DNA of 64,000 nt from Vermamoeba vermiformis (Eukaryota). Location of the stretch: assembly GCA_045837725.1 (NCBI GenBank), contig JBEWZL010000151.1, positions 1 through 64,000 of the forward strand. The letters run 5' to 3'. Numbering within the stretch: the stretch's first letter is position 1; every line of letters begins with the position of its first letter. Position numbers and translations under genes: made by a program. This document shows, in pieces, positions 1-64,000 of the stretch. Under the pieces are notes generated by a model. The model made no database searches, was not told the origin of the DNA, and worked only from the letters and a program-made list of their open reading frames with translations.

Positions 1-2531
1 TACAACTTTAATCAATGTTCAAACAAGAAGCTTACAACCAGTTACATAACGATAACCCAGTTAGTTCGAGTACTACTGCTTGTGATCCAATGTGCGATGG
101 GGTTTGTGGTGAAGTTCTGGCGCTGGAGGAGGCGACGTTTCTGCTCTAGCCTTGTTATTTCTCTTATTGTTGTTATTGACTCCATTCGCTGTTAATGCTT
201 GATTTCTGAACTCAATCAATGTTTTTACAATTCGTGGCTCGATAGGATTGAATGCCTTTATGGCATCTCTCGTTAAGTAAAGATGTCAAACTCTGGTTGA
301 GAAAATGCCAATATAGCATCCAGCTAGCCACTTGAAATCGCTGTAAGGCATCCTTATATCATCCAATGAGCAAAATTTAACTGAGTAAGCTTTCGGAGGA
401 ACATTAACGAGGAATAAGTTCGCAACCATAATGACTTACCTAGTTATCATATATCTTGCTTTTAGCGACCAAATACGGCTTGACGTTCCACTAGTTGAAG
501 ATTTTGTACGGCAGTTATGTCAGTACATGGTACTCGTACTGGGCTGGCTGCACGAGTCTGTAGCGGTAATTGAATTGCATTAATATAGATAACAAAATAT
601 TTAAGTGTTGGCATACCAGCTTGCGCTCCTGTACAACGGCATTGAAGAAAATCATCGGGATAGGGTGTATTCGAGCCTGAAAAACGAAAGTTTAATTCGT
701 TAGAAAATTCACTAAAAAGTGTTTTGTCTTACTGAAGCCTAGGCCTTATCAAGTTGTGCCGACTGCGTCAATAATATTCATATTAATACCAACGCCTCCG
801 GCGCGCGTTGGCTCCTGCATGGCTTATTCATGGACAAGTTGCATACGCGCTCTGTCTCCTTTGAGTAGCCAATTAGGTTTTGGGTAATGGCCTGCAGAAC
901 TTGCACCTGCCAATGTGTGTCGTGATATTTCTCTTCAAATGACGAGCTTGGCACTAGTAAGGTTAATTAGTAATGGAACATCTAGGTTTGGTTGCGTACC
1001 ATTTGCAAACGCTCTACTGTATACTTTGAGTAAATCATTAGCGAGCATAGCTGTGCTTGTAAACTACCAGCGCTTCTAGCCCAACTCATCAACACCATAG
1101 CTGATCGACCAAATGATCCCAAGCGAAGAAAATATAGAGGAACTGGAGCCATTGCTGTTCAATTAGTTGCTTCGTACGCAGACGTGCAAGTACATTGATA
1201 ACTTGGCTCATTTTGTGGCTCTTACTCAAGCTCCTGCTACCTACAATCATGTGCATTGGTTATACTTTACCAACAACGATACGACAAGTTTGATAAATAT
1301 AACGTAATATTAGCCAACAAACGTTAACATAGAGCTTAAAAATCATATCAGAAAAAAGATTGCAGAACTCTTCACGGACAGTTCATCCTACCGATGACTG
1401 CGCCAATCAAATAAAGCCGCAGCTGAGACAACAACCTTGGGTATGGTTGGACAACTTGTTTGAAGCTCTACTTCGAACTTCTGCTTGCATACTATACCGA
1501 CGCGAAACTTCTTACAAGGCTTACCTCTTAGCATCGCGAGTATTGACCAAAAGACGAGCAAGATCTGAGCTTGGAAGAGTACAACCCTCCGCAAGTGTTT
1601 GAACTTCAGTGTCCAAGGAAACAAATCTTTAACGAAGAATTGATTGTAATAAGCTGAGTAAAGCGTTGAATCAAGACTAGTAGGGCACAAGTATCAGCGG
1701 CGAATGACAAGGATGGTTCGGCGCAATTTAACATCCAAAGAGGCCCAAAAAATTACGCAATTGGAACAGCGATTCAATTAAGTCTTCTCGCTATTTCAAC
1801 GAATAAAAAAAAGGTCGAATTATATGACTTGTTAAGTTCCTGGAGGTTCAACGAAAGTACGCAACAAAACCACTATCATCAGAAAAAATTGGATCGGCGA
1901 CCTGCGCATTCAACAACTCAACAAACGAGGCAAAATTATTTGCAAATATCTGCGCTCTTAATTCTCCCTATTGGTTAGCTAAGAAATAGGCCAAGATTTT
2001 TGAGCTCTACAAACGAATGAAGATCGAATTCGAACGCGAAGTCTTCTTCGTAAGAAGCTCATAAAAGCATATATAGTATAAGTGGTATATTAAATATAAT
2101 AGTATTTCGAGGCAGAAGTCCGAAAGTGATGGCTCAAAGTTGGATTTAACCAGCCAAAAAAAAGATCGAAATTCAATTTCGATCTAGATGATTTTAATAA
2201 TTTCAAATGACCTTATAAGTTGTTTAATATATCTTAAAGATGTTGATTTAATGCTTTGATTAATTATTAAAAACTTACGGACCGAACTTGAAAACGCATC
2301 AGGTTTCGTACTGGACCGGAATTCAGAAAGAAGAAGCCGCAAGCAGTTCCTGATCATATGATATCATTTATGAATTACTAATAACCATATTCTAAGCACT
2401 TACGGCACTATTCGGGGTAGCCGAACAAAGGCTGCGTCAGATGTAGGCGGTGGAACACCGAGTCAGCAGAGATAAGCAGCGAGTAGTCCGATTCAAGGTT
2501 ATCGCGAAGCTTGGTCATTAACAGAGTCCAT
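1..2531 (-). pseudogene. Spliced, coding-like gene with scrambled reading frames (pseudogene or low-quality consensus); product not recognised
   Basis: CA-rich leader and ATG at 2531. Several GT..AG introns (donors near 2403, 2278, 999, 732, 616, 439). Codon-biased peptide fragments switch frame every few tens of nt, e.g. MTKLRDNLESDYSLLISADSVFHR, TEVQTLAEGCTLPSSDLARLLVNTRDAK, LTRDAIKAFNPIEPRIVKTLIEFRNQ. Confidence 0.45.
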
Positions 2532-3852
2532 ATTGTCGAAGAAGAAGAAGAAGGAGTGGTGGTTGACTGGTGCGAGAGAACTGAAAAATGAACATCAAAA
2601 ACAAAACTTGTTTTAGGCGCGTGGGGAGATTGGAGCTCAAATTTTTTCGTATAGTTGCGCTACGTCATATATGTCTATGTCGAGAGTTTGAACGGCTGCT
2701 AATGAAATAAAATTTAGCGTCGCGAATCGGAACGGATTCAACTCGAAGTTATTGAAACATTTATGGTAAATCTACCGAATTTAATCAAAAGTAAACTAAT
2801 GCACCTAAACAACGACATAAGTAGCATCATGAGCGAGACCACAAGTATCTGAACCCATGCTCAAGTAGATGTAGCCGTCAATACCCCAGTCAGTGTTCCA
2901 AGAGTTTCTAACGATCCAATAAGGAGTAGGAGCAGTAGTATTATAGCCAACTAATTGCACGCAATGGTCCAACAAGTTGATCTAACAAAAAAGTTAGAGA
3001 TCCGGATCACCAAGTACACGCGATATTTTGAGGCTTACCCAAGCGCACTCCTCCCAGGTCATAACACCACTAGTATAGTCTTGCCAGTTAGCAGCGTCCA
3101 AGCAGATACTAAATGTCAAATAAGCTCATGTAAGCGCGAGTAAAGTTCACCAAGTAGCGGATCCACAACGTACCTCAAAGGACCAATATCAACGAGGCTT
3201 TGTTGAAGCTCGACTTCGTTGTACCAGCTGTTAGCCTATAGTAATATATTAGTATCTATAGCCTTACAAAAGGTTGAGTAGCTATGTCGGATGCTGCCAA
3301 AAAACTGTTTTCTAAAAATACATACGTAGTTCCAGCTCTTGATCTTAGCCACAACTTCAGACTTGTTAAATGCGCAGCTACCACCCTCAGCAGTATAAGG
3401 ATAAGAAGCGTTCGATTCAAGACCTCCATAGCCGAGAACTGAGAAAAACTATTTAGAGGATGCGACGCAAAAAACGACTTATAAGCTTATAGAGTATCTT
3501 TATAACTTATCAAGTCATGTTATGGATGATTAAGAAATTTGTTCTAATACTAACCGTAATTGAAGGCACTGCCAGTCTGACCGCCACCGCATCCGAAGAC
3601 CCAATCATCGCAATCGACGATTTGTTGAGGAGACAACGCTAATTTATCAGCAGTAGCCTTGCCAGCTTGAATCCACGCAGATTCAATAGTTTCAGTAGCG
3701 CTGAATGCCCAGCAACTAAAAATTGAAAACGGTGCATCCGTTAGTACTAGCGAGCCAAACACAAATAAACTTGTTAATATACCTGCCGCATTGACCTTGA
3801 TCCTTAACGGGAGTAACATAGCCCTTAAGACGCCTAAGATAGTTCAAATTAG

Positions 3853-4074
3853 TGTAGAGAATTGGTATGAGGCGTTGTACTAGCTTTAGAATAAACTAAA
3901 GAACTGATTTATTTATCGCTACAACTCTTAGCTATTTATATCTTTCTTTATAGACTTTTCCTCGTTGAATTCTTCGGCAACTTCTCTCTTCTTTTATTCG
4001 TGTATTCTTGACTTCGGGCAACTGAACTTTCCGTTCCTTATTTCATGAACGGCGGCTGCTGCATTTTCATTACA
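3853..4074 (-). repeat. 3' LTR (222 bp)
   Basis: TGTAGAGAATTGG...CATTACA, identical by eye to 9936-10157. Confidence 0.97.
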
Positions 4075-4088
4075 TTCCTCCCCTTCTT
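4075..4088 (-). other. Polypurine tract
   Basis: AAGAAGGGGAGGAA on the minus strand directly abuts the 3' LTR. Confidence 0.9.
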
Positions 4089-4108
4089 AACTTCGAGCTC
4101 TGCGAGAT

Positions 4109-7100
4109 CTATTTTGAGATCTGCTCTTTAGCAATTTCGACGGCAAATACTTCTATGAAGTTGTCTAGACATGTATAGAGGAAATCTATGACATCTGTCA
4201 TTGTCTTTAGCGCTGCGATCTGTCTGTTAAACCACTTGATCCGGTTTTGGTCAGTGACATTAGGCGATGAAAAAATTAGTCGTAATTGTTGTTTGATCGG
4301 TCCGATTTTAATCTTGTCCGATTTATCTCGATATAATAAGTAAATGTCTAAAAGTGCTTTAAATAGATCCGTTTTAAATTTCGGAGATATAAAATTTTCC
4401 GCTCGAGGTTCATCGTTATCACTAATTTTCTGTTTAGGAACCTCTGTAGACGTGTCATAAAAGTTTGGATATGTATTTTTAAATAAATTATCATTATTTC
4501 TATTTTTAGCGTTATTTGACTTATCCTTTTGAGCGGAGCGAGCGGGATCTTGCATCGGTCTATCTTCGCTGACTATCATTCTTGCGGTTTTGTTATCAGT
4601 GTTGATAATGTCTACTGTTTCCTCCCCTTCTTTTGGATCGGCTACGTCGATCAAATCCGGGATGTCTTCAAAATTTTCTTTCTTTGTTTCCATATCTGCA
4701 ATTTTCGTTGTTGCGAGATTTTCAATAATCACTGGTTTCTCCTCGGGCGGTGTATCATCTTTTTCCTTCTTTGGATCGAAGCTGTCATTCGCGTGTAAAG
4801 TCACAAACTCTCTTGGCGGGCCAAGTGTCGACGGGCATGACTTTAGTCTATCAACGTGAACGACTTGCTTCATTAGACTTCCATCAGGCTTCATTAATCT
4901 GTACGTGACGGCAGATTTCTTTTCGGCGATGTAGTATGGACCAGACCACGGCAACGATAATTTCAGTGGAGGTGCTTTTGGTCCTGACGCAGGCCAATAG
5001 AACCAGACTCTATCTCCAACTTTGAAATTGACGTCGCGTCTATTTGCGTTGTAGAACTCGGTCTGTTGTTGTTGCGCTTTCTTGATTCTTAGCATTACGT
5101 CTTCGTGAAGTCCTGTTAAATTATTTCGCATTGTTTGTAGATCGTTTTGAACTTCTCGTGTCAATTCAATGCTGACAGGCGGAAATTCTAACTCGATCAA
5201 CGATTCTGGCAGGTAACTATGCACGAGCAAGAACGGTGGTTGTCCTGTAGATGAGTGCGGAGTCATTCTATAAGCATGCATTACGTACGGTAAGTATAAA
5301 TCCCATTCTGAAGGCTTGTCGTGGCAGTACATTGACAACATGACGCATAGCGTGTGATTGAATCGTTCTACGAGGCCATCTGTCTGAGGGTGGTAACTTG
5401 TTGATTGGATCTTGGCGATGTTCATCATTTTGCACATTTCTTGAACCATTTCGCTGAGGAATTGCGATCCGCGATCCGAGAGCAGTCGTCGAGGTTTTCC
5501 ATATTTGAGAAATACTTCATGTAGCATGGCATGTGCGACTGTAGTAGCAGTGATGTCTCGAACTGGTACACATATAGGAAATTTCGAATAATAATCGCTG
5601 AATACGATAATATAGCGGAATTTCCTAGGTGTCATCGGCAACGGTCCTAGAATATCTACTCCAACAGTGTGCCATAAACCAACTATCGGAATTGGTTGCA
5701 TGAACCCAGCTTTCTTCAATCTTGGTGTCTTCTTAGCGATGCAAGTCACGCAACTCTTTACGTGATCTTCGATGTCGGATCTCATTCCAGGCCAGTAGAA
5801 TCTTGAGCTGATTAGTTCATATGTTCTTTTGATACCTTGATGAGCTGATAATGGATCGTTGTGAAAAGACCACATGATATGATGACGCATGTCATGCGGA
5901 ATAACTAATCGTAGGCGAGTTGTGATTCTTCGTCTGCGCGTTGGCCAATATAAGTTGTATAGCACTCCTTCTTTGATGTAGCAGTGTTCTGCTTCGCTGA
6001 TGATTTTGTTCTTCAATTCGATGTCTTCGGGTATCTCTTTTCGTTCGAGCAGATCAATAATGAGTTTCAGATCTGGATCAGCGAGCTGATATTCACGAAG
6101 CTTTGCAGGATCGCTCGTATCGACGAACTTGTCCTTAAACTCCATCATGTTCAAAACTGGCAATCTTGACATAGCGTCGGCGTTGGCGTTGAGTCTTCCA
6201 GCACGAGCAATTACTGTGAAGTTGTAATCGGATAATGTCATTTTCCATCGTGCAACTCTTCCGTTGTGTGACTTGAAGGAATCGATAAGCTCCAATGGCT
6301 TATGATCAGTGATGACTGTAAATGCGTGTCCGTAGAGATACGCTCTGAAGTGTTTGATGGCTTCTACCATAGCGAGACATTCCTGTTCAGTAGTGGCGTA
6401 ATTTTGTTCTGAAGCGCTGAATTTCTTTGAAAAATACGCAATTGCGTGTTCTTTTTCGTTAATTACTTGCGTGAGTACTCCTCCCATTCCGAGCTTGCTA
6501 GCGTCTACTTGAAGAATAAACGGTTGATCCCATTGAGGATATGCGAGTATTGGAGCCTTCTTTAGCTTCTTTTTCAGTTTCTCGAATGCTCTTCTGACGT
6601 GTCGATTGATGTTGAACGGTACACTTTTTCGTAGTAGCGCGGTGAGCGGAGCAGCGATTCGAGCGTAGTCTCTGATGAATCGTCTATAATATCCTGTCAT
6701 TCCTAAGAATGTCTTTATATAGGATACGTCTTTCCATGTGTCGATGTCGATTTTGTCGATAGCGCTGATTTTGGCGGTATCCGGTGAGACTCCATTTTCT
6801 CCGATATAATGTCCTAGATATATCGTTCCAGGATAACAAAATTTGCATTTCGTTGGTTTGAGCTTAAGACCAGCTTCGCGCAATCTGTCAAATACTTCTT
6901 TGAGATTCGTCATATGCTCGTCAAAGGTTTTCGAGAATATTAGAATATCATCGATATAAACGAGGCATATTTTCCAATTCAATCCAGCCAGCACGAGATT
7001 CATCAGTCTTTGGAAAGTAGCTGGTGCGTTTGTTAAACCAAACGGCATGACGTTATACTCGAAGGAACCTTCTTCCGTAATGAAAGCGGTTTTCTCCTTG

Positions 7101-8557
7101 TCTTCGTCAGCAACAGCTACTTGATAGTAAGATTGAACTAAATCAAGCGTCGTAAAATATTTCATTCCAGCGAGACGTTCGAGAACATCTTCAACTTTTG
7201 GAATTGGAAATACGTCCTTTTTAGTTACCGCGTTTAGCTTTCGATAGTCGACACAGAATCTCTTCGTTCCGTCTTTCTTCTGAACCAGCAGGATTGGTGA
7301 TGACCAAGGCGAGGTCGACGGTCTGATGATGCCATTCTCAAGCGAAGTACGAATGTACTCAGATACGTGCTCTTTTTCGCTTTTTGCTAATCGATACGCA
7401 GCTTGCTTGATTGGCGGACCTTCAGTGATGATCTGATGCCTTATTAACGGTGTAGTGGAGCGGATGTCGAGCGTGAACAAGTCTCTGTTCTCCTCCAAGA
7501 ACTTCGTTAACTTGTCACGTTGTTCCGATGTCAGGTGTGAACCAATGTCATACGTCGATTTGTCAGTCTGAGTCGAAGATCCCATTTTCGAATTGTCAGT
7601 GAAGCTCACAGCGTTCAGTCTGACTCCATGAACTCTGGATCTAGCCTTCTGAAATCGCTCTTCTAAGCGCTCAGCTGCGCGTCGTTGTTTACGGTTTAGT
7701 CTGTCCTTTCCAGGTTTTTCGACCGTACGAGAGACGTTGATGTCATTCTCTGACGCGTTCGACGTTGCTTGCGTAGTCATCTTGTCCACGAGATCTAATG
7801 TCAGGATCTCGCCATCCTTATTGCGCCATATTCTAACTCCAGAATCAGCGTAAGCGACAGCTGCGTTGACAGGGATTAAGAGTGACTGCTTGGGCGATGC
7901 ATTGGTTATGAAGACTCGAGTTTCACCATTATTAACGTCTACCAGTTGGTGTGGGATACTGCCTTTGTTGAATTTTCTCTTTGTAGGTTCAAGCGCAAAA
8001 TTTCCAGATTCTCGAGAATTCTTGAGTTTTCCACTGACGAACATTCCGCTCAACGGAGGAATCACTACGCGTTCCGTTGTCACTACCAATGGGCGTTTCT
8101 CTTCTGAAACAATGAGATTTAACTCAGCACTGCTTCGCGGGAGAGCGCCAGGTGTTGGCCAGAGTACTTGATCATTAACGACGATTTTCGTACCGATGTG
8201 TCGAAGTACGTTAGTGCCTATAATAAGACTATAAGCAATATCTGGAATGTATAACGCGTGTAACAGGAGTGATGTACGAGCTATAGTCAATCTAAACTCC
8301 ACGAGACCTTTGACTTCCATTTCGGCGTTATTCGCCGCGACAATTGCGCCAGTTCGCTGAGGCACGACTGAGAGGTTCAAAGATTGAACGAAGCTTTTAT
8401 TTACAACGGTAACGGAGGCGCCAGTATCTAACAAGGCCTCTACATTACAATCGTTGGCTACAACCATAACCTTCGCTGGTGTCGCGTTGGTAGGGAGACT
8501 AAGTGTTGCGAGGAGATCGTTGGCAACGTTGCTTCGTTCAACTTCGTCACAGGAGAG
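4109..8557 (-). CDS. pol: Pol polyprotein: protease, RT, RNase H and integrase with a long C-terminal extension
   Basis: LLDTGAS (PR); YIDD (RT); VDASKLG and EQECLA (RH); HHCC motif, DILG..SDRG..VERFN and WSGPY (IN). The frame stays open upstream to the TGA at 8560-8558. Confidence 0.95.
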   Translation of the reverse strand, partial: LSCDEVERSNVANDLLATLSLPTNATPAKVMVVANDCNVEALLDTGASVTVVNKSFVQSLNLSVVPQRTGAIVAANNAEMEVKGLVEFRLTIARTSLLLHALYIPDIAYSLIIGTNVLRHIGTKIVVNDQVLWPTPGALPRSSAELNLIVSEEKRPLVVTTERVVIPPLSGMFVSGKLKNSRESGNFALEPTKRKFNKGSIPHQLVDVNNGETRVFITNASPKQSLLIPVNAAVAYADSGVRIWRNKDGEILTLDLVDKMTTQATSNASENDINVSRTVEKPGKDRLNRKQRRAAERLEERFQKARSRVHGVRLNAVSFTDNSKMGSSTQTDKSTYDIGSHLTSEQRDKLTKFLEENRDLFTLDIRSTTPLIRHQIITEGPPIKQAAYRLAKSEKEHVSEYIRTSLENGIIRPSTSPWSSPILLVQKKDGTKRFCVDYRKLNAVTKKDVFPIPKVEDVLERLAGMKYFTTLDLVQSYYQVAVADEDKEKTAFITEEGSFEYNVMPFGLTNAPATFQRLMNLVLAGLNWKICLVYIDDILIFSKTFDEHMTNLKEVFDRLREAGLKLKPTKCKFCYPGTIYLGHYIGENGVSPDTAKISAIDKIDIDTWKDVSYIKTFLGMTGYYRRFIRDYARIAAPLTALLRKSVPFNINRHVRRAFEKLKKKLKKAPILAYPQWDQPFILQVDASKLGMGGVLTQVINEKEHAIAYFSKKFSASEQNYATTEQECLAMVEAIKHFRAYLYGHAFTVITDHKPLELIDSFKSHNGRVARWKMTLSDYNFTVIARAGRLNANADAMSRLPVLNMMEFKDKFVDTSDPAKLREYQLADPDLKLIIDLLERKEIPEDIELKNKIISEAEHCYIKEGVLYNLYWPTRRRRITTRLRLVIPHDMRHHIMWSFHNDPLSAHQGIKRTYELISSRFYWPGMRSDIEDHVKSCVTCIAKKTPRLKKAGFMQPIPIVGLWHTVGVDILGPLPMTPRKFRYIIVFSDYYSKFPICVPVRDITATTVAHAMLHEVFLKYGKPRRLLSDRGSQFLSEMVQEMCKMMNIAKIQSTSYHPQTDGLVERFNHTLCVMLSMYCHDKPSEWDLYLPYVMHAYRMTPHSSTGQPPFLLVHSYLPESLIELEFPPVSIELTREVQNDLQTMRNNLTGLHEDVMLRIKKAQQQQTEFYNANRRDVNFKVGDRVWFYWPASGPKAPPLKLSLPWSGPYYIAEKKSAVTYRLMKPDGSLMKQVVHVDRLKSCPSTLGPPREFVTLHANDSFDPKKEKDDTPPEEKPVIIENLATTKIADMETKKENFEDIPDLIDVADPKEGEETVDIINTDNKTARMIVSEDRPMQDPARSAQKDKSNNAKNRNNDNLFKNTYPNFYDTSTEVPKQKISDNDEPRAENFISPKFKTDLFKALLDIYLLYRDKSDKIKIGPIKQQLRLIFSSPNVTDQNRIKWFNRQIAALKTMTDVIDFLYTCLDNFIEVFAVEIAKEQISK

Positions 8558-9909
8558 TCAAGTGCGTTTCTCGCCGTGGTAGCGAGGCTTGTCTTGATGG
8601 TCGTCGTCTCTGCGGCGATTAAATTGGTTACCTTTACCATAGCTACGGTCAAAGATTTACGAGGGCGTGGGTAGTGATTTCTGCCGTGATTGTTGTAGCG
8701 GATGAAGCGTCTTGGGGCCATGTTGTGGTGGATAGCGTTGACGGCGGCGGGAGACTTCCAGATCAAGCTAATGTAGTTCACCAGGTACGCAGTGAAGTCG
8801 TTGTAGGTCGCACCAAGATACTGAGCCATCACTTTCTCTTGAACGTAGGCAGGCAACTTTTCGAACAGAAGTTTTGACTTAGTAGCGTCGTCACAGGTGG
8901 GCCAAGTAGCAAGAGCGGCGTTGAACGTTGCCAAGAACGTGTTGAAATCTCCGTTGTTGTCCCACTGAAGCGCAGCGATGCGAGACATGGCAGCGATTGC
9001 ATTGTTGGCGACGGGGTATTCGTGGGTGAGCCAGCTAACCATCTGATCACTAGTAGTGGCATCAATGGTCATCAAGTTGTTGAAGGCGGACTTGGTAGCT
9101 CCTTCAATGCGGTGCCAGAAGAGGTAGCGGCGGTACAACTCGGGAAGTTGATGACGAACAGCAATGCTTCGAAAGTCTTTAACCCAGTCTTGAGCGTTAG
9201 CACCTTTCTTCGTACCATCGAACGAGTTGAGCATTTGACAAGCCTTTTTCAAGGCCTTCTCATACTTATCAACCAGCTCGAAATCAAAGATCGGTGTGTT
9301 CAAGATCGATTCCAACGGCATGGATCCAGGAGCAGCGTTGAAGTTGTTGACTACGGGAACAGCAGGGATTACATCAGGTTGACGTCGTTGAGGGGCACGG
9401 GCAATTGGGCGACCGAAGATTCGAGGCTTGTTGGAACTTTCGATGGAATCTTCGTCATGGATCTCGATCGGCGAGTTGGGCGAGTTAGGTCTCTCGTCTT
9501 CATTCTCATTGAGGTCCAAGTCTTCTTCTACAGGCAGGTCAAAGCGGTTGGGGTTGAAGTCAGGCTCTTCGTCACTTGAGACGTCAAGATCGTCGCGGAT
9601 GAGGAAACGATCTTCTTCGCGGTCATTCTCGGCACCATTAGCAACATAGTTGTTGTTGTTATTAATAGGACTTATCTCAGCAGGGACTGTCTCATCTACA
9701 TCCATGATGTTGACTCGGTCTTCGGATTCAGATTCGGGCTCGATCTCGTTAACTTGATTGACATTGACGTTGACAGGTTGAGCTTGCTTCTTCTTATTGT
9801 TCTTTCTACGACGGTTTTTCCTTCCCTTCTTTTCGGCGTTCTCCGTAACGCGCTGGTTGGTCGATCGGCGGATTCGTTGAGATCGGCGGGGTAATTCGGG
9901 ATTTTCCAT
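8458..9909 (-). CDS. gag: Gag (no CCHC zinc knuckle); true end probably TGA 8560-8558 after a 1-nt indel near 8652
   Basis: ATG just after the PBS. Basic then acidic N-terminus, followed by a capsid-like region (FDGTKKGANAQDWVKDF). Confidence 0.85.
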   Translation of the reverse strand: MENPELPRRSQRIRRSTNQRVTENAEKKGRKNRRRKNNKKKQAQPVNVNVNQVNEIEPESESEDRVNIMDVDETVPAEISPINNNNNYVANGAENDREEDRFLIRDDLDVSSDEEPDFNPNRFDLPVEEDLDLNENEDERPNSPNSPIEIHDEDSIESSNKPRIFGRPIARAPQRRQPDVIPAVPVVNNFNAAPGSMPLESILNTPIFDFELVDKYEKALKKACQMLNSFDGTKKGANAQDWVKDFRSIAVRHQLPELYRRYLFWHRIEGATKSAFNNLMTIDATTSDQMVSWLTHEYPVANNAIAAMSRIAALQWDNNGDFNTFLATFNAALATWPTCDDATKSKLLFEKLPAYVQEKVMAQYLGATYNDFTAYLVNYISLIWKSPAAVNAIHHNMAPRRFIRYNNHGRNHYPRPRKSLTVAMVKVTNLIAAETTTIKTSLATTARNALDSPVTKLNEATLPTISSQHLVSLPTRHQRRLWL

Positions 9910-9920
9910 TGAAATTTCGT

Positions 9921-9933
9921 CGGAAGCGCACCA
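9921..9933 (-). other. Primer-binding site (tRNA isotype not determined)
   Basis: TGGTGCGCTTCCG lies 2 nt after the 5' LTR and is complementary to a tRNA ...CCA 3' end. Confidence 0.85.
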
Positions 9934-9935
9934 AA

Positions 9936-10157
9936 TGTAGAGAATTGGTATGAGGCGTTGTACTAGCTTTAGAATAAACTAAAGAACTGATTTATTTATC
10001 GCTACAACTCTTAGCTATTTATATCTTTCTTTATAGACTTTTCCTCGTTGAATTCTTCGGCAACTTCTCTCTTCTTTTATTCGTGTATTCTTGACTTCGG
10101 GCAACTGAACTTTCCGTTCCTTATTTCATGAACGGCGGCTGCTGCATTTTCATTACA
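9936..10157 (-). repeat. 5' LTR (222 bp)
   Basis: Direct repeat of 3853-4074. Confidence 0.97.
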
Positions 10158-10523
10158 CCTACCGAAAAATTCGGATTCAGATCGACCAGTCCATTGGGCA
10201 TCAGCCCAGCTGATTACACATGCCAGTGCCAATACTAATACCACGACAGTAGTAGCTCTCATTGCGTCACGCGGTTTGACGAACAAAAATAATTGAACAA
10301 CGGAAAAAATCTTTGCTATTCAGGGATTCTGAATCTGCATCCGCTCCGAGTACTAATTCTAAATACAGAAACAACGGTAAGAATGCAACCTTTACTCGCT
10401 TTTATTATACAACAATTTCAACCATGGTTGGAACTTTATTCTGAACATTTCCAGATCCTAGGACGGGTGACAGGCATTAGGCCACTTGCACATCTGGATC
10501 TAAAAACTTCTCCACGTTCCCCA

Positions 10524-10946
10524 TTACTGCAGTCCATTTAGTTGCAAAGTTAGGCCGCTAACGCTGGCGCCCATGATGAACGAAACCTTGTCAAATCCAA
10601 CAAGATTCTTCTCATCTGCTTTAATCAGGGCCAGCAGGACATCTCTCTTGGCCGCGAAATTATGCCACGAGATGCTTGATCCGGGCGCGGAGCACGCATC
10701 CCATATTATTCTTTGAGATTCTTTTGAAAAACAAATGTTGTAATGACTTTCCCCGCCAGTGTCGCCGCACAAGAAAATCAGATGTGCATTTTCTCTCGTG
10801 AATCTAGCTGGGTCTTTCATAGCCTCTCGCACAACTGTCAGAATACTTTGTTTTTTTTTGGACTCCAATTTGGATGCTGCTTGCAAAATCGGTGCGTAAG
10901 CTGACTTGACTTCTGGTGGCTCTGCTGCTGACGGTGAATTGCCCAT
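10524..10946 (-). CDS. Intronless hypothetical protein (140 aa) with a possible N-myristoylation motif
   Basis: ATG in ACAATG context; starts MGNSPS (MGxxxS); open frame with globular composition. Confidence 0.55.
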   Translation of the reverse strand: MGNSPSAAEPPEVKSAYAPILQAASKLESKKKQSILTVVREAMKDPARFTRENAHLIFLCGDTGGESHYNICFSKESQRIIWDACSAPGSSISWHNFAAKRDVLLALIKADEKNLVGFDKVSFIMGASVSGLTLQLNGLQ

Positions 10947-11724
10947 TGTGGTCTGGTCTCCTAATTTGTGCTTTCCATTATAACTCAGCTTTTGGACGGC
11001 GGGACAGAACCGCCCCTGAGCAGCTGTCACTAGTTTTGATTTGTTCACAGCATTTGCGGACAGAAGACTAATAATATCTACCATACACGAGCACTTGGAT
11101 GATTCTTGTCGCAAGCCCAAGCGGATAGTTGATAGATGTGTTCATTTCCGGTCTGCACACGCTCCCCGTCTGAGTCAGAAAAATTCTAAAATTGCACATT
11201 GTATACAATAGGTACATACATTTAAGACCCAAATATTGTATCTATTGCCTTGTTGACCTTTTTCTGTCAAGTAGATGCCGATCGAGTTGACACCCGAAGT
11301 CGTCAAATGCAAATCGATTGAAACGCCTGACCATTCGAACCTTTAATTATATAATTAGTTATTTAGACGCATTGACGATATAAAATGTGCGCAGAATGTG
11401 AAAATATTTCTGATCAAGGGCGAAAAAAAATTACTGCGATAGATCAAAAGCGGTCTGATTGTATTTTTTGGTGTGTAATAATTTAGCAAAAAATTAGCAC
11501 GAAAGGTAAGTAATTTTCTAAAAATATGGGCAAATCTCGCGAGTAACATCTTATTTTTTAAATTAGATTTAACTTTTAAATAGAGGTAAGTCTGGTTTGC
11601 ACTTCTTAGCGTTAAACAGTAATATTATTGTCGTGACTTCAACGAACGACAAATTTGCAAAAGAACTTTTTTTGTAACGGGATGTGCTATTTCAAGTTTA
11701 TTTTTAAGTTGCACAACATATAAT

Positions 11725-13629
11725 ATGGGCGATAGAGACTCAATAGCGGTCAAATCAGCACGAGCATACTCCGTCTCGCTGCCTCAAGTGGAGTCTTCGC
11801 CGGTACGCGAGTCGCTTTCGAGTACGACCTCCCTAGCGACTAGAAAACGTACCAAAGTGATGTTAAAGCTATATAGAAATTATTTATTGCATGTGTCATT
11901 AGTAGCTGGCATCAATTTGCATAGAATAGTCACAGACGACGCAGATGTACCGACCGGATTTAATCCGATCGTCAGTTGGCCGCTCGAAGCCGAGTTCAAG
12001 AAAATTAAAGTCAAAAAAGGATTTTTATTCATTTTGACTAATCAGTTAACCGCCTATAAGCTTTGGACGGATCGTATTGCGGTAAGTTACAGATTTGCTA
12101 CAAAAAAATAATTATTTAATTGCCTTTATGAATAATTGCTCGTGCAAAATACTAATACTTTTCTATTAATAGAAAAAAGACAAAGAAACAAATAATAAGA
12201 TTCAGTTTATCGGCCATACAGCGGATGTAAACGATTTTTGTTTTGGCGTTGACGAATACGGAGGATTATTAATATTCACCGCTGCAAATGATAAAAGTGT
12301 CAAAATGTGGGAGATGGTACGTACTATATAAATAACTCTAGCTACATCAACGAATTACGCATCCGGTACAATTTTTAAAATTTATTTCTGAATTTCAAAA
12401 ATAACACTAACGACTTTTTACTATAGAAAACCCTTAATACCGTCGAATGTACCAAAGTATTTTATATTCCGAGCAATCCGATTATCGTTCGAGTTATTGG
12501 CGATAAATTGATAACGGTATCTCAAGACAACACAATGTCGGTGTGGGAACGCGAGGTAAGTCCGAGAATACTATAATATATAAATAATATCGTTAATAAA
12601 TCGAGAAATCGTTCAAAAATCGGGATCTGTAGCAAATCTGGTAACTTTTTTTTCGCAGAGCGGAAATTGGCTGTACGATTTAACTGGACATCGCGACACT
12701 ATAGTAGGCGTAGAAGTATCAACATGGAGCATTTATAAGAGCTTTGTAACATATTCTAAAGACGGCACAGTCCGGTTATGGAACATCGAGGTAACGTGCA
12801 CGAGCAACTTGTGTCATCCGCACTATAAATACATGGCCTATTTATACCATCATATTAATATCATATGTATAGGACCGCAAGAACAAGGTGATATTGAAAG
12901 ATCTAGTCATTGAGGACGGTACCAAGATCCGTACCACGTGCGACAAAGGACGGTGGAAGAGTGTTTGTTTGTTCAATCAGCGCAACGGCCTCGCGTTGAT
13001 TTATTACAAGAGCAAAAAGAACGTAAGTACTTATACGTATAATATCCGTTTAGATCGATACTGCTGGTAGATCAAAAGTGATCCGACGACCATGCATGAT
13101 CCGATCTGAAGACATCAATAACAGGAGCTCTAACTAGTTGTTATTACAGAGTATACGAAAAGAGCGAGTATCCACATTCTGCAGATACAAAAACGAGCAT
13201 TTTTTGATCTCATCTGCACGAGACAGAAGTATCGTTTATCGCGAGGTACGGATGCAGATCCGGATTTGAATAGTCATATATGCCAACTATGATCTTCTTA
13301 GTACTATTATTAATGATTTATACAGTCTGAGACGAAAGAGTTCAACAGTCTTGAAGTTGCAGATCCGAATCCATGCGAAGCTGTCTGCGTGTTCGTTAAA
13401 AAGAATTCGAAGTGCCTATTATTGTCTTTATATAACGAGAGTAAGTGCATATAGCTTATTTATACGTACTTAATCAATAGTACTCGTTCTAATGCTTCTG
13501 TCGCGTACAGAAACGCCGATCTTGATCCGCTTTCCTTCGATCAAAAAATCATCGTCCAATGTCAACTCACCCGCTGATAAACGCGAATCAACACGATCAT
13601 CGAGCAGGCAGTCTACTATCACTAATTAG
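11725..13629 (+). CDS. Multi-exon WD40-repeat protein
   Basis: FIGHTADVNDFCF...FTAANDKSVKMWEM; LITVSQDNTMSVWE; LTGHRDTIVGV...SKDGTVRLWNIE. Confidence 0.75.
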
Positions 13630-13861
13630 AGCTCAGATCATGCTTTCGAAACTCGATGTACCTCTCCTTGTTAACTTTGTAATATTAAACACTATTTAAT
13701 GTCACTATTATAGCAATACTTTTGGCGCACTCAGTCGAAAATGCTTGCTTTTGTAACGGCAAAAAAATCTCTTTTGTTATTTTGTCATGTAGTCACAGAC
13801 CATATGTAATTTATAATATTGAGTTGTATAGTAGAGAAAGAGTATCTCTCGTGGAAATAGG

Positions 13862-15741
13862 ATGGTACGTGATGTGTCCGATCTGCCCAATCTGATCGCC
13901 ACTTTAATTGTTTGGAATTTAGAAAACGCCATATATATAGTATTGACAAATATGCATTATTTAATTACGAATAGCTCGACGACCTCGACAATTGTATCAT
14001 TAATTTTAATTTTTTTCTGAAGGATTACTTGCACGAGAAGTTACCACGAGAAATAGTCGCTATAATATTATCAAACTTAGATTATGGTACAAAAATTCGA
14101 ATGCGAGCGACGAATAGCTATTACCGACAGCAGATTCGGATGTCAGCGTTCAACATCTACTTTACAAGAGCTTCAAAACTGCCAGAGATAGTCGATTATT
14201 TGGCCGAAAATTATGGAAATATTCCTCTCGGCATTCATTTCAAAAAGAGCGTTGATACAGTGCTGGATTCGTATGCTGAACACATCTGGAAATTATCAAA
14301 TTTGACGGCATTATCATTCGATTTCTTGTCTCAATATGTTAATTATAGAATTCCTACTCAGCATTATTCTAATTTTCAACGACTGAAGAACCTAGTAGAG
14401 TTTCCACATTTTCCAACGCGCGATCGAGGAGATTATCTCAACCTACGAGCAATTAATTTGTCAAAATATGATAACCATGATATTACCCAAATGACTAATA
14501 TCGAAGAACTGACCAATAACGACAATTACATGTTAAGAGATCAAGATCCGTTAAATATTTTGCCAAATCCGGATCGCGTCACAAGTATAACGCTAAAGAA
14601 GAGGAATATAGACTTGACCGTATTAACACGATTCAAAAATATCAAGAGCCTTGAGTATTCAGATACAGCTTATAATGAACGCAACAACATGTTAAGCAAA
14701 CTAACGACATCCATTCAAAATTTGCTCCTCCACAACGCATTTTACTACGACTACTATAATTTGACCAATTTGACATATTTAAAAGCTGAAACAATCACGC
14801 GTGATTTTGTTCACGTTACTGCATTGCACAACCTCAAAAAGTTAGTATTAGGAGTAATTTGTTCAGCGAATGTTATGGACGTTAAACTGGATCTGGCACC
14901 GTTGACAGCATTAGAAGCATTTCATTGGCACAATTTAATGTTAGGCAATGTCTTTGCAACAATTCAATCAACGCACTTGACGCAACTAGAAATGTACGCG
15001 TGTGCGGAGCTACATCTCGAGCCTTTGTCAGCATTTCACGGTTCACTGAAAGAGATAGCTTTGCACGAATTTAACGGAGTAGAACACATGGATTATAGTC
15101 CATTAAGCTATTTGACAAATTTGGTCAGTTTGAAAGTCCAAGTTGCCGGCGACAGGCCGTCATTAACGAGCATTCAAAATTTAACAAAATTGACGAGATT
15201 AGAGACTAGTGTTATTGCTAGCATGGCAGGCAAGTTCCACGTGACAGATGATTGGTCGATATCAAAATTGACTAATTTGGAAACCCTTGCCTTGGTTGCA
15301 ATGCCAGCGGAATTTCTCGACGACATTAGTCAATTCGCGTCAAAATTGACTAATTTGGAAGTGCGCTTGACATCGGAACACCTCGCTAAAAATCACACGT
15401 GCCTTGCGTCCTTGACAAATTTGGAAGTTTTGCACCTTGGCACCACAATGAATGATGTCCTTTTTTGGCAATACCTTCCAAAATTGACAAAGCTGTGTAA
15501 CTTGATGTTGTGGAAACTCGACGCGGAAGAAAAAATTCTTGCATTGAGTTCGCTAACGAACTTGTCAAAGTTAACTGTCTGCCGCTCAAAAGCACTGCAC
15601 GGAGTTTATTTGACACATTTGACGTCTTTGCAGCATTTGACGTTCGTGTCAAAGTCGGCACGGAGCGGAATCGGCAAGCCGAAAAATTTTAAGAAATTTA
15701 GCAACAAAATGCCTCGATTGTATCGCTGTTCCTTTAAATAA
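13862..15741 (+). CDS. F-box/leucine-rich repeat protein
   Basis: ATG-only first exon, intron 13865-14022, then LPREIVAIILSNL (F-box-like) and repeated LTNLxxL motifs. Confidence 0.8.
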
Positions 15742-15889
15742 ATCGATTTCGTTATCCCTCAATAATTTTGTGCGAACTTAATCAGGATCGTTATTTTTTT
15801 CTTGCACAGCGTACGTGACAACAACACTGCTGTTACACTTTTTTTCCAACACAAAACGAAACAAGTAGATTAAACGGCAACCGAAAAAC

Positions 15890-18264
15890 ATGGAGAAAAA
15901 TGCCAACGGTAATTGAAATTTAATTAATTGGATTAATCGTAGAGTTTGCCACCGAATTAATTAGTATTAGCAGAAATTAATTTTTTTAATTACCAATTAC
16001 TAAGGATAAAATTCTTTTATGTCTTACTTGAATATATGAAAGACTTAATCTGCAAACTAAATTTGAATTCGAATCAATTAATTGCTGGCATTTTGTTTAA
16101 ATTACGCGTTGCTAACAAGGTAAAAGATGCAGATATTTGCAGATTGTCTTTTGAAGAGAGAGTTGCTTTGATTTTAATGCTAAAAGATTGGGTCAATATT
16201 CACTCTGATGTTTCTGCAGCCCCAACTGACACACATGCACCACTTCTTGATCACCATGAAGCACAAACAAAGGCCCTTCAGATGTTTGCAGCAAATGTTA
16301 TGAATCATGGCAAGGTTGAAAAGATTTTTCAAGTGTTCTATGCTATTGGTGGAGGCAGTGGAAGTGGCAAAACACGCATCTGCCATGAGATGCACAATTG
16401 GTGTGACGAATTTGTTCAAAAGACACCAAAGGTCAGTAAGTTTTTCATCTTGACAAATGTACCTATCCTCATTATAGATAACCAGCTGTGTCAAGATCTA
16501 CATTGACTTTGGTAATGGAGATCGATTGCTGCCATCTGAAAATGCCAACACTGTGTCAAAAGCTCTTGGCTTGCGCATGGCCTGCAAAGCTCTCTACTCT
16601 TGCACAGCAGTTCAAGTCCACAACACAACAAGATTCAGGGACATGTGTGATGTATTTGATTTTGATACAACAGTAGCTGCAATTAGACACCTTCAACCAG
16701 AAGGACTTTGTGCAATTCTCATGGTCATTGATGGGTTCAATTATGTTGTTGACCAAAACAAGAGAATGTCAAGGGAGATAGTCTATTCAATAGGCAGCTA
16801 CATGGCTGGTAGAGCCAAAAAAGATAATGTGGTCATCTTCCCTGTTATCTCTGGCACAGTCTATGGACAATTACAGAACATCTTTAAGACATCTCCATTT
16901 GGACATCATCTCATTTCACTGCCTCCACTTTCATTGACCAGCATTGAAGCTGTAGTTGAGCATTGCTTACCTGCCTATGCAAAATGGCTTGATTGTGTAC
17001 CCTTCAAAAGGCTACTGCACTTGATGGCATCAACTCCTCGTGTTCTTAATGTCATTATTGACATCTTGGAAAAATTTCCACCAGAATTGCTTCCAACCAA
17101 AGAGTCCATACAAAGTCTTGCTTCCTTCATCACATCTGAATTGTTTGCAAGAATAGCTATTGTAAGTGTTGGACATTTGTCATCAATCACTAACATACTG
17201 CAGTCAAATGAGCAGCTACAACAATCAAAAGGGTTCAATGAGTTACTGCACTTCATCTTTGCAGGTACCCCAATAACTCTGTTGCAAGCCTCAATGGTTC
17301 AGTTGATTCATGAACTAGAGGTGCAAGGAATCATCTACCAACATGGCTACAAGCATGCACCCTTCCTGCCCTACCATCAGCTCATCAAAGCTAATGAGAC
17401 TTATGGCAACTTCCACTGCACCTACCCTCATGCTCTGGTGCCAGTAGAACTACTGCCAACTCCTGGAGTTCAATTCACTTGGCAGATGTTCAAGAAACTT
17501 GATCATGCTCTTGATGTAAGTTGTTGTCTTGTGAAGTCAACTCTAAGTAATGCTCTTTGCAGCCAGTACGCATCAAAGCATCAATTTTTGCAGTTGGCAA
17601 TGTGTGCAAGCTACCAGATGTGTTTAGAGCCATCATGAACCACCAGCTTATGGAGCTGAAGCTAAAGCTTGAGATCATTGATTGTACACAAGAAACAGAG
17701 CACTTTATTAAGAAAGGGGCCAAAGTTGCAAAAATTGAGGTGAGTGTTGAGTTTCTGTTCTTTGCTCTTGTTTTTTTGATTTTGGTTGCAGGGAATCAAA
17801 ACAGAGGCCCATGGTGTGATCAAGCCTGTTCACCTCTTCAACTACTCCTTCTTGTGTTGTCCAGGCAATCCATTAGTCACTGGCCGACTGTTCTTTCGCA
17901 CAGTTGACAACCAAAAGATCATGATTGTGAAACAAATGAAGATTTGGAGAAACCAGATCAAAAAGTAACAACAGTTCCATTCCAACAAGTGCAAAAATGG
18001 TACAACCAACTTCAGAAGTGCTTTGAAGATATTGCAGAGGAGTACAAGATCATTTACTTATTTATCACCAACAAACAAATCACAAACATTCCCCAACACA
18101 TGCCAGATAACTTAATGTTGGTTGATGCAAGTATTATTTCAACATATTATGGTCCTTTTGTGGCACAGTTTGTAGAATTGATGGCTTATAGTGATGATGG
18201 TGAGGAGTTTGAGAGTGAGCCAGATGAAGAAGACCTGTTTGAGTTCAATGATGAGGAGTATTAA
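15890..18264 (+). pseudogene. Crinkler (CR)-like P-loop NTPase with a restriction-endonuclease-fold C-terminus; frameshifted near 17940
   Basis: Walker A GGSGSGKT, IDFGNG, Walker B-like LMVIDG, WQMF, GNPLV..F and QMK motifs. Introns near 16432, 17516 and 17740; one frameshift. Confidence 0.65.
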
Positions 18265-18518
18265 TGCAAACTGGTTGATAAGGTCCTATTCGTAGAATAT
18301 TAGTGGGTTCAACTCACTAATAAATACAAATTTCTTCGTTTTTGCGTCACTTTCGTCTTCAGTACGTTGATACAATGCGTTTGTCCTCAGTATGACTCAC
18401 ATTGCGACCATTTCAAAGCTTCAAAACCCTGATCAAGCAAGATGTAAGCGGCGACGTTCATTTCGTTCGACCAATCGCTAATTCAGCAACATTTTTGTCA
18501 ACAAAACAGAGCACAACA

Positions 18519-21500
18519 ATGAAGTTCAACGTAATTATTGTGGCCATAATATTAGGTTATTCGTTGTTTGTAAGTAGTACTACTGCACTTAAGCGCTGCG
18601 TTGTCTATCCACTACAGATTCGCCCATCTATCTGTTTGAAATTTAAATCATCCAAAATATTTTATTTAATTATGATAATTATTTTTGAATTTATTTTACG
18701 TAATTTATGACCAACACTCAAATTGAATATTAATTTTCACTCGGCATCCAAAGAATCTTTTTTGGTTAAACGTTATAGCAGCATTTAACGACAATTTGGT
18801 ATTAAAATATTAAAATATAATATTATTACTGCAGGTTCATTGCGAAGACGTCGTTGTTGAAGATCACACTGCTGACGCGGCAGTCGTTATGGTGTCGAAC
18901 AACGCCACGGAGCCTACTGATGCAGGTAATATTACCATAGTAAATTTATGCTAAATACAATAATATCATATTTCTATGGCACAATACAAACAATTACAAT
19001 GAAAATGTAATCGCATCCGTTCAAAAAAGTTGCCGTCATATTATTACTCGTGAACCTTTATTATTTTAAATTATTGTTAAACATTAATTGGTTACCATAT
19101 TTAACGAAAATAGCTTACAACGTGCTAATGCTAAATTATTGACCGATCTAACGTTACATCTACCAGAACTCGAAGCACAGTTCTTTGCATGGTTGCGCGA
19201 GAAAGGAGTTCAAGTGACAGGTGTTGATATGCGCAAATTTGATCGTATGGGACGCGGTTTAGTCGCCAACAAGTCCTTAGAAGTAAGTTTCAGATCCTCG
19301 TTGGATGCGAGATCTACGATACATTTTTGGACTCTAGTGAATGATAATACGAACGTAAATATTAATTCTGATATTAGGCTGGCACTGAGATATTCCGCAT
19401 ACCTGGTTCAATGCTATTGAGCATGGACAGTTCACTGAATCACCCCGAGATCGGCGAGATCCTCGTCAACTATGAAGCATTGCACCAGGTACGAATAACT
19501 TCCTAATTAATTATAAATATTATCATTATCATTTTCGCTATATATTAACGTTGTATTGATTTAGAGCCGTGCCGCGTTAGTCGTTGTACTGTTGTACGAA
19601 AGAAACAAGGGCAATAGCTCCTATTACTGGCCGTATTTAAGTACGTAGCACGATAAAATCTACCGTCTAATTATAGACGTAATTTTCGCTGCTCAGCTGG
19701 TACGATAGGGCATATTTTAATTTTTATCTAAGATTTATCTTGAAACATAATACGAATCGTAATTACGTTAATTGACTCTTAATTAATTATTTAGGATTGT
19801 TGCCAAAGGAATACAACACGCCTATGTTTTGGAGCGAAGAAGACAAAGAAGAGCTGACTGGCTCGTTCATTTTGGATCGTATTGCTGCAGATCTCGAGGG
19901 ATTTGAGAGCGAGTACAATGAAGTCTTCGTTGACGGTCTATTCGTCGTAAGTACTTATACTATTATAATACGAGGGTTAATAAGGCGAAGCCTAGCGAGA
20001 TCCGTCAAATTGTTGACACGTGTCACCTCGGATCTTGCTAAGACTTTTTTGGCACCTGCAATCATACTGATATATTCATAGGACTATCCTGATATCTTCA
20101 CTCCCGAGAAGTATACATTTGAAGACTACAAATGGGGCTGGGTTACTGTCTTCACACGTTCAGTTGGTCTAACTCTCCCTGGTGAGGGCTTCAAAGCGTA
20201 CCTGGCTCCCGGTCTAGATTTCATGAATCACAAAGCTGGTGCTAAGGTACATTATACTACTCATTGGCATACTATTTATCAATAACAACGTCCTGTCAAA
20301 CCACGTGATGACATTACTAATTCGTTGAAAGTCACGCGTTAACAATGATTCTTTTTTCAGACCAATCTCGTACTCGATGAAGCTACAAACGAGTTAGTAT
20401 TTACCGTGGAAGAAGATATGGACGCAGGAGATCAAATTTTCAGAGATTACAGCCCTGGTATTCCTAACTTGGAATTGATCCGCATCTGGGGTTTTGTTGG
20501 TACGACATAATATTACTTGCCTTATTAAAATATAATACTATATTAATCGATTTATAATTAGATGAGAAAAATCAACGAGAAGTTGCTGCTATTAATATCA
20601 ACTTAAACGACGAAGATCCTGATTTTGATACAAAACTTAAATGGCTCACTGCTAGAAAAGTTATTAAGTAAGCAACACCTATGATCAGTATACATAAGGT
20701 CATGGTATTAATATTTGACCTATTAGAGGCCAATCGATGTACCCTTACACGGATTATTTTGTCTATTCGGATGGTGTTCCTGATCGAGTAAGTTACAACT
20801 CATAGGTCGACTAATTATTTATCGGGATTAATAGTATGATATTTAGATTATGGCTATACTTCGTGCCAAGCTCTATGAATTGAGAGCTGACGACCGAAGA
20901 AATCTCGCAATGTTGCCGAATCCACTGCAACAGTTCGACGACGTAAGATAATAATATATTATTATAATTATTTATACGTGCGTATATTAATGCATTCTAA
21001 TTAGGATACTGAACGAGCTGCCTTCATGGAATTGAACAACATTTTGAACACGCATCTCAAGCGCTTTGGCACGACCTTAGAGGTACTTTAAAATTAAATA
21101 TTTACTTAATCATTAAAAACTAATACTTTGTATATTAATATTAACTCTTATTATCATAGGAAGACTTACAATTGCTTGAAAAGTCTGGTGACTTGACTGA
21201 CCGTCAGTGGTACGCTTTGTTGGTAAGTTTAGCGATTAAATAGGCTTATATAACACTATACTAGTATATAATTATGATATTATCGATATCACGACTAAAT
21301 TAGCGCAGCAAAAAAAATTTGGATCCTTGTTCAGATCTGATTTGGCGCGAATTTTTCAAACTTACATAATCAATGTTAAGTATAGTTCACTAATGAATCG
21401 CTATATAGGCCCGAGCTGAAGAGAAATTAGCACTTACCAATGCCTTGGAATCGTTCAAAGCCAAGCGCGTGTCGTTCGAAGATGACAACCAAGAGGCCCA

Positions 21501-21585
21501 ACATCAACTCGGCAAACGAGACTTTAAAAAACGAACGATCAATAAGAAACGAAGAAAACCTTCGTCTAAACGCAGTTTTGAATAA
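18519..21585 (+). CDS. SET-domain (Rubisco LSMT/SETD3-like) methyltransferase with an N-terminal signal peptide
   Basis: MGRGLVA, YWPYL..LPKEYNTPMFW, LAPGLDFMNH, DYSPGIPNLELIRIWGFV, and an LSMT substrate-binding-like region (FGTTLEEDLQLL). About 12 exons. Confidence 0.85.
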
Positions 21586-21847
21586 GTATATTAATAAACT
21601 AAGCTTTAAATTACTGAAAAATGTGAATCTGGTTCAAATTTCAAACTGAAATCGCACTTAATGTTCAAAATTTGAACACGAGTTAAGTTCCAGTACTGTA
21701 GGGATAATTATTGTATGATTAAACTGCGCAAATTTGCGATTAAAATCTCGTGTCAAGATGTCAGCAGAAAGGTTTTAATACGATCCCTATTTTTGTCCCA
21801 TTATCGCAAAGTAGCACCAAGAAACTACCACTTATCCACTTCTCATA

Positions 21848-22209
21848 ATGCCTCTTATAACTATTAGCTTGTCTGTTAAAGTTGATGACGAATCTAAGTT
21901 GGCTAAGTTCGAATCAGAGGTCTCAAAAGCTGTTGGAGTCGCCTTAGGCAAGCCAGAAGATTGGATGATGGTCGAAACTCATACCAACGTGCGTCTATAC
22001 TTTGCAGCCTCGAGCGCACCCGCCGCCAAGGTTTCAGTTGAAAGCATCGGTGGATTGACCAACGAAAATAATTGCAAAATCACTGCAGCACTTACCAAAA
22101 TTATGCAAGAGCATTTTAGCATCGACCCTAAGCGTGTCTACCTTATCTTCACTGAAAAGAAGGGCCAGAGTGGGGATGGAACGACGCCACATTTGCTGCT
22201 TTCGTTTGA
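21848..22209 (+). CDS. MIF: Macrophage migration inhibitory factor / tautomerase family (apparent 1-nt deletion near 22165)
   Basis: Catalytic Pro1 (MPL), LGKPEDWM, SIG, RVYLIF. The conserved WGWNxxTF end appears in the shifted frame. Confidence 0.88.
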
Positions 22210-22602
22210 AGCTCTTCCTTATTGTTTTTAACCTTTTGGGCACGTGTACGTAAATAAATAATATTTTGTGATAATATTATCGACGTTAATTTTGATATTT
22301 GAAGCAGTCTTACTGTTCATCTGTTGCAGATTTGGATTTGCGCGGGGAAACGTTTAACCGCAAAACTCGTGTTCTAAGACCTTCAGTGAACCGTGGCAGT
22401 TCTGTTACAGATTTAGCTAAACCTGTGCAACATTATCTGACCACTTTCAATAAGATTTTTGTTGTCACGCACCGTTCATGAACAAAACTACAGAATTATT
22501 GAAAAAAAATGGCTATAAAACCGCAAGATTGATCAACAGTCACTCATTCATTCGTTACATTACGACAAGAACAACACCTCATAACTACACTACAATACAA
22601 AC

Positions 22603-23863
22603 ATGTCTAATCCTTTGCACAAATTCTTCCACGAGATCTTCATTGCTGATTTCAAGGACTACAAGCACAAGGTCGTGACTGTTTCTGCTGATGAAGGCAT
22701 TGAAAAGGCCGTTTCAGTAAGTATTCTATTAATAAATTTAGTCTTGCGGTGACGCGCAGATCTAAAAAATTTAAAATTTAGCTTGATCTCACTTGAATTG
22801 CGCTAATTAAATATTTTTTAGCTTATGGCCGAGCACAAATTGACCTCTTTGCCCGTTATCGACACTAAGGACAAGAACAAGTGCCTCGGTATGGTCGACA
22901 CTTTGGATGTGGCCACTTACGTCCTTTCCGTTGCCCCTGATGCCACTCAACTCAAGGAAAACGAGTTGAAGAGCCTCGAAATTGCTGGTCGCGCTATGGC
23001 CCTCGAAACTGTTAGACATATTTTGAGTACGTTCTAAAATTTCATGAATTTATTTGAAACGAGCTGGATCTAACATTTAATTGGATTTACAGACGCTTCT
23101 GGCCGCGATCCTTACGTTCCTATTATTGAAAACGAAGCTTGCACCTTCGTCATTAACTTGTTTTCTCGCGGTCTTCACCGTGTTCCTATTATTGGTAAGT
23201 TTTCAGATGTAGATCCTGATTCGCCCTTCATCGTTCTTGAAATCGAATTAAATGCTAATCTGTCATCTAATAGACCGCACTGAGCTAGTCACCGGCACTT
23301 TGTCTCAAACTAGCATCTTGCAACGATTGCACGAAGAGTTTACTTTCGGTAACTTGAAGGACGTTGCTGAAAAGACTATTAAGCAGCTCGGCTTGGGCAT
23401 GGAGAGCCCTGTTCGCGTTAGAGACGTAAGTAATTTGCCATCTCTATAATTGGATTTATTATAAAATAATTTGTTGGATGTACCGCGTACTGACTTCAAT
23501 TTCGTTTAGGAAAACTCCGTTTTGTTCGCTATTAAGGCTATTGCCAAGGAGCACGTCTCTGCAGTCCCCGTCATTGACGAATTCGGTCGTTTGGTTGGTA
23601 ACTTCAGCGCATCCGATCTCAAGGGTCTCTACACTGAACAATGGCCCAGCTTCAGACTTCGCGTCGACGAATACTTGGCCAAGCACAGCCCTCAATCCGC
23701 TAAGCCCGTCGTTGTCTACCACGATACTAAGCTCAAGGACGTCGTAAAAGAGTTGGTCGAATCCAAGGTCCACAGAGTTTGGGTTGTTGACGGCGAAATG
23801 AGACCTCAAGGTGTTGTTTCTACTACCGACATCATGAAGTTGATCAACGCTTCTTCAATCTAA
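22603..23863 (+). CDS. Four-CBS-domain protein (SDS23/AMPK-gamma-like)
   Basis: LTSLPVID..CLGMVD; LHRVPII; VSAVPVIDEFGRLVGNFSASDLKG; VHRVWVVD..GVVSTTDI. Confidence 0.88.
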
Positions 23864-23996
23864 ATATAAAACCTATTTTAAAATTTTGAATTGCAATCAC
23901 AGAGCAAGATCCGAATCTAAACTCACTAACAATGTAAAATAAAAGCCGATTTCAATCAATATATCGTTTATTATTTATTACAAGTATTATAGGACA

Positions 23997-25403
23997 TTAA
24001 GACCGGAGTTTTAAGTTGGATCCATGCTGCGTACTGAACTTTTTATAGACTTCTTTAGCAGCGCTACTTGTAGGCACGTAATGACCTCCTGTGTGCGGCA
24101 ATAATGTTCGATTCTTTTCTGGGAACTGCATAGCTAATAATGAGCTCTTATCTGGGCTAACTAAGTCATCTAGATCTCCGTACGCGTGTAGCGTAATAAG
24201 ATCCGGATCTGAAACGCGAAAATAAGAATGGAGGTTACTCGAATATGGTCATAATACTACTTACCTATTTGTTTGTACAAGTCCCATTGCGGTACTGAGG
24301 TCTTAAACGCAGAGCTAATGAAGGCAAACTTGAAAATGAATGGATTGTCTTCCTGCTGCTTATTAAAGATTAAATTAAGCTTTAAATACTCTATCAGTCT
24401 TATGTATATGCATATTTACCTTTTCTTTTGCTTCTTCGTCTTTTTTCTCTTCTTTCAGATCTTTTGTAGCGGATGTACCGTTTGAAATTTCAGCTCCGTC
24501 TGTTTCTTCAGCAGGCTTAGTCGTATTATTTTCTTCATTAGTATTACTAATGCTATTTTTACTGTTATTTTTCGTCTCTACTTCAGTTTCAACTTGGATC
24601 GGGGCATAATTTTTCGGATCATTATTTCTTAATCCGCATAAAATGCCTGTAACGACTCCTCCTTGCGAAAATCCGAGTACTCCATCGAATGGACCCTTAT
24701 TTTAATATTAATTACCGACTGTAACTTAACAGAAAGTAGATTCAACAGAAAATTGAGAAAATTACAAGATCTAGAACAACAAAACTAAGATGACTTTTAA
24801 ATTATTATAAATATTATACTTATAATGCTTACTTGAGTCCTGAAAACTTCCTTTAAGTACTCCAATGACTCCTCAAATCCGTAAATTTTCGTTGTCGTAA
24901 AATACTGTCGCGTAGGATCAGTGTACCAGCCTCTTAGTTCCTCTATAATACAAATATGTTATAGTTAGGTATTTATGAGTCAAAAAACAGCAGTTGAAGA
25001 AAACAACTGGACGGTTGAACATCGAATCTGACTCAAATGACAATTTAGGCCAATACAATGGATGCATTATAGTAATACTGGTCTTTAATGCGCACCTCCT
25101 TCCTCTGTCTTTTGCACTACATGCGGGGCGTCGATCCAAACTGCAAATAAATCAATAATTATTTTTGTCTATTTATTTTTGCAATTTAAACGTCATATTT
25201 ATTATATATAGAACTAAATTAATATTTTAAAAATAAGTAGAGAATTATTTAATTTTATTATGAAGACCAGATCCGTTCTTACCAAATTCCCATTCTTTAA
25301 ACATCTTTGTAAATGACCCTAGCTTCTTGCGAAATATATCTTTATTTTGCATATAGCCGTGCAAACAAAGCACTCTTAATTTGGGTCCTCTCTTTCTCTC
25401 CAT
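23997..25403 (-). CDS. FSH1/OVCA2-family serine hydrolase
   Basis: LRVLCLHGYMQN, GPFDGVLGFSQGG, TLHAYGDLD, HTGGHYVP. Confidence 0.88.
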
Positions 25404-25648
25404 TTTCGGTCTTGTAAATAAAAATCTCGTTTTCGTTTCGTTTCGACCACATTTGCCGTTTTCCAATTCATTCCTCGACACATCATAATATACATACAAG
25501 CATATCCGCAATGAGAAGGTAAATATTCACCTAGCATACAAGTTAAAGAATAGATTTTTTTGGACCCGCGAATCCCGACAAAGTAACTTTCAGTAAGTGG
25601 TCACGACTAAGCAGCTTCTTACCAATAACTATGAAAATGCAATAATAT

Positions 25649-28600
25649 TTATGTAGAAGATGCACGAATTCGTGCCAACAGTGCACAGTCCGCATAATTA
25701 CTGTAATTCTTCTCTTCAATCGTATTACTAACAATAAACTTCACGACCATCACGTCCTGTTCTTGCCCTTGTCTTTTGACATATCCAATAGCTCGTCGTT
25801 CATACGCTAATGCCTCGTCACCGTCATCACTTATCGGATCCACCAAAATCACGTGACTCGCTTCGATCAAGGACAGTCCTGAGGTGCCAGTATTCAAGTC
25901 CAGCATAATCACTCGGACATTTTCTTCTTTGAACTTGCGAATCGCATTCGCTTTGACGAGCACATTTCTGCGAAATTTCATTATTCACTGAATCTCGTTC
26001 TGTGAATCCTGAGTAATCTAACTTACCCGCCAGCAACAGTGTACTTAATACGAGATGCTTTTAATATTGATCCAATCAGTCTTAAGTAAGTTCCGTGCTT
26101 GATAGAGAAAAATTATAATGCGTTTTGTGACGAGGTTGGGCGTTACCTTTGAGATGATAATCACACGGGCCTCATCGTCTTCTCGAAACAATTGTCGCAA
26201 AAACAAGACCAGATTGCCGAGCTTAGTGCCGTACTTGTCGATCTGAGCGAAATATTTAGTACTTAAGTATCGGACAGATGCGACAAAGTTGACTTACCAA
26301 TGGACTTTTGAAACGAGAAGCTTTCTAATTTAAAATTACATTAGTACGAGAAATAAAAAAGTTAATATTTCTATCTAAGATAATTGATTTATAGCGAAGT
26401 ACCTGACTTTGGAGCTTGGCTAATGTCTCTTCAAAAAAATCAATGTACAAATGCTTCTCGGATTCGCATGCTTCAGGATAATTGCTAATGATATTCTTGC
26501 ATTCTCGGTGTCTCCACGACATAAATTTGTCATTCAGATCTTTTACGGCCCGCAAATACTTGTTCCTCAGCTCATCCAGATATCGCTCCTTGGATGCGAT
26601 GTCGTTTTTCAAGATTGATATGTACTCATCTTTTAAATGTTGTAAGCTGATATTGGCCTCGTTCGTTTCGTCTGATAATTGGCAGCAAAAATTCATCAAT
26701 TTTTTTTCTGTCTCACCAAATGACCCATCCGGGTGATTTTTTAAGTACTCGTAGATCGTAGTTTCCAAGGGCGTAAAATCCAAACGGATAACACTTTGAA
26801 TGGTCTCGACCATTTCAAACTCTCCTCGAACGCTTTCTTTCGTGTTACGCCAAAATAATTTTTCCAAGATCAGCTGCTTCTTCAACTTTCTGATCGACAA
26901 GAAGTTAATACGAAATAAGATAGTAACGATTTTTTAACAGTACTTACTTCTTGTAGATTTGACCCTCGGTGAAAATGATATCTTCATACTCCTTAACGAT
27001 GCCAGGTGAAATTCCCTCAGGAAGGTCCGGATCCGTTGACAACCGTATCAAACCAATGAACTGCATCGCGTTGTAGTCACTAAAAATCAATAAGTACGTA
27101 TTATTGGTACGTACAACGAGACTTACATCTCTGGCGTGCCACTGACGCACCAAGCATAGGTCCGCTGATAATCCTGAAAGTGCAGCAAGTTCATCTCGTC
27201 GTACTCGTCAGCGACAATGCGGTGCCAATGAAAATGTTCGAGAACAACGCCTTTAATCTTATTGGGCGCAATGTTTTGTCGGACCTGAACGAGACGATTA
27301 AATTACAGGTAATAAATTATGTAATATTCGTACTTTAAGCAAGTTTTGCAATCGTTCGTAGCGGTCTTGCATGGTTTCTTCACGATCAACGCCAAATTCC
27401 ACGAGCTCCGGATGTGCGATGAAATGTTCACTGAACAACATATCGTACGACATAATAACGACATCTGAGAAGTATGTTAGTCGTCTATCACTTTTACCTA
27501 AAACTTCATAGTGACATGTGCCAAGCTCAAAGCTAAAGTAAATATGACACCAAGTTATTACTAGAACTTTGGCACTACGAACGCACGAACCGACAGTTTG
27601 ACACGTGCAAAAATGCCATGACACGTGCACGTCAAAATGTCATAATGTCTTACCGGCATCAATGATATCCTGATACGTCCATTTTCTGACTTGTTTGATC
27701 GTAGGCAGTTCAATAACGCGAAGTTTATCCCCGCAATATTCAGAGATTTCGGAGGACCACTGCTTCACGAGGTGACCTGGGCATATGACTAACAAAGGCG
27801 TTAGAACTATTAATATAACAGCTTTAACTGTCATACTTAACGTTGCTTTTGTTGCGAAGTACGGTTCATTCTTCGGCAGTTCGGTTGGAGGATTGGAAAG
27901 AATTAGACCGATGACTGGAATCGGGGTTAGTGAGCAACTTAATGGTCATTAATCTATGAATGATGAATAGGTACGGACCTTCCAACGATTTGCCTAGACC
28001 AGTCTCGTCGGCTAATATTCCGCCTATCAATATGATTAGTATATACCAATACTATTGTGAGAAATTACCATTGAAAGTGTACGGCAAAAGATTGTGCTCG
28101 ATCTGGTCTTTTGTAATGAGCTGCAAATCGTGAACGCAAAGAAAGAGGTCGCTCTTTGGCACAGGTAATAATGGCTTGATCGTCAAAACTACGCACTCCG
28201 TTAAGTTTCAAATTTCGGATCCTGATTCGTTTTTTTTACCTTTCTCATCGTCTCTTTCTAGATTAACCATCCAGTTTATAGCATCGATTTGATATTGGTG
28301 TAATTCAACGCCTTCGATAGCTTTTGGCTGAGTAGTGATGATAGACGGAACCTTTTTGAACAGAAAAGTTAATTAGGCAAGGACATCCAACGTAGATCTA
28401 GTTTTTTACCTTCGGAGTTCTCGGGCTCTTAGTATCAGGTATGTAGGGCTTACCAATGAACTTTTTCGCTTGATGCGCCAAAGCGTAAAGTGCATTCGGG
28501 GTGCTACAACCCGATGCCACAACTTTTTCAAGCCTACGCGTACTATTATGAGCTTCAATTGTTATGCATCCTATTCACTTACTCTCGCATATTAATTCCG

Positions 28601-29305
28601 ATGTCAAATTGATACGATAACGGAGAATAGTCGTACTCAAGATCGAGCAATTTTGCTCTTGTAAGATAGTACCCATGGGACGGTTCAAATTGGAAAGAAC
28701 TGTTAAGCTCTGCATACACCTCACGACGTTGACCATCTTTTGTTTTGAGCTATAATATCAGATCTGTAAGTAATGAACGATAAATAAAGCAGATGTGGCT
28801 CACTTCGTAAAAACATCTCCATCTGTCCTTCCTGATTTGTCGAACAAAAGAAAACTTGAGTTTAACTGGTGTAACATCGTGTCTAGGCAAGCCTTATCAA
28901 AGAAGAATTAGTTTTGTTTTCGTTTAATGCGATCCAAAAGATCTCTCGTTACCTTTGGCTTCTGTCATAATTAGAGCTTCATTGATATTCCACCATGATA
29001 GCACTGCATGCTTAGATAAGTTATACCACGCGCGGCACACATAAGGGATTTGTATTTGCTGGCCACGAGGCTACGGGCGTCAAGATCTCGAGCCATATTT
29101 CAGTTGGTAACTCAGGCAACGGATATAAAGGCTCGTTTTCTTCTAATTCCATGGAATTTTGGTCCGATTCGTCAAAATAGCGGCCGTCAGAAGCAAGATC
29201 TGGGATCTCTAGTCGCATTCTTTGCCTTGGCGGGCTGCCTGACATTATGGCCTCGCCGTCATTCGATGCGCTGAGTTTTCTTTTGCGAGGAAGAATGGTT
29301 GTCAT
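25649..29305 (-). CDS. SNF2-family (RAD5/RAD16/SHPRH-like) ATPase with an N-terminal F-box-like motif
   Basis: LPELPTEIWLEIL; LHQYQIDAINWM; GILADETGLGKS; CPGHLVKQW; WHRIVADEYD; GLSLIEASHVILVDP; RQGQ..FIVSNTIEE. Confidence 0.85.
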
Positions 29306-29938
29306 TATGCTAGAAGCAGAAGAGAATAATAATGAGCAAAAACAAATCTTATTTATTCCTTTTTTTTATTACCTGTGAATTTCCGGGAATTCATTAGCTC
29401 ACATTGACGTGCTTCAAGCAGAAATATGCTCGTCCATGGCTTTTCTGCCTACCCGTAAAGCTTGTTGCTAGCGGTCGAAGCCGTGTCCGTATCAAAGTTT
29501 TACTTAATCCGGATTAATTCATCATCCTACGACAGTCTTGCGTGGTTAGCAACTTTTTGATATTGCATAATTGTTGTCCATTAAACTGTGCGCAGATCAG
29601 GTCGGAAGAAATTAAAAATCATAATCCACCTTATTAAATTGCCAAAAATTAGTTGCAATTTTTCATTCATTATTTCCATTAATTTAATATATACTACAGC
29701 TGATTTCATAAAACGTGCCACAGAAAATATTTCGTAAATTATTTTAGAAAAGTTGAAAGGAAACCAGATAGGCAGAGATAATAAACCTACGTGTATAGCG
29801 GTATAAATCAGCATGGTAAATGCACGGAGGAAGTTGTGGTCTATTGATCGCTTTGTTGGCGCATTAAATTTTTATCGTCAACTAAAGTTAAAAATCTACA
29901 ATTGTAATTTATTTTTTATTCCCTAACACAAACACAAC

Positions 29939-30622
29939 ATGGAGACTGAAGATATTGTATTAATTAAGAAGATCACTGCTTTAGCGAAAATAAATCAGGA
30001 GATAATTGATAGAATTCCTTGGAAGGATGTCGGCAAGAAACCTACCTACACAGTTCAGAGTAACCAACAAGAGGGTTTATTGACAAAAATTAAGCTTGTT
30101 AGAAGTGCGAGTACAGCGGGTGATCTTCTACAAGTTTGTCAACCAATTCAAATCCAAGCCATTGAAGATTATTTTAATGATAAGCTTGATTATAACGTAA
30201 GAAATATATCAGATATTACAAGATTAAATAGTTCTATGTTACCAGTAGCACACAAATACGAATTATTCGGACCCACGCCAAAAGCTCTTCACGTATTGCG
30301 TCAATTTAAAGAAAACTATGAAGCCATTCAAATAGCTCTTGGAAAAATTGAAGAAGTGTTTAACGAACGCAACGATAGTGAGAAGGTACTAAATGCAAAA
30401 GTCGACCAATTAAACGCTCGTGCCGATCAGATCCGCCAACTTGCAATGGAATTGGAGAGAGATGTTAAATTACTGCAGCAAGAAGTATTGGAGCACGGGA
30501 AGCCTTTACAAAAAAATACGAAATTCACGAGGAAAGAGGAGGAAACTGGGAAAGTAATTTCGAAAGATCGCGAGGATTCTAACGACTGGTTTAAGTTAAC
30601 TTTCGGAAGTTCGAACTTCTGA
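29939..30622 (+). CDS. Intronless hypothetical coiled-coil protein (227 aa)
   Basis: ATG after a CA-rich leader; heptad-like C-terminal half. Confidence 0.7.
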   Translation: METEDIVLIKKITALAKINQEIIDRIPWKDVGKKPTYTVQSNQQEGLLTKIKLVRSASTAGDLLQVCQPIQIQAIEDYFNDKLDYNVRNISDITRLNSSMLPVAHKYELFGPTPKALHVLRQFKENYEAIQIALGKIEEVFNERNDSEKVLNAKVDQLNARADQIRQLAMELERDVKLLQQEVLEHGKPLQKNTKFTRKEEETGKVISKDREDSNDWFKLTFGSSNF

Positions 30623-30804
30623 CATTTTTACCTAAATAAACGTGATTTATTTAGCTTGAGACTTTATGAATGGCGCCGCTGTAAGCTCCAATGACTCTGC
30701 AGGGCAGTGAAGGGAGGCCTCCTTCACTAAATGAGAACCTTCTGCTTGTCCTCATCATTGTCTTCGCTAATCAAGGTAAAACAAGCTTGATTTGTTTCTT
30801 CGTC

Positions 30805-33614
30805 CTATTCGTCTTCGTAGTCTTGTGGCACGTTCTCGTTGGCTTGGTTCACATTTAACGGAGCCGAGTAATTGACGTTTGAAGTAGGGACGTTGCCGTA
30901 GTTAGGCATATTCATGTGCATACTTGGTGGCTGTTGTTGGATCGGTTGCAAGTTGATCGAATGAGGCGCAATGCCAGATCCTTGTTGTGGCACGAAGTAC
31001 GGTTGGTACTGAAAGTTTGCGGGAGGTCTGTACATGTTCGGAGCAGCTCCATAAGCGTGGGCGTGAGGGTCTGTAGGGCTCATGTATTCTTGTGGAGGAT
31101 ATGCTACGTATCCGCGTTGTACCTCGTATCGCTCGTGCACAAATTCCAGGGGCAATGTAACTCCGGTCATGCCTTGTAACTGTTGAGGCACGTGCATGTG
31201 GAATTGTCTTTGCTCTTCTTCGTAGTTGCGGTCATACGTTGGCTCGTCAGATCTAAACGGTGGGTTGACATCACCAATTGGTTGAGGTGGCGCGGAGTAG
31301 TCCGTGAAGTACTCGTTCGATGGAGGGTAGAATGCGTTAGGAGCTGTCGAGTACTGCATTGGGATGTTTGTGTTGGTGTTGACATTTTGCTCTGGGGCTT
31401 GGGTTGGTCCTGCAATAGGCTTGCCTGACACGGGCGTTTGCTGCTGTGGTTTTGGATTTCTAGGCGACTCTTGGCTTGGGTCCGGTGAACTGCTGCTACC
31501 CCTGTCCGAGTGCTTGTCACTATCCTTGTTCTTATACACGTCGTCGAGGTAGTGCTTGAAACCCCGTTGGATCTTCTGAAGGGTGAGCACGTTTCGTTGG
31601 TACTCTGCATTATGTTCTGAAGCACTCTTCTCGACAGTCTGGCTAAGTATCCACTTGACTAATTTGTATTCGAGAGTTTTCCAGCCTTTAGTGCGTCGCT
31701 TTCCGGTCACGAGCCCGCTCAATGTGGTCGTGCTGAAGTAAAGTATTGGTTAGAACAGTAATGTCTTAAAGTATATCGAATACTATTAATCCACAATTTT
31801 GGTACGCTTAGTTAATAATTTTGGATCGATTTAATGAAATTTTGCAATTATTTTCGTGGCGTGGATTGCATCCGCCTTTAAGGAGATCTAGGATGGATTT
31901 GGCCAAACGCATGGAAAATTAATCCACAACACTAGTCCGTAAGTCAATCCGTGCAAGCAGTATATGGATTAATCCACGGTTAATTCGTAAGGGGAAATTA
32001 AAAATACGACCAACTTATACTTAAAATAACGTTCTATGGTGCGTATTATGCTTACCTAATACCGATCTCTTGACTGATAATCTTTTGATTTTTCTTTGTG
32101 ATCTTCATCATGTCCTTCAACGCACTAACCAGATTTCGACTAGCTGTCGCTGAGATCCGGCTTTGAATGCTGTTCTCATTTATCATCGAGCCGGAGCTAG
32201 TAGGAGTTGTAGCTTCTGAGCTTTGCGGTGAGTTGGGCTCGGATTTAAAATTTTCTTCCGACGGATCTTCATTCAATCGAGCATTTAGATATCCAGGATC
32301 TAGGAACGTTCGTTAATTATAAAGGTTTAAATAATGGTATCGCAATTTAGTCAACCAAGAGCTCGAATGTCAACGGATGCCTTAAATATCTGATCAGGCA
32401 ATCTTTGAAGTTCAATTATGCACAAGATTTAAACCATTAATGTTTAAAAGACGTGCACATACCTGATCTCTGTCTCCATAAACCTTGAGACTCTCGGCCC
32501 TCATACAAGTCGGATTTATAAAACGAATCAGCGGAGGTCGGGCTGTCAACCTTCAACTTCTTACGTGGAGGTTCCTATCGGAAACGCAAGTTTAGCAAAT
32601 TAATAAATGGTACACTCAAAGCATGGAAAACTTCCGGCCAGATTGTTTACGACTTTGTCGAAACGTGTATCTCGAAACAATCTCGAAAAAAATTCGCTTA
32701 CCGAAAGACCTGAATAATCTTGGCAATTTTTGCATAGCACTGTACGATCTCTTTCCTCTCCAATGGTGCGTAAACCAGCGTTAGTTTTGTGGGTACTGTT
32801 GCAAAATGAAGATCAGCTCCGGATTTAGTAATCACGATAGTATGGGTAAAGAATCGAGCAATAATCATGATAAACATGCTTCAAATGTTGCAAAATGAAA
32901 GATATACATTAAAGAATTTGAATTCGTCGCGGAATATATCATTTAATGTTTCGAAACATTAATTCACAAAAATTTATCGGCTGTGCACTTTGTGAGTCGC
33001 TTTGTTAATGCATGCCGGCAGCCAATAAATTATTAAATAAAGCTCTTAGCTTACTAGAGCCTAAGTTTCGAAATTTGACACGCTCTCGCGCGGAAATTAA
33101 GAAATTTCAGAAAAAAACGCTAACTGGATCCAGACAATTTGGATCGGTATACTAACGCTTAAAGCGTTGATTATAATCAATAAATAATATTTACCTGCAA
33201 AAAGACGTCTTGCAATGTTCACAATGATAAAGATCGGCCTCGGAATAATCGACCGTAGCCCCGCACTCACTGCAGAAGTGATACATGCATCGCCTGTACG
33301 GAGTAATAATTAGAAACTCTTCTTCATTCTTGGTATTTCAATAATATTTAGATTACGAGTCACTCCGTTCATTGAATCTCGATCGGATTCGCAACGACGT
33401 GTGACGTTACTTACCATCCTTCAGGCGAAATGTCTATTGTAGAAGGCACGCACATTATATGATAACCTCTTGGGCAGTAGGCGCACTCGTATAGATGCCC
33501 GCCTTGGCCGCAGATGTGACACTTGACCTCGGCTGCCGGGTTGTTCTTCAAAACGCTCATATTGACGAACTTAAATTTGAAGGGGGGTTTGTTCATTTCC
33601 ATCACTTGAAGCAT
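30805..33614 (-). CDS. PHD finger + Cys/His-rich domain + Cro/XRE-like HTH putative transcription factor with a P/Q/Y-rich tail
   Basis: CHICGQGGHLYECAYCPRGYHIMC..W; RCMYHFCSEC..CEHCKTSFC; NQKIISQEIGISTTTLSGLVTGKRR. Confidence 0.75.
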
Positions 33615-34900
33615 TTGATAAGCAGTGTTGAATCAGTGCCGTCTTGTCATCAGCGTAATTAAATCGCCTTGATCTTGTTGTTCGGAATTTGGATGTGTTG
33701 TGTGGGCTTCGTTTCTCCCTGTTAAATCGAAAATGACAAAAAACACGTTTGTCCGTGGCTTTATCCTGTCACGCCAGACGACAATTTTTTTGATGGAGTA
33801 AAATCCCACATCGTTACTAAACCAGCGAATCCATAAAAGGAATAGGTTGGCGAAGGTTATTCATCCGGACCTAACTCCGCAGATGTCCACAGCGAATTTC
33901 CAATGGTTTTAGGGGTCTAACACCTGGTGTCGCACCTCCAAATGAGAATTTAAGTTTCAGGACCGAATCTGACTGACGAATGAAACTGACGCGAGCCGAG
34001 GAGGAGGAAGATCCACGTTGGAGCCATTAATAAATTGATGCCTTTAGCCGTAGACCTATAAGGTATACTTTAATCACCGTAATCCTTCGTTGTATGTTAA
34101 TTGAATTGCTCGATCGGGTTTGTGAAAGGCAACTTAAACACAGGTTTCGACACAACCCGAATATTCTTGGGCGGTATCATTGCAATAATTTTAAGTTGTC
34201 TATTCATCCGAACTGTCCAGCGGAACAAAGGTAAAACAGGAATGAATTTTACGTGAATCTAGTAAATCTATGACGTCGATATTGCCTTTTGAGTTAATTT
34301 ATCCTTTAATTGCAATTTATTTACCCTGGGCGGCCCGGAGTTCGCGTAACAATAATTCTGCTGCTTTAGACGAAGGAACGGTACCGAATCCCAACACAAA
34401 ATTCTGTAATAATAAGAAACGCGTAAGTATTGCTCCAAAAAGCATGTAGAGGCATTGCTGTGTACGAGAACGATCGCGTAAAATTGGCTTAATAAATATT
34501 TGGACCTTCACAGCGAACAACTAGCCGTTGTACATCACCATCTCCTGCCGACCATTACTGTCTTTGGCAATTCGCAATTGCAATCGCTCTAATGTCATAT
34601 TCGGTTAAATTTTTGATGTGCACGATAAATTGGGCTACTTACGCAATGAGATGCGGATGTGCGCGCCAAACAGCCGATTCGTCAGCAGTCAACGTGGCAA
34701 TAGCAAGTAATCACATAAGAATCACGAAACTATCATAGAATAAAGTCTTAAAAGATACGCACGCATTGTGGCGTTCACGTAACGTGAAATCTGAAAAAAG
34801 CGGTAAATTCTTGTTTGCTTCATGGGAGAACACAGACCTCGTGTACCGCGAACATAGGAATTGTGCTTGTCGGTTATTGATAGATTTACTCGAAGCACTT

Positions 34901-36612
34901 ATGGCTGAAGAGGAGGAGAGTAAGTACCGGTTGAAGGATCTAACCCGTCCTTTTGCCTTTGCGGCATTTAAAGTTTACTAAACGCATAAATTTTGGATAT
35001 TCGATTGATTTTGTGTATCATTATAAATTCGCAAAGCCATTCAATCTCTATGGTGGCAACCACAAGTTTTTGACTAGATCGAATAATGTTTAAAAATCTA
35101 GGGACCTTCGCAGGAATTTAGTTACGCATAAAATTCATTATATTAAGTATATACAGTATGCTAATAATAATTGCACGCATAGAGAAGGTCAAGCAACAAT
35201 GGTGGACAGTGGACGAGCTGGAAATTCTTCTGGCTTACGTACAGACGCTAGAGCCCGAAGAAAAGGTTAACTATGTACAGGTAAATTATTTTTATGAGTT
35301 CTGTGATGCCCCTGATTCCCTTCAGAATTATTTATTCTTCGATCCTTCGTACAATTTCGCTGGTTTCTAACTTAATTACTGTTATTACAATCAAATACTT
35401 GGGATCAAAATTAATTAATATAACTTTGACGTTAGTCCAGTATTCTTGTTTCCGGATCTTAGCCACGAAATTGAAATTTTAATTCTTTTATTGGATTATA
35501 CTCCCAGACCTTAATTAATCGTGCCTTTAATAGCTGCATCGAGTTATATACATTATTTAATAATACTAATATCCACTTCTAGGTTGTCGAGTTGCTTGCT
35601 GCGGAAGGTTACGAGCGGACTGAGAAGCAAGTCCAAAAGAAATTTGAACGTTTGCGATATGAAAGCAAGGCTCAGAATAAGGATGTAGAGACTCGCCTGC
35701 AAGACATAATTAAAGGAATGAAGTACGAAGACGATGGTAAGTAGCTATTGAAATTTCAGCTCGATGACTCATGACCACCAGATGAGGAGCCCGCAGAAAA
35801 TCAAGCAAAGTCACCAAAGGGATCAACTCCAAAGCTTAAGGCCAAGCCTGGGGCGAAAAAACATGTTTGGACCTTGAACGAACTCCAGGTGTTGCTCGAA
35901 TGTTTGCTCGCTGGTCAAGACAAGGTCAGTTGTAGGGTAACCAGGACTCGTGGGTGCATATTAACAATATATATAGACAGCAGATGTGCACGAAAGACTT
36001 CCGTACAAAGAAAGGGAAAAGGTTTCGCAGAAGCTCACAAACGTCAAGCAAGCAGCCCAAACGCAAGGAATTACGGTAGTTGAACTGGTGAAAAGGCAAA
36101 TTTACCGATTGAAGGGCGTAGCGGCTGAAGAGAAGTCAGACCAAGACTCGTCGCAAGAAAGTACTCCTGCGAAGGTAGGCACGAAACGAAAGGCTGAGAA
36201 CGACATTGAGGAGCGAAGCGCCAAGAAGCAACGAGTGATTGAGAGCCCGAGACTAAACGGTCCTAAGATGAACCACGATACTTCATCCGATATTGATGAA
36301 GTCAAACAGTCGTTAGAACAGCAGTCAAACAACAACCGCGTCAACTTTGGCAACTTGCGCACCTACATCCGCGACAAGTTTGAAGAGTCTAGAACGCAGT
36401 ACGAAGAACTGAAAAAACAAATGACTAATATGGAAGAGAAGATGGATCTCATACTTAAAGAATTAAGAGCTTCGCGTGCAAGCAACGGCTTCACTCATTC
36501 GAAGAATCAGATCCCATCGAACGGCAGTAACAAGGATTACAATTCGAACAGAAGTCTAAGCACCGAACATTCAAGTCCTACAAAGCAACCTAGCTACTTT
36601 AATTTTTTGTAA
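34901..36612 (+). CDS. Myb/SANT-like (trihelix-type) protein with two repeats and a coiled coil
   Basis: WTVDELEILL...GYERTEKQVQKKFERLR; WTLNELQVLL...KVSQKLTNVK; NLS-like KRKA...KKQR. Confidence 0.65.
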
Positions 36613-36761
36613 ATATGTGCTGTTGCCGGATGGACCAGCCAGATCTGCTTTTGGGCTCGAGTAATCGCAAGATACTGCCTTTGTTAATAATTTCAGTTGT
36701 TTATAGCGTAGTAAATTAATATCACGCGCTTCGTCTATACACTACTCATCACTATCCTAAT

Positions 36762-37568
36762 TTACAAAATGCATCCGTCCTCAGGTTTCCACGCAGGACG
36801 GTCGACTTTCTTTGCTTCAAAACTGCAAGAAACAAATTCATCATCATCGAAGCTGCCGGGGCAGAAGTAAAGACCCTTTGCTGAGCGCTTCAAACGACCG
36901 CCAAAGCCTAAAAAAATGAGTGAGATCGCGTGCGAGGACGGAACCAAATTTCTGTCAAATAGGAGCCTTTACGATACTTACACTTCGGGCATCTTGGCAA
37001 ACAACCATTTTGTACACAATCAGCAATAGCGTACATAAGCTCTTTCTTCGTCTTGGTTTTCACTTGATCGTTCAAACTGAAGAACATGTTTTGGTGACTT
37101 TGCCGCTTATCGTGTGATTTACGTACCCTAATTTTTTCTTCATTTGGTCAGTGGATAAGGACTGAAGGTAATCGCGCTGAGCTTCGGGCAGAGAATCGAA
37201 TGTTTTCTAGGAATTTGTGTCAAATCCGGTATTCCGTCAGAAAAATTGCTAAAAATATTTTACCTTAGGAACCTCGTACTCCTTCTTTTTAGCTTGGAAT
37301 TTTCCAAAATTTCGCTTTTTTTTGGGTCGTTCGGAGACAGACGATTCTTCAGATGCTGACACATCGTCTTCTTCTGACACAGAGGCGCTGCTAGATTCGT
37401 CCCTTTCATCACCTTCTGCGTACGAATCATCGCTGTCTTCGTCTCTCTTTCTTTTTCTTCCTGTCAATTTGGATTCAGGAGACTTAACGGTGTCTGCAAG
37501 AAAAGTTAGTAAGTAATGCAGACCTATGTAACAAAATAATACTCACTTTTGACAGTTCCTCGAGGCAT
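36762..37568 (-). CDS. Small protein with a stand-alone PADR1 (PARP Zn3-like) domain
   Basis: LNDQ..TKKELMYAIADCVQNGCLPRCPKCFGGRL..YFCPGSFDDDEFVSC..RPAW after an acidic, NLS-bearing N-terminus. Confidence 0.75.
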
Positions 37569-37687
37569 TTGTGGTTACGCAGCAAGGGCAGTTGATAATA
37601 AAACAGATTGTTTTTTGACCTGACGGAAATTGAAACGCGGACCCTGGTGGATCCAATCATTTATTTACAAACTAATGCATAATAGAG

Positions 37688-39209
37688 CTACCACCCGAGC
37701 TCAGCAGCGCTCTTCATGCTCACGTTAATTTTTTCTATTTTTTCCAAAGCCTCAGCGGAGAAATTCGTCGCTGACACATCCAGCTGCTTCAAATTAGGCA
37801 ATTTCTCAGTTATATCCGCAAGGATTACGTCTGTTAAGAGTGGCAATCCAGCTAAACTTAGTCGCTCCAATTGTGTGCAACAAGAAATCGCGGTTCGTAC
37901 ATCCGCGTCCGTCAAGTGGCGACAACCTGAAATAACACTAAGATCAGCCTAAGTCACAAAATAATTATTCCTCGTCATATGGATTGCTGAAATAGCACTT
38001 AAGTGCCTTCAAAAGGTAAAACATGTTACGGGATGCTGTTCTATAAATTACCTGATAATTTTAGAGTCTTTAACTGGCTCAAATTCGTAAAATTGATTTC
38101 ATGCACGCTAATAAGATTGTTTAAATCTAATAGCTCGAGATTAGGACACTTCTCGTTGATCTCTCGAACCAAGTCTGACGAAATAGTAGCCAAGGTATCG
38201 ACGTTCAAGGACTTCAAATTAGCCCCGATCTTGTTGATAATAATTGCGATCATATTTGCTAAGGAAATTTAGGTAAGTACATCCGTTGTCAATTTCGTAC
38301 GAATCGTTCTGCGACTTACCAGGAGTTGCAGTCCATCCTAAATCGACGCTTTCAATAAGAGGACATCGTTGTAAGAAAATATGAATTACTTCTGATGGCA
38401 ATGCGGCGATCCAACCAAGATCAAGCACCTAGAATTCCAATTAGATCTGCTACTATTAGCTAATCTTCTATACGTACTTTAATATTAGGGCAATGTCGTG
38501 CGAATAGGCGGCACTTCTCTTTAAACAATTCCACCTCTTTTTCATCGCTCGAGTCGAAGGTCGATCCGCGTAACGAAAGTACGTGCCAGTTCTTGCAATT
38601 AATATCGCTTAATAAGGCCGATAACTCCTCTAAGCTCAATCTACTAAGCAAGTCTCCGAATTTGAAGGCAATTCCTTGAAGGTTAGGACAATGTTGCGCG
38701 ACGTAGCGAAGTCCTTTAATCGTGATCGAGTTGTTGGTTTTTGTCGTCAGGCCCAGGTACCGTAAATTCGGTAAATAATCAGCTATTTTCATGAGTCCTA
38801 TAATTTTGAGATTAGCAAACATTAAGGATAATTTAAAACTGAATTTATTTTTACCTTCATCCGAAACCTCGTACGCCTTGATGTCCAAATATTCTAACGG
38901 AGCGTCTCGTAATAAATCTATATATATATCGTTCGGTAGCTTAACTTGCAATAAATATTGGAACAGATCTGCGCGAGATTGAGGAGATAGAATTTGAACC
39001 ATCTTCTTGATCTCGTACATTTCCAGCACGCCTGTGATTTTTGCTAAGCATATATTGTATAATGAACTCTCCGCATATGGGCCGAATATTGGTCTTCGTT
39101 TTTTCGCATTGTAGCGAGTTCCAAACGCAGAAGTGGAGTGCCTGTTCGCGGTGGCTAATCTGTTGGTTGTTTTTTGTTTAATTTCTTTTAAAAATGCTGC
39201 GTTATTCAT
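37688..39209 (-). CDS. LRR protein (AMN1/Rad7-like cysteine-containing repeats) with a possible BC-box
   Basis: SLYNICLAKI; CPNLQGI, CPNIKV, CPLIESVDLG, CPNLELLDL, CTQLERLSL. Confidence 0.75.
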
Positions 39210-39467
39210 TTGTGGTATTTTGGTGGTCTGTGTTAATTATTAGTGGGCGGCAATTTTTTATTTGACCAGAACGAGCTCGCGGCCGAGATTTGGATCATTT
39301 CTACGAAATTCAAATAATATTGTTAACTCTCTGGCGGCTGATAATAGGACTACTGTATCATTGCACATAAATAGCACGATTTGATAATTGTTTACTTGTG
39401 TGGCGTCGTGTAACGGTAACTAATAAATAATCTTTTATCTTTTTATCGTCTGATTGTCAACAACACA

Positions 39468-41252
39468 ATGTCGTGGAGCATCGAATTAGAGCCCAAAAAA
39501 CTGTACTCACAGACTCCTGGCACACCAGTAATGGTTACTAACGTAAGTATCGATTTGAACTATTTTCAGATCGTGATCGATCAAGATATTTTTAACCATT
39601 AATTTATAACCTGTATTTCACCGATTAAATATAGCACCTTATCATTTTGAACCTCTATTTTAACCATTAAATTATTTTTAAAATTATCTGTGCGATTTTA
39701 CGATCTCGATCGAGAAATTAATTAACGTTCCACTTTTAGATTGCGTTGGTTAACCCTGTTGGTGCCAAACAACATATTATTAAGATCATTGTTGACGGCC
39801 AATCCTTCAATGTCTGCATTTTGAACGAGAGAACTCCTGCAATGAGGTACGCCCATTTTTTTTCACGTGCGATACGTCATTAACTTAGTTAATATCAAAA
39901 TCATCATTGTTGATTGTATTAATAATATTTATTTATTTATTATCAGTGTTAAAGTCCTTTTGGAGGCAGACAAAGAAGTCACTTTCTTTCATGAAGGCAC
40001 GAGCAAAGTCCACATTCTTGGCACGAAGCAACAGTATTTGTGCTTTGCAGGCAGTGACAGTGAAGTAGAATCAGTCGATTTATCGTCCAATGATGAAGAC
40101 CTTGAAGGCCTGGATCGAGATCTCTATTATATGGGCGGCTCTGACGAAGAAGATGAGGAAGAAAGTGATGACGAGGAAAATAACCTTAACGACGATGAAA
40201 TCAATGCCATTATTAAGGGCGAGTTGAAGAAGCGTAAGAGAGTCATGGAGAAGAGTAAAATCGTTCCTGGTCAACAAGATGCAGATTTGGATTCAGATTC
40301 TGAGCCACCAGCCAAGAAACAAAAGACAAATAATACCAACGGCAATAATACCGCTAATAAGACAGTCGCACAGGCCCCTCAAACACCTACGAACAAAAAT
40401 AACGACAAAAAAGCTACTCAACAAAACACTCCAAAAACGGCCGAGAAAAATCAACAAAAGAACGGTGCTGAAAATAAGAGCAATACTAACACACCAAAAT
40501 CGGCAAACGAAAAGAAGCCTGCAACACCACAACAGAACCAAAAGAACGTTTCTGCCAATAATACACCGAAAACTAACGAAAAGAAAAAAAATCCCGAGCA
40601 ATCACCAGCAGCTAAAAATAGCAACGGAGACAATAAGACGCCGTCTAAACAAGCTGTTACTGAGTCACCTAAACCATCTGCTAAGCCATCGGAGATTATT
40701 CCGGAGTTGGCCAAGATCTCGCGGCCCGTGATCTCGAAGAAGAGAAAAAATGACTTTTTGATCGATGAATTGAAAGTTGGCGACGGAAAACCACCCAAAT
40801 TAGGTCAAATTGTGCGTAGAGACAAGTAACTCTTCCTTACAATAGCTTTAAAAAGAAATTAAATGACAGTTCAAGCGCTCAAAATTTCTACGGATCCATA
40901 GTCATACCTGATCAATGATTTTATGTATTTTTACTATGATCATATTGTACATTATTAGCTAACTTAATTTTGTTTTCAGGTTAAACTCGATTACGTGGTC
41001 TCAACAGTGAACGGCGACGTTGTTCTCGGAAAACAAAACGAAGAAGTGCGCTTAGGCTTCATGAATACATTCAGAGCTCTAGAAATGGGCGCTGAAGGCA
41101 TGTTCGAGGGCGGCATTAGACGCATCTACGTTCCGAAACGTGAGGGTGACGACATCCGCTCGAAATGTGGCGCGAATTCAGTTGACGAGACTTTGAAGGG
41201 ACTTATTGACGATCAAGTAGCCTTTATTATCGACGTTAAGTTAAAAAAGTAA
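39468..41252 (+). CDS. Nucleoplasmin-like + FKBP histone chaperone (Fpr3/FKBP39-type)
   Basis: N-terminal NPL beta domain (VTFFHEGTSKVHILG), acidic tract, K/N/T/P-rich linker, divergent FKBP (IDELKVGDG..PKLGQ; GMFEGGIRRIYVP). Confidence 0.82.
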
Positions 41253-41492
41253 GCGATGCGTAATAATAAAAACTAATTAAATTCTTGGCCTTTGAACTTT
41301 CTCGACGCGTCGAGGAATTGAGAGTACATTCTGACTAGTCTATTTCGTTAAATAAGGGAACAATAGATCGGCAAAATTCAAACAGAGGTTGTTCTACCTA
41401 GGTCACGTGCGTTTGTACTGATCTAAAAGAGAAATTTTGCCTCGTTCGTATAAATAATAACGATTATTTTTTAGCATTGAGCGCAACTAAAG

Positions 41493-43183
41493 ATGGATAG
41501 CAAGCCCTCACCAAACTTCGATCCTTGGATCACTTTGAACGTTGGCGGAGAAATCTTTCGCACGAGAAAGTCGACTTTGACCAGTAAGTCTTTATTATCG
41601 ATTAATCGTTTAGATCCAATTTATTTTAATTTTAATTAATTTTGCACCAATTATTATTTTATCGACGATCAAATAATACGAGCATTTCGAATTTCTAAGC
41701 CAATTTTTTTTTTGAATTTAATTTTGTGATAAAGACTGTAAATTTCGACTTCGATCTGTATTGAGACTTGATATAGGCTCTATCACTCCTAATATGTTTA
41801 CTGGAATGTTCGGTGGTCAATTTATGGCGGAACCTGACTCCAACGGCCAGTACAGCTTCGATCGAGATCCAAAACACTTCAGAAAGATCTTGAACTTCTT
41901 TAGAACCGGACAAATAGTCATGCCTAATGAAAACGATCGCGAGAAGGCTTTGGAAATGCTCTTGGAAGCTCAATACTTCTCCGTTGAACCGATGGTCCAA
42001 AAGGTACGAATCCAGAATTCCGTTACAAATACCAATTTTTTTACCAAAGCAGTTCAATATTCAAATAATAGTCAAGATATATTTTTAGCTCATCAAGCAA
42101 TTTTATTTTTAGTCTTGGTTGGATGTAGCAGATTCGAAATTTATTTTCTATTTTTAGCTTACTGAATTTTTGGGCGTGGCACTTCCCACGGGAGATCGCT
42201 ACTTGAGATTGTTCGGTACCGGCGGAATTCCGTTCCCCGATTTGGAATGGCGCGGAGGACCAGTGACGGTGGAGTACTGGCACAGATGCACCAAGGACTT
42301 TGTTCAAGCCACGCTGTTCATGTTCAACGAGTTTATTCACGATGAGGGCACTGATGCGGCCTATCATCAACATCGATTTTTGAATCACACGCCGTGGCCT
42401 GATGCTAACACGTACTTTGATTACGGTACGTAAAACTCAATGTCGGTGATATTGGTTTAAATTATTTAACTTTATGAATATACAATAATTGCTTTAATAA
42501 CATCAGGAAATAGTATAATATGCTTTTTATATATTGAGTACTTTAAGGCAAAGTGTAATTAGTCATCCGCGGCAAAATTTTTCACAGCCGAAACTTCTAT
42601 GCTTTTTTAACTCGTGACAAATTATTATTTTAATGTAATTAAAAAAATAATTGAATTTTATTGGCAAATTATTGCAATACAACTGTACTAAATTTTTCGA
42701 TCGGCGGCCTTAGATCTGACGGATCTCACGTTTGCTGACAGGATATTTTGTTTACTAGGTGGTGTTAATACCGACTGGTCTAATGACGGTCGTATTCATT
42801 TGCAAAAAGAGCCCAGTTTTTACAAGAAATGGATCCACGTTGCATTTGTGAGTGAGGGATCTACAGGCTCAAAAGCTCGTATTTACTTCAACGGACATTG
42901 CGCTATTGAACAAGATCGATCGGATGAGTCCTCGCCCTGCAAGAATTTTGTCTTGGGTGGCACGCATTTGGGAGATCTGGCTCATTTCCGCATCTGGAAG
43001 AGAGCGAGATCGCAAGACGAGATCCAAGAGTCTATGAAATCAAAACTGACTGGCAATGAAGATGATCTATATTTCTACTTGCCTTTAGACGATCAAACAC
43101 CTGGTCGTATTACTGACTTGGTCGCTGGCAGATCTGCAACCTTCGATCCTTCTGTCGCAAAATTTGCGTCAGATCTGGAATAA
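41493..43183 (+). CDS. KCTD-type BTB/POZ + LamG (concanavalin A-like) protein
   Basis: ITLNVGGEIFRTRKSTLT, FDRDPKHFRKILNFFRTG, EAQYF; WIHVAFV..IYFNG..GDLAHFRIWKRARSQDEI. Confidence 0.85.
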
Positions 43184-43889
43184 TAATAGTAACGTACTTA
43201 TGTAATTTATATCGCAAGATACAATACAGCATCTCTATTGATACTCTTACAATAACATCCTTCTACTTAAAATTGATGATCAGCTTGAAGTATGATAACT
43301 AATACGTGCTCATAGCATATTCAGGATGTTGTTAATCGTATCACGAAAGATTTCTACCAAATATAGTGGCTTAATTATTTACTGTCTCGATCAAGATGCC
43401 GCATTGCAAAGTCTAAAAATATTATTAAAATTATTATTTAATCGTTAAGAAGTTAATGCATTACACTGTATCTCGTAAGTCGCTACGTCCAATTAGTGCA
43501 AAAACCATCTGCCGCTATGACGAGATCCGTACGGATCTTGGATTGATCGAACTTTTTGTGTACGTTTGGTACAAATAAGTTTAAATTGTAACCGCATTCC
43601 CTACGGAATCAGCTCCTAACAGAACATCGAATAGCTTAGCTGTCCGGTCCATCTATTTTTATCTGACCAATAGGATCGCTCGAAAAGCCGAAATTCGCCG
43701 AAATAAGTCGCCGTGTTGGGAAACAAGAATTCTCGTTTCCTATTGGTCCAGTATATATCTTCCGCGTAAGCTAAATATCTTTAACGTGGACAATTGTCCC
43801 ACAAGAAAAATTTTGTACCCGATCAATAAAACGGCTAACTTTCGCTGAGCCTGGTTCTTCCACTTTACATCGAACACACCAACACCAAT

Positions 43890-44450
43890 ATGTCTGATTT
43901 ACCATTGACTCTCCGCAAGAACTTGAAGGATCACGAACCCAAGCGTGACGCTCACTTGAAGAACATCGAGGCTACCACTGGTAAGTATCATCCATTCATC
44001 TGACCGCTCTAACAAAGCAACGAAAAGGCATTGTGTTCACCATCGAAGTTGCCAACATCAAGGAGGTCAACGATAGCCCCGTCCTTGAGAAGGGTCGTCA
44101 AAACTCCCTCGGAGATCTGCTCTACAACGCTCTTCCTAATGCCGTCAACGAGCTCTTCAAGAACACTATCAAGGGCGATTCCATGGTGAAGGAAGGTTTG
44201 CAAGAGAAGATGACCGCCAAGAAACTCATCTTCAAGGGAGTTTTTGAGGACATCGCCCCCGTTAAGGGCTCAGCCACCAAATTCCACAAGTATGACGGCC
44301 GTCTATGTAGTGATTCTCGAACTTTTCTCTAATTTTTTTCTGGGTAGGATTGCTATTGAAGACGGAGCCTTAGTTTTCTACTTCAACGTTAAAGCCCCCG
44401 GCGCGAACATGGCTGATGCGACTCAATTCAAGTTGATCGATATGCTTTAA
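43890..44450 (+). CDS. Small hypothetical protein (2 introns) with strong codon bias
   Basis: MSDLPLTLRKNLKDHE...IAIEDGALVFYF; introns 43981-44027 and ~44290-44348. Confidence 0.75.
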
Positions 44451-44786
44451 TCTGATCATGGACAACCCATCCTACGACAGTAGTAATTTTAAATCCTTTT
44501 AAAGAAGTCTGCTTATGATCAATAAAGTCAAATTTGTTACAAATCGCGTAAATGAATTAGCGTTTGTTAATCAACTCGCGAGAAAATTTTCTGTCTACTA
44601 GTAATCCGATTATCGCGAAATCAACCACAACTACACATACGTAGAGAATATAATACCTACGTATTTGTGAATACTTCTGCCAGTCGGCAGCTTTTCATTT
44701 CGGATTAAGGTATTTCGAGCACTCTATAAATAAGTATTACAGTAAATATTACAAAAATTATATTAATACATTATAAAAATATCCAG

Positions 44787-46397
44787 ATGTCTTTGAATGA
44801 TTTTCCAGAGGAGCTGATCGAGTTAACCCTGTCGTTCATAAAATCGCATAAAAAAAGACGAATAGCACGGGCAGTATGCAAAAAATGGCTGCAATATTCT
44901 GGCATAGTGTATTTTGATATTGATATGCCATTACGACACGAAATTCAATCGATCAGAGAAACTTTTAGCAGATGCGCTCAATTATTCAGCTTAAAAATTC
45001 GCAAAGCGGACAAATTTAAATACGAAGATTATAATGAGCTATTTTACAACTTAACGCATATGATTTCTCTGGAAATCTCGCTCCTTCAAAAACCTTGGAT
45101 CGCCGCGAATGAATCTGGCATGATTAAGCTCGACCAACTCACCAACCTACAGCGCCTAGTAGTACCAGATATTAATGTCAGCATTGGATCAGTAATATTA
45201 CCATATTTGACGCATTTAGAAGTTTCAAACGTGATATTTACGAATCCAAACAGTTTGCCGAATCTAGAATATTTTTCTCTTAACCACAATGAAGCTGATA
45301 GTACAGTATATCCAACAATACCAAAATTGTCAGAATTTAGATATAAAAGCAATCAAATTGGTGATCATGACTTTGTACAAAATCTTCGAGCCCTGCATCT
45401 ACCGAGGATCAAGCAATTCAAAGACATTCCATTTCAAAACTTAGAAGACCTTCGAGTAGAAGATATCAGTGATATTGAAAGATGCGAAAAGTTGACTAAA
45501 TTGGCGGTTGCTGAATTACGAACTGGAAGTCCGATCCAGTCAGCAACGAATCTGCGAGATTTGACTTTGGGATCCGCCACTCGTTTCCCGGAAAATTCAT
45601 TATCATTCTTGGAGAATATGAAGCAGTTGAATTCTTTTCGATGGCTCACTTACAATCCAGACACTAGCCGCAACGGAGAATTTTTGAACTATCTAAATCC
45701 AGACACTTTGACACGCTTGACTTTTGAAATTTGCGCCAACGAAGTTCATAATAGAATAACGCTATTCACCAACTTACAGCGTTTAAACATTTGCACGGAA
45801 TACGAGCCAGATCTAGAAAGTTTATCAAATTTATCAAAGCTGACGAAACTAGTTGTATCAGCGGATTATTGTCGCGTCAATATGCACTGGGTTACTAGTT
45901 TAACCTCATTACAGCATTTAGAGTTGACTTATACTGACGAAGACGAACAACTGGATCTCAACAATTTGACGAATCTGACCTCGTTACAGATCGACCCAGA
46001 GAATTCTATTCGGCCTTTGCCTAATTTAACCAAATTGCGAAATCTACATATAGAAGCAGCGCAAGGCTATACATTCTTATCAAATCTGACAAAGCTGACT
46101 TCCTTGCATATATCGCACAGTACCATCGCACCGATCGATCAGGTGACCAAATTGCGAAAACTCCGCAAATTAACGTTAAATCTCTCATCGAACGAACAAC
46201 TCGCGGCATTGACAGCTCTGCAAAAGCTCACAGAGCTCTTCGTGTGGAACAGATCTAAAGTTGTTCAACCTGACACTTTGACACTTTTGACACGTTTGCA
46301 GACTGTTGGAATGTCCATGCAAAGTGCACAGCACTGGTCTCCAAAACATTCACCGGACATTGCCCAAAAACTTCCGTATGCTGTTTGGTTTGCTTAG
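44787..46397 (+). CDS. Intronless F-box/LRR protein
   Basis: LNDFPEELIELTLSF..ARAVCKKW, followed by many LTxLxxL repeats. Confidence 0.85.
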   Translation: MSLNDFPEELIELTLSFIKSHKKRRIARAVCKKWLQYSGIVYFDIDMPLRHEIQSIRETFSRCAQLFSLKIRKADKFKYEDYNELFYNLTHMISLEISLLQKPWIAANESGMIKLDQLTNLQRLVVPDINVSIGSVILPYLTHLEVSNVIFTNPNSLPNLEYFSLNHNEADSTVYPTIPKLSEFRYKSNQIGDHDFVQNLRALHLPRIKQFKDIPFQNLEDLRVEDISDIERCEKLTKLAVAELRTGSPIQSATNLRDLTLGSATRFPENSLSFLENMKQLNSFRWLTYNPDTSRNGEFLNYLNPDTLTRLTFEICANEVHNRITLFTNLQRLNICTEYEPDLESLSNLSKLTKLVVSADYCRVNMHWVTSLTSLQHLELTYTDEDEQLDLNNLTNLTSLQIDPENSIRPLPNLTKLRNLHIEAAQGYTFLSNLTKLTSLHISHSTIAPIDQVTKLRKLRKLTLNLSSNEQLAALTALQKLTELFVWNRSKVVQPDTLTLLTRLQTVGMSMQSAQHWSPKHSPDIAQKLPYAVWFA

Positions 46398-46692
46398 ATC
46401 GCGCCAAAAACTGATGTACGGTACGAATTAAACTCTAGTCATTTATTAATGCTGTACTAACTCTTGGCCAAAGGTACGCGTAAAGATGGGTATTTTTATT
46501 TGGAAATAGTTTCTATTAGCGATGATAATACTTTCAAATGTTGATTTATTGTTGGGCAGATAAATTTTCCAATGAAATATCTAGAACAATCGATGAAACT
46601 CCTTAACTCCGGATGTCACGTGGCCGATTCATTTTCGTGAATAAAAGCAAAAGTTTTGAGACTTTTGTATTCATTTTATAATCACGCCTCTT

Positions 46693-47296
46693 ATGATAAG
46701 AACATTTGTAAGAAGACTACATCAAATGAGCACATCTACTTCCGCCACTCTGTCGCACAAATTTTGGACGAGCCCCAAATCCTGCGAGGAGACAGCCAAG
46801 GCCCTCCAAGAGTCCTCTATCAAGCATAAATTTGGAGTACTTACTACCTTCGATTTGAAGGCTAAAATGCACGAGAAAGGAGTTCCTTTCGATCAGGATT
46901 GCAGGATCATCGAAGTGTGCAACCCGAGCCAGGCAGCGAAAGTGCTGAAAGAAAATATGAACGTGAGCTTAGCCTTGCCATGCAGAATTTCCGTAAGTAA
47001 TACAAATGGTACTAAGTTTTTCTTTTCGATCACCTCCATCCCAAAAAAATTTCTTTGTAGTACGGCCTTTTTAAGCTAATTACTGAATCTTCGATTGCCT
47101 ATATCGCTAATCAAATTAATTTTAACAGGTTTACTCGGATAAAGGCACTACTAAAGTCGGATTTACCCTGCCATCTACAATTTTGCCGCAGTACATGGGC
47201 GACAAAGCATCGCCCGAGCTTGTCTCCGTAGCTGACGAAGTCGATCAATCCCTTGTTGCTATCGTCGAAGATGCATTGAAAGGAATTCAAAGCTAA
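46693..47296 (+). CDS. DUF302-family protein with a short mitochondrial-like presequence
   Basis: KFGVLTTFDL..IIEVCNPSQAAKVL....SLALPCRISVY; one intron (46993-47128). Confidence 0.8.
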
Positions 47297-47369
47297 TTAA
47301 AACGAGATCTCGCGAGTAGAATCGTTTGTTAATAATTCTGAAATCTGTTTATACATAAACCTCTTATTC

Positions 47370-50300
47370 TTATTTTTTGCTCCAATCAGCTTTGATCATG
47401 TCCGAAAGTTTTTCCGCCATTGCAAAAGTCAAGTAGACCGTGTTAGCATCGACTGAAAAAAAAATTGGTTAGATCCGGATTTGTTTCCAAATTTGGTAAA
47501 AGGCGTACTTTGTGTAGCGAAGGCTGATGCATCGACCACGCGAACATTTGCAGTTCCTCGAACAACTAACTCGCTGTCAGTACAATCACCAACACGACAA
47601 GTACCAGTTGGATGCCATCCGACTCCGAGATCTTTTTCAATGTACTCGTCGAGATCTTGACCTGCCGCGGGAGATACAATGCCGAGATTGTATTTTTGAC
47701 CGAATGGCGTGTTTGTGATGAGATCGATCATCTTGGTCAAAAGTTTTTTCATGACAGCGCGATCGGTGTCACTCAACTTAGTGACATTATAATCAATAAG
47801 AGGCCTATAAGATATATTACTATAATACATATTAATTATGAGAATATTACTTGTGGAAAATGCTGGGTGAAGTTATCGTCACGGATCCTTCTCTGGCTTC
47901 AGGGAACAAATTGACGAGCAAAAATGAAGCACCGGGAATACCCGAGAATATACTCGATGGATTTCCCATAATAGGTTGAATGTCATATAGTGCGTATTGA
48001 CCTTCCCAGAGATAAATTTGCATGTCTGTAATGCCTGGCGCGTTGAAACCGGATGCCAAGTGCGCACTCACTCTGCGAGCCAAAAATATTAGGACTATAA
48101 TGTCTTTATATATTATATCTATGTAACTTACGGATAAGCTCCGTTGACGAGTTCAAGGGTTGGATTTGTTTGGCCAAATTTGTCAAAGTCAGCTCTGGAC
48201 GTGAACGGGAATCGAACGGATGTGTTGAACAAAAGTCGAGCTGAAAAATGCTCCCATAAGTGCTTGCCTAGATATATTGATGTTACTAACAGTCTATAGA
48301 TAATGAAGTATTATAATACTTACCGACATGAGGGTTGTGAGCCACGACTTTAATTCCGAGCGGATCCAAATCATTTTTGTCGCCAACGCCACTGACTTGA
48401 AGCAACTGAGGAGTTCCGAATGCACCACCAGCAATAATAACTTCCTAAAACAAAAATAGTTAGACATTGTTAAATTCAAAGAAAAGTTGTCAAGCTTTCG
48501 AATCTGGAAGATCAGCTGAATTAAAAAAAAGAGAAAGTGATTGCGTAGCGCGCAACCTGAGGCAAAGATTACCAGACCTGCAACGCAGGCCCAGTAACCT
48601 TAAATCCGAAGTATTATTGAATTGTTTGCAAGGCATACAAGCTCAACGGTGGCGGTTTCTTCTTGAAAAACGACGACTGTTAAAACGATGAAGCGCGGAT
48701 ACAGAGCACCTTCTCGATTGATTATAGGCGCAAATGAACTTTGAATTGTCAACCGACAATGTTCTCACGAAAAATTATGGTTCCCTATCTATTTTAGCCC
48801 TGACAAAACAACCCACAAAATGTATGCGAGATTGATCGAGATTTCGTGCATGTCGCTGGTTTGTGGCCACAAAAAAAAGGCAAAAAATAAAAAGGATTGT
48901 AGGCCCGGGTGCGAGTTCCACGCACATCCACTCGAATTGTAATTTGTTCCCTTAGTTGAAATCACCGAAGTGACAGACGAGGGGGCTATTATTGCCCAAC
49001 GCAGGCCTACATCCAATACAGGGGCAAGCAATTGCTTATTTTCTTGTATTTAGGTCAGAACGATTTTTGTTTTGGTTTTTGTGGTTGAACCCATCCACAA
49101 ATTGGAAAATTCAGAATCGCGGAAATGTACGGTGATCGTTGATTAAAATTTCGTGCGCCATCATAATACGTAAAAGTTAACATGGTAATGTGACATACCT
49201 TATTTGCATAGGCAGTGACGACGCGATTGGTAGTCAGATCGAAGTACTCGACGCCCTTAGCAACGTTGAACGATGATTTAGAATCAAATATAATTCTAAG
49301 AACGGGGCACCCAGGTTTCAAGAACAGATTGGGCCGTTGTTGGACAGCAGGTGTCAAATAGGCACTTTCGGAACTGACACGTGTCTGAGGTGACAATCGG
49401 TCAGTTCGATTCTGTCTGTAACGGAATTTCTGCCACAACGCAACTCCACTTCGTCTAGTAGCCGGCAAGTAGATTAATTCGCGCCAAGTTTTTGAAATTT
49501 CAAGTCACGTGTACGTACTGTGTAGGGTCGCCATTCTGGTCCGGCGAATAACCTCCGAAGAAACTGTCGTTGACGAGAGTGTTCAAATAATCAAATGTAA
49601 AATCTTCGAAGGCTTCAACAACGGGTCCGTTGATTTGTACTGGGCCACCCCTGATTCATGAACGAATTTAGAATCGAAATTTCATTAGAATCTTAGTGCG
49701 TACTTTCCGTGCCAAGCGCGGCATTGAGCAGGAGTAATTCCAGTGATATTAGGACTGTCGTAATAACAATAATGGTCTTCCATCTTCTTGAAGTAAGGAA
49801 GCAGATCCGCGTACTGCCAGCCTTGCGGCCATTGATTCAAAATTGAAGGACTTGGTCTTCGTGCTGATGCTCCGTAGATTTGAGACGTTCCTAATATAGC
49901 CATAATTATATTATGCTTATTAAGGTAGTACATGAATTAATTACCTCCTAATCCTTCGTAGCGAGGAGAATACACCATCCGATTATTCATGCCAGGCTGG
50001 GGAACGCTTAAATAACCTGGATCATGCGTGCTAACGAAATTAAAATTCTTCGGCAAGAAATTAAAGCCCGGAGCAAAGGGTTGTGGCGCTTTAGGGCCTA
50101 CAATCAAAAAGTTAATTTGACAGATCCTTGATCGAGGATAGGTATACTTTTACAAACCTTTGTCTAATGCTAAAACGGTCCATGAAGGATTTTCTGATAA
50201 TCTTGAGGCTACAGCGCCTCCTGCAGTGCCGACACCTGTAAAAATCTTTTAGATCCACACCGCGGTTTTATTTTTCGGTTTATTGCTTTATAATATTTTT

Positions 50301-50481
50301 AAATAATTGTTATGTATATATATAATTTAGCTAAAATTATATATATAAATTTAGCTGTTTAAAATATTTCCTTACCACAAACAATAAAATCATAACTGGC
50401 TGGTTCTGCGCGGTCTTTATTCGAACTAGCATTGCTTAGAGCAACAAAAAGTATGCAAACAACGAGCACTATTGTTTTCAT
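47370..50481 (-). CDS. Secreted GMC (glucose-methanol-choline) oxidoreductase
   Basis: Signal peptide; YDFIVCGVGTAGGAVASRLSE; AGGAFGTPQLLQVSGVG; VGKHLWEH; WHPTGTCRVG; VRVVDAS. Confidence 0.9.
48894..49014 (-). ncRNA. Candidate 121-nt structured RNA inside a GMC intron
   Basis: 13-bp terminal stem with one bulge, several internal hairpins including a cUUCGg loop, and a T-run right after the 3' end. Confidence 0.55.
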
Positions 50482-50630
50482 TATGCTCGGGATATAAATA
50501 TCTAAACAGAACGAAAAAAGAATTTTCTAAAAGAAGAAAGATCCGGTGACATTTCTTACTCGGAAGAAATGTTTATTTTACATATCTGACCGCTTTATAT
50601 ATGTACATGTGTTATTATTAGCAGTCTTTC

Positions 50631-52748
50631 TTAATATCCACCGTCTTCTTCGGCAATGTAGCGGTTAAAATATTTGACGTAGTTTTTGTACTTATCAAAA
50701 CTCGTTCCAAACAGTCCGACCAAGTTATTTACACTATAATACGACAATCGTTAATATATATAACAAAAAACTAGTGTTTAAGAAAATAATAATCTCGTGT
50801 AACGGCAGATCCGATCCGTTACAAAAAAAAATTGGTGGAATACTTCTTAGTATTTAAATATACTTACTATTGGTGGCTCTCAGCATATACATGATGTCCT
50901 CCAGGAAATTCGACGTAATCAGCGCCACCTTTCAGCTGTTTAGCGACGTCATACCCGCTCTTCTTATTCATCCAAGTGTCCTCGCCGTAAATAAACAAAG
51001 TTTTGATTCTTTCGCTTAAATTAGGAAGGTCTTGTATGAGTGGCTTTTTAGCCCAAGCTACGGAAATAAACAGCATTAATTAAATGTACGGACTTTCCTC
51101 GATCCAACCAAAAAGAAATTTAAATTGACTTCATCAAATAATAATAGCATAAAGCTATTATATAAATATGCAAGTATATGTATCGAAGAATGTATTTAAG
51201 CATACCTGACAAAGGAATCGAACAAGCAACAAAAGCTGCTTCACCGCTCGGATGTTGAGCGAGACAATGATAAACGTAACTGTTGAACGCGATTATTAGT
51301 ATTTATCGTATATATTGATCATATTTAATGCACTAAACGTACTTAGTAACGCTATCATCGTCGTAGATGTGTCTGAACTTGGCGACAAGATCCGGTCTGA
51401 ATTTTGAAACAAGTCCAGGGCCTAATATAAAGTACTTAGTATCATTACTATTACTGCCATAAAGCTAAATATGATATATTTTATTCATAAAGTATTTTAA
51501 TCTCGTGTACTCGAGCTATTGCTAATCAGAATTGTAATTGTTTTTTGTATCTTAGCAATTTAATTGTACACTTGTCTAAAGCTATTATTAATATATATAT
51601 ATGCAGTACTTACCATAAGGACCAGCTAATCTAACTAATTCTACTGGATTCTTGGAGATGGATCCAACAAGACCACGAATAACACGCCATCTCAAGTTTG
51701 GTTTTTGCGTTTCGTCTTCTTTAGGCTTTTCAGGGACTAAAATAAGTCGTTAATATTAATTCGTATAATTTTAAAGCTACTAACCTCCCCATGGATCGCA
51801 CAGGATCAATTTTTCAACTTTTTCTGGATTTTTCAATGCGTAGTGAGCAGCAATATAAGCACCAAATGAATGGCCTATATGTGTTATATAAATGTTAGAA
51901 TAATTCTTGAAATGAATAAATCAAGATGACATACCGAATAAATTGAATTTTTCTAATTGTTCTTTCTCGGCCCAACTGTGGATCGAGTCAACAAAGTATT
52001 TTTGTCCTTCTTCAGGTGTCTTGCCTATAATACATCATTAATATTATTTTAATTAGGTTCCAGTCATCTGTACTTCGCAGATGCAGTCGATCGGAAGATT
52101 TTCAGAATTCTCCGATAGCAAACGGTTGGCTTACCTTTGAATGGAACACGGCTGCTACGTCCAAATCCAAGCAAATCTATCGCATAGACAGTATAGTACT
52201 TCGATAGCTCGTCGAGATTGCTTTGGGAAAGTCGCGTGAGCATCACATCCGTTTTTGAAATTCAAATAAATTACTTACCATGACCATAATCCTATGCCAG
52301 AACTAAAGCCGTGAACGAGTACTATTAAATTATGTTAATAAAATTGTTTCGAGCAGATTTTATTTGAAAATTACCAATTGGCGGGCCGGATCCCAAAATA
52401 ACTGTATTAATAAATATGTCGTTGCCTTTAGCATCCTGGCCAATATTAACCATGCGTTGCTGATACGGAGTTTTAACGCCTGAATTTTTAAAATTAATAC
52501 AAAGCCAGATTTCGTCGTGTAAAGTTGTTACCTTTCAACATCCGAGCTTCAGCTGCCGCTAAAGTATCTACACTGCTAGGAATCCATTTTAATGATGGGA
52601 TTTTTAATTTATCCCACCAACTCAACTGCTTTTTCTCGACGATGACGTCGCCAGTTGGTGCATCGAAGACTTTTTCTTCAATAGTCGAATTGTCCAATCG
52701 CGTAAATGCGACTCTATTATCTTTGTTTACTTCGTTGTTCTTCTCCAT
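50631..52748 (-). CDS. Alpha/beta hydrolase, ABHD4/5-ICT1-like
   Basis: [52 protein letters not shown]. Confidence 0.9.
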
Positions 52749-53234
52749 TCTGCGTTGCTTAAAAATGCTTTGTTTTGTCGCAACAGTTTTTGTCAGCACA
52801 GATTTGACCAGCGGCGAACTGAATAATTTCGAGAACGTGCGTAATGAAGCCAGTGTGATCGTGTCAAATGAAACTATTGCGTGGTACTCTTTGCGACATC
52901 GCTATTTGAATGCTGACGTAATTAATTGTTTCGCAGTTTTTTACGGCGCACGGAAAAACGGACATCCTAGAAAACTCGCCGTTATTCCGAAATTGAAATA
53001 TCAGAGCCATGAATTCACCAAATAAAAAGATAGTACGTGATCATGTTATCAAAAATCTAATTGCTCGCTCCGAAAAGATCCCTAAGATCTTCCGAAATTC
53101 AGATCTTCATAACTTCTCGGCTCTACTAGCGCAATATTTATATATACCAATACTCCTTCGTTAAAATTAATAAATACTATAAACCTATGCTACTGGATTG
53201 AAAGAAAATTCATTTTTATCAATTTTTGTTTTGA

Positions 53235-55584
53235 CTACTTGCGCAGTTGTCGTTTTTGATACAAATAAAAGTTAGCACCTAACACTAGCACCGACAGCAC
53301 TATAAGACCTTGTGTCCAGTATATTACTGACGCAGGTGTCTTGTAATACGAGCCAATAATGTCTAGGCAGTGGTTGGGCAATGCTGCTGTGAGCTGTTCT
53401 GTCTCGATCGGTGCCTCGACTATTCGGAATGTGAAGGGGCCTGCAAAGGCTATTGTTAATATAAGGTCTCGGGTACTATCATTAAATAGTAACAACTAAG
53501 CACTAAACATTTGCTGTACTGCAAAAAAATCGTGCCAAAGTACCAGATCGGATCGTTACAAAAAAGAGATTGCAATACAAGTGCTGCATATATAATAATG
53601 CTTGATGCGTGTAACATAATATATGACTTACCGTCCAAAATGATATCTCTATCGTGCTTCCAGCTGAACAAACAGGCGGATGTGTTTGAATGGAACGGAT
53701 TCAGCTCGACAATCAACACTGCAATTAAACAGCAATTAGATAATTAAATATAATATAAAGCACTAATGAACGTGTATTAAGGCACAATATTGCTAGAATA
53801 AGCAATTGAAATGTAATTTTTTCGTTTCTTTTAAAAATGTTGGATGTGGCACGTACCTTTATCATCGACAATAGCCAAATCGAGCACATAAGACTGCAAC
53901 TTGATCTTGTCCTTGATCTTATCAAACAGCGCTAATATCTCGTGCTGGACCGTGTCTTTCTTCGGGGCCAATTTTCTAAAGTAAAGTCCGCTCTCGTACT
54001 GCGACAACGCTGTAATTTTTCCTTTGCTGACGAACGCGCGAAATTCCATCGAAATATCAACTGGCACGAATTTTCGAACGACCAATTTGGACTTGAAGAA
54101 ATCGGGGTACTCTATGTCGGTGATCAGATCTTCGCGGATGCGATAACTTTTCACGAGCAACTCTACGGCCTCTTTGCCCGATGTAACCTATTCATTATAT
54201 ACATTAGTACTCTAAACATTATATGCTTATTCGATCATTAAGAAGAATTAATCTAAGGAGGATCCGGATCGACAATAAAATTTTTAGCTAGAGCCTTAAA
54301 TTAAATCAACTTGAACATAGTACTAATAACATATCCACTATATAACAATAATATACTACTAGTATTAATGCTTAGCACTTACTCTCATCGACTCGTTCAA
54401 AGCAGCTACCCACGCAATGGCTTGTCTGTTCGTGTCTTGCGAGTCAATGTGATGCAACTTGCGCTTAAATAACGCTCTAATATATAAATAGGATCGTTAA
54501 TATAAGTAATAATTATATCTTTAGAAGTCTTAAACTACGGCTTTAATTTTGTCGGATGCATCCGCTGAAATATTTATCCGGATAATAACCTTGATAAAAT
54601 AAGTGGTATATATAGTGAGTACGTACTTGGTCTTTTCGTTCTCTTTATCAGCTGCAACGTCTTTGGGACTGCGGTGACTCAATTTGATAAAGGCTCCGGA
54701 TGCACCGTACTTCTTGATAGCAACGTCTAATCGCCACTCAATATCCTATTGAATATTATTAGTTATATGACCATAGGATTGAATATAAAGCACTCAATTA
54801 ACGAAAGGCATGATGAGTTTCGCAGATCTGTTATTAAAATCTGCGTGCTTACAACGCGAGCTTTCATAGGCATGTTATGAATATAAATGTATATTATTAC
54901 TCATATATTAACAGGTTTTATAATTAATTTCAATACTGTATTTAAAGATTCGTTGTGTAACGGATCAAAATCATGAAAATCAGATCTTGCTCGAAAATTT
55001 TTGTTTAGCATTACTTATGGCTAAAATATTAATACTATACTAATTTATCTCGTGCACATGGTCTAAAATTCAAAATTACCTTCAGCAGATCGACTTCCTT
55101 TTGCGTCAGTTCATTTATGCGTGATCTTCGTGACGTGTAATAACTATTGGCCTTTAAAATAGCCTCTCCTTCCCTGTATTACAAATATTAATGTCAAGTT
55201 AGAAACCACGTCATAAAGGCTCGTAGAAAAAATTTTCATGAAGGATTGAGACTCAATATTTGAAAATGACTTCTAAAATTAAGAATAATTCGCGCATAGC
55301 TGTAAATAAGATACAATCTTCTTATTAAACGAATTCTTTTTATCCTTGGGCCCGGTAAAATTACAAAATTTTTGGTGAATTAATTTTTAAATTGAAACTC
55401 GGTTCAATAAGACTTACTTTGGTGATAACGGCAGTACTTGCGTATCAAATGTATATTCTTGCAATTGGTCGATCCAAGTATCAATAGAGAACTTGTACAA
55501 GAACTCTTTCTTTTTGAATCCGTCAATGTTGTCTTCCAAAATGTTAGGAGGCAGTTCAATCGAGTCCCAAAGTTCCCAATCCAT
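53235..55584 (-). CDS. Cdc123/D123-like ATP-grasp protein with a C-terminal transmembrane segment
   Basis: AFIKLSHRSPKD, KSYRIREDL, MEFRAFV..ITALSQY, SYVLDL, IVELNPF..TSACLFSW; hydrophobic GLIVLSVLVLGANFYLY followed by KRQLRK. Confidence 0.85.
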
Positions 55585-56156
55585 ATTTAAATATCAATAT
55601 ATAATATGTACAAATTGTGTTGCTTATTGCAGGAGTGAATTCGAATTAATTTAATTTTCCGTTTTTCAGTTAGGAAGACTACCGAACTGAATCCGGCATC
55701 TCTTACAGGAATAATATCATTTGCACGTGTATTTTATCGTTACTCAACAATTTTCAAGTAATAAGAGCTCAATTGAATTGGTTTTGGGAAATGTTTTTAA
55801 AATAGTGGATGTGGTTACGATTCTTTTAACCTTAAATTAATATAAAATATGGATATCAAACAATTTGTAGTGATAATTTCAGAAAATACTAACATAACGC
55901 GCATGCTCATCTGCCAATCTGTGATCTCGAATAAGGTTCAATTCCTTTGCGGAATGATGTCTAATTTTAACTAGTTTCAATATTATTAATGGCCTTATAT
56001 TATTTAAGCAAAGATAGGGCTGTGGTATTGTTAACAGGAATGAGCGAATTAAAAGTAACGGTAACTTTCAAATTTTGTTTTCGCTCGCTAATTAAATGCT
56101 CACGACAACTGTGACTTGTACATATTTATAATTATATATAGTGGGCGATATATCAC

Positions 56157-59100
56157 ATGGCAGAACCGCGAATAACTATTGTTGAAGACGACAGGCCCTC
56201 ATCTGTCGTTATCAAAAAGAAACGATTGGAAGATTTTGATTTAGGCGAAGTTATTGGCGACGGTGCTTTTGGTGCAGTAAGTAGTGATTATATTTGCAGT
56301 AATTAGTGCGATTATAACCGATAGAATTTAAATTAATTTTTTTATTAAATTTACAATTTATCGATTCTGCGGTATTACCACCGTAAAATAGAAATCATCG
56401 TGCATTATGCGTGTTATTAAATTTATCAGTTAATTTAATGAGTATTTTCGGCATAATTATTCAATTTGTTCATGAAGCGCCATTTGATCGCATCTAAATT
56501 CTCATTTCACCGATTTAATAAGAAAAGCTTCGTGCAATTATTTAATAACGATTTATTATCCTATTTTTCGCCATTTACGCGACCTGACTACTTTTCAACG
56601 CGGATTTCCCTCCGCACTGATCAAGCGCTCATTTTAATTATTAAAATTTGAATTAAATCGCTCGATTTGACTTTATGATATTTACTCTACATTAATATAG
56701 TTTATCCAACGCCAAAACTTTTTAAAGTTTAAAAAACGGTTCGATCGACTAACTTTAATTCTTGAATCAAAAATATACGATCCAGCTATCAATATCAAGC
56801 TCAATATATATACTTGCATATTTAGTAACAATTTTCTGAAAATTTACTCGCGATATTGATCGAATGGCGCGTTCGAATACTTTTGTCCAAATTAGTAAAG
56901 TGCAGTGTATCTCGTGGCAAGATCTTAACCTTACCGCCAATACCAATATATTTGTTATATATAGCTATATATAGGTTCATATGATCCTGTATGCTATTCG
57001 CCGTAAAAAACGAGATCGCGCGCACAGGCGATCTGAAACCATTTTGAATCAGCTTATTATAAGCATCAATACATATTTGATATATTATTATAGTAATGAA
57101 GATGTACCTTATTATATATTATTAACTCCCTTCTTAACAATCGCTACGCTTAGATCCTACATCCGGATTCAAATTTTCATTTTATTTAGAACGAAATGTG
57201 ATGTTATTGCTATAGTATATTAACCTTGTTTTTATATAGGTCTTCGAAGCTACAGACAAAGAAACAAATGAAAAATACGCGATCAAACAGCTGAACAAAA
57301 GCCACATCCAAAAAACAGGCAAGAGCAAGTACGTGCTCTCAGAACGTGATCTCATGTCGCGCTGTCAACACGCTAACATCGTGCAGCTGTTTTATACTTT
57401 TCAGGACAAAGAGCACTTGTGTATCCTTTAGTCAATCGACCTACATCCAGTTTTTTTTTGAAATTTTTCTTTTATCGCAGTATAGACTATATTATATATT
57501 ATAACCCTAATATTTGTTATATATTTTGTTATCCTTAATTCTATATTTAGATTACGTACTAGAATTCGCAGCCCACGGAGAACTTTTGACCCACATTAGA
57601 AAAGTAAGTTCGGATCTACTAATAATGTTTGAATTACGAACCAACATATATGCCCTAATATTATATTATAGTTATATATTTAACTAACCTATTTTATTTT
57701 AGCACGGTACACTCGCGTTGCCAGTTACAGCCTTTTACGCCGCAGAAATTATTTGTGCCTTAGAGTACTTGCATTCGAATGGCATTGTGCATCGTGACTT
57801 GAAGGTAAGTACTATAGTATATACATACACTGTAGTTCTTGCAATTGTTTCCATTAAGACCAGATCCGCATCTGGTACAAAAAATTGTTAAATAATTATT
57901 TTTTTTAATTATTATAATGAGTCGTAGCAGATACCCAAAATAGCATATATGCCTATATTATACTAATACGCGTATTATTATAGCCCGAAAATATTTTGTT
58001 GAACAACGAATGGCACGTAAAGCTAACGGACTTTGGCGAAGCGAAGATAATTGGTACTGAGCCTGGTGCTCGTTCAGGATCATTCGTAGGCACAGCTGAA
58101 TATATGAGTCCTGAACTCGTGAACGATAGATCGTCTTATTTGGCCTCGGATCTTTGGGCTTTAGGTACGCATCCGCCGTTACACGGGCTTACTCAACAAC
58201 TTACACTCATATTTAATATAAAATAATAATACATATGATATATATGATATATATAGAGTATAATCACTATAGAAAATAGCATACGTTCTGAGTTTTCAAA
58301 ATTTCGAATGCAGATCTGGCTTACTTTTACTTCAATTAATTTAAAAATACGTCGAGTATTGATTATTTAATATATATAGGTTGTATTATATATCAGATGA
58401 TCTCTGGTCGACCGCCGTTCAGAGGAGTAACTCCGTACATGACGCTCGAGAAGATCAAGAAAGCAAAAGAAAGTTTAGTCTTTCCTCAAGGATTTCCGAC
58501 AGTAGCGCAAGATTTAATATCGAGACTACTAGTTATAGATCCTATGGAGAGATTGGGCGCTAAGAATTATGCTGATCTGAAAGCACATCCGTTCTTTTAT
58601 AATACAAAATTTGATAGTTTATCGAAGATGACTCCTCCTGTTATGGCACCTCTTAATCATCAATTAATATGGACTGAAGGTACGTTATAAGCTCTTTTCA
58701 TAACCATTTTTCGGATGCGATCCGAATTTTTAAATTTAAATTTCTTAGTAATAAATAAATTATTTAATTATTCGTATAGACGTGCTAAAAGAAGAAGAAG
58801 AAAGAAAACAAAGGCTACGAGAAGAAGAAAAGAAACGATGGGAAAAGTTTTTATTCGGCGATGAGAATATTTTGGCCTCAGGCTTAGTCTACAAACGAAG
58901 AAAATTGAGCATTAAATTGCGTCAATTAATTTTAACCGATGGACCGCGATTATTCTACTTGGATCCGAAGAAAATGGAGTTCAAGGGCGAAATTCCTTGG
59001 TCGCTCATTCAAAAAGTCGAGATCCGAACTGATATTATGTGGAAGGTCCATACGGTACGTATTAGTATTATACATTTATAATATCAAGCCATATTATTAT

Positions 59101-59326
59101 TTTTTAACTGCGATCCGAATCAACAAAAAAAAAATTTCTATGGATCGGATCCGTTTTGATTATCACGACGATTTTTCGCTTCAAATCGATAGTAATGTTA
59201 TTTTATACTTAGCCCAAGCGAATTTATCACTTGGAAGATGTACAAAAGAATTCTCAGCGATGGGAAGAAGAAATCAACAAATTGAAAGAAAAAAGCCGTC
59301 AAAAGCTTGCGAGCAAAGAAAAATAA
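56157..59326 (+). CDS. PDK1: 3-phosphoinositide-dependent protein kinase 1 (kinase + PH domain)
   Basis: [35 protein letters not shown], and a C-terminal PH domain ([23 protein letters not shown]). Confidence 0.93.
57421..57550 (+). other. U12-type (minor spliceosome) GT-AG intron
   Basis: Donor GTATCCTTT; branch site TCCTTAAT at 57532-57539, about 10 nt before the AG; removal restores HLY|YVLEFA. Confidence 0.88.
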
Positions 59327-59695
59327 GCCTAAAAAGGCTAATTAAATACAGAAAAAGAATAAGGACGAAGGTAACATTAGTACATTATGAAACGTAGTCG
59401 TAATTCTATTCGAGTGAGAGTTAGACTAGGAAATAAATCGTGTATTTTTGAAGATTATTGTTATTTTTTTTTAATCAAAATTGGTCCACTTCATTAGGCT
59501 AAATATAAGCCAGCTTTATTTGAAAACAGATGGCCGCACAGTTATTCAAAAAACTAATTCATTCCAGAAGTCCCGATCTAAATCTATTGAACTAGACCTT
59601 CCTTAAAATCGTCACTAAAAGTTGCGAATATTACGGGATCGATAGAAGTACGGATGGCACCAGCGTCGCTACGATAGTTTGCTCATTCTTTGGGT

Positions 59696-59767
59696 ACCAA
59701 CGTAGCTCAGTTGGGAGAGCGCAATACTGAAAGAGTGAGGTCGCGGATTCGATCTCCGCCGTAGGTA
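59696..59767 (+). tRNA. tRNA-Phe(GAA)-like gene with an aberrant anticodon arm (pseudo-tRNA or tRNA-derived RNA)
   Basis: D arm TAGCTCAGTTGGGAGAGCG, CTGAA loop, T arm GCGGA-TTCGATC-TCCGC, acceptor ACCAACG/CGTAGGT, T-run terminator near 59785. Confidence 0.65.
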
Positions 59768-59987
59768 CTCCATCCCCACATATATTTTTTTTGGCAGATT
59801 AGGTGGAATACTAGTGCGATAAGATTTTAACGCTGCAGAAAATAAAATAGCCTGTTCATTAGCAATTAGAACTAGGTTTTGTTAAATTTTCGGGTTTTTT
59901 ATTTTGACAAGAGAAATTTAACGAGCTAAACTAGTGCTGGTTGGTCCAATATTGCAATATTATGACGAGATCCAGCTACATGTTCGA

Positions 59988-62900
59988 TTAATCACTTAAA
60001 ATATTCTTTTACAGCGTCACTCGGATTTGCTGCAAACAATCGTCGTGCAATGAAGTCGATGCGCGATAGCAACTTGCGAGCATCCAGAGCAAGTACTTGT
60101 CTGTTCGCTTGAGTATCTGTAATTAAATAATAACGTCAGAAATCTTTGCATGTCAAATTGCCATTAGTTGTAAATTTCCAGGTGAGATTCAATGAAACAA
60201 CATTTCACTGAAAAGTTGAAGCGAAGTGTTCCGCATTAATATTAGCAATGATTTTAAATTTGCGGTCAGAATCTTAATATTTTGATCGTAATTTAATTTT
60301 TTGCGAGGGTTAGGGTTTGATTTTTAAGCGGCCCAAATAATGAATATTTTACCTTTGTCAATCTTCTCGGCAGTCTCAGGCGCTTCCAATCCGTTAACAG
60401 TATTCTCCACTATTTGTCTAAATCGAGGTAAAATAGCGGAAAATCCAGCTAAATTAGGCGCGAATTGTACGTGCAAGCAAGTCATGATCAGTTCTTGCAC
60501 CAAATGATCCACTTGCAAATGCAAAATTGCTTCGTAACAACTGCCTGCCATATCAGGATCGGTCTCAAATATTTCCATCAACAAATCAAACTCTTCTTTG
60601 CCTCCTTGAACCATCGCCATATTCATCGCTACTTGCAGCAGATCCATCGAATGAAATTTCATGTATTTGTCGTTCTTTTCAGGCAAACCTTCGTCTTCCG
60701 ATTGTACGGGGGTGCTATTTTTAGGTAACACGAAGTTTTCAGTGAAAATTAACTTTGAGACTTGAATCAATTCTTCGTCGTGAGTCCAGCTTAACATTTG
60801 CAAAGATTTCAAGCGCAGATCCGGATAAACCGAATCCTTTTCGAACCAACCCAAGTGCTTGGCCCAAGGCTTAATAACTCTGTTCATATACTTCTTGAAT
60901 GAGTCGATCAGATCCGTCGTCAACAACGAGAAATAAAGTTCTGAGAGCTTCTTCAGGATCAATTCCCAGCAGTAATAGCTCTAAAAATAATATTTAATGT
61001 CGTTAATGACACGATTTATGGCATAAATGTGATAAATATCTGTAAAAAAGGTGCCGGTGAAAAAAATAGATTTGACACGTGTCATTTAGAGCTCCGTAAT
61101 GTAAGTCAGCTAATAATTTCATGAACAAATAGCGCCAATAAATAACAGATCAACGGAGGATATAAAAAAATGACACGTTGAGCCAAATTAACGTTTAAAC
61201 AAAATAATTCAAAAATATATCGCTAAAGTGTCAAAACGTCAAAGTGATTATCCTTTTATGGAAGTTGATCGATCAATCAATTTTAAAAAAGGTGATAAGA
61301 ATAGGTCACTTACCTTCGAGTGCGAGTACGAGGCATAAAGGTCCAACAACAATTTGGTTGAAAGTAAGTTTTGCGAATTGAATTCTATCGCGTCCAATAA
61401 CAAGCCCAAACCGTCCATTTCTGGAATTTCACCGCGAGCATTAGCTTCGATCAGATCTTGCCACATCTCTTCGGAATACAGCACTCTATAAATATATAAC
61501 ATTAACAATCATAAGATATCTTCATAGATTATTAGAATGTAATTAATTATAACGGTCGCAGAGAATAAAAATAAATTAATTTTTGTACGGATCTGAAAAT
61601 ATTTTGAAGCTAAAAATACTTGGATCCGCTTGTTAAATTCAATATTAAGCAATTGCGTATTAAATTCTAGGAAAATATTCGCATATTTCTAAAGTTTTTT
61701 GCTGGGAGGATTTTACCTGTAGACGCCAGTATGACCCCAATTCACTTTTATCCAATCGCGCGGAGATTTCGCGTCAAATGTCAATTCAAACTGGTGCTGA
61801 TTGATGACTTCAGTACGTGCTTCGCTGTGTTGAGATTTGACGGGCAAAATCAAATTGTAACTGACATTGCCGTTAGAGTCCAGCGGAACATCTCGGATAT
61901 GGATTGTAGGGTTTTTCCGCATGACATCTTGTGACACTTCAAGTGTCATTTTGTAGCTGTTTTCGTCGAATTTTGTGTTGACTTTTAAAACTGGGTGACC
62001 TCCGTTCTTGATCCAACAATTCATCATTTCAGCGATATTTTTTCCCGAAATTTCGCTTAAGACTTGCCAGAGGTCCTCAGTGGTCACGTGCCCGAACTTG
62101 TGTTTGTTCATGAACCGTTGAAGAGCCAAAAATAATTTGTCCTCACCGATGTAACTTGCTAACATTCTGATGCACGACGCTGCCTTTCCGTAGCTAATAA
62201 TAGAACAGTATTAATATAAGACCCATATCTATGTCATATAATATCACTATCGCTTAAAAAAATTGCAAATAAATTAATTTTTTGGATCTGTTTTTTCGGA
62301 TCGGATCTGGATCTTACCTAATCGAGTCAAAAATGTCATGAATGTCACGTGATCTCGGCACAAACATTTGAATAGGATGACTTTGCTGTCCTTCGTCCAA
62401 TTTGAGTGCCATGGAATAAATCTCCGTCAAAAAGTGTTGGTCGTAGTGCCACTCGGGGAAGAAATTGCGCACCAAATAGTACTCCTATAATAAGAATAAT
62501 ATTAACATCTTTTCTAACTAATGCACATCATAATATATTATTACAATTGACAAATTAATTGTTGATCATTAGCAGACTGTTTTAAGAAAAAATTTTAATT
62601 CAGTCTTCCAGATCTAGTAATTGCGAAAAATAATTTGCATTAAATAAAACTAAGATGACATGGATATTGAGTATATTATAAGTCTAGTACTTACGATCCA
62701 ACGAGCAAATCCCTCTTTGAGATACAAGTACTGCCATTCACTAATCGCCACTAAATTTCCGAACCATTGATGACCGACTTCGTGGAACACCAATCTTAAA
62801 TAGTAATATATTAATAAGGAAACTTATAATGAAATATAACCATAATTATATAATAGAATTCGTGGCTGAACGAGATCCAGATCTGGATCCGATTGCGGAT

Positions 62901-64000
62901 CTGCTACTTTGACGAGTATAAGCACGTTTGTATAATAACGTACCTTGCAATGCGTTGTTTGCGTGCAAAAGTAGTGTCGTGCGCGACCAAGAAATGCGAG
63001 TTCAAGAAGAACAAACAGCCCCAGTTCTCCATGCCCAGGCAGTCAATGTCGTTCAAGCCAACAATGTCTAACTTCTTCAACGGGAAACCGACCTTGAGAT
63101 CTATCAACAATACAATTAAGATATAGCCTTATACAGTAATAGAAGTAAATTTCCATCGTGTAAAAGAAAAAAATAAATATTCCGACAGCGGTCAGGTGGT
63201 TGTTTCGAGACACTGTACGTACTTGTGCTGTAAAATTTGACAGCTTTTTCAGCCATTTCCATGACCCAGCTGCCGTCCTCAACACGACCAGGGGGTGTAT
63301 ACTAAATAAGGAAATCAGTCAGGCGTTCGATCACCGCGTCAAAGTGACTACTTACAACTCGCAACGGGAACTTATCTTCAACTTGTTGTCCTTCAAAGTT
63401 ACTAAAATACGAAATTGATTATTACGGAGATCTTATTATAACAAAAAAATCTATTATTAAAGCGTTAATTCGCTTCAAACAGATCCGTGAAAAAAATTGT
63501 GTCAAACCAAAGTGACACTTCACTGCTTTTCTTCAAAATGAACCAAAATACGATCAAATTTGTCATATTAGGCAGCTATAATAATATTGTCGATAAGACT
63601 TACGTATAAGTGAAAGAGATGTGTCGTTCCAAGTACTCAAAGTAGCCGGCAATAAAGCACAACAAGTACGTGCACATGGACGGTGTCCAATCAAACACGA
63701 CTTTCTTTTTCAATTCAACAGCGCTCTCTTCTTGTTCAGGCAATGTTTCTTGTGTGAAAAATGTCTCGTGGGTCAATTCTTCGCTGATGATCGGTGTGTT
63801 GCTGATAGCCGTAAGTTTTTTGTTCACGAGCAAGGTAAGCTGAAAAGCAATCTTAGTATCATTTCCAAATATAGTAATAACATCTACAAATATGCTGATT
63901 ATAATAAATGAAGTGTCCTTGACCGGATGTACTTCCGGAAAAAATTGGATCTTGGCACAATAAATCCATGCAATATTTTCGTTTGCAGATTTGAGTCCAA
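59988..64000 (-). CDS. M1-family aminopeptidase (puromycin-sensitive/ERAP-like); 5' end lies outside the window
   Basis: [57 protein letters not shown]. Confidence 0.92.

Follow-up and report, generated by a model that had tools for sequence, protein, structure and literature searches.

The intron of a GMC-oxidoreductase gene in the 64-kb stretch of DNA analysed here (hereafter the window) contains a compact element, first delimited at positions 48894..49014 of the minus strand, in which a closing stem of 13 bp, interrupted by one bulged A, surrounds three arms. We consider this element to be a copy of a dispersed, non-autonomous small repeat, MITE- or SINE-like, and give this reading a probability of about one half. 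The ends of the element form a non-random inverted repeat, and it is one copy of a multi-copy family, several members of which, with other flanks, occur in at least two related organisms, some of them being present in RNA. That the family is mobile, and the mode by which it spread, we infer from these observations. A unit of ~115 nt with inverted-repeat ends would have landed in a pre-existing intron of the GMC-oxidoreductase gene and would contribute to the oversize of this intron. Upon transcription of the pre-mRNA, the terminal inverted repeats would pair into the closing stem and short internal palindromes would form the arms. The 'cloverleaf' RNA described in the first-pass annotation would thus be the expected product of any such element when the latter is transcribed within a pre-mRNA.

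If the element is a small mobile repeat, it represents an ordinary instance of intron enlargement, with stable hairpins scattered through pre-mRNAs, and its use lies in the repeat annotation of this genome and little beyond. The first-pass annotation had proposed a candidate new class of tRNA-, Y- or vault-like RNA. Were an RNA reading true, the element would be a structured small RNA devoid of any Rfam counterpart, in a lineage for which few ncRNAs are known beyond the housekeeping ones.

The element and its host intron

The GMC-oxidoreductase gene that hosts the element lies on the minus strand, and the intron concerned spans positions 48445..49198 (754 nt). It exhibits a GTATGT donor, a TAG acceptor and a CTAAC branch site located 15 nt ahead of the acceptor, the donor and branch site being apparently fungus-like intron signals. 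The exon ending at 49199 matches the Pfam profile GMC_oxred_N up to profile position 176, the match resumes at profile position 183 in the exon starting at 48444, and a further exon of the same gene matches GMC_oxred_C. The donor side of the intron is also marked by three spliced reads, which originate from paralogous mRNA. The G+C content of the element is 52% as compared with 39% for the window; the earlier description of a GC-rich element within an intron of about 750 bp is therefore accurate.

The minus-strand sequence, read from 49014 to 48894, is exactly the one claimed in the first-pass annotation. Its three arms consist of a GGGC/GCCC stem with a 7-nt loop, a CUCG/CGAG stem enclosing a GUCAC-UUCG-GUGAU hairpin, and a GUGCG/CGCAC stem with a 7-nt loop. 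All 31 pairs of this proposed structure are standard, and its energy amounts to -38.1 kcal/mol, as compared with -40.0 kcal/mol for the minimum free energy (MFE) structure. The closing stem constitutes a 13-bp terminal inverted repeat that includes one bulge and one G-T position. It is non-random, far beyond chance: of the starts sampled window-wide, 9,123 per strand, none on the minus strand and one on the plus strand reaches its duplex energy of -20.8 kcal/mol. Its pair probability is ~1.0, and it is present too in both the MFE and the centroid structures of the whole-intron fold. The GGGC/GCCC and GUGCG/CGCAC arms are firm as well (pair probabilities of 0.8-0.99 and ~0.8, respectively), whereas the middle of the element is weak, with pair probabilities of 0.3 for the GUCAC/GUGAU hairpin and 0.09 for the CUCG/CGAG stem, and is paired differently in the MFE structure of the element. 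Three of the five stems proposed earlier thus stand, while the two middle ones are poorly supported. The fold of the whole element is not exceptional (z of -1.86; 12 of 200 shuffled sequences fold equally well), and the plus strand folds better than the minus strand (-42.3 kcal/mol, z of -3.24). The strand of the element is thus not settled by folding energy, although the first-pass annotation had considered it fixed by the G-U pairs and the UUCG loop.

Directly 3' of the element, a run of five T residues (48893-48889, minus strand) is present as reported earlier, and two further T runs are located within 25 nt. Runs of five or more T residues occur seven times in 751 nt of the intron sense strand, and 2.8 times per kb in the window. 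Such runs being common in the intron, the T5 that follows the element is weak evidence for a terminator.

In the whole-intron fold, the element forms a closed domain of its own, in both the MFE and the centroid structures, and it is flanked by an imperfect inverted repeat of 22 nt (49063-49084 and 48867-48888; 73% complementary). In yeast, 'zipper' stems within long introns shorten the distance between the donor and the branch site. The closed domain, together with the imperfect A-rich/U-rich pairing that surrounds it, would fit a structural module of the intron that likewise shortens the effective donor-branch site distance, or that has no function. We hold this explanation to be quite improbable: it leaves the paralogues with other flanks, described below, unaccounted for, and the whole 754-nt intron is not more structured than its shuffled versions (z of -0.85; 2 of 20 equally good). 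The same intron contains a second structured island (48551-48686), which has only an 11-mer in common with the element; local alignment of the two yields a score of 22, the mean for shuffled sequences being 21, and finds no kinship. Elsewhere in the window, the other GC-rich inverted repeats amount to only three exact 9-mers or longer within 200 nt, none of which is similar to the element.

Paralogous copies in reads and contigs

Within the window, a blastn search with a word size of 7 returns no second copy, the best non-self matches covering 12-19 nt (E of 6.3). A covariance model of the element in its proposed structure, run on the window with filters off, reports the element itself with 158.7 bits, and the next match with 11.5 bits (E of 0.69). 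With no second copy within 64 kb, copies of the element may be few. A 22-mer taken from its 5' block has no match in viral contigs and none in metagenome contigs. A pattern combining both termini with a gap of 70-100 nt retrieved eight metagenome loci (L001-L008), which were judged to be chance matches because their G+C content is 60-71% and their termini show no similarity.

Paralogues are found in organism A, the same species, among raw RNA reads (X21; 13.0 million records) compared with a 901-nt stretch. The X21 library is made of ordinary paired cDNA with 151-nt reads and would under-sample a 120-nt RNA. On this stretch, 49 reads align, 46 of them only partially, and 0.88 of those aligned continue into unlike sequence. 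Thirteen reads are at least 99% identical to this stretch, 11 are at 95-99%, 18 at 90-95%, and seven fall under 90%. Read depth is about 15-23 over positions 48899-48945 (bins 48884-48945) and about 7 over 48946-49007, and falls to zero over 48729-48883 and 49039-49193, including the adjoining bins 48853-48883 and 49039-49069. As the neighbouring bins have no depth, no read is assignable to the window locus together with its flanks. Reads with the first mate on the minus strand prevail on the element (in the 3' block they make up about 23 of 31, in the 5' block 8-10 of 9-11), but one of four reads of a paralogous minus-sense mRNA is oriented the other way, and read direction is not taken as evidence for the strand.

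The boundaries of reads and contigs delimit a core shared by the family, at about 48899-49014 on the minus strand. It starts with a conserved 5' block (48956..49014), seen in the reads and in contigs of a related organism (X6), in which the GGGC/GCCC arm and the UUCG hairpin come after the 5' strand of the closing stem. A variable middle follows (48939..48955), replaced by other, partly longer sequence in the paralogues and marked by loose read ends. The conserved 3' block (48899..48938), which has the deepest read cover, extends from the CGAG segment through the GUGCG/CGCAC hairpin to the 3' strand of the closing stem. Reads depart from the element at 48956 (five reads), 48938 (seven), 48939 (11) and 48899 (15). 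The five reads leaving at 48956 pass through another, longer middle before returning to the 3' block, and the 18 leaving at 48938/48939 enter AT-rich sequence. The 15 reads that diverge exactly at 48899 continue with a T, then with ~25 A on the strand of the element, and then with other sequence; a TA is thereby found directly after the 3' end of one paralogue. Two reads connect 48899 to 49010 via TA, which corresponds to head-to-tail units or to a circle. The RNA reads of organism A contain at least 3-4 sequence variants of the element with other flanks.

Evidence from organism B comes from Logan contigs (X6). Some of the contigs sharing positions 48985-49014 extend into the orthologous upstream flank, up to 49126 and with five differences, while others diverge at 49014 into unrelated sequence; a third contig matches 48955-49014 and then diverges, X6 showing a loose end at 48955. 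With two upstream continuations, these contigs indicate that organism B possesses at least two loci. The dispersal that characterizes MITEs and SINEs, namely several copies with unrelated flanks, is hence observed in organisms A and B. The paralogues that the first-pass annotation proposed to look for do exist, but they behave as a dispersed repeat, in which the end blocks are kept while the middles and the flanks differ.

Known RNA families and the small-RNA reading

At gathering thresholds, Rfam 15 reports a sole match in the whole window, a tRNA (RF00005) at 59696-59767. With E values up to 10, none of the 4,227 families of Rfam 15, to which this negative result applies, matches the element, whether in a 501-nt stretch or in a 146-nt stretch (48880-49025), in agreement with the first-pass annotation, which could not match it to the RNA classes it considered. 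A tRNA is rejected, as the element has no RF00005 match at E up to 10 and ARAGORN calls no tRNA gene on it. Y RNA, vault RNA, 7SK, snRNAs, SRP, RNase P-MRP and small ribozymes were likewise considered and discarded, with no Rfam match at E up to 10. C/D-box snoRNAs possess a C box (RUGAUGA) near the 5' end and a D box (CUGA) near the 3' end, and direct reading of the 121 nt against this consensus finds neither motif. H/ACA snoRNAs comprise two hairpins with an H box between them and an ACA located three nt from the 3' end; the element has an ACA at 48900-48898, but forms one end-to-end stem (pair probability of ~1.0) and not a hairpin-hinge-hairpin structure.

A 5S rRNA origin had been suggested by a few short motifs of the element that seemed to resemble 5S rRNA. 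The ~120-nt length, the closing helix and the T run mimic a 5S gene, as a degenerate relic of a Pol III gene would, whether a pseudogene of 5S rRNA or of a tRNA, or a SINE that arose from such a gene. However, neither the 5S_rRNA model, which describes a three-way junction with conserved loops, nor the tRNA model matches at E up to 10 in the 146-nt search, and ARAGORN reports nothing. Such a relic is hardly probable at all, and after the Rfam negative this explanation is close to refuted.

A multi-copy family of small ncRNA genes is a possible reading, on the unlikely side. Its members would be transcribed on their own in a Pol III-like manner, up to the T run, or processed from introns, some of the paralogues being retro-copies, and the RNA would adopt a compact four-way junction closed by a stem of 9-13 bp. 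The near-certain pairing of the closing stem (~1.0) and that of two more arms (0.8-0.99) favour it, and so does the location of the stems within both conserved blocks, the variable part then corresponding to a large internal loop. The boundaries at 49014 and 48899 are sharp, as expected of RNA ends; the T5 immediately 3' of the stem is retained in a near-orthologous contig (X5); and the member followed by T and ~25 A resembles the retro-copy of an RNA whose end lies at the stem. Without any Rfam match, this RNA would be new. As an RNA gene family with retro-copies predicts the same read picture, this picture also counts against the dispersed-repeat reading. Furthermore, the four outermost base pairs of the closing stem (GGAU/AUCC) extend past the boundary shared with the most-read paralogue, and such pairing is unlikely to arise by chance in a passive copy.

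Several observations stand against an RNA family. The X21 reads neither show defined ends nor accumulate at particular start or end points, although the lack of a discrete species counts for little, since a paired-cDNA library is ill adapted to an RNA of 120 nt. No convincing internal A or B box, and no convincing TATA-like element at -30, is recognized by eye in comparison with the consensus sequences. The modest z score of the fold, and the better fold of the opposite strand, are unfavourable too. Regarding Pol III type 2 features, the window copy is followed by T5, but no T run follows the most-read paralogous context. An A run takes the place of the T run after one paralogue, so that the 'Pol III terminator' is not a feature of the family there. 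The lesson is that an end-to-end stem followed by a T run in an AT-rich intron is insufficient to call a Pol III gene, and that copy number and flanks should be checked first.

Sequence variation bears on the same question. Five differences are listed among the paralogous reads, two of which (48918 and 48920) are located in the loop of the 3' arm. The three others affect stems and are all disruptive: at 48905 (9 of 26 reads) a C-G pair of the closing stem becomes C/A, at 48973 (9 of 11 reads) a U-A pair of the UUCG hairpin becomes C/A, and an insertion at 48911 (5 of 31 reads) creates a bulge in the 3' arm. No compensatory change is listed for these three stem variants, among reads that are few and do not always include both sides of a pair in the same molecule. 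Thin as these data are, the variants provide no argument that the fold is under selection. The X5 contig, which stems from the closest relative and covers 48827-49086, exhibits a single change over the 121-nt element, located in a loop, as compared with six in 139 nt of the flanks (four substitutions and two indels). These counts would suit an RNA family; they lean weakly, and not significantly, towards a possible constraint on the element.

The Y, vault and tRNA-like RNAs share with the element a length of ~100-120 nt, 5' and 3' ends paired in a long stem, a 3' U run and a multi-copy nature. In contrast to them, the element has no Rfam match at E up to 10 and no B box that is convincing by eye. 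A novel class of structured small RNA of ~112-121 nt, with a four-way junction, a U-tract end and several genes, in which the window copy would be a functioning gene equipped with a terminator of its own and the A-tailed member a retro-copy marking the existence and the end of the RNA, is decidedly unlikely. From the proposal of a new tRNA-, Y- or vault-like class, the lack of an Rfam match and the existence of paralogues survive, but such a class is not the likeliest reading, and the case for it is weak.

Comparison with known mobile elements

Introner-like elements of fungi are described as occurring in hundreds of copies, being longer than regular introns and having stable predicted secondary structures (PMC3609843). 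The multi-copy nature, the stable predicted structure and an intron longer than regular are found here too, but the repeated unit of introner-like elements is the whole intron with its splice sites (PMC3609843). Since the paralogous similarity extends no further than 49014 and 48899, well short of the donor (49198) on one side and of the acceptor (48445) on the other, the element is not an introner-like element as described. A literature search retrieved general papers on introner-like elements and MITEs, and none on the family of the element. No transposase- or LINE-related partner was identified.

The dispersed-repeat reading fits two classes of small mobile elements. With MITEs, the element shares a size of ~115-121 nt, terminal inverted repeats of 9-13 bp (13 bp and -20.8 kcal/mol in the window copy), conserved ends with a variable interior, and an intronic location. 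The MITE type compared here prefers TA targets, and the family displays TA where two units adjoin and also just 3' of another member, which suggests cut-and-paste insertion into TA. Unlike MITEs, the window copy has neither TA on either side nor a clear target-site duplication, and no second copy lies within the 64 kb.

With SINEs and Pol III retro-copies, the element has in common its size, a conserved head and tail with a variable body, the T run after the window copy, and one member followed by T and ~25 A. Moreover, read cover is ~3 times deeper for the 3' block than for the 5' block, as 5'-truncated copies would give. The long A run after one member would suit retroposition instead of cut-and-paste, and we make no choice between the two. 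The window copy differs from SINEs in that it has no A-tail, no A or B boxes recognizable by eye, and no tRNA, 5S or 7SL match in Rfam. The lack of both a recognizable target-site duplication and an A-tail in the window copy counts against a MITE-like and a SINE-like origin alike. Although its window copy bears no visible target-site duplication or tail, the element behaves like a MITE or a SINE.

Expressed paralogue of the host gene

The 121-nt element, a folded, palindrome-ended member of a multi-copy repeat family, lies on the minus strand within a 754-nt intron (48445-49198) of a GMC-oxidoreductase gene. The only RNA reads on an exon of this host gene, at 49194-49255, differ from the window at 3-5 positions, and the same reads are spliced onto a next exon that is slightly unlike that of the window. 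They therefore derive from an expressed GMC-oxidoreductase paralogue in which this position likewise holds an intron. In run X21, the raw RNA reads of the same species, the GMC-oxidoreductase gene of the window itself has no reads.

Second structured island in the host intron

The same intron contains a second structured island at 48551-48686, on the minus strand, with a fold z of -3.01 versus -0.09 for the plus strand. An Rfam search of this island returned nothing below E 4, and it shares an 11-mer with the 121-nt element, to which it is otherwise unrelated. It includes a hairpin of 17 bp, several of them G-U. A 164-nt contig from a wastewater RNA run (X8; depth 15.9) is made up of exactly the 136 nt of the island, at 100% identity, with an adapter on each side. 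The RNA reads of the same species cover residues 48512-48635 only with at least 7 differences, and therefore stem from paralogues at the island too.

Other features of the window

Rfam reports a tRNA on the plus strand at 59696-59767 (42.7 bits, E 1e-05), where ARAGORN called none. Two positions of its acceptor stem are flagged as non-standard pairs and a T8 run lies ~18 nt downstream; the locus may be a degenerate or an unusual tRNA gene. At 44730-46397 on the plus strand, a 555-codon ORF in a single exon has, according to Pfam, an F-box-like N-terminus (F-box_5, E 9e-4) and leucine-rich repeats (LRR_14, E 4.4e-11).

Sequences flanking the 121-nt element

The 121-nt element is flanked on both sides by an imperfect 22-nt inverted repeat (48867-48888 and 49063-49084) of 73% complementarity, the upstream arm being A-rich and the downstream arm T-rich on the minus strand. 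This could be a chance pairing of homopolymer-rich sequence. A perfect 14-nt palindrome covers 48860-48873. Upstream of the element by 38 nt, the minus-strand stretch 49052-49169 resembles a C/D-box snoRNA. AUGAUGG lies close to its 5' end, CUGA occurs twice, and its termini pair over 5 bp. If this snoRNA-like stretch is real, the host intron would be a snoRNA host. Among known families, the stretch weakly matches Rfam snR61/Z1/Z11, at a non-significant 17.4 bits where the gathering score is 45; E was 3.4 with 501 nt searched and 1 with 146 nt searched.
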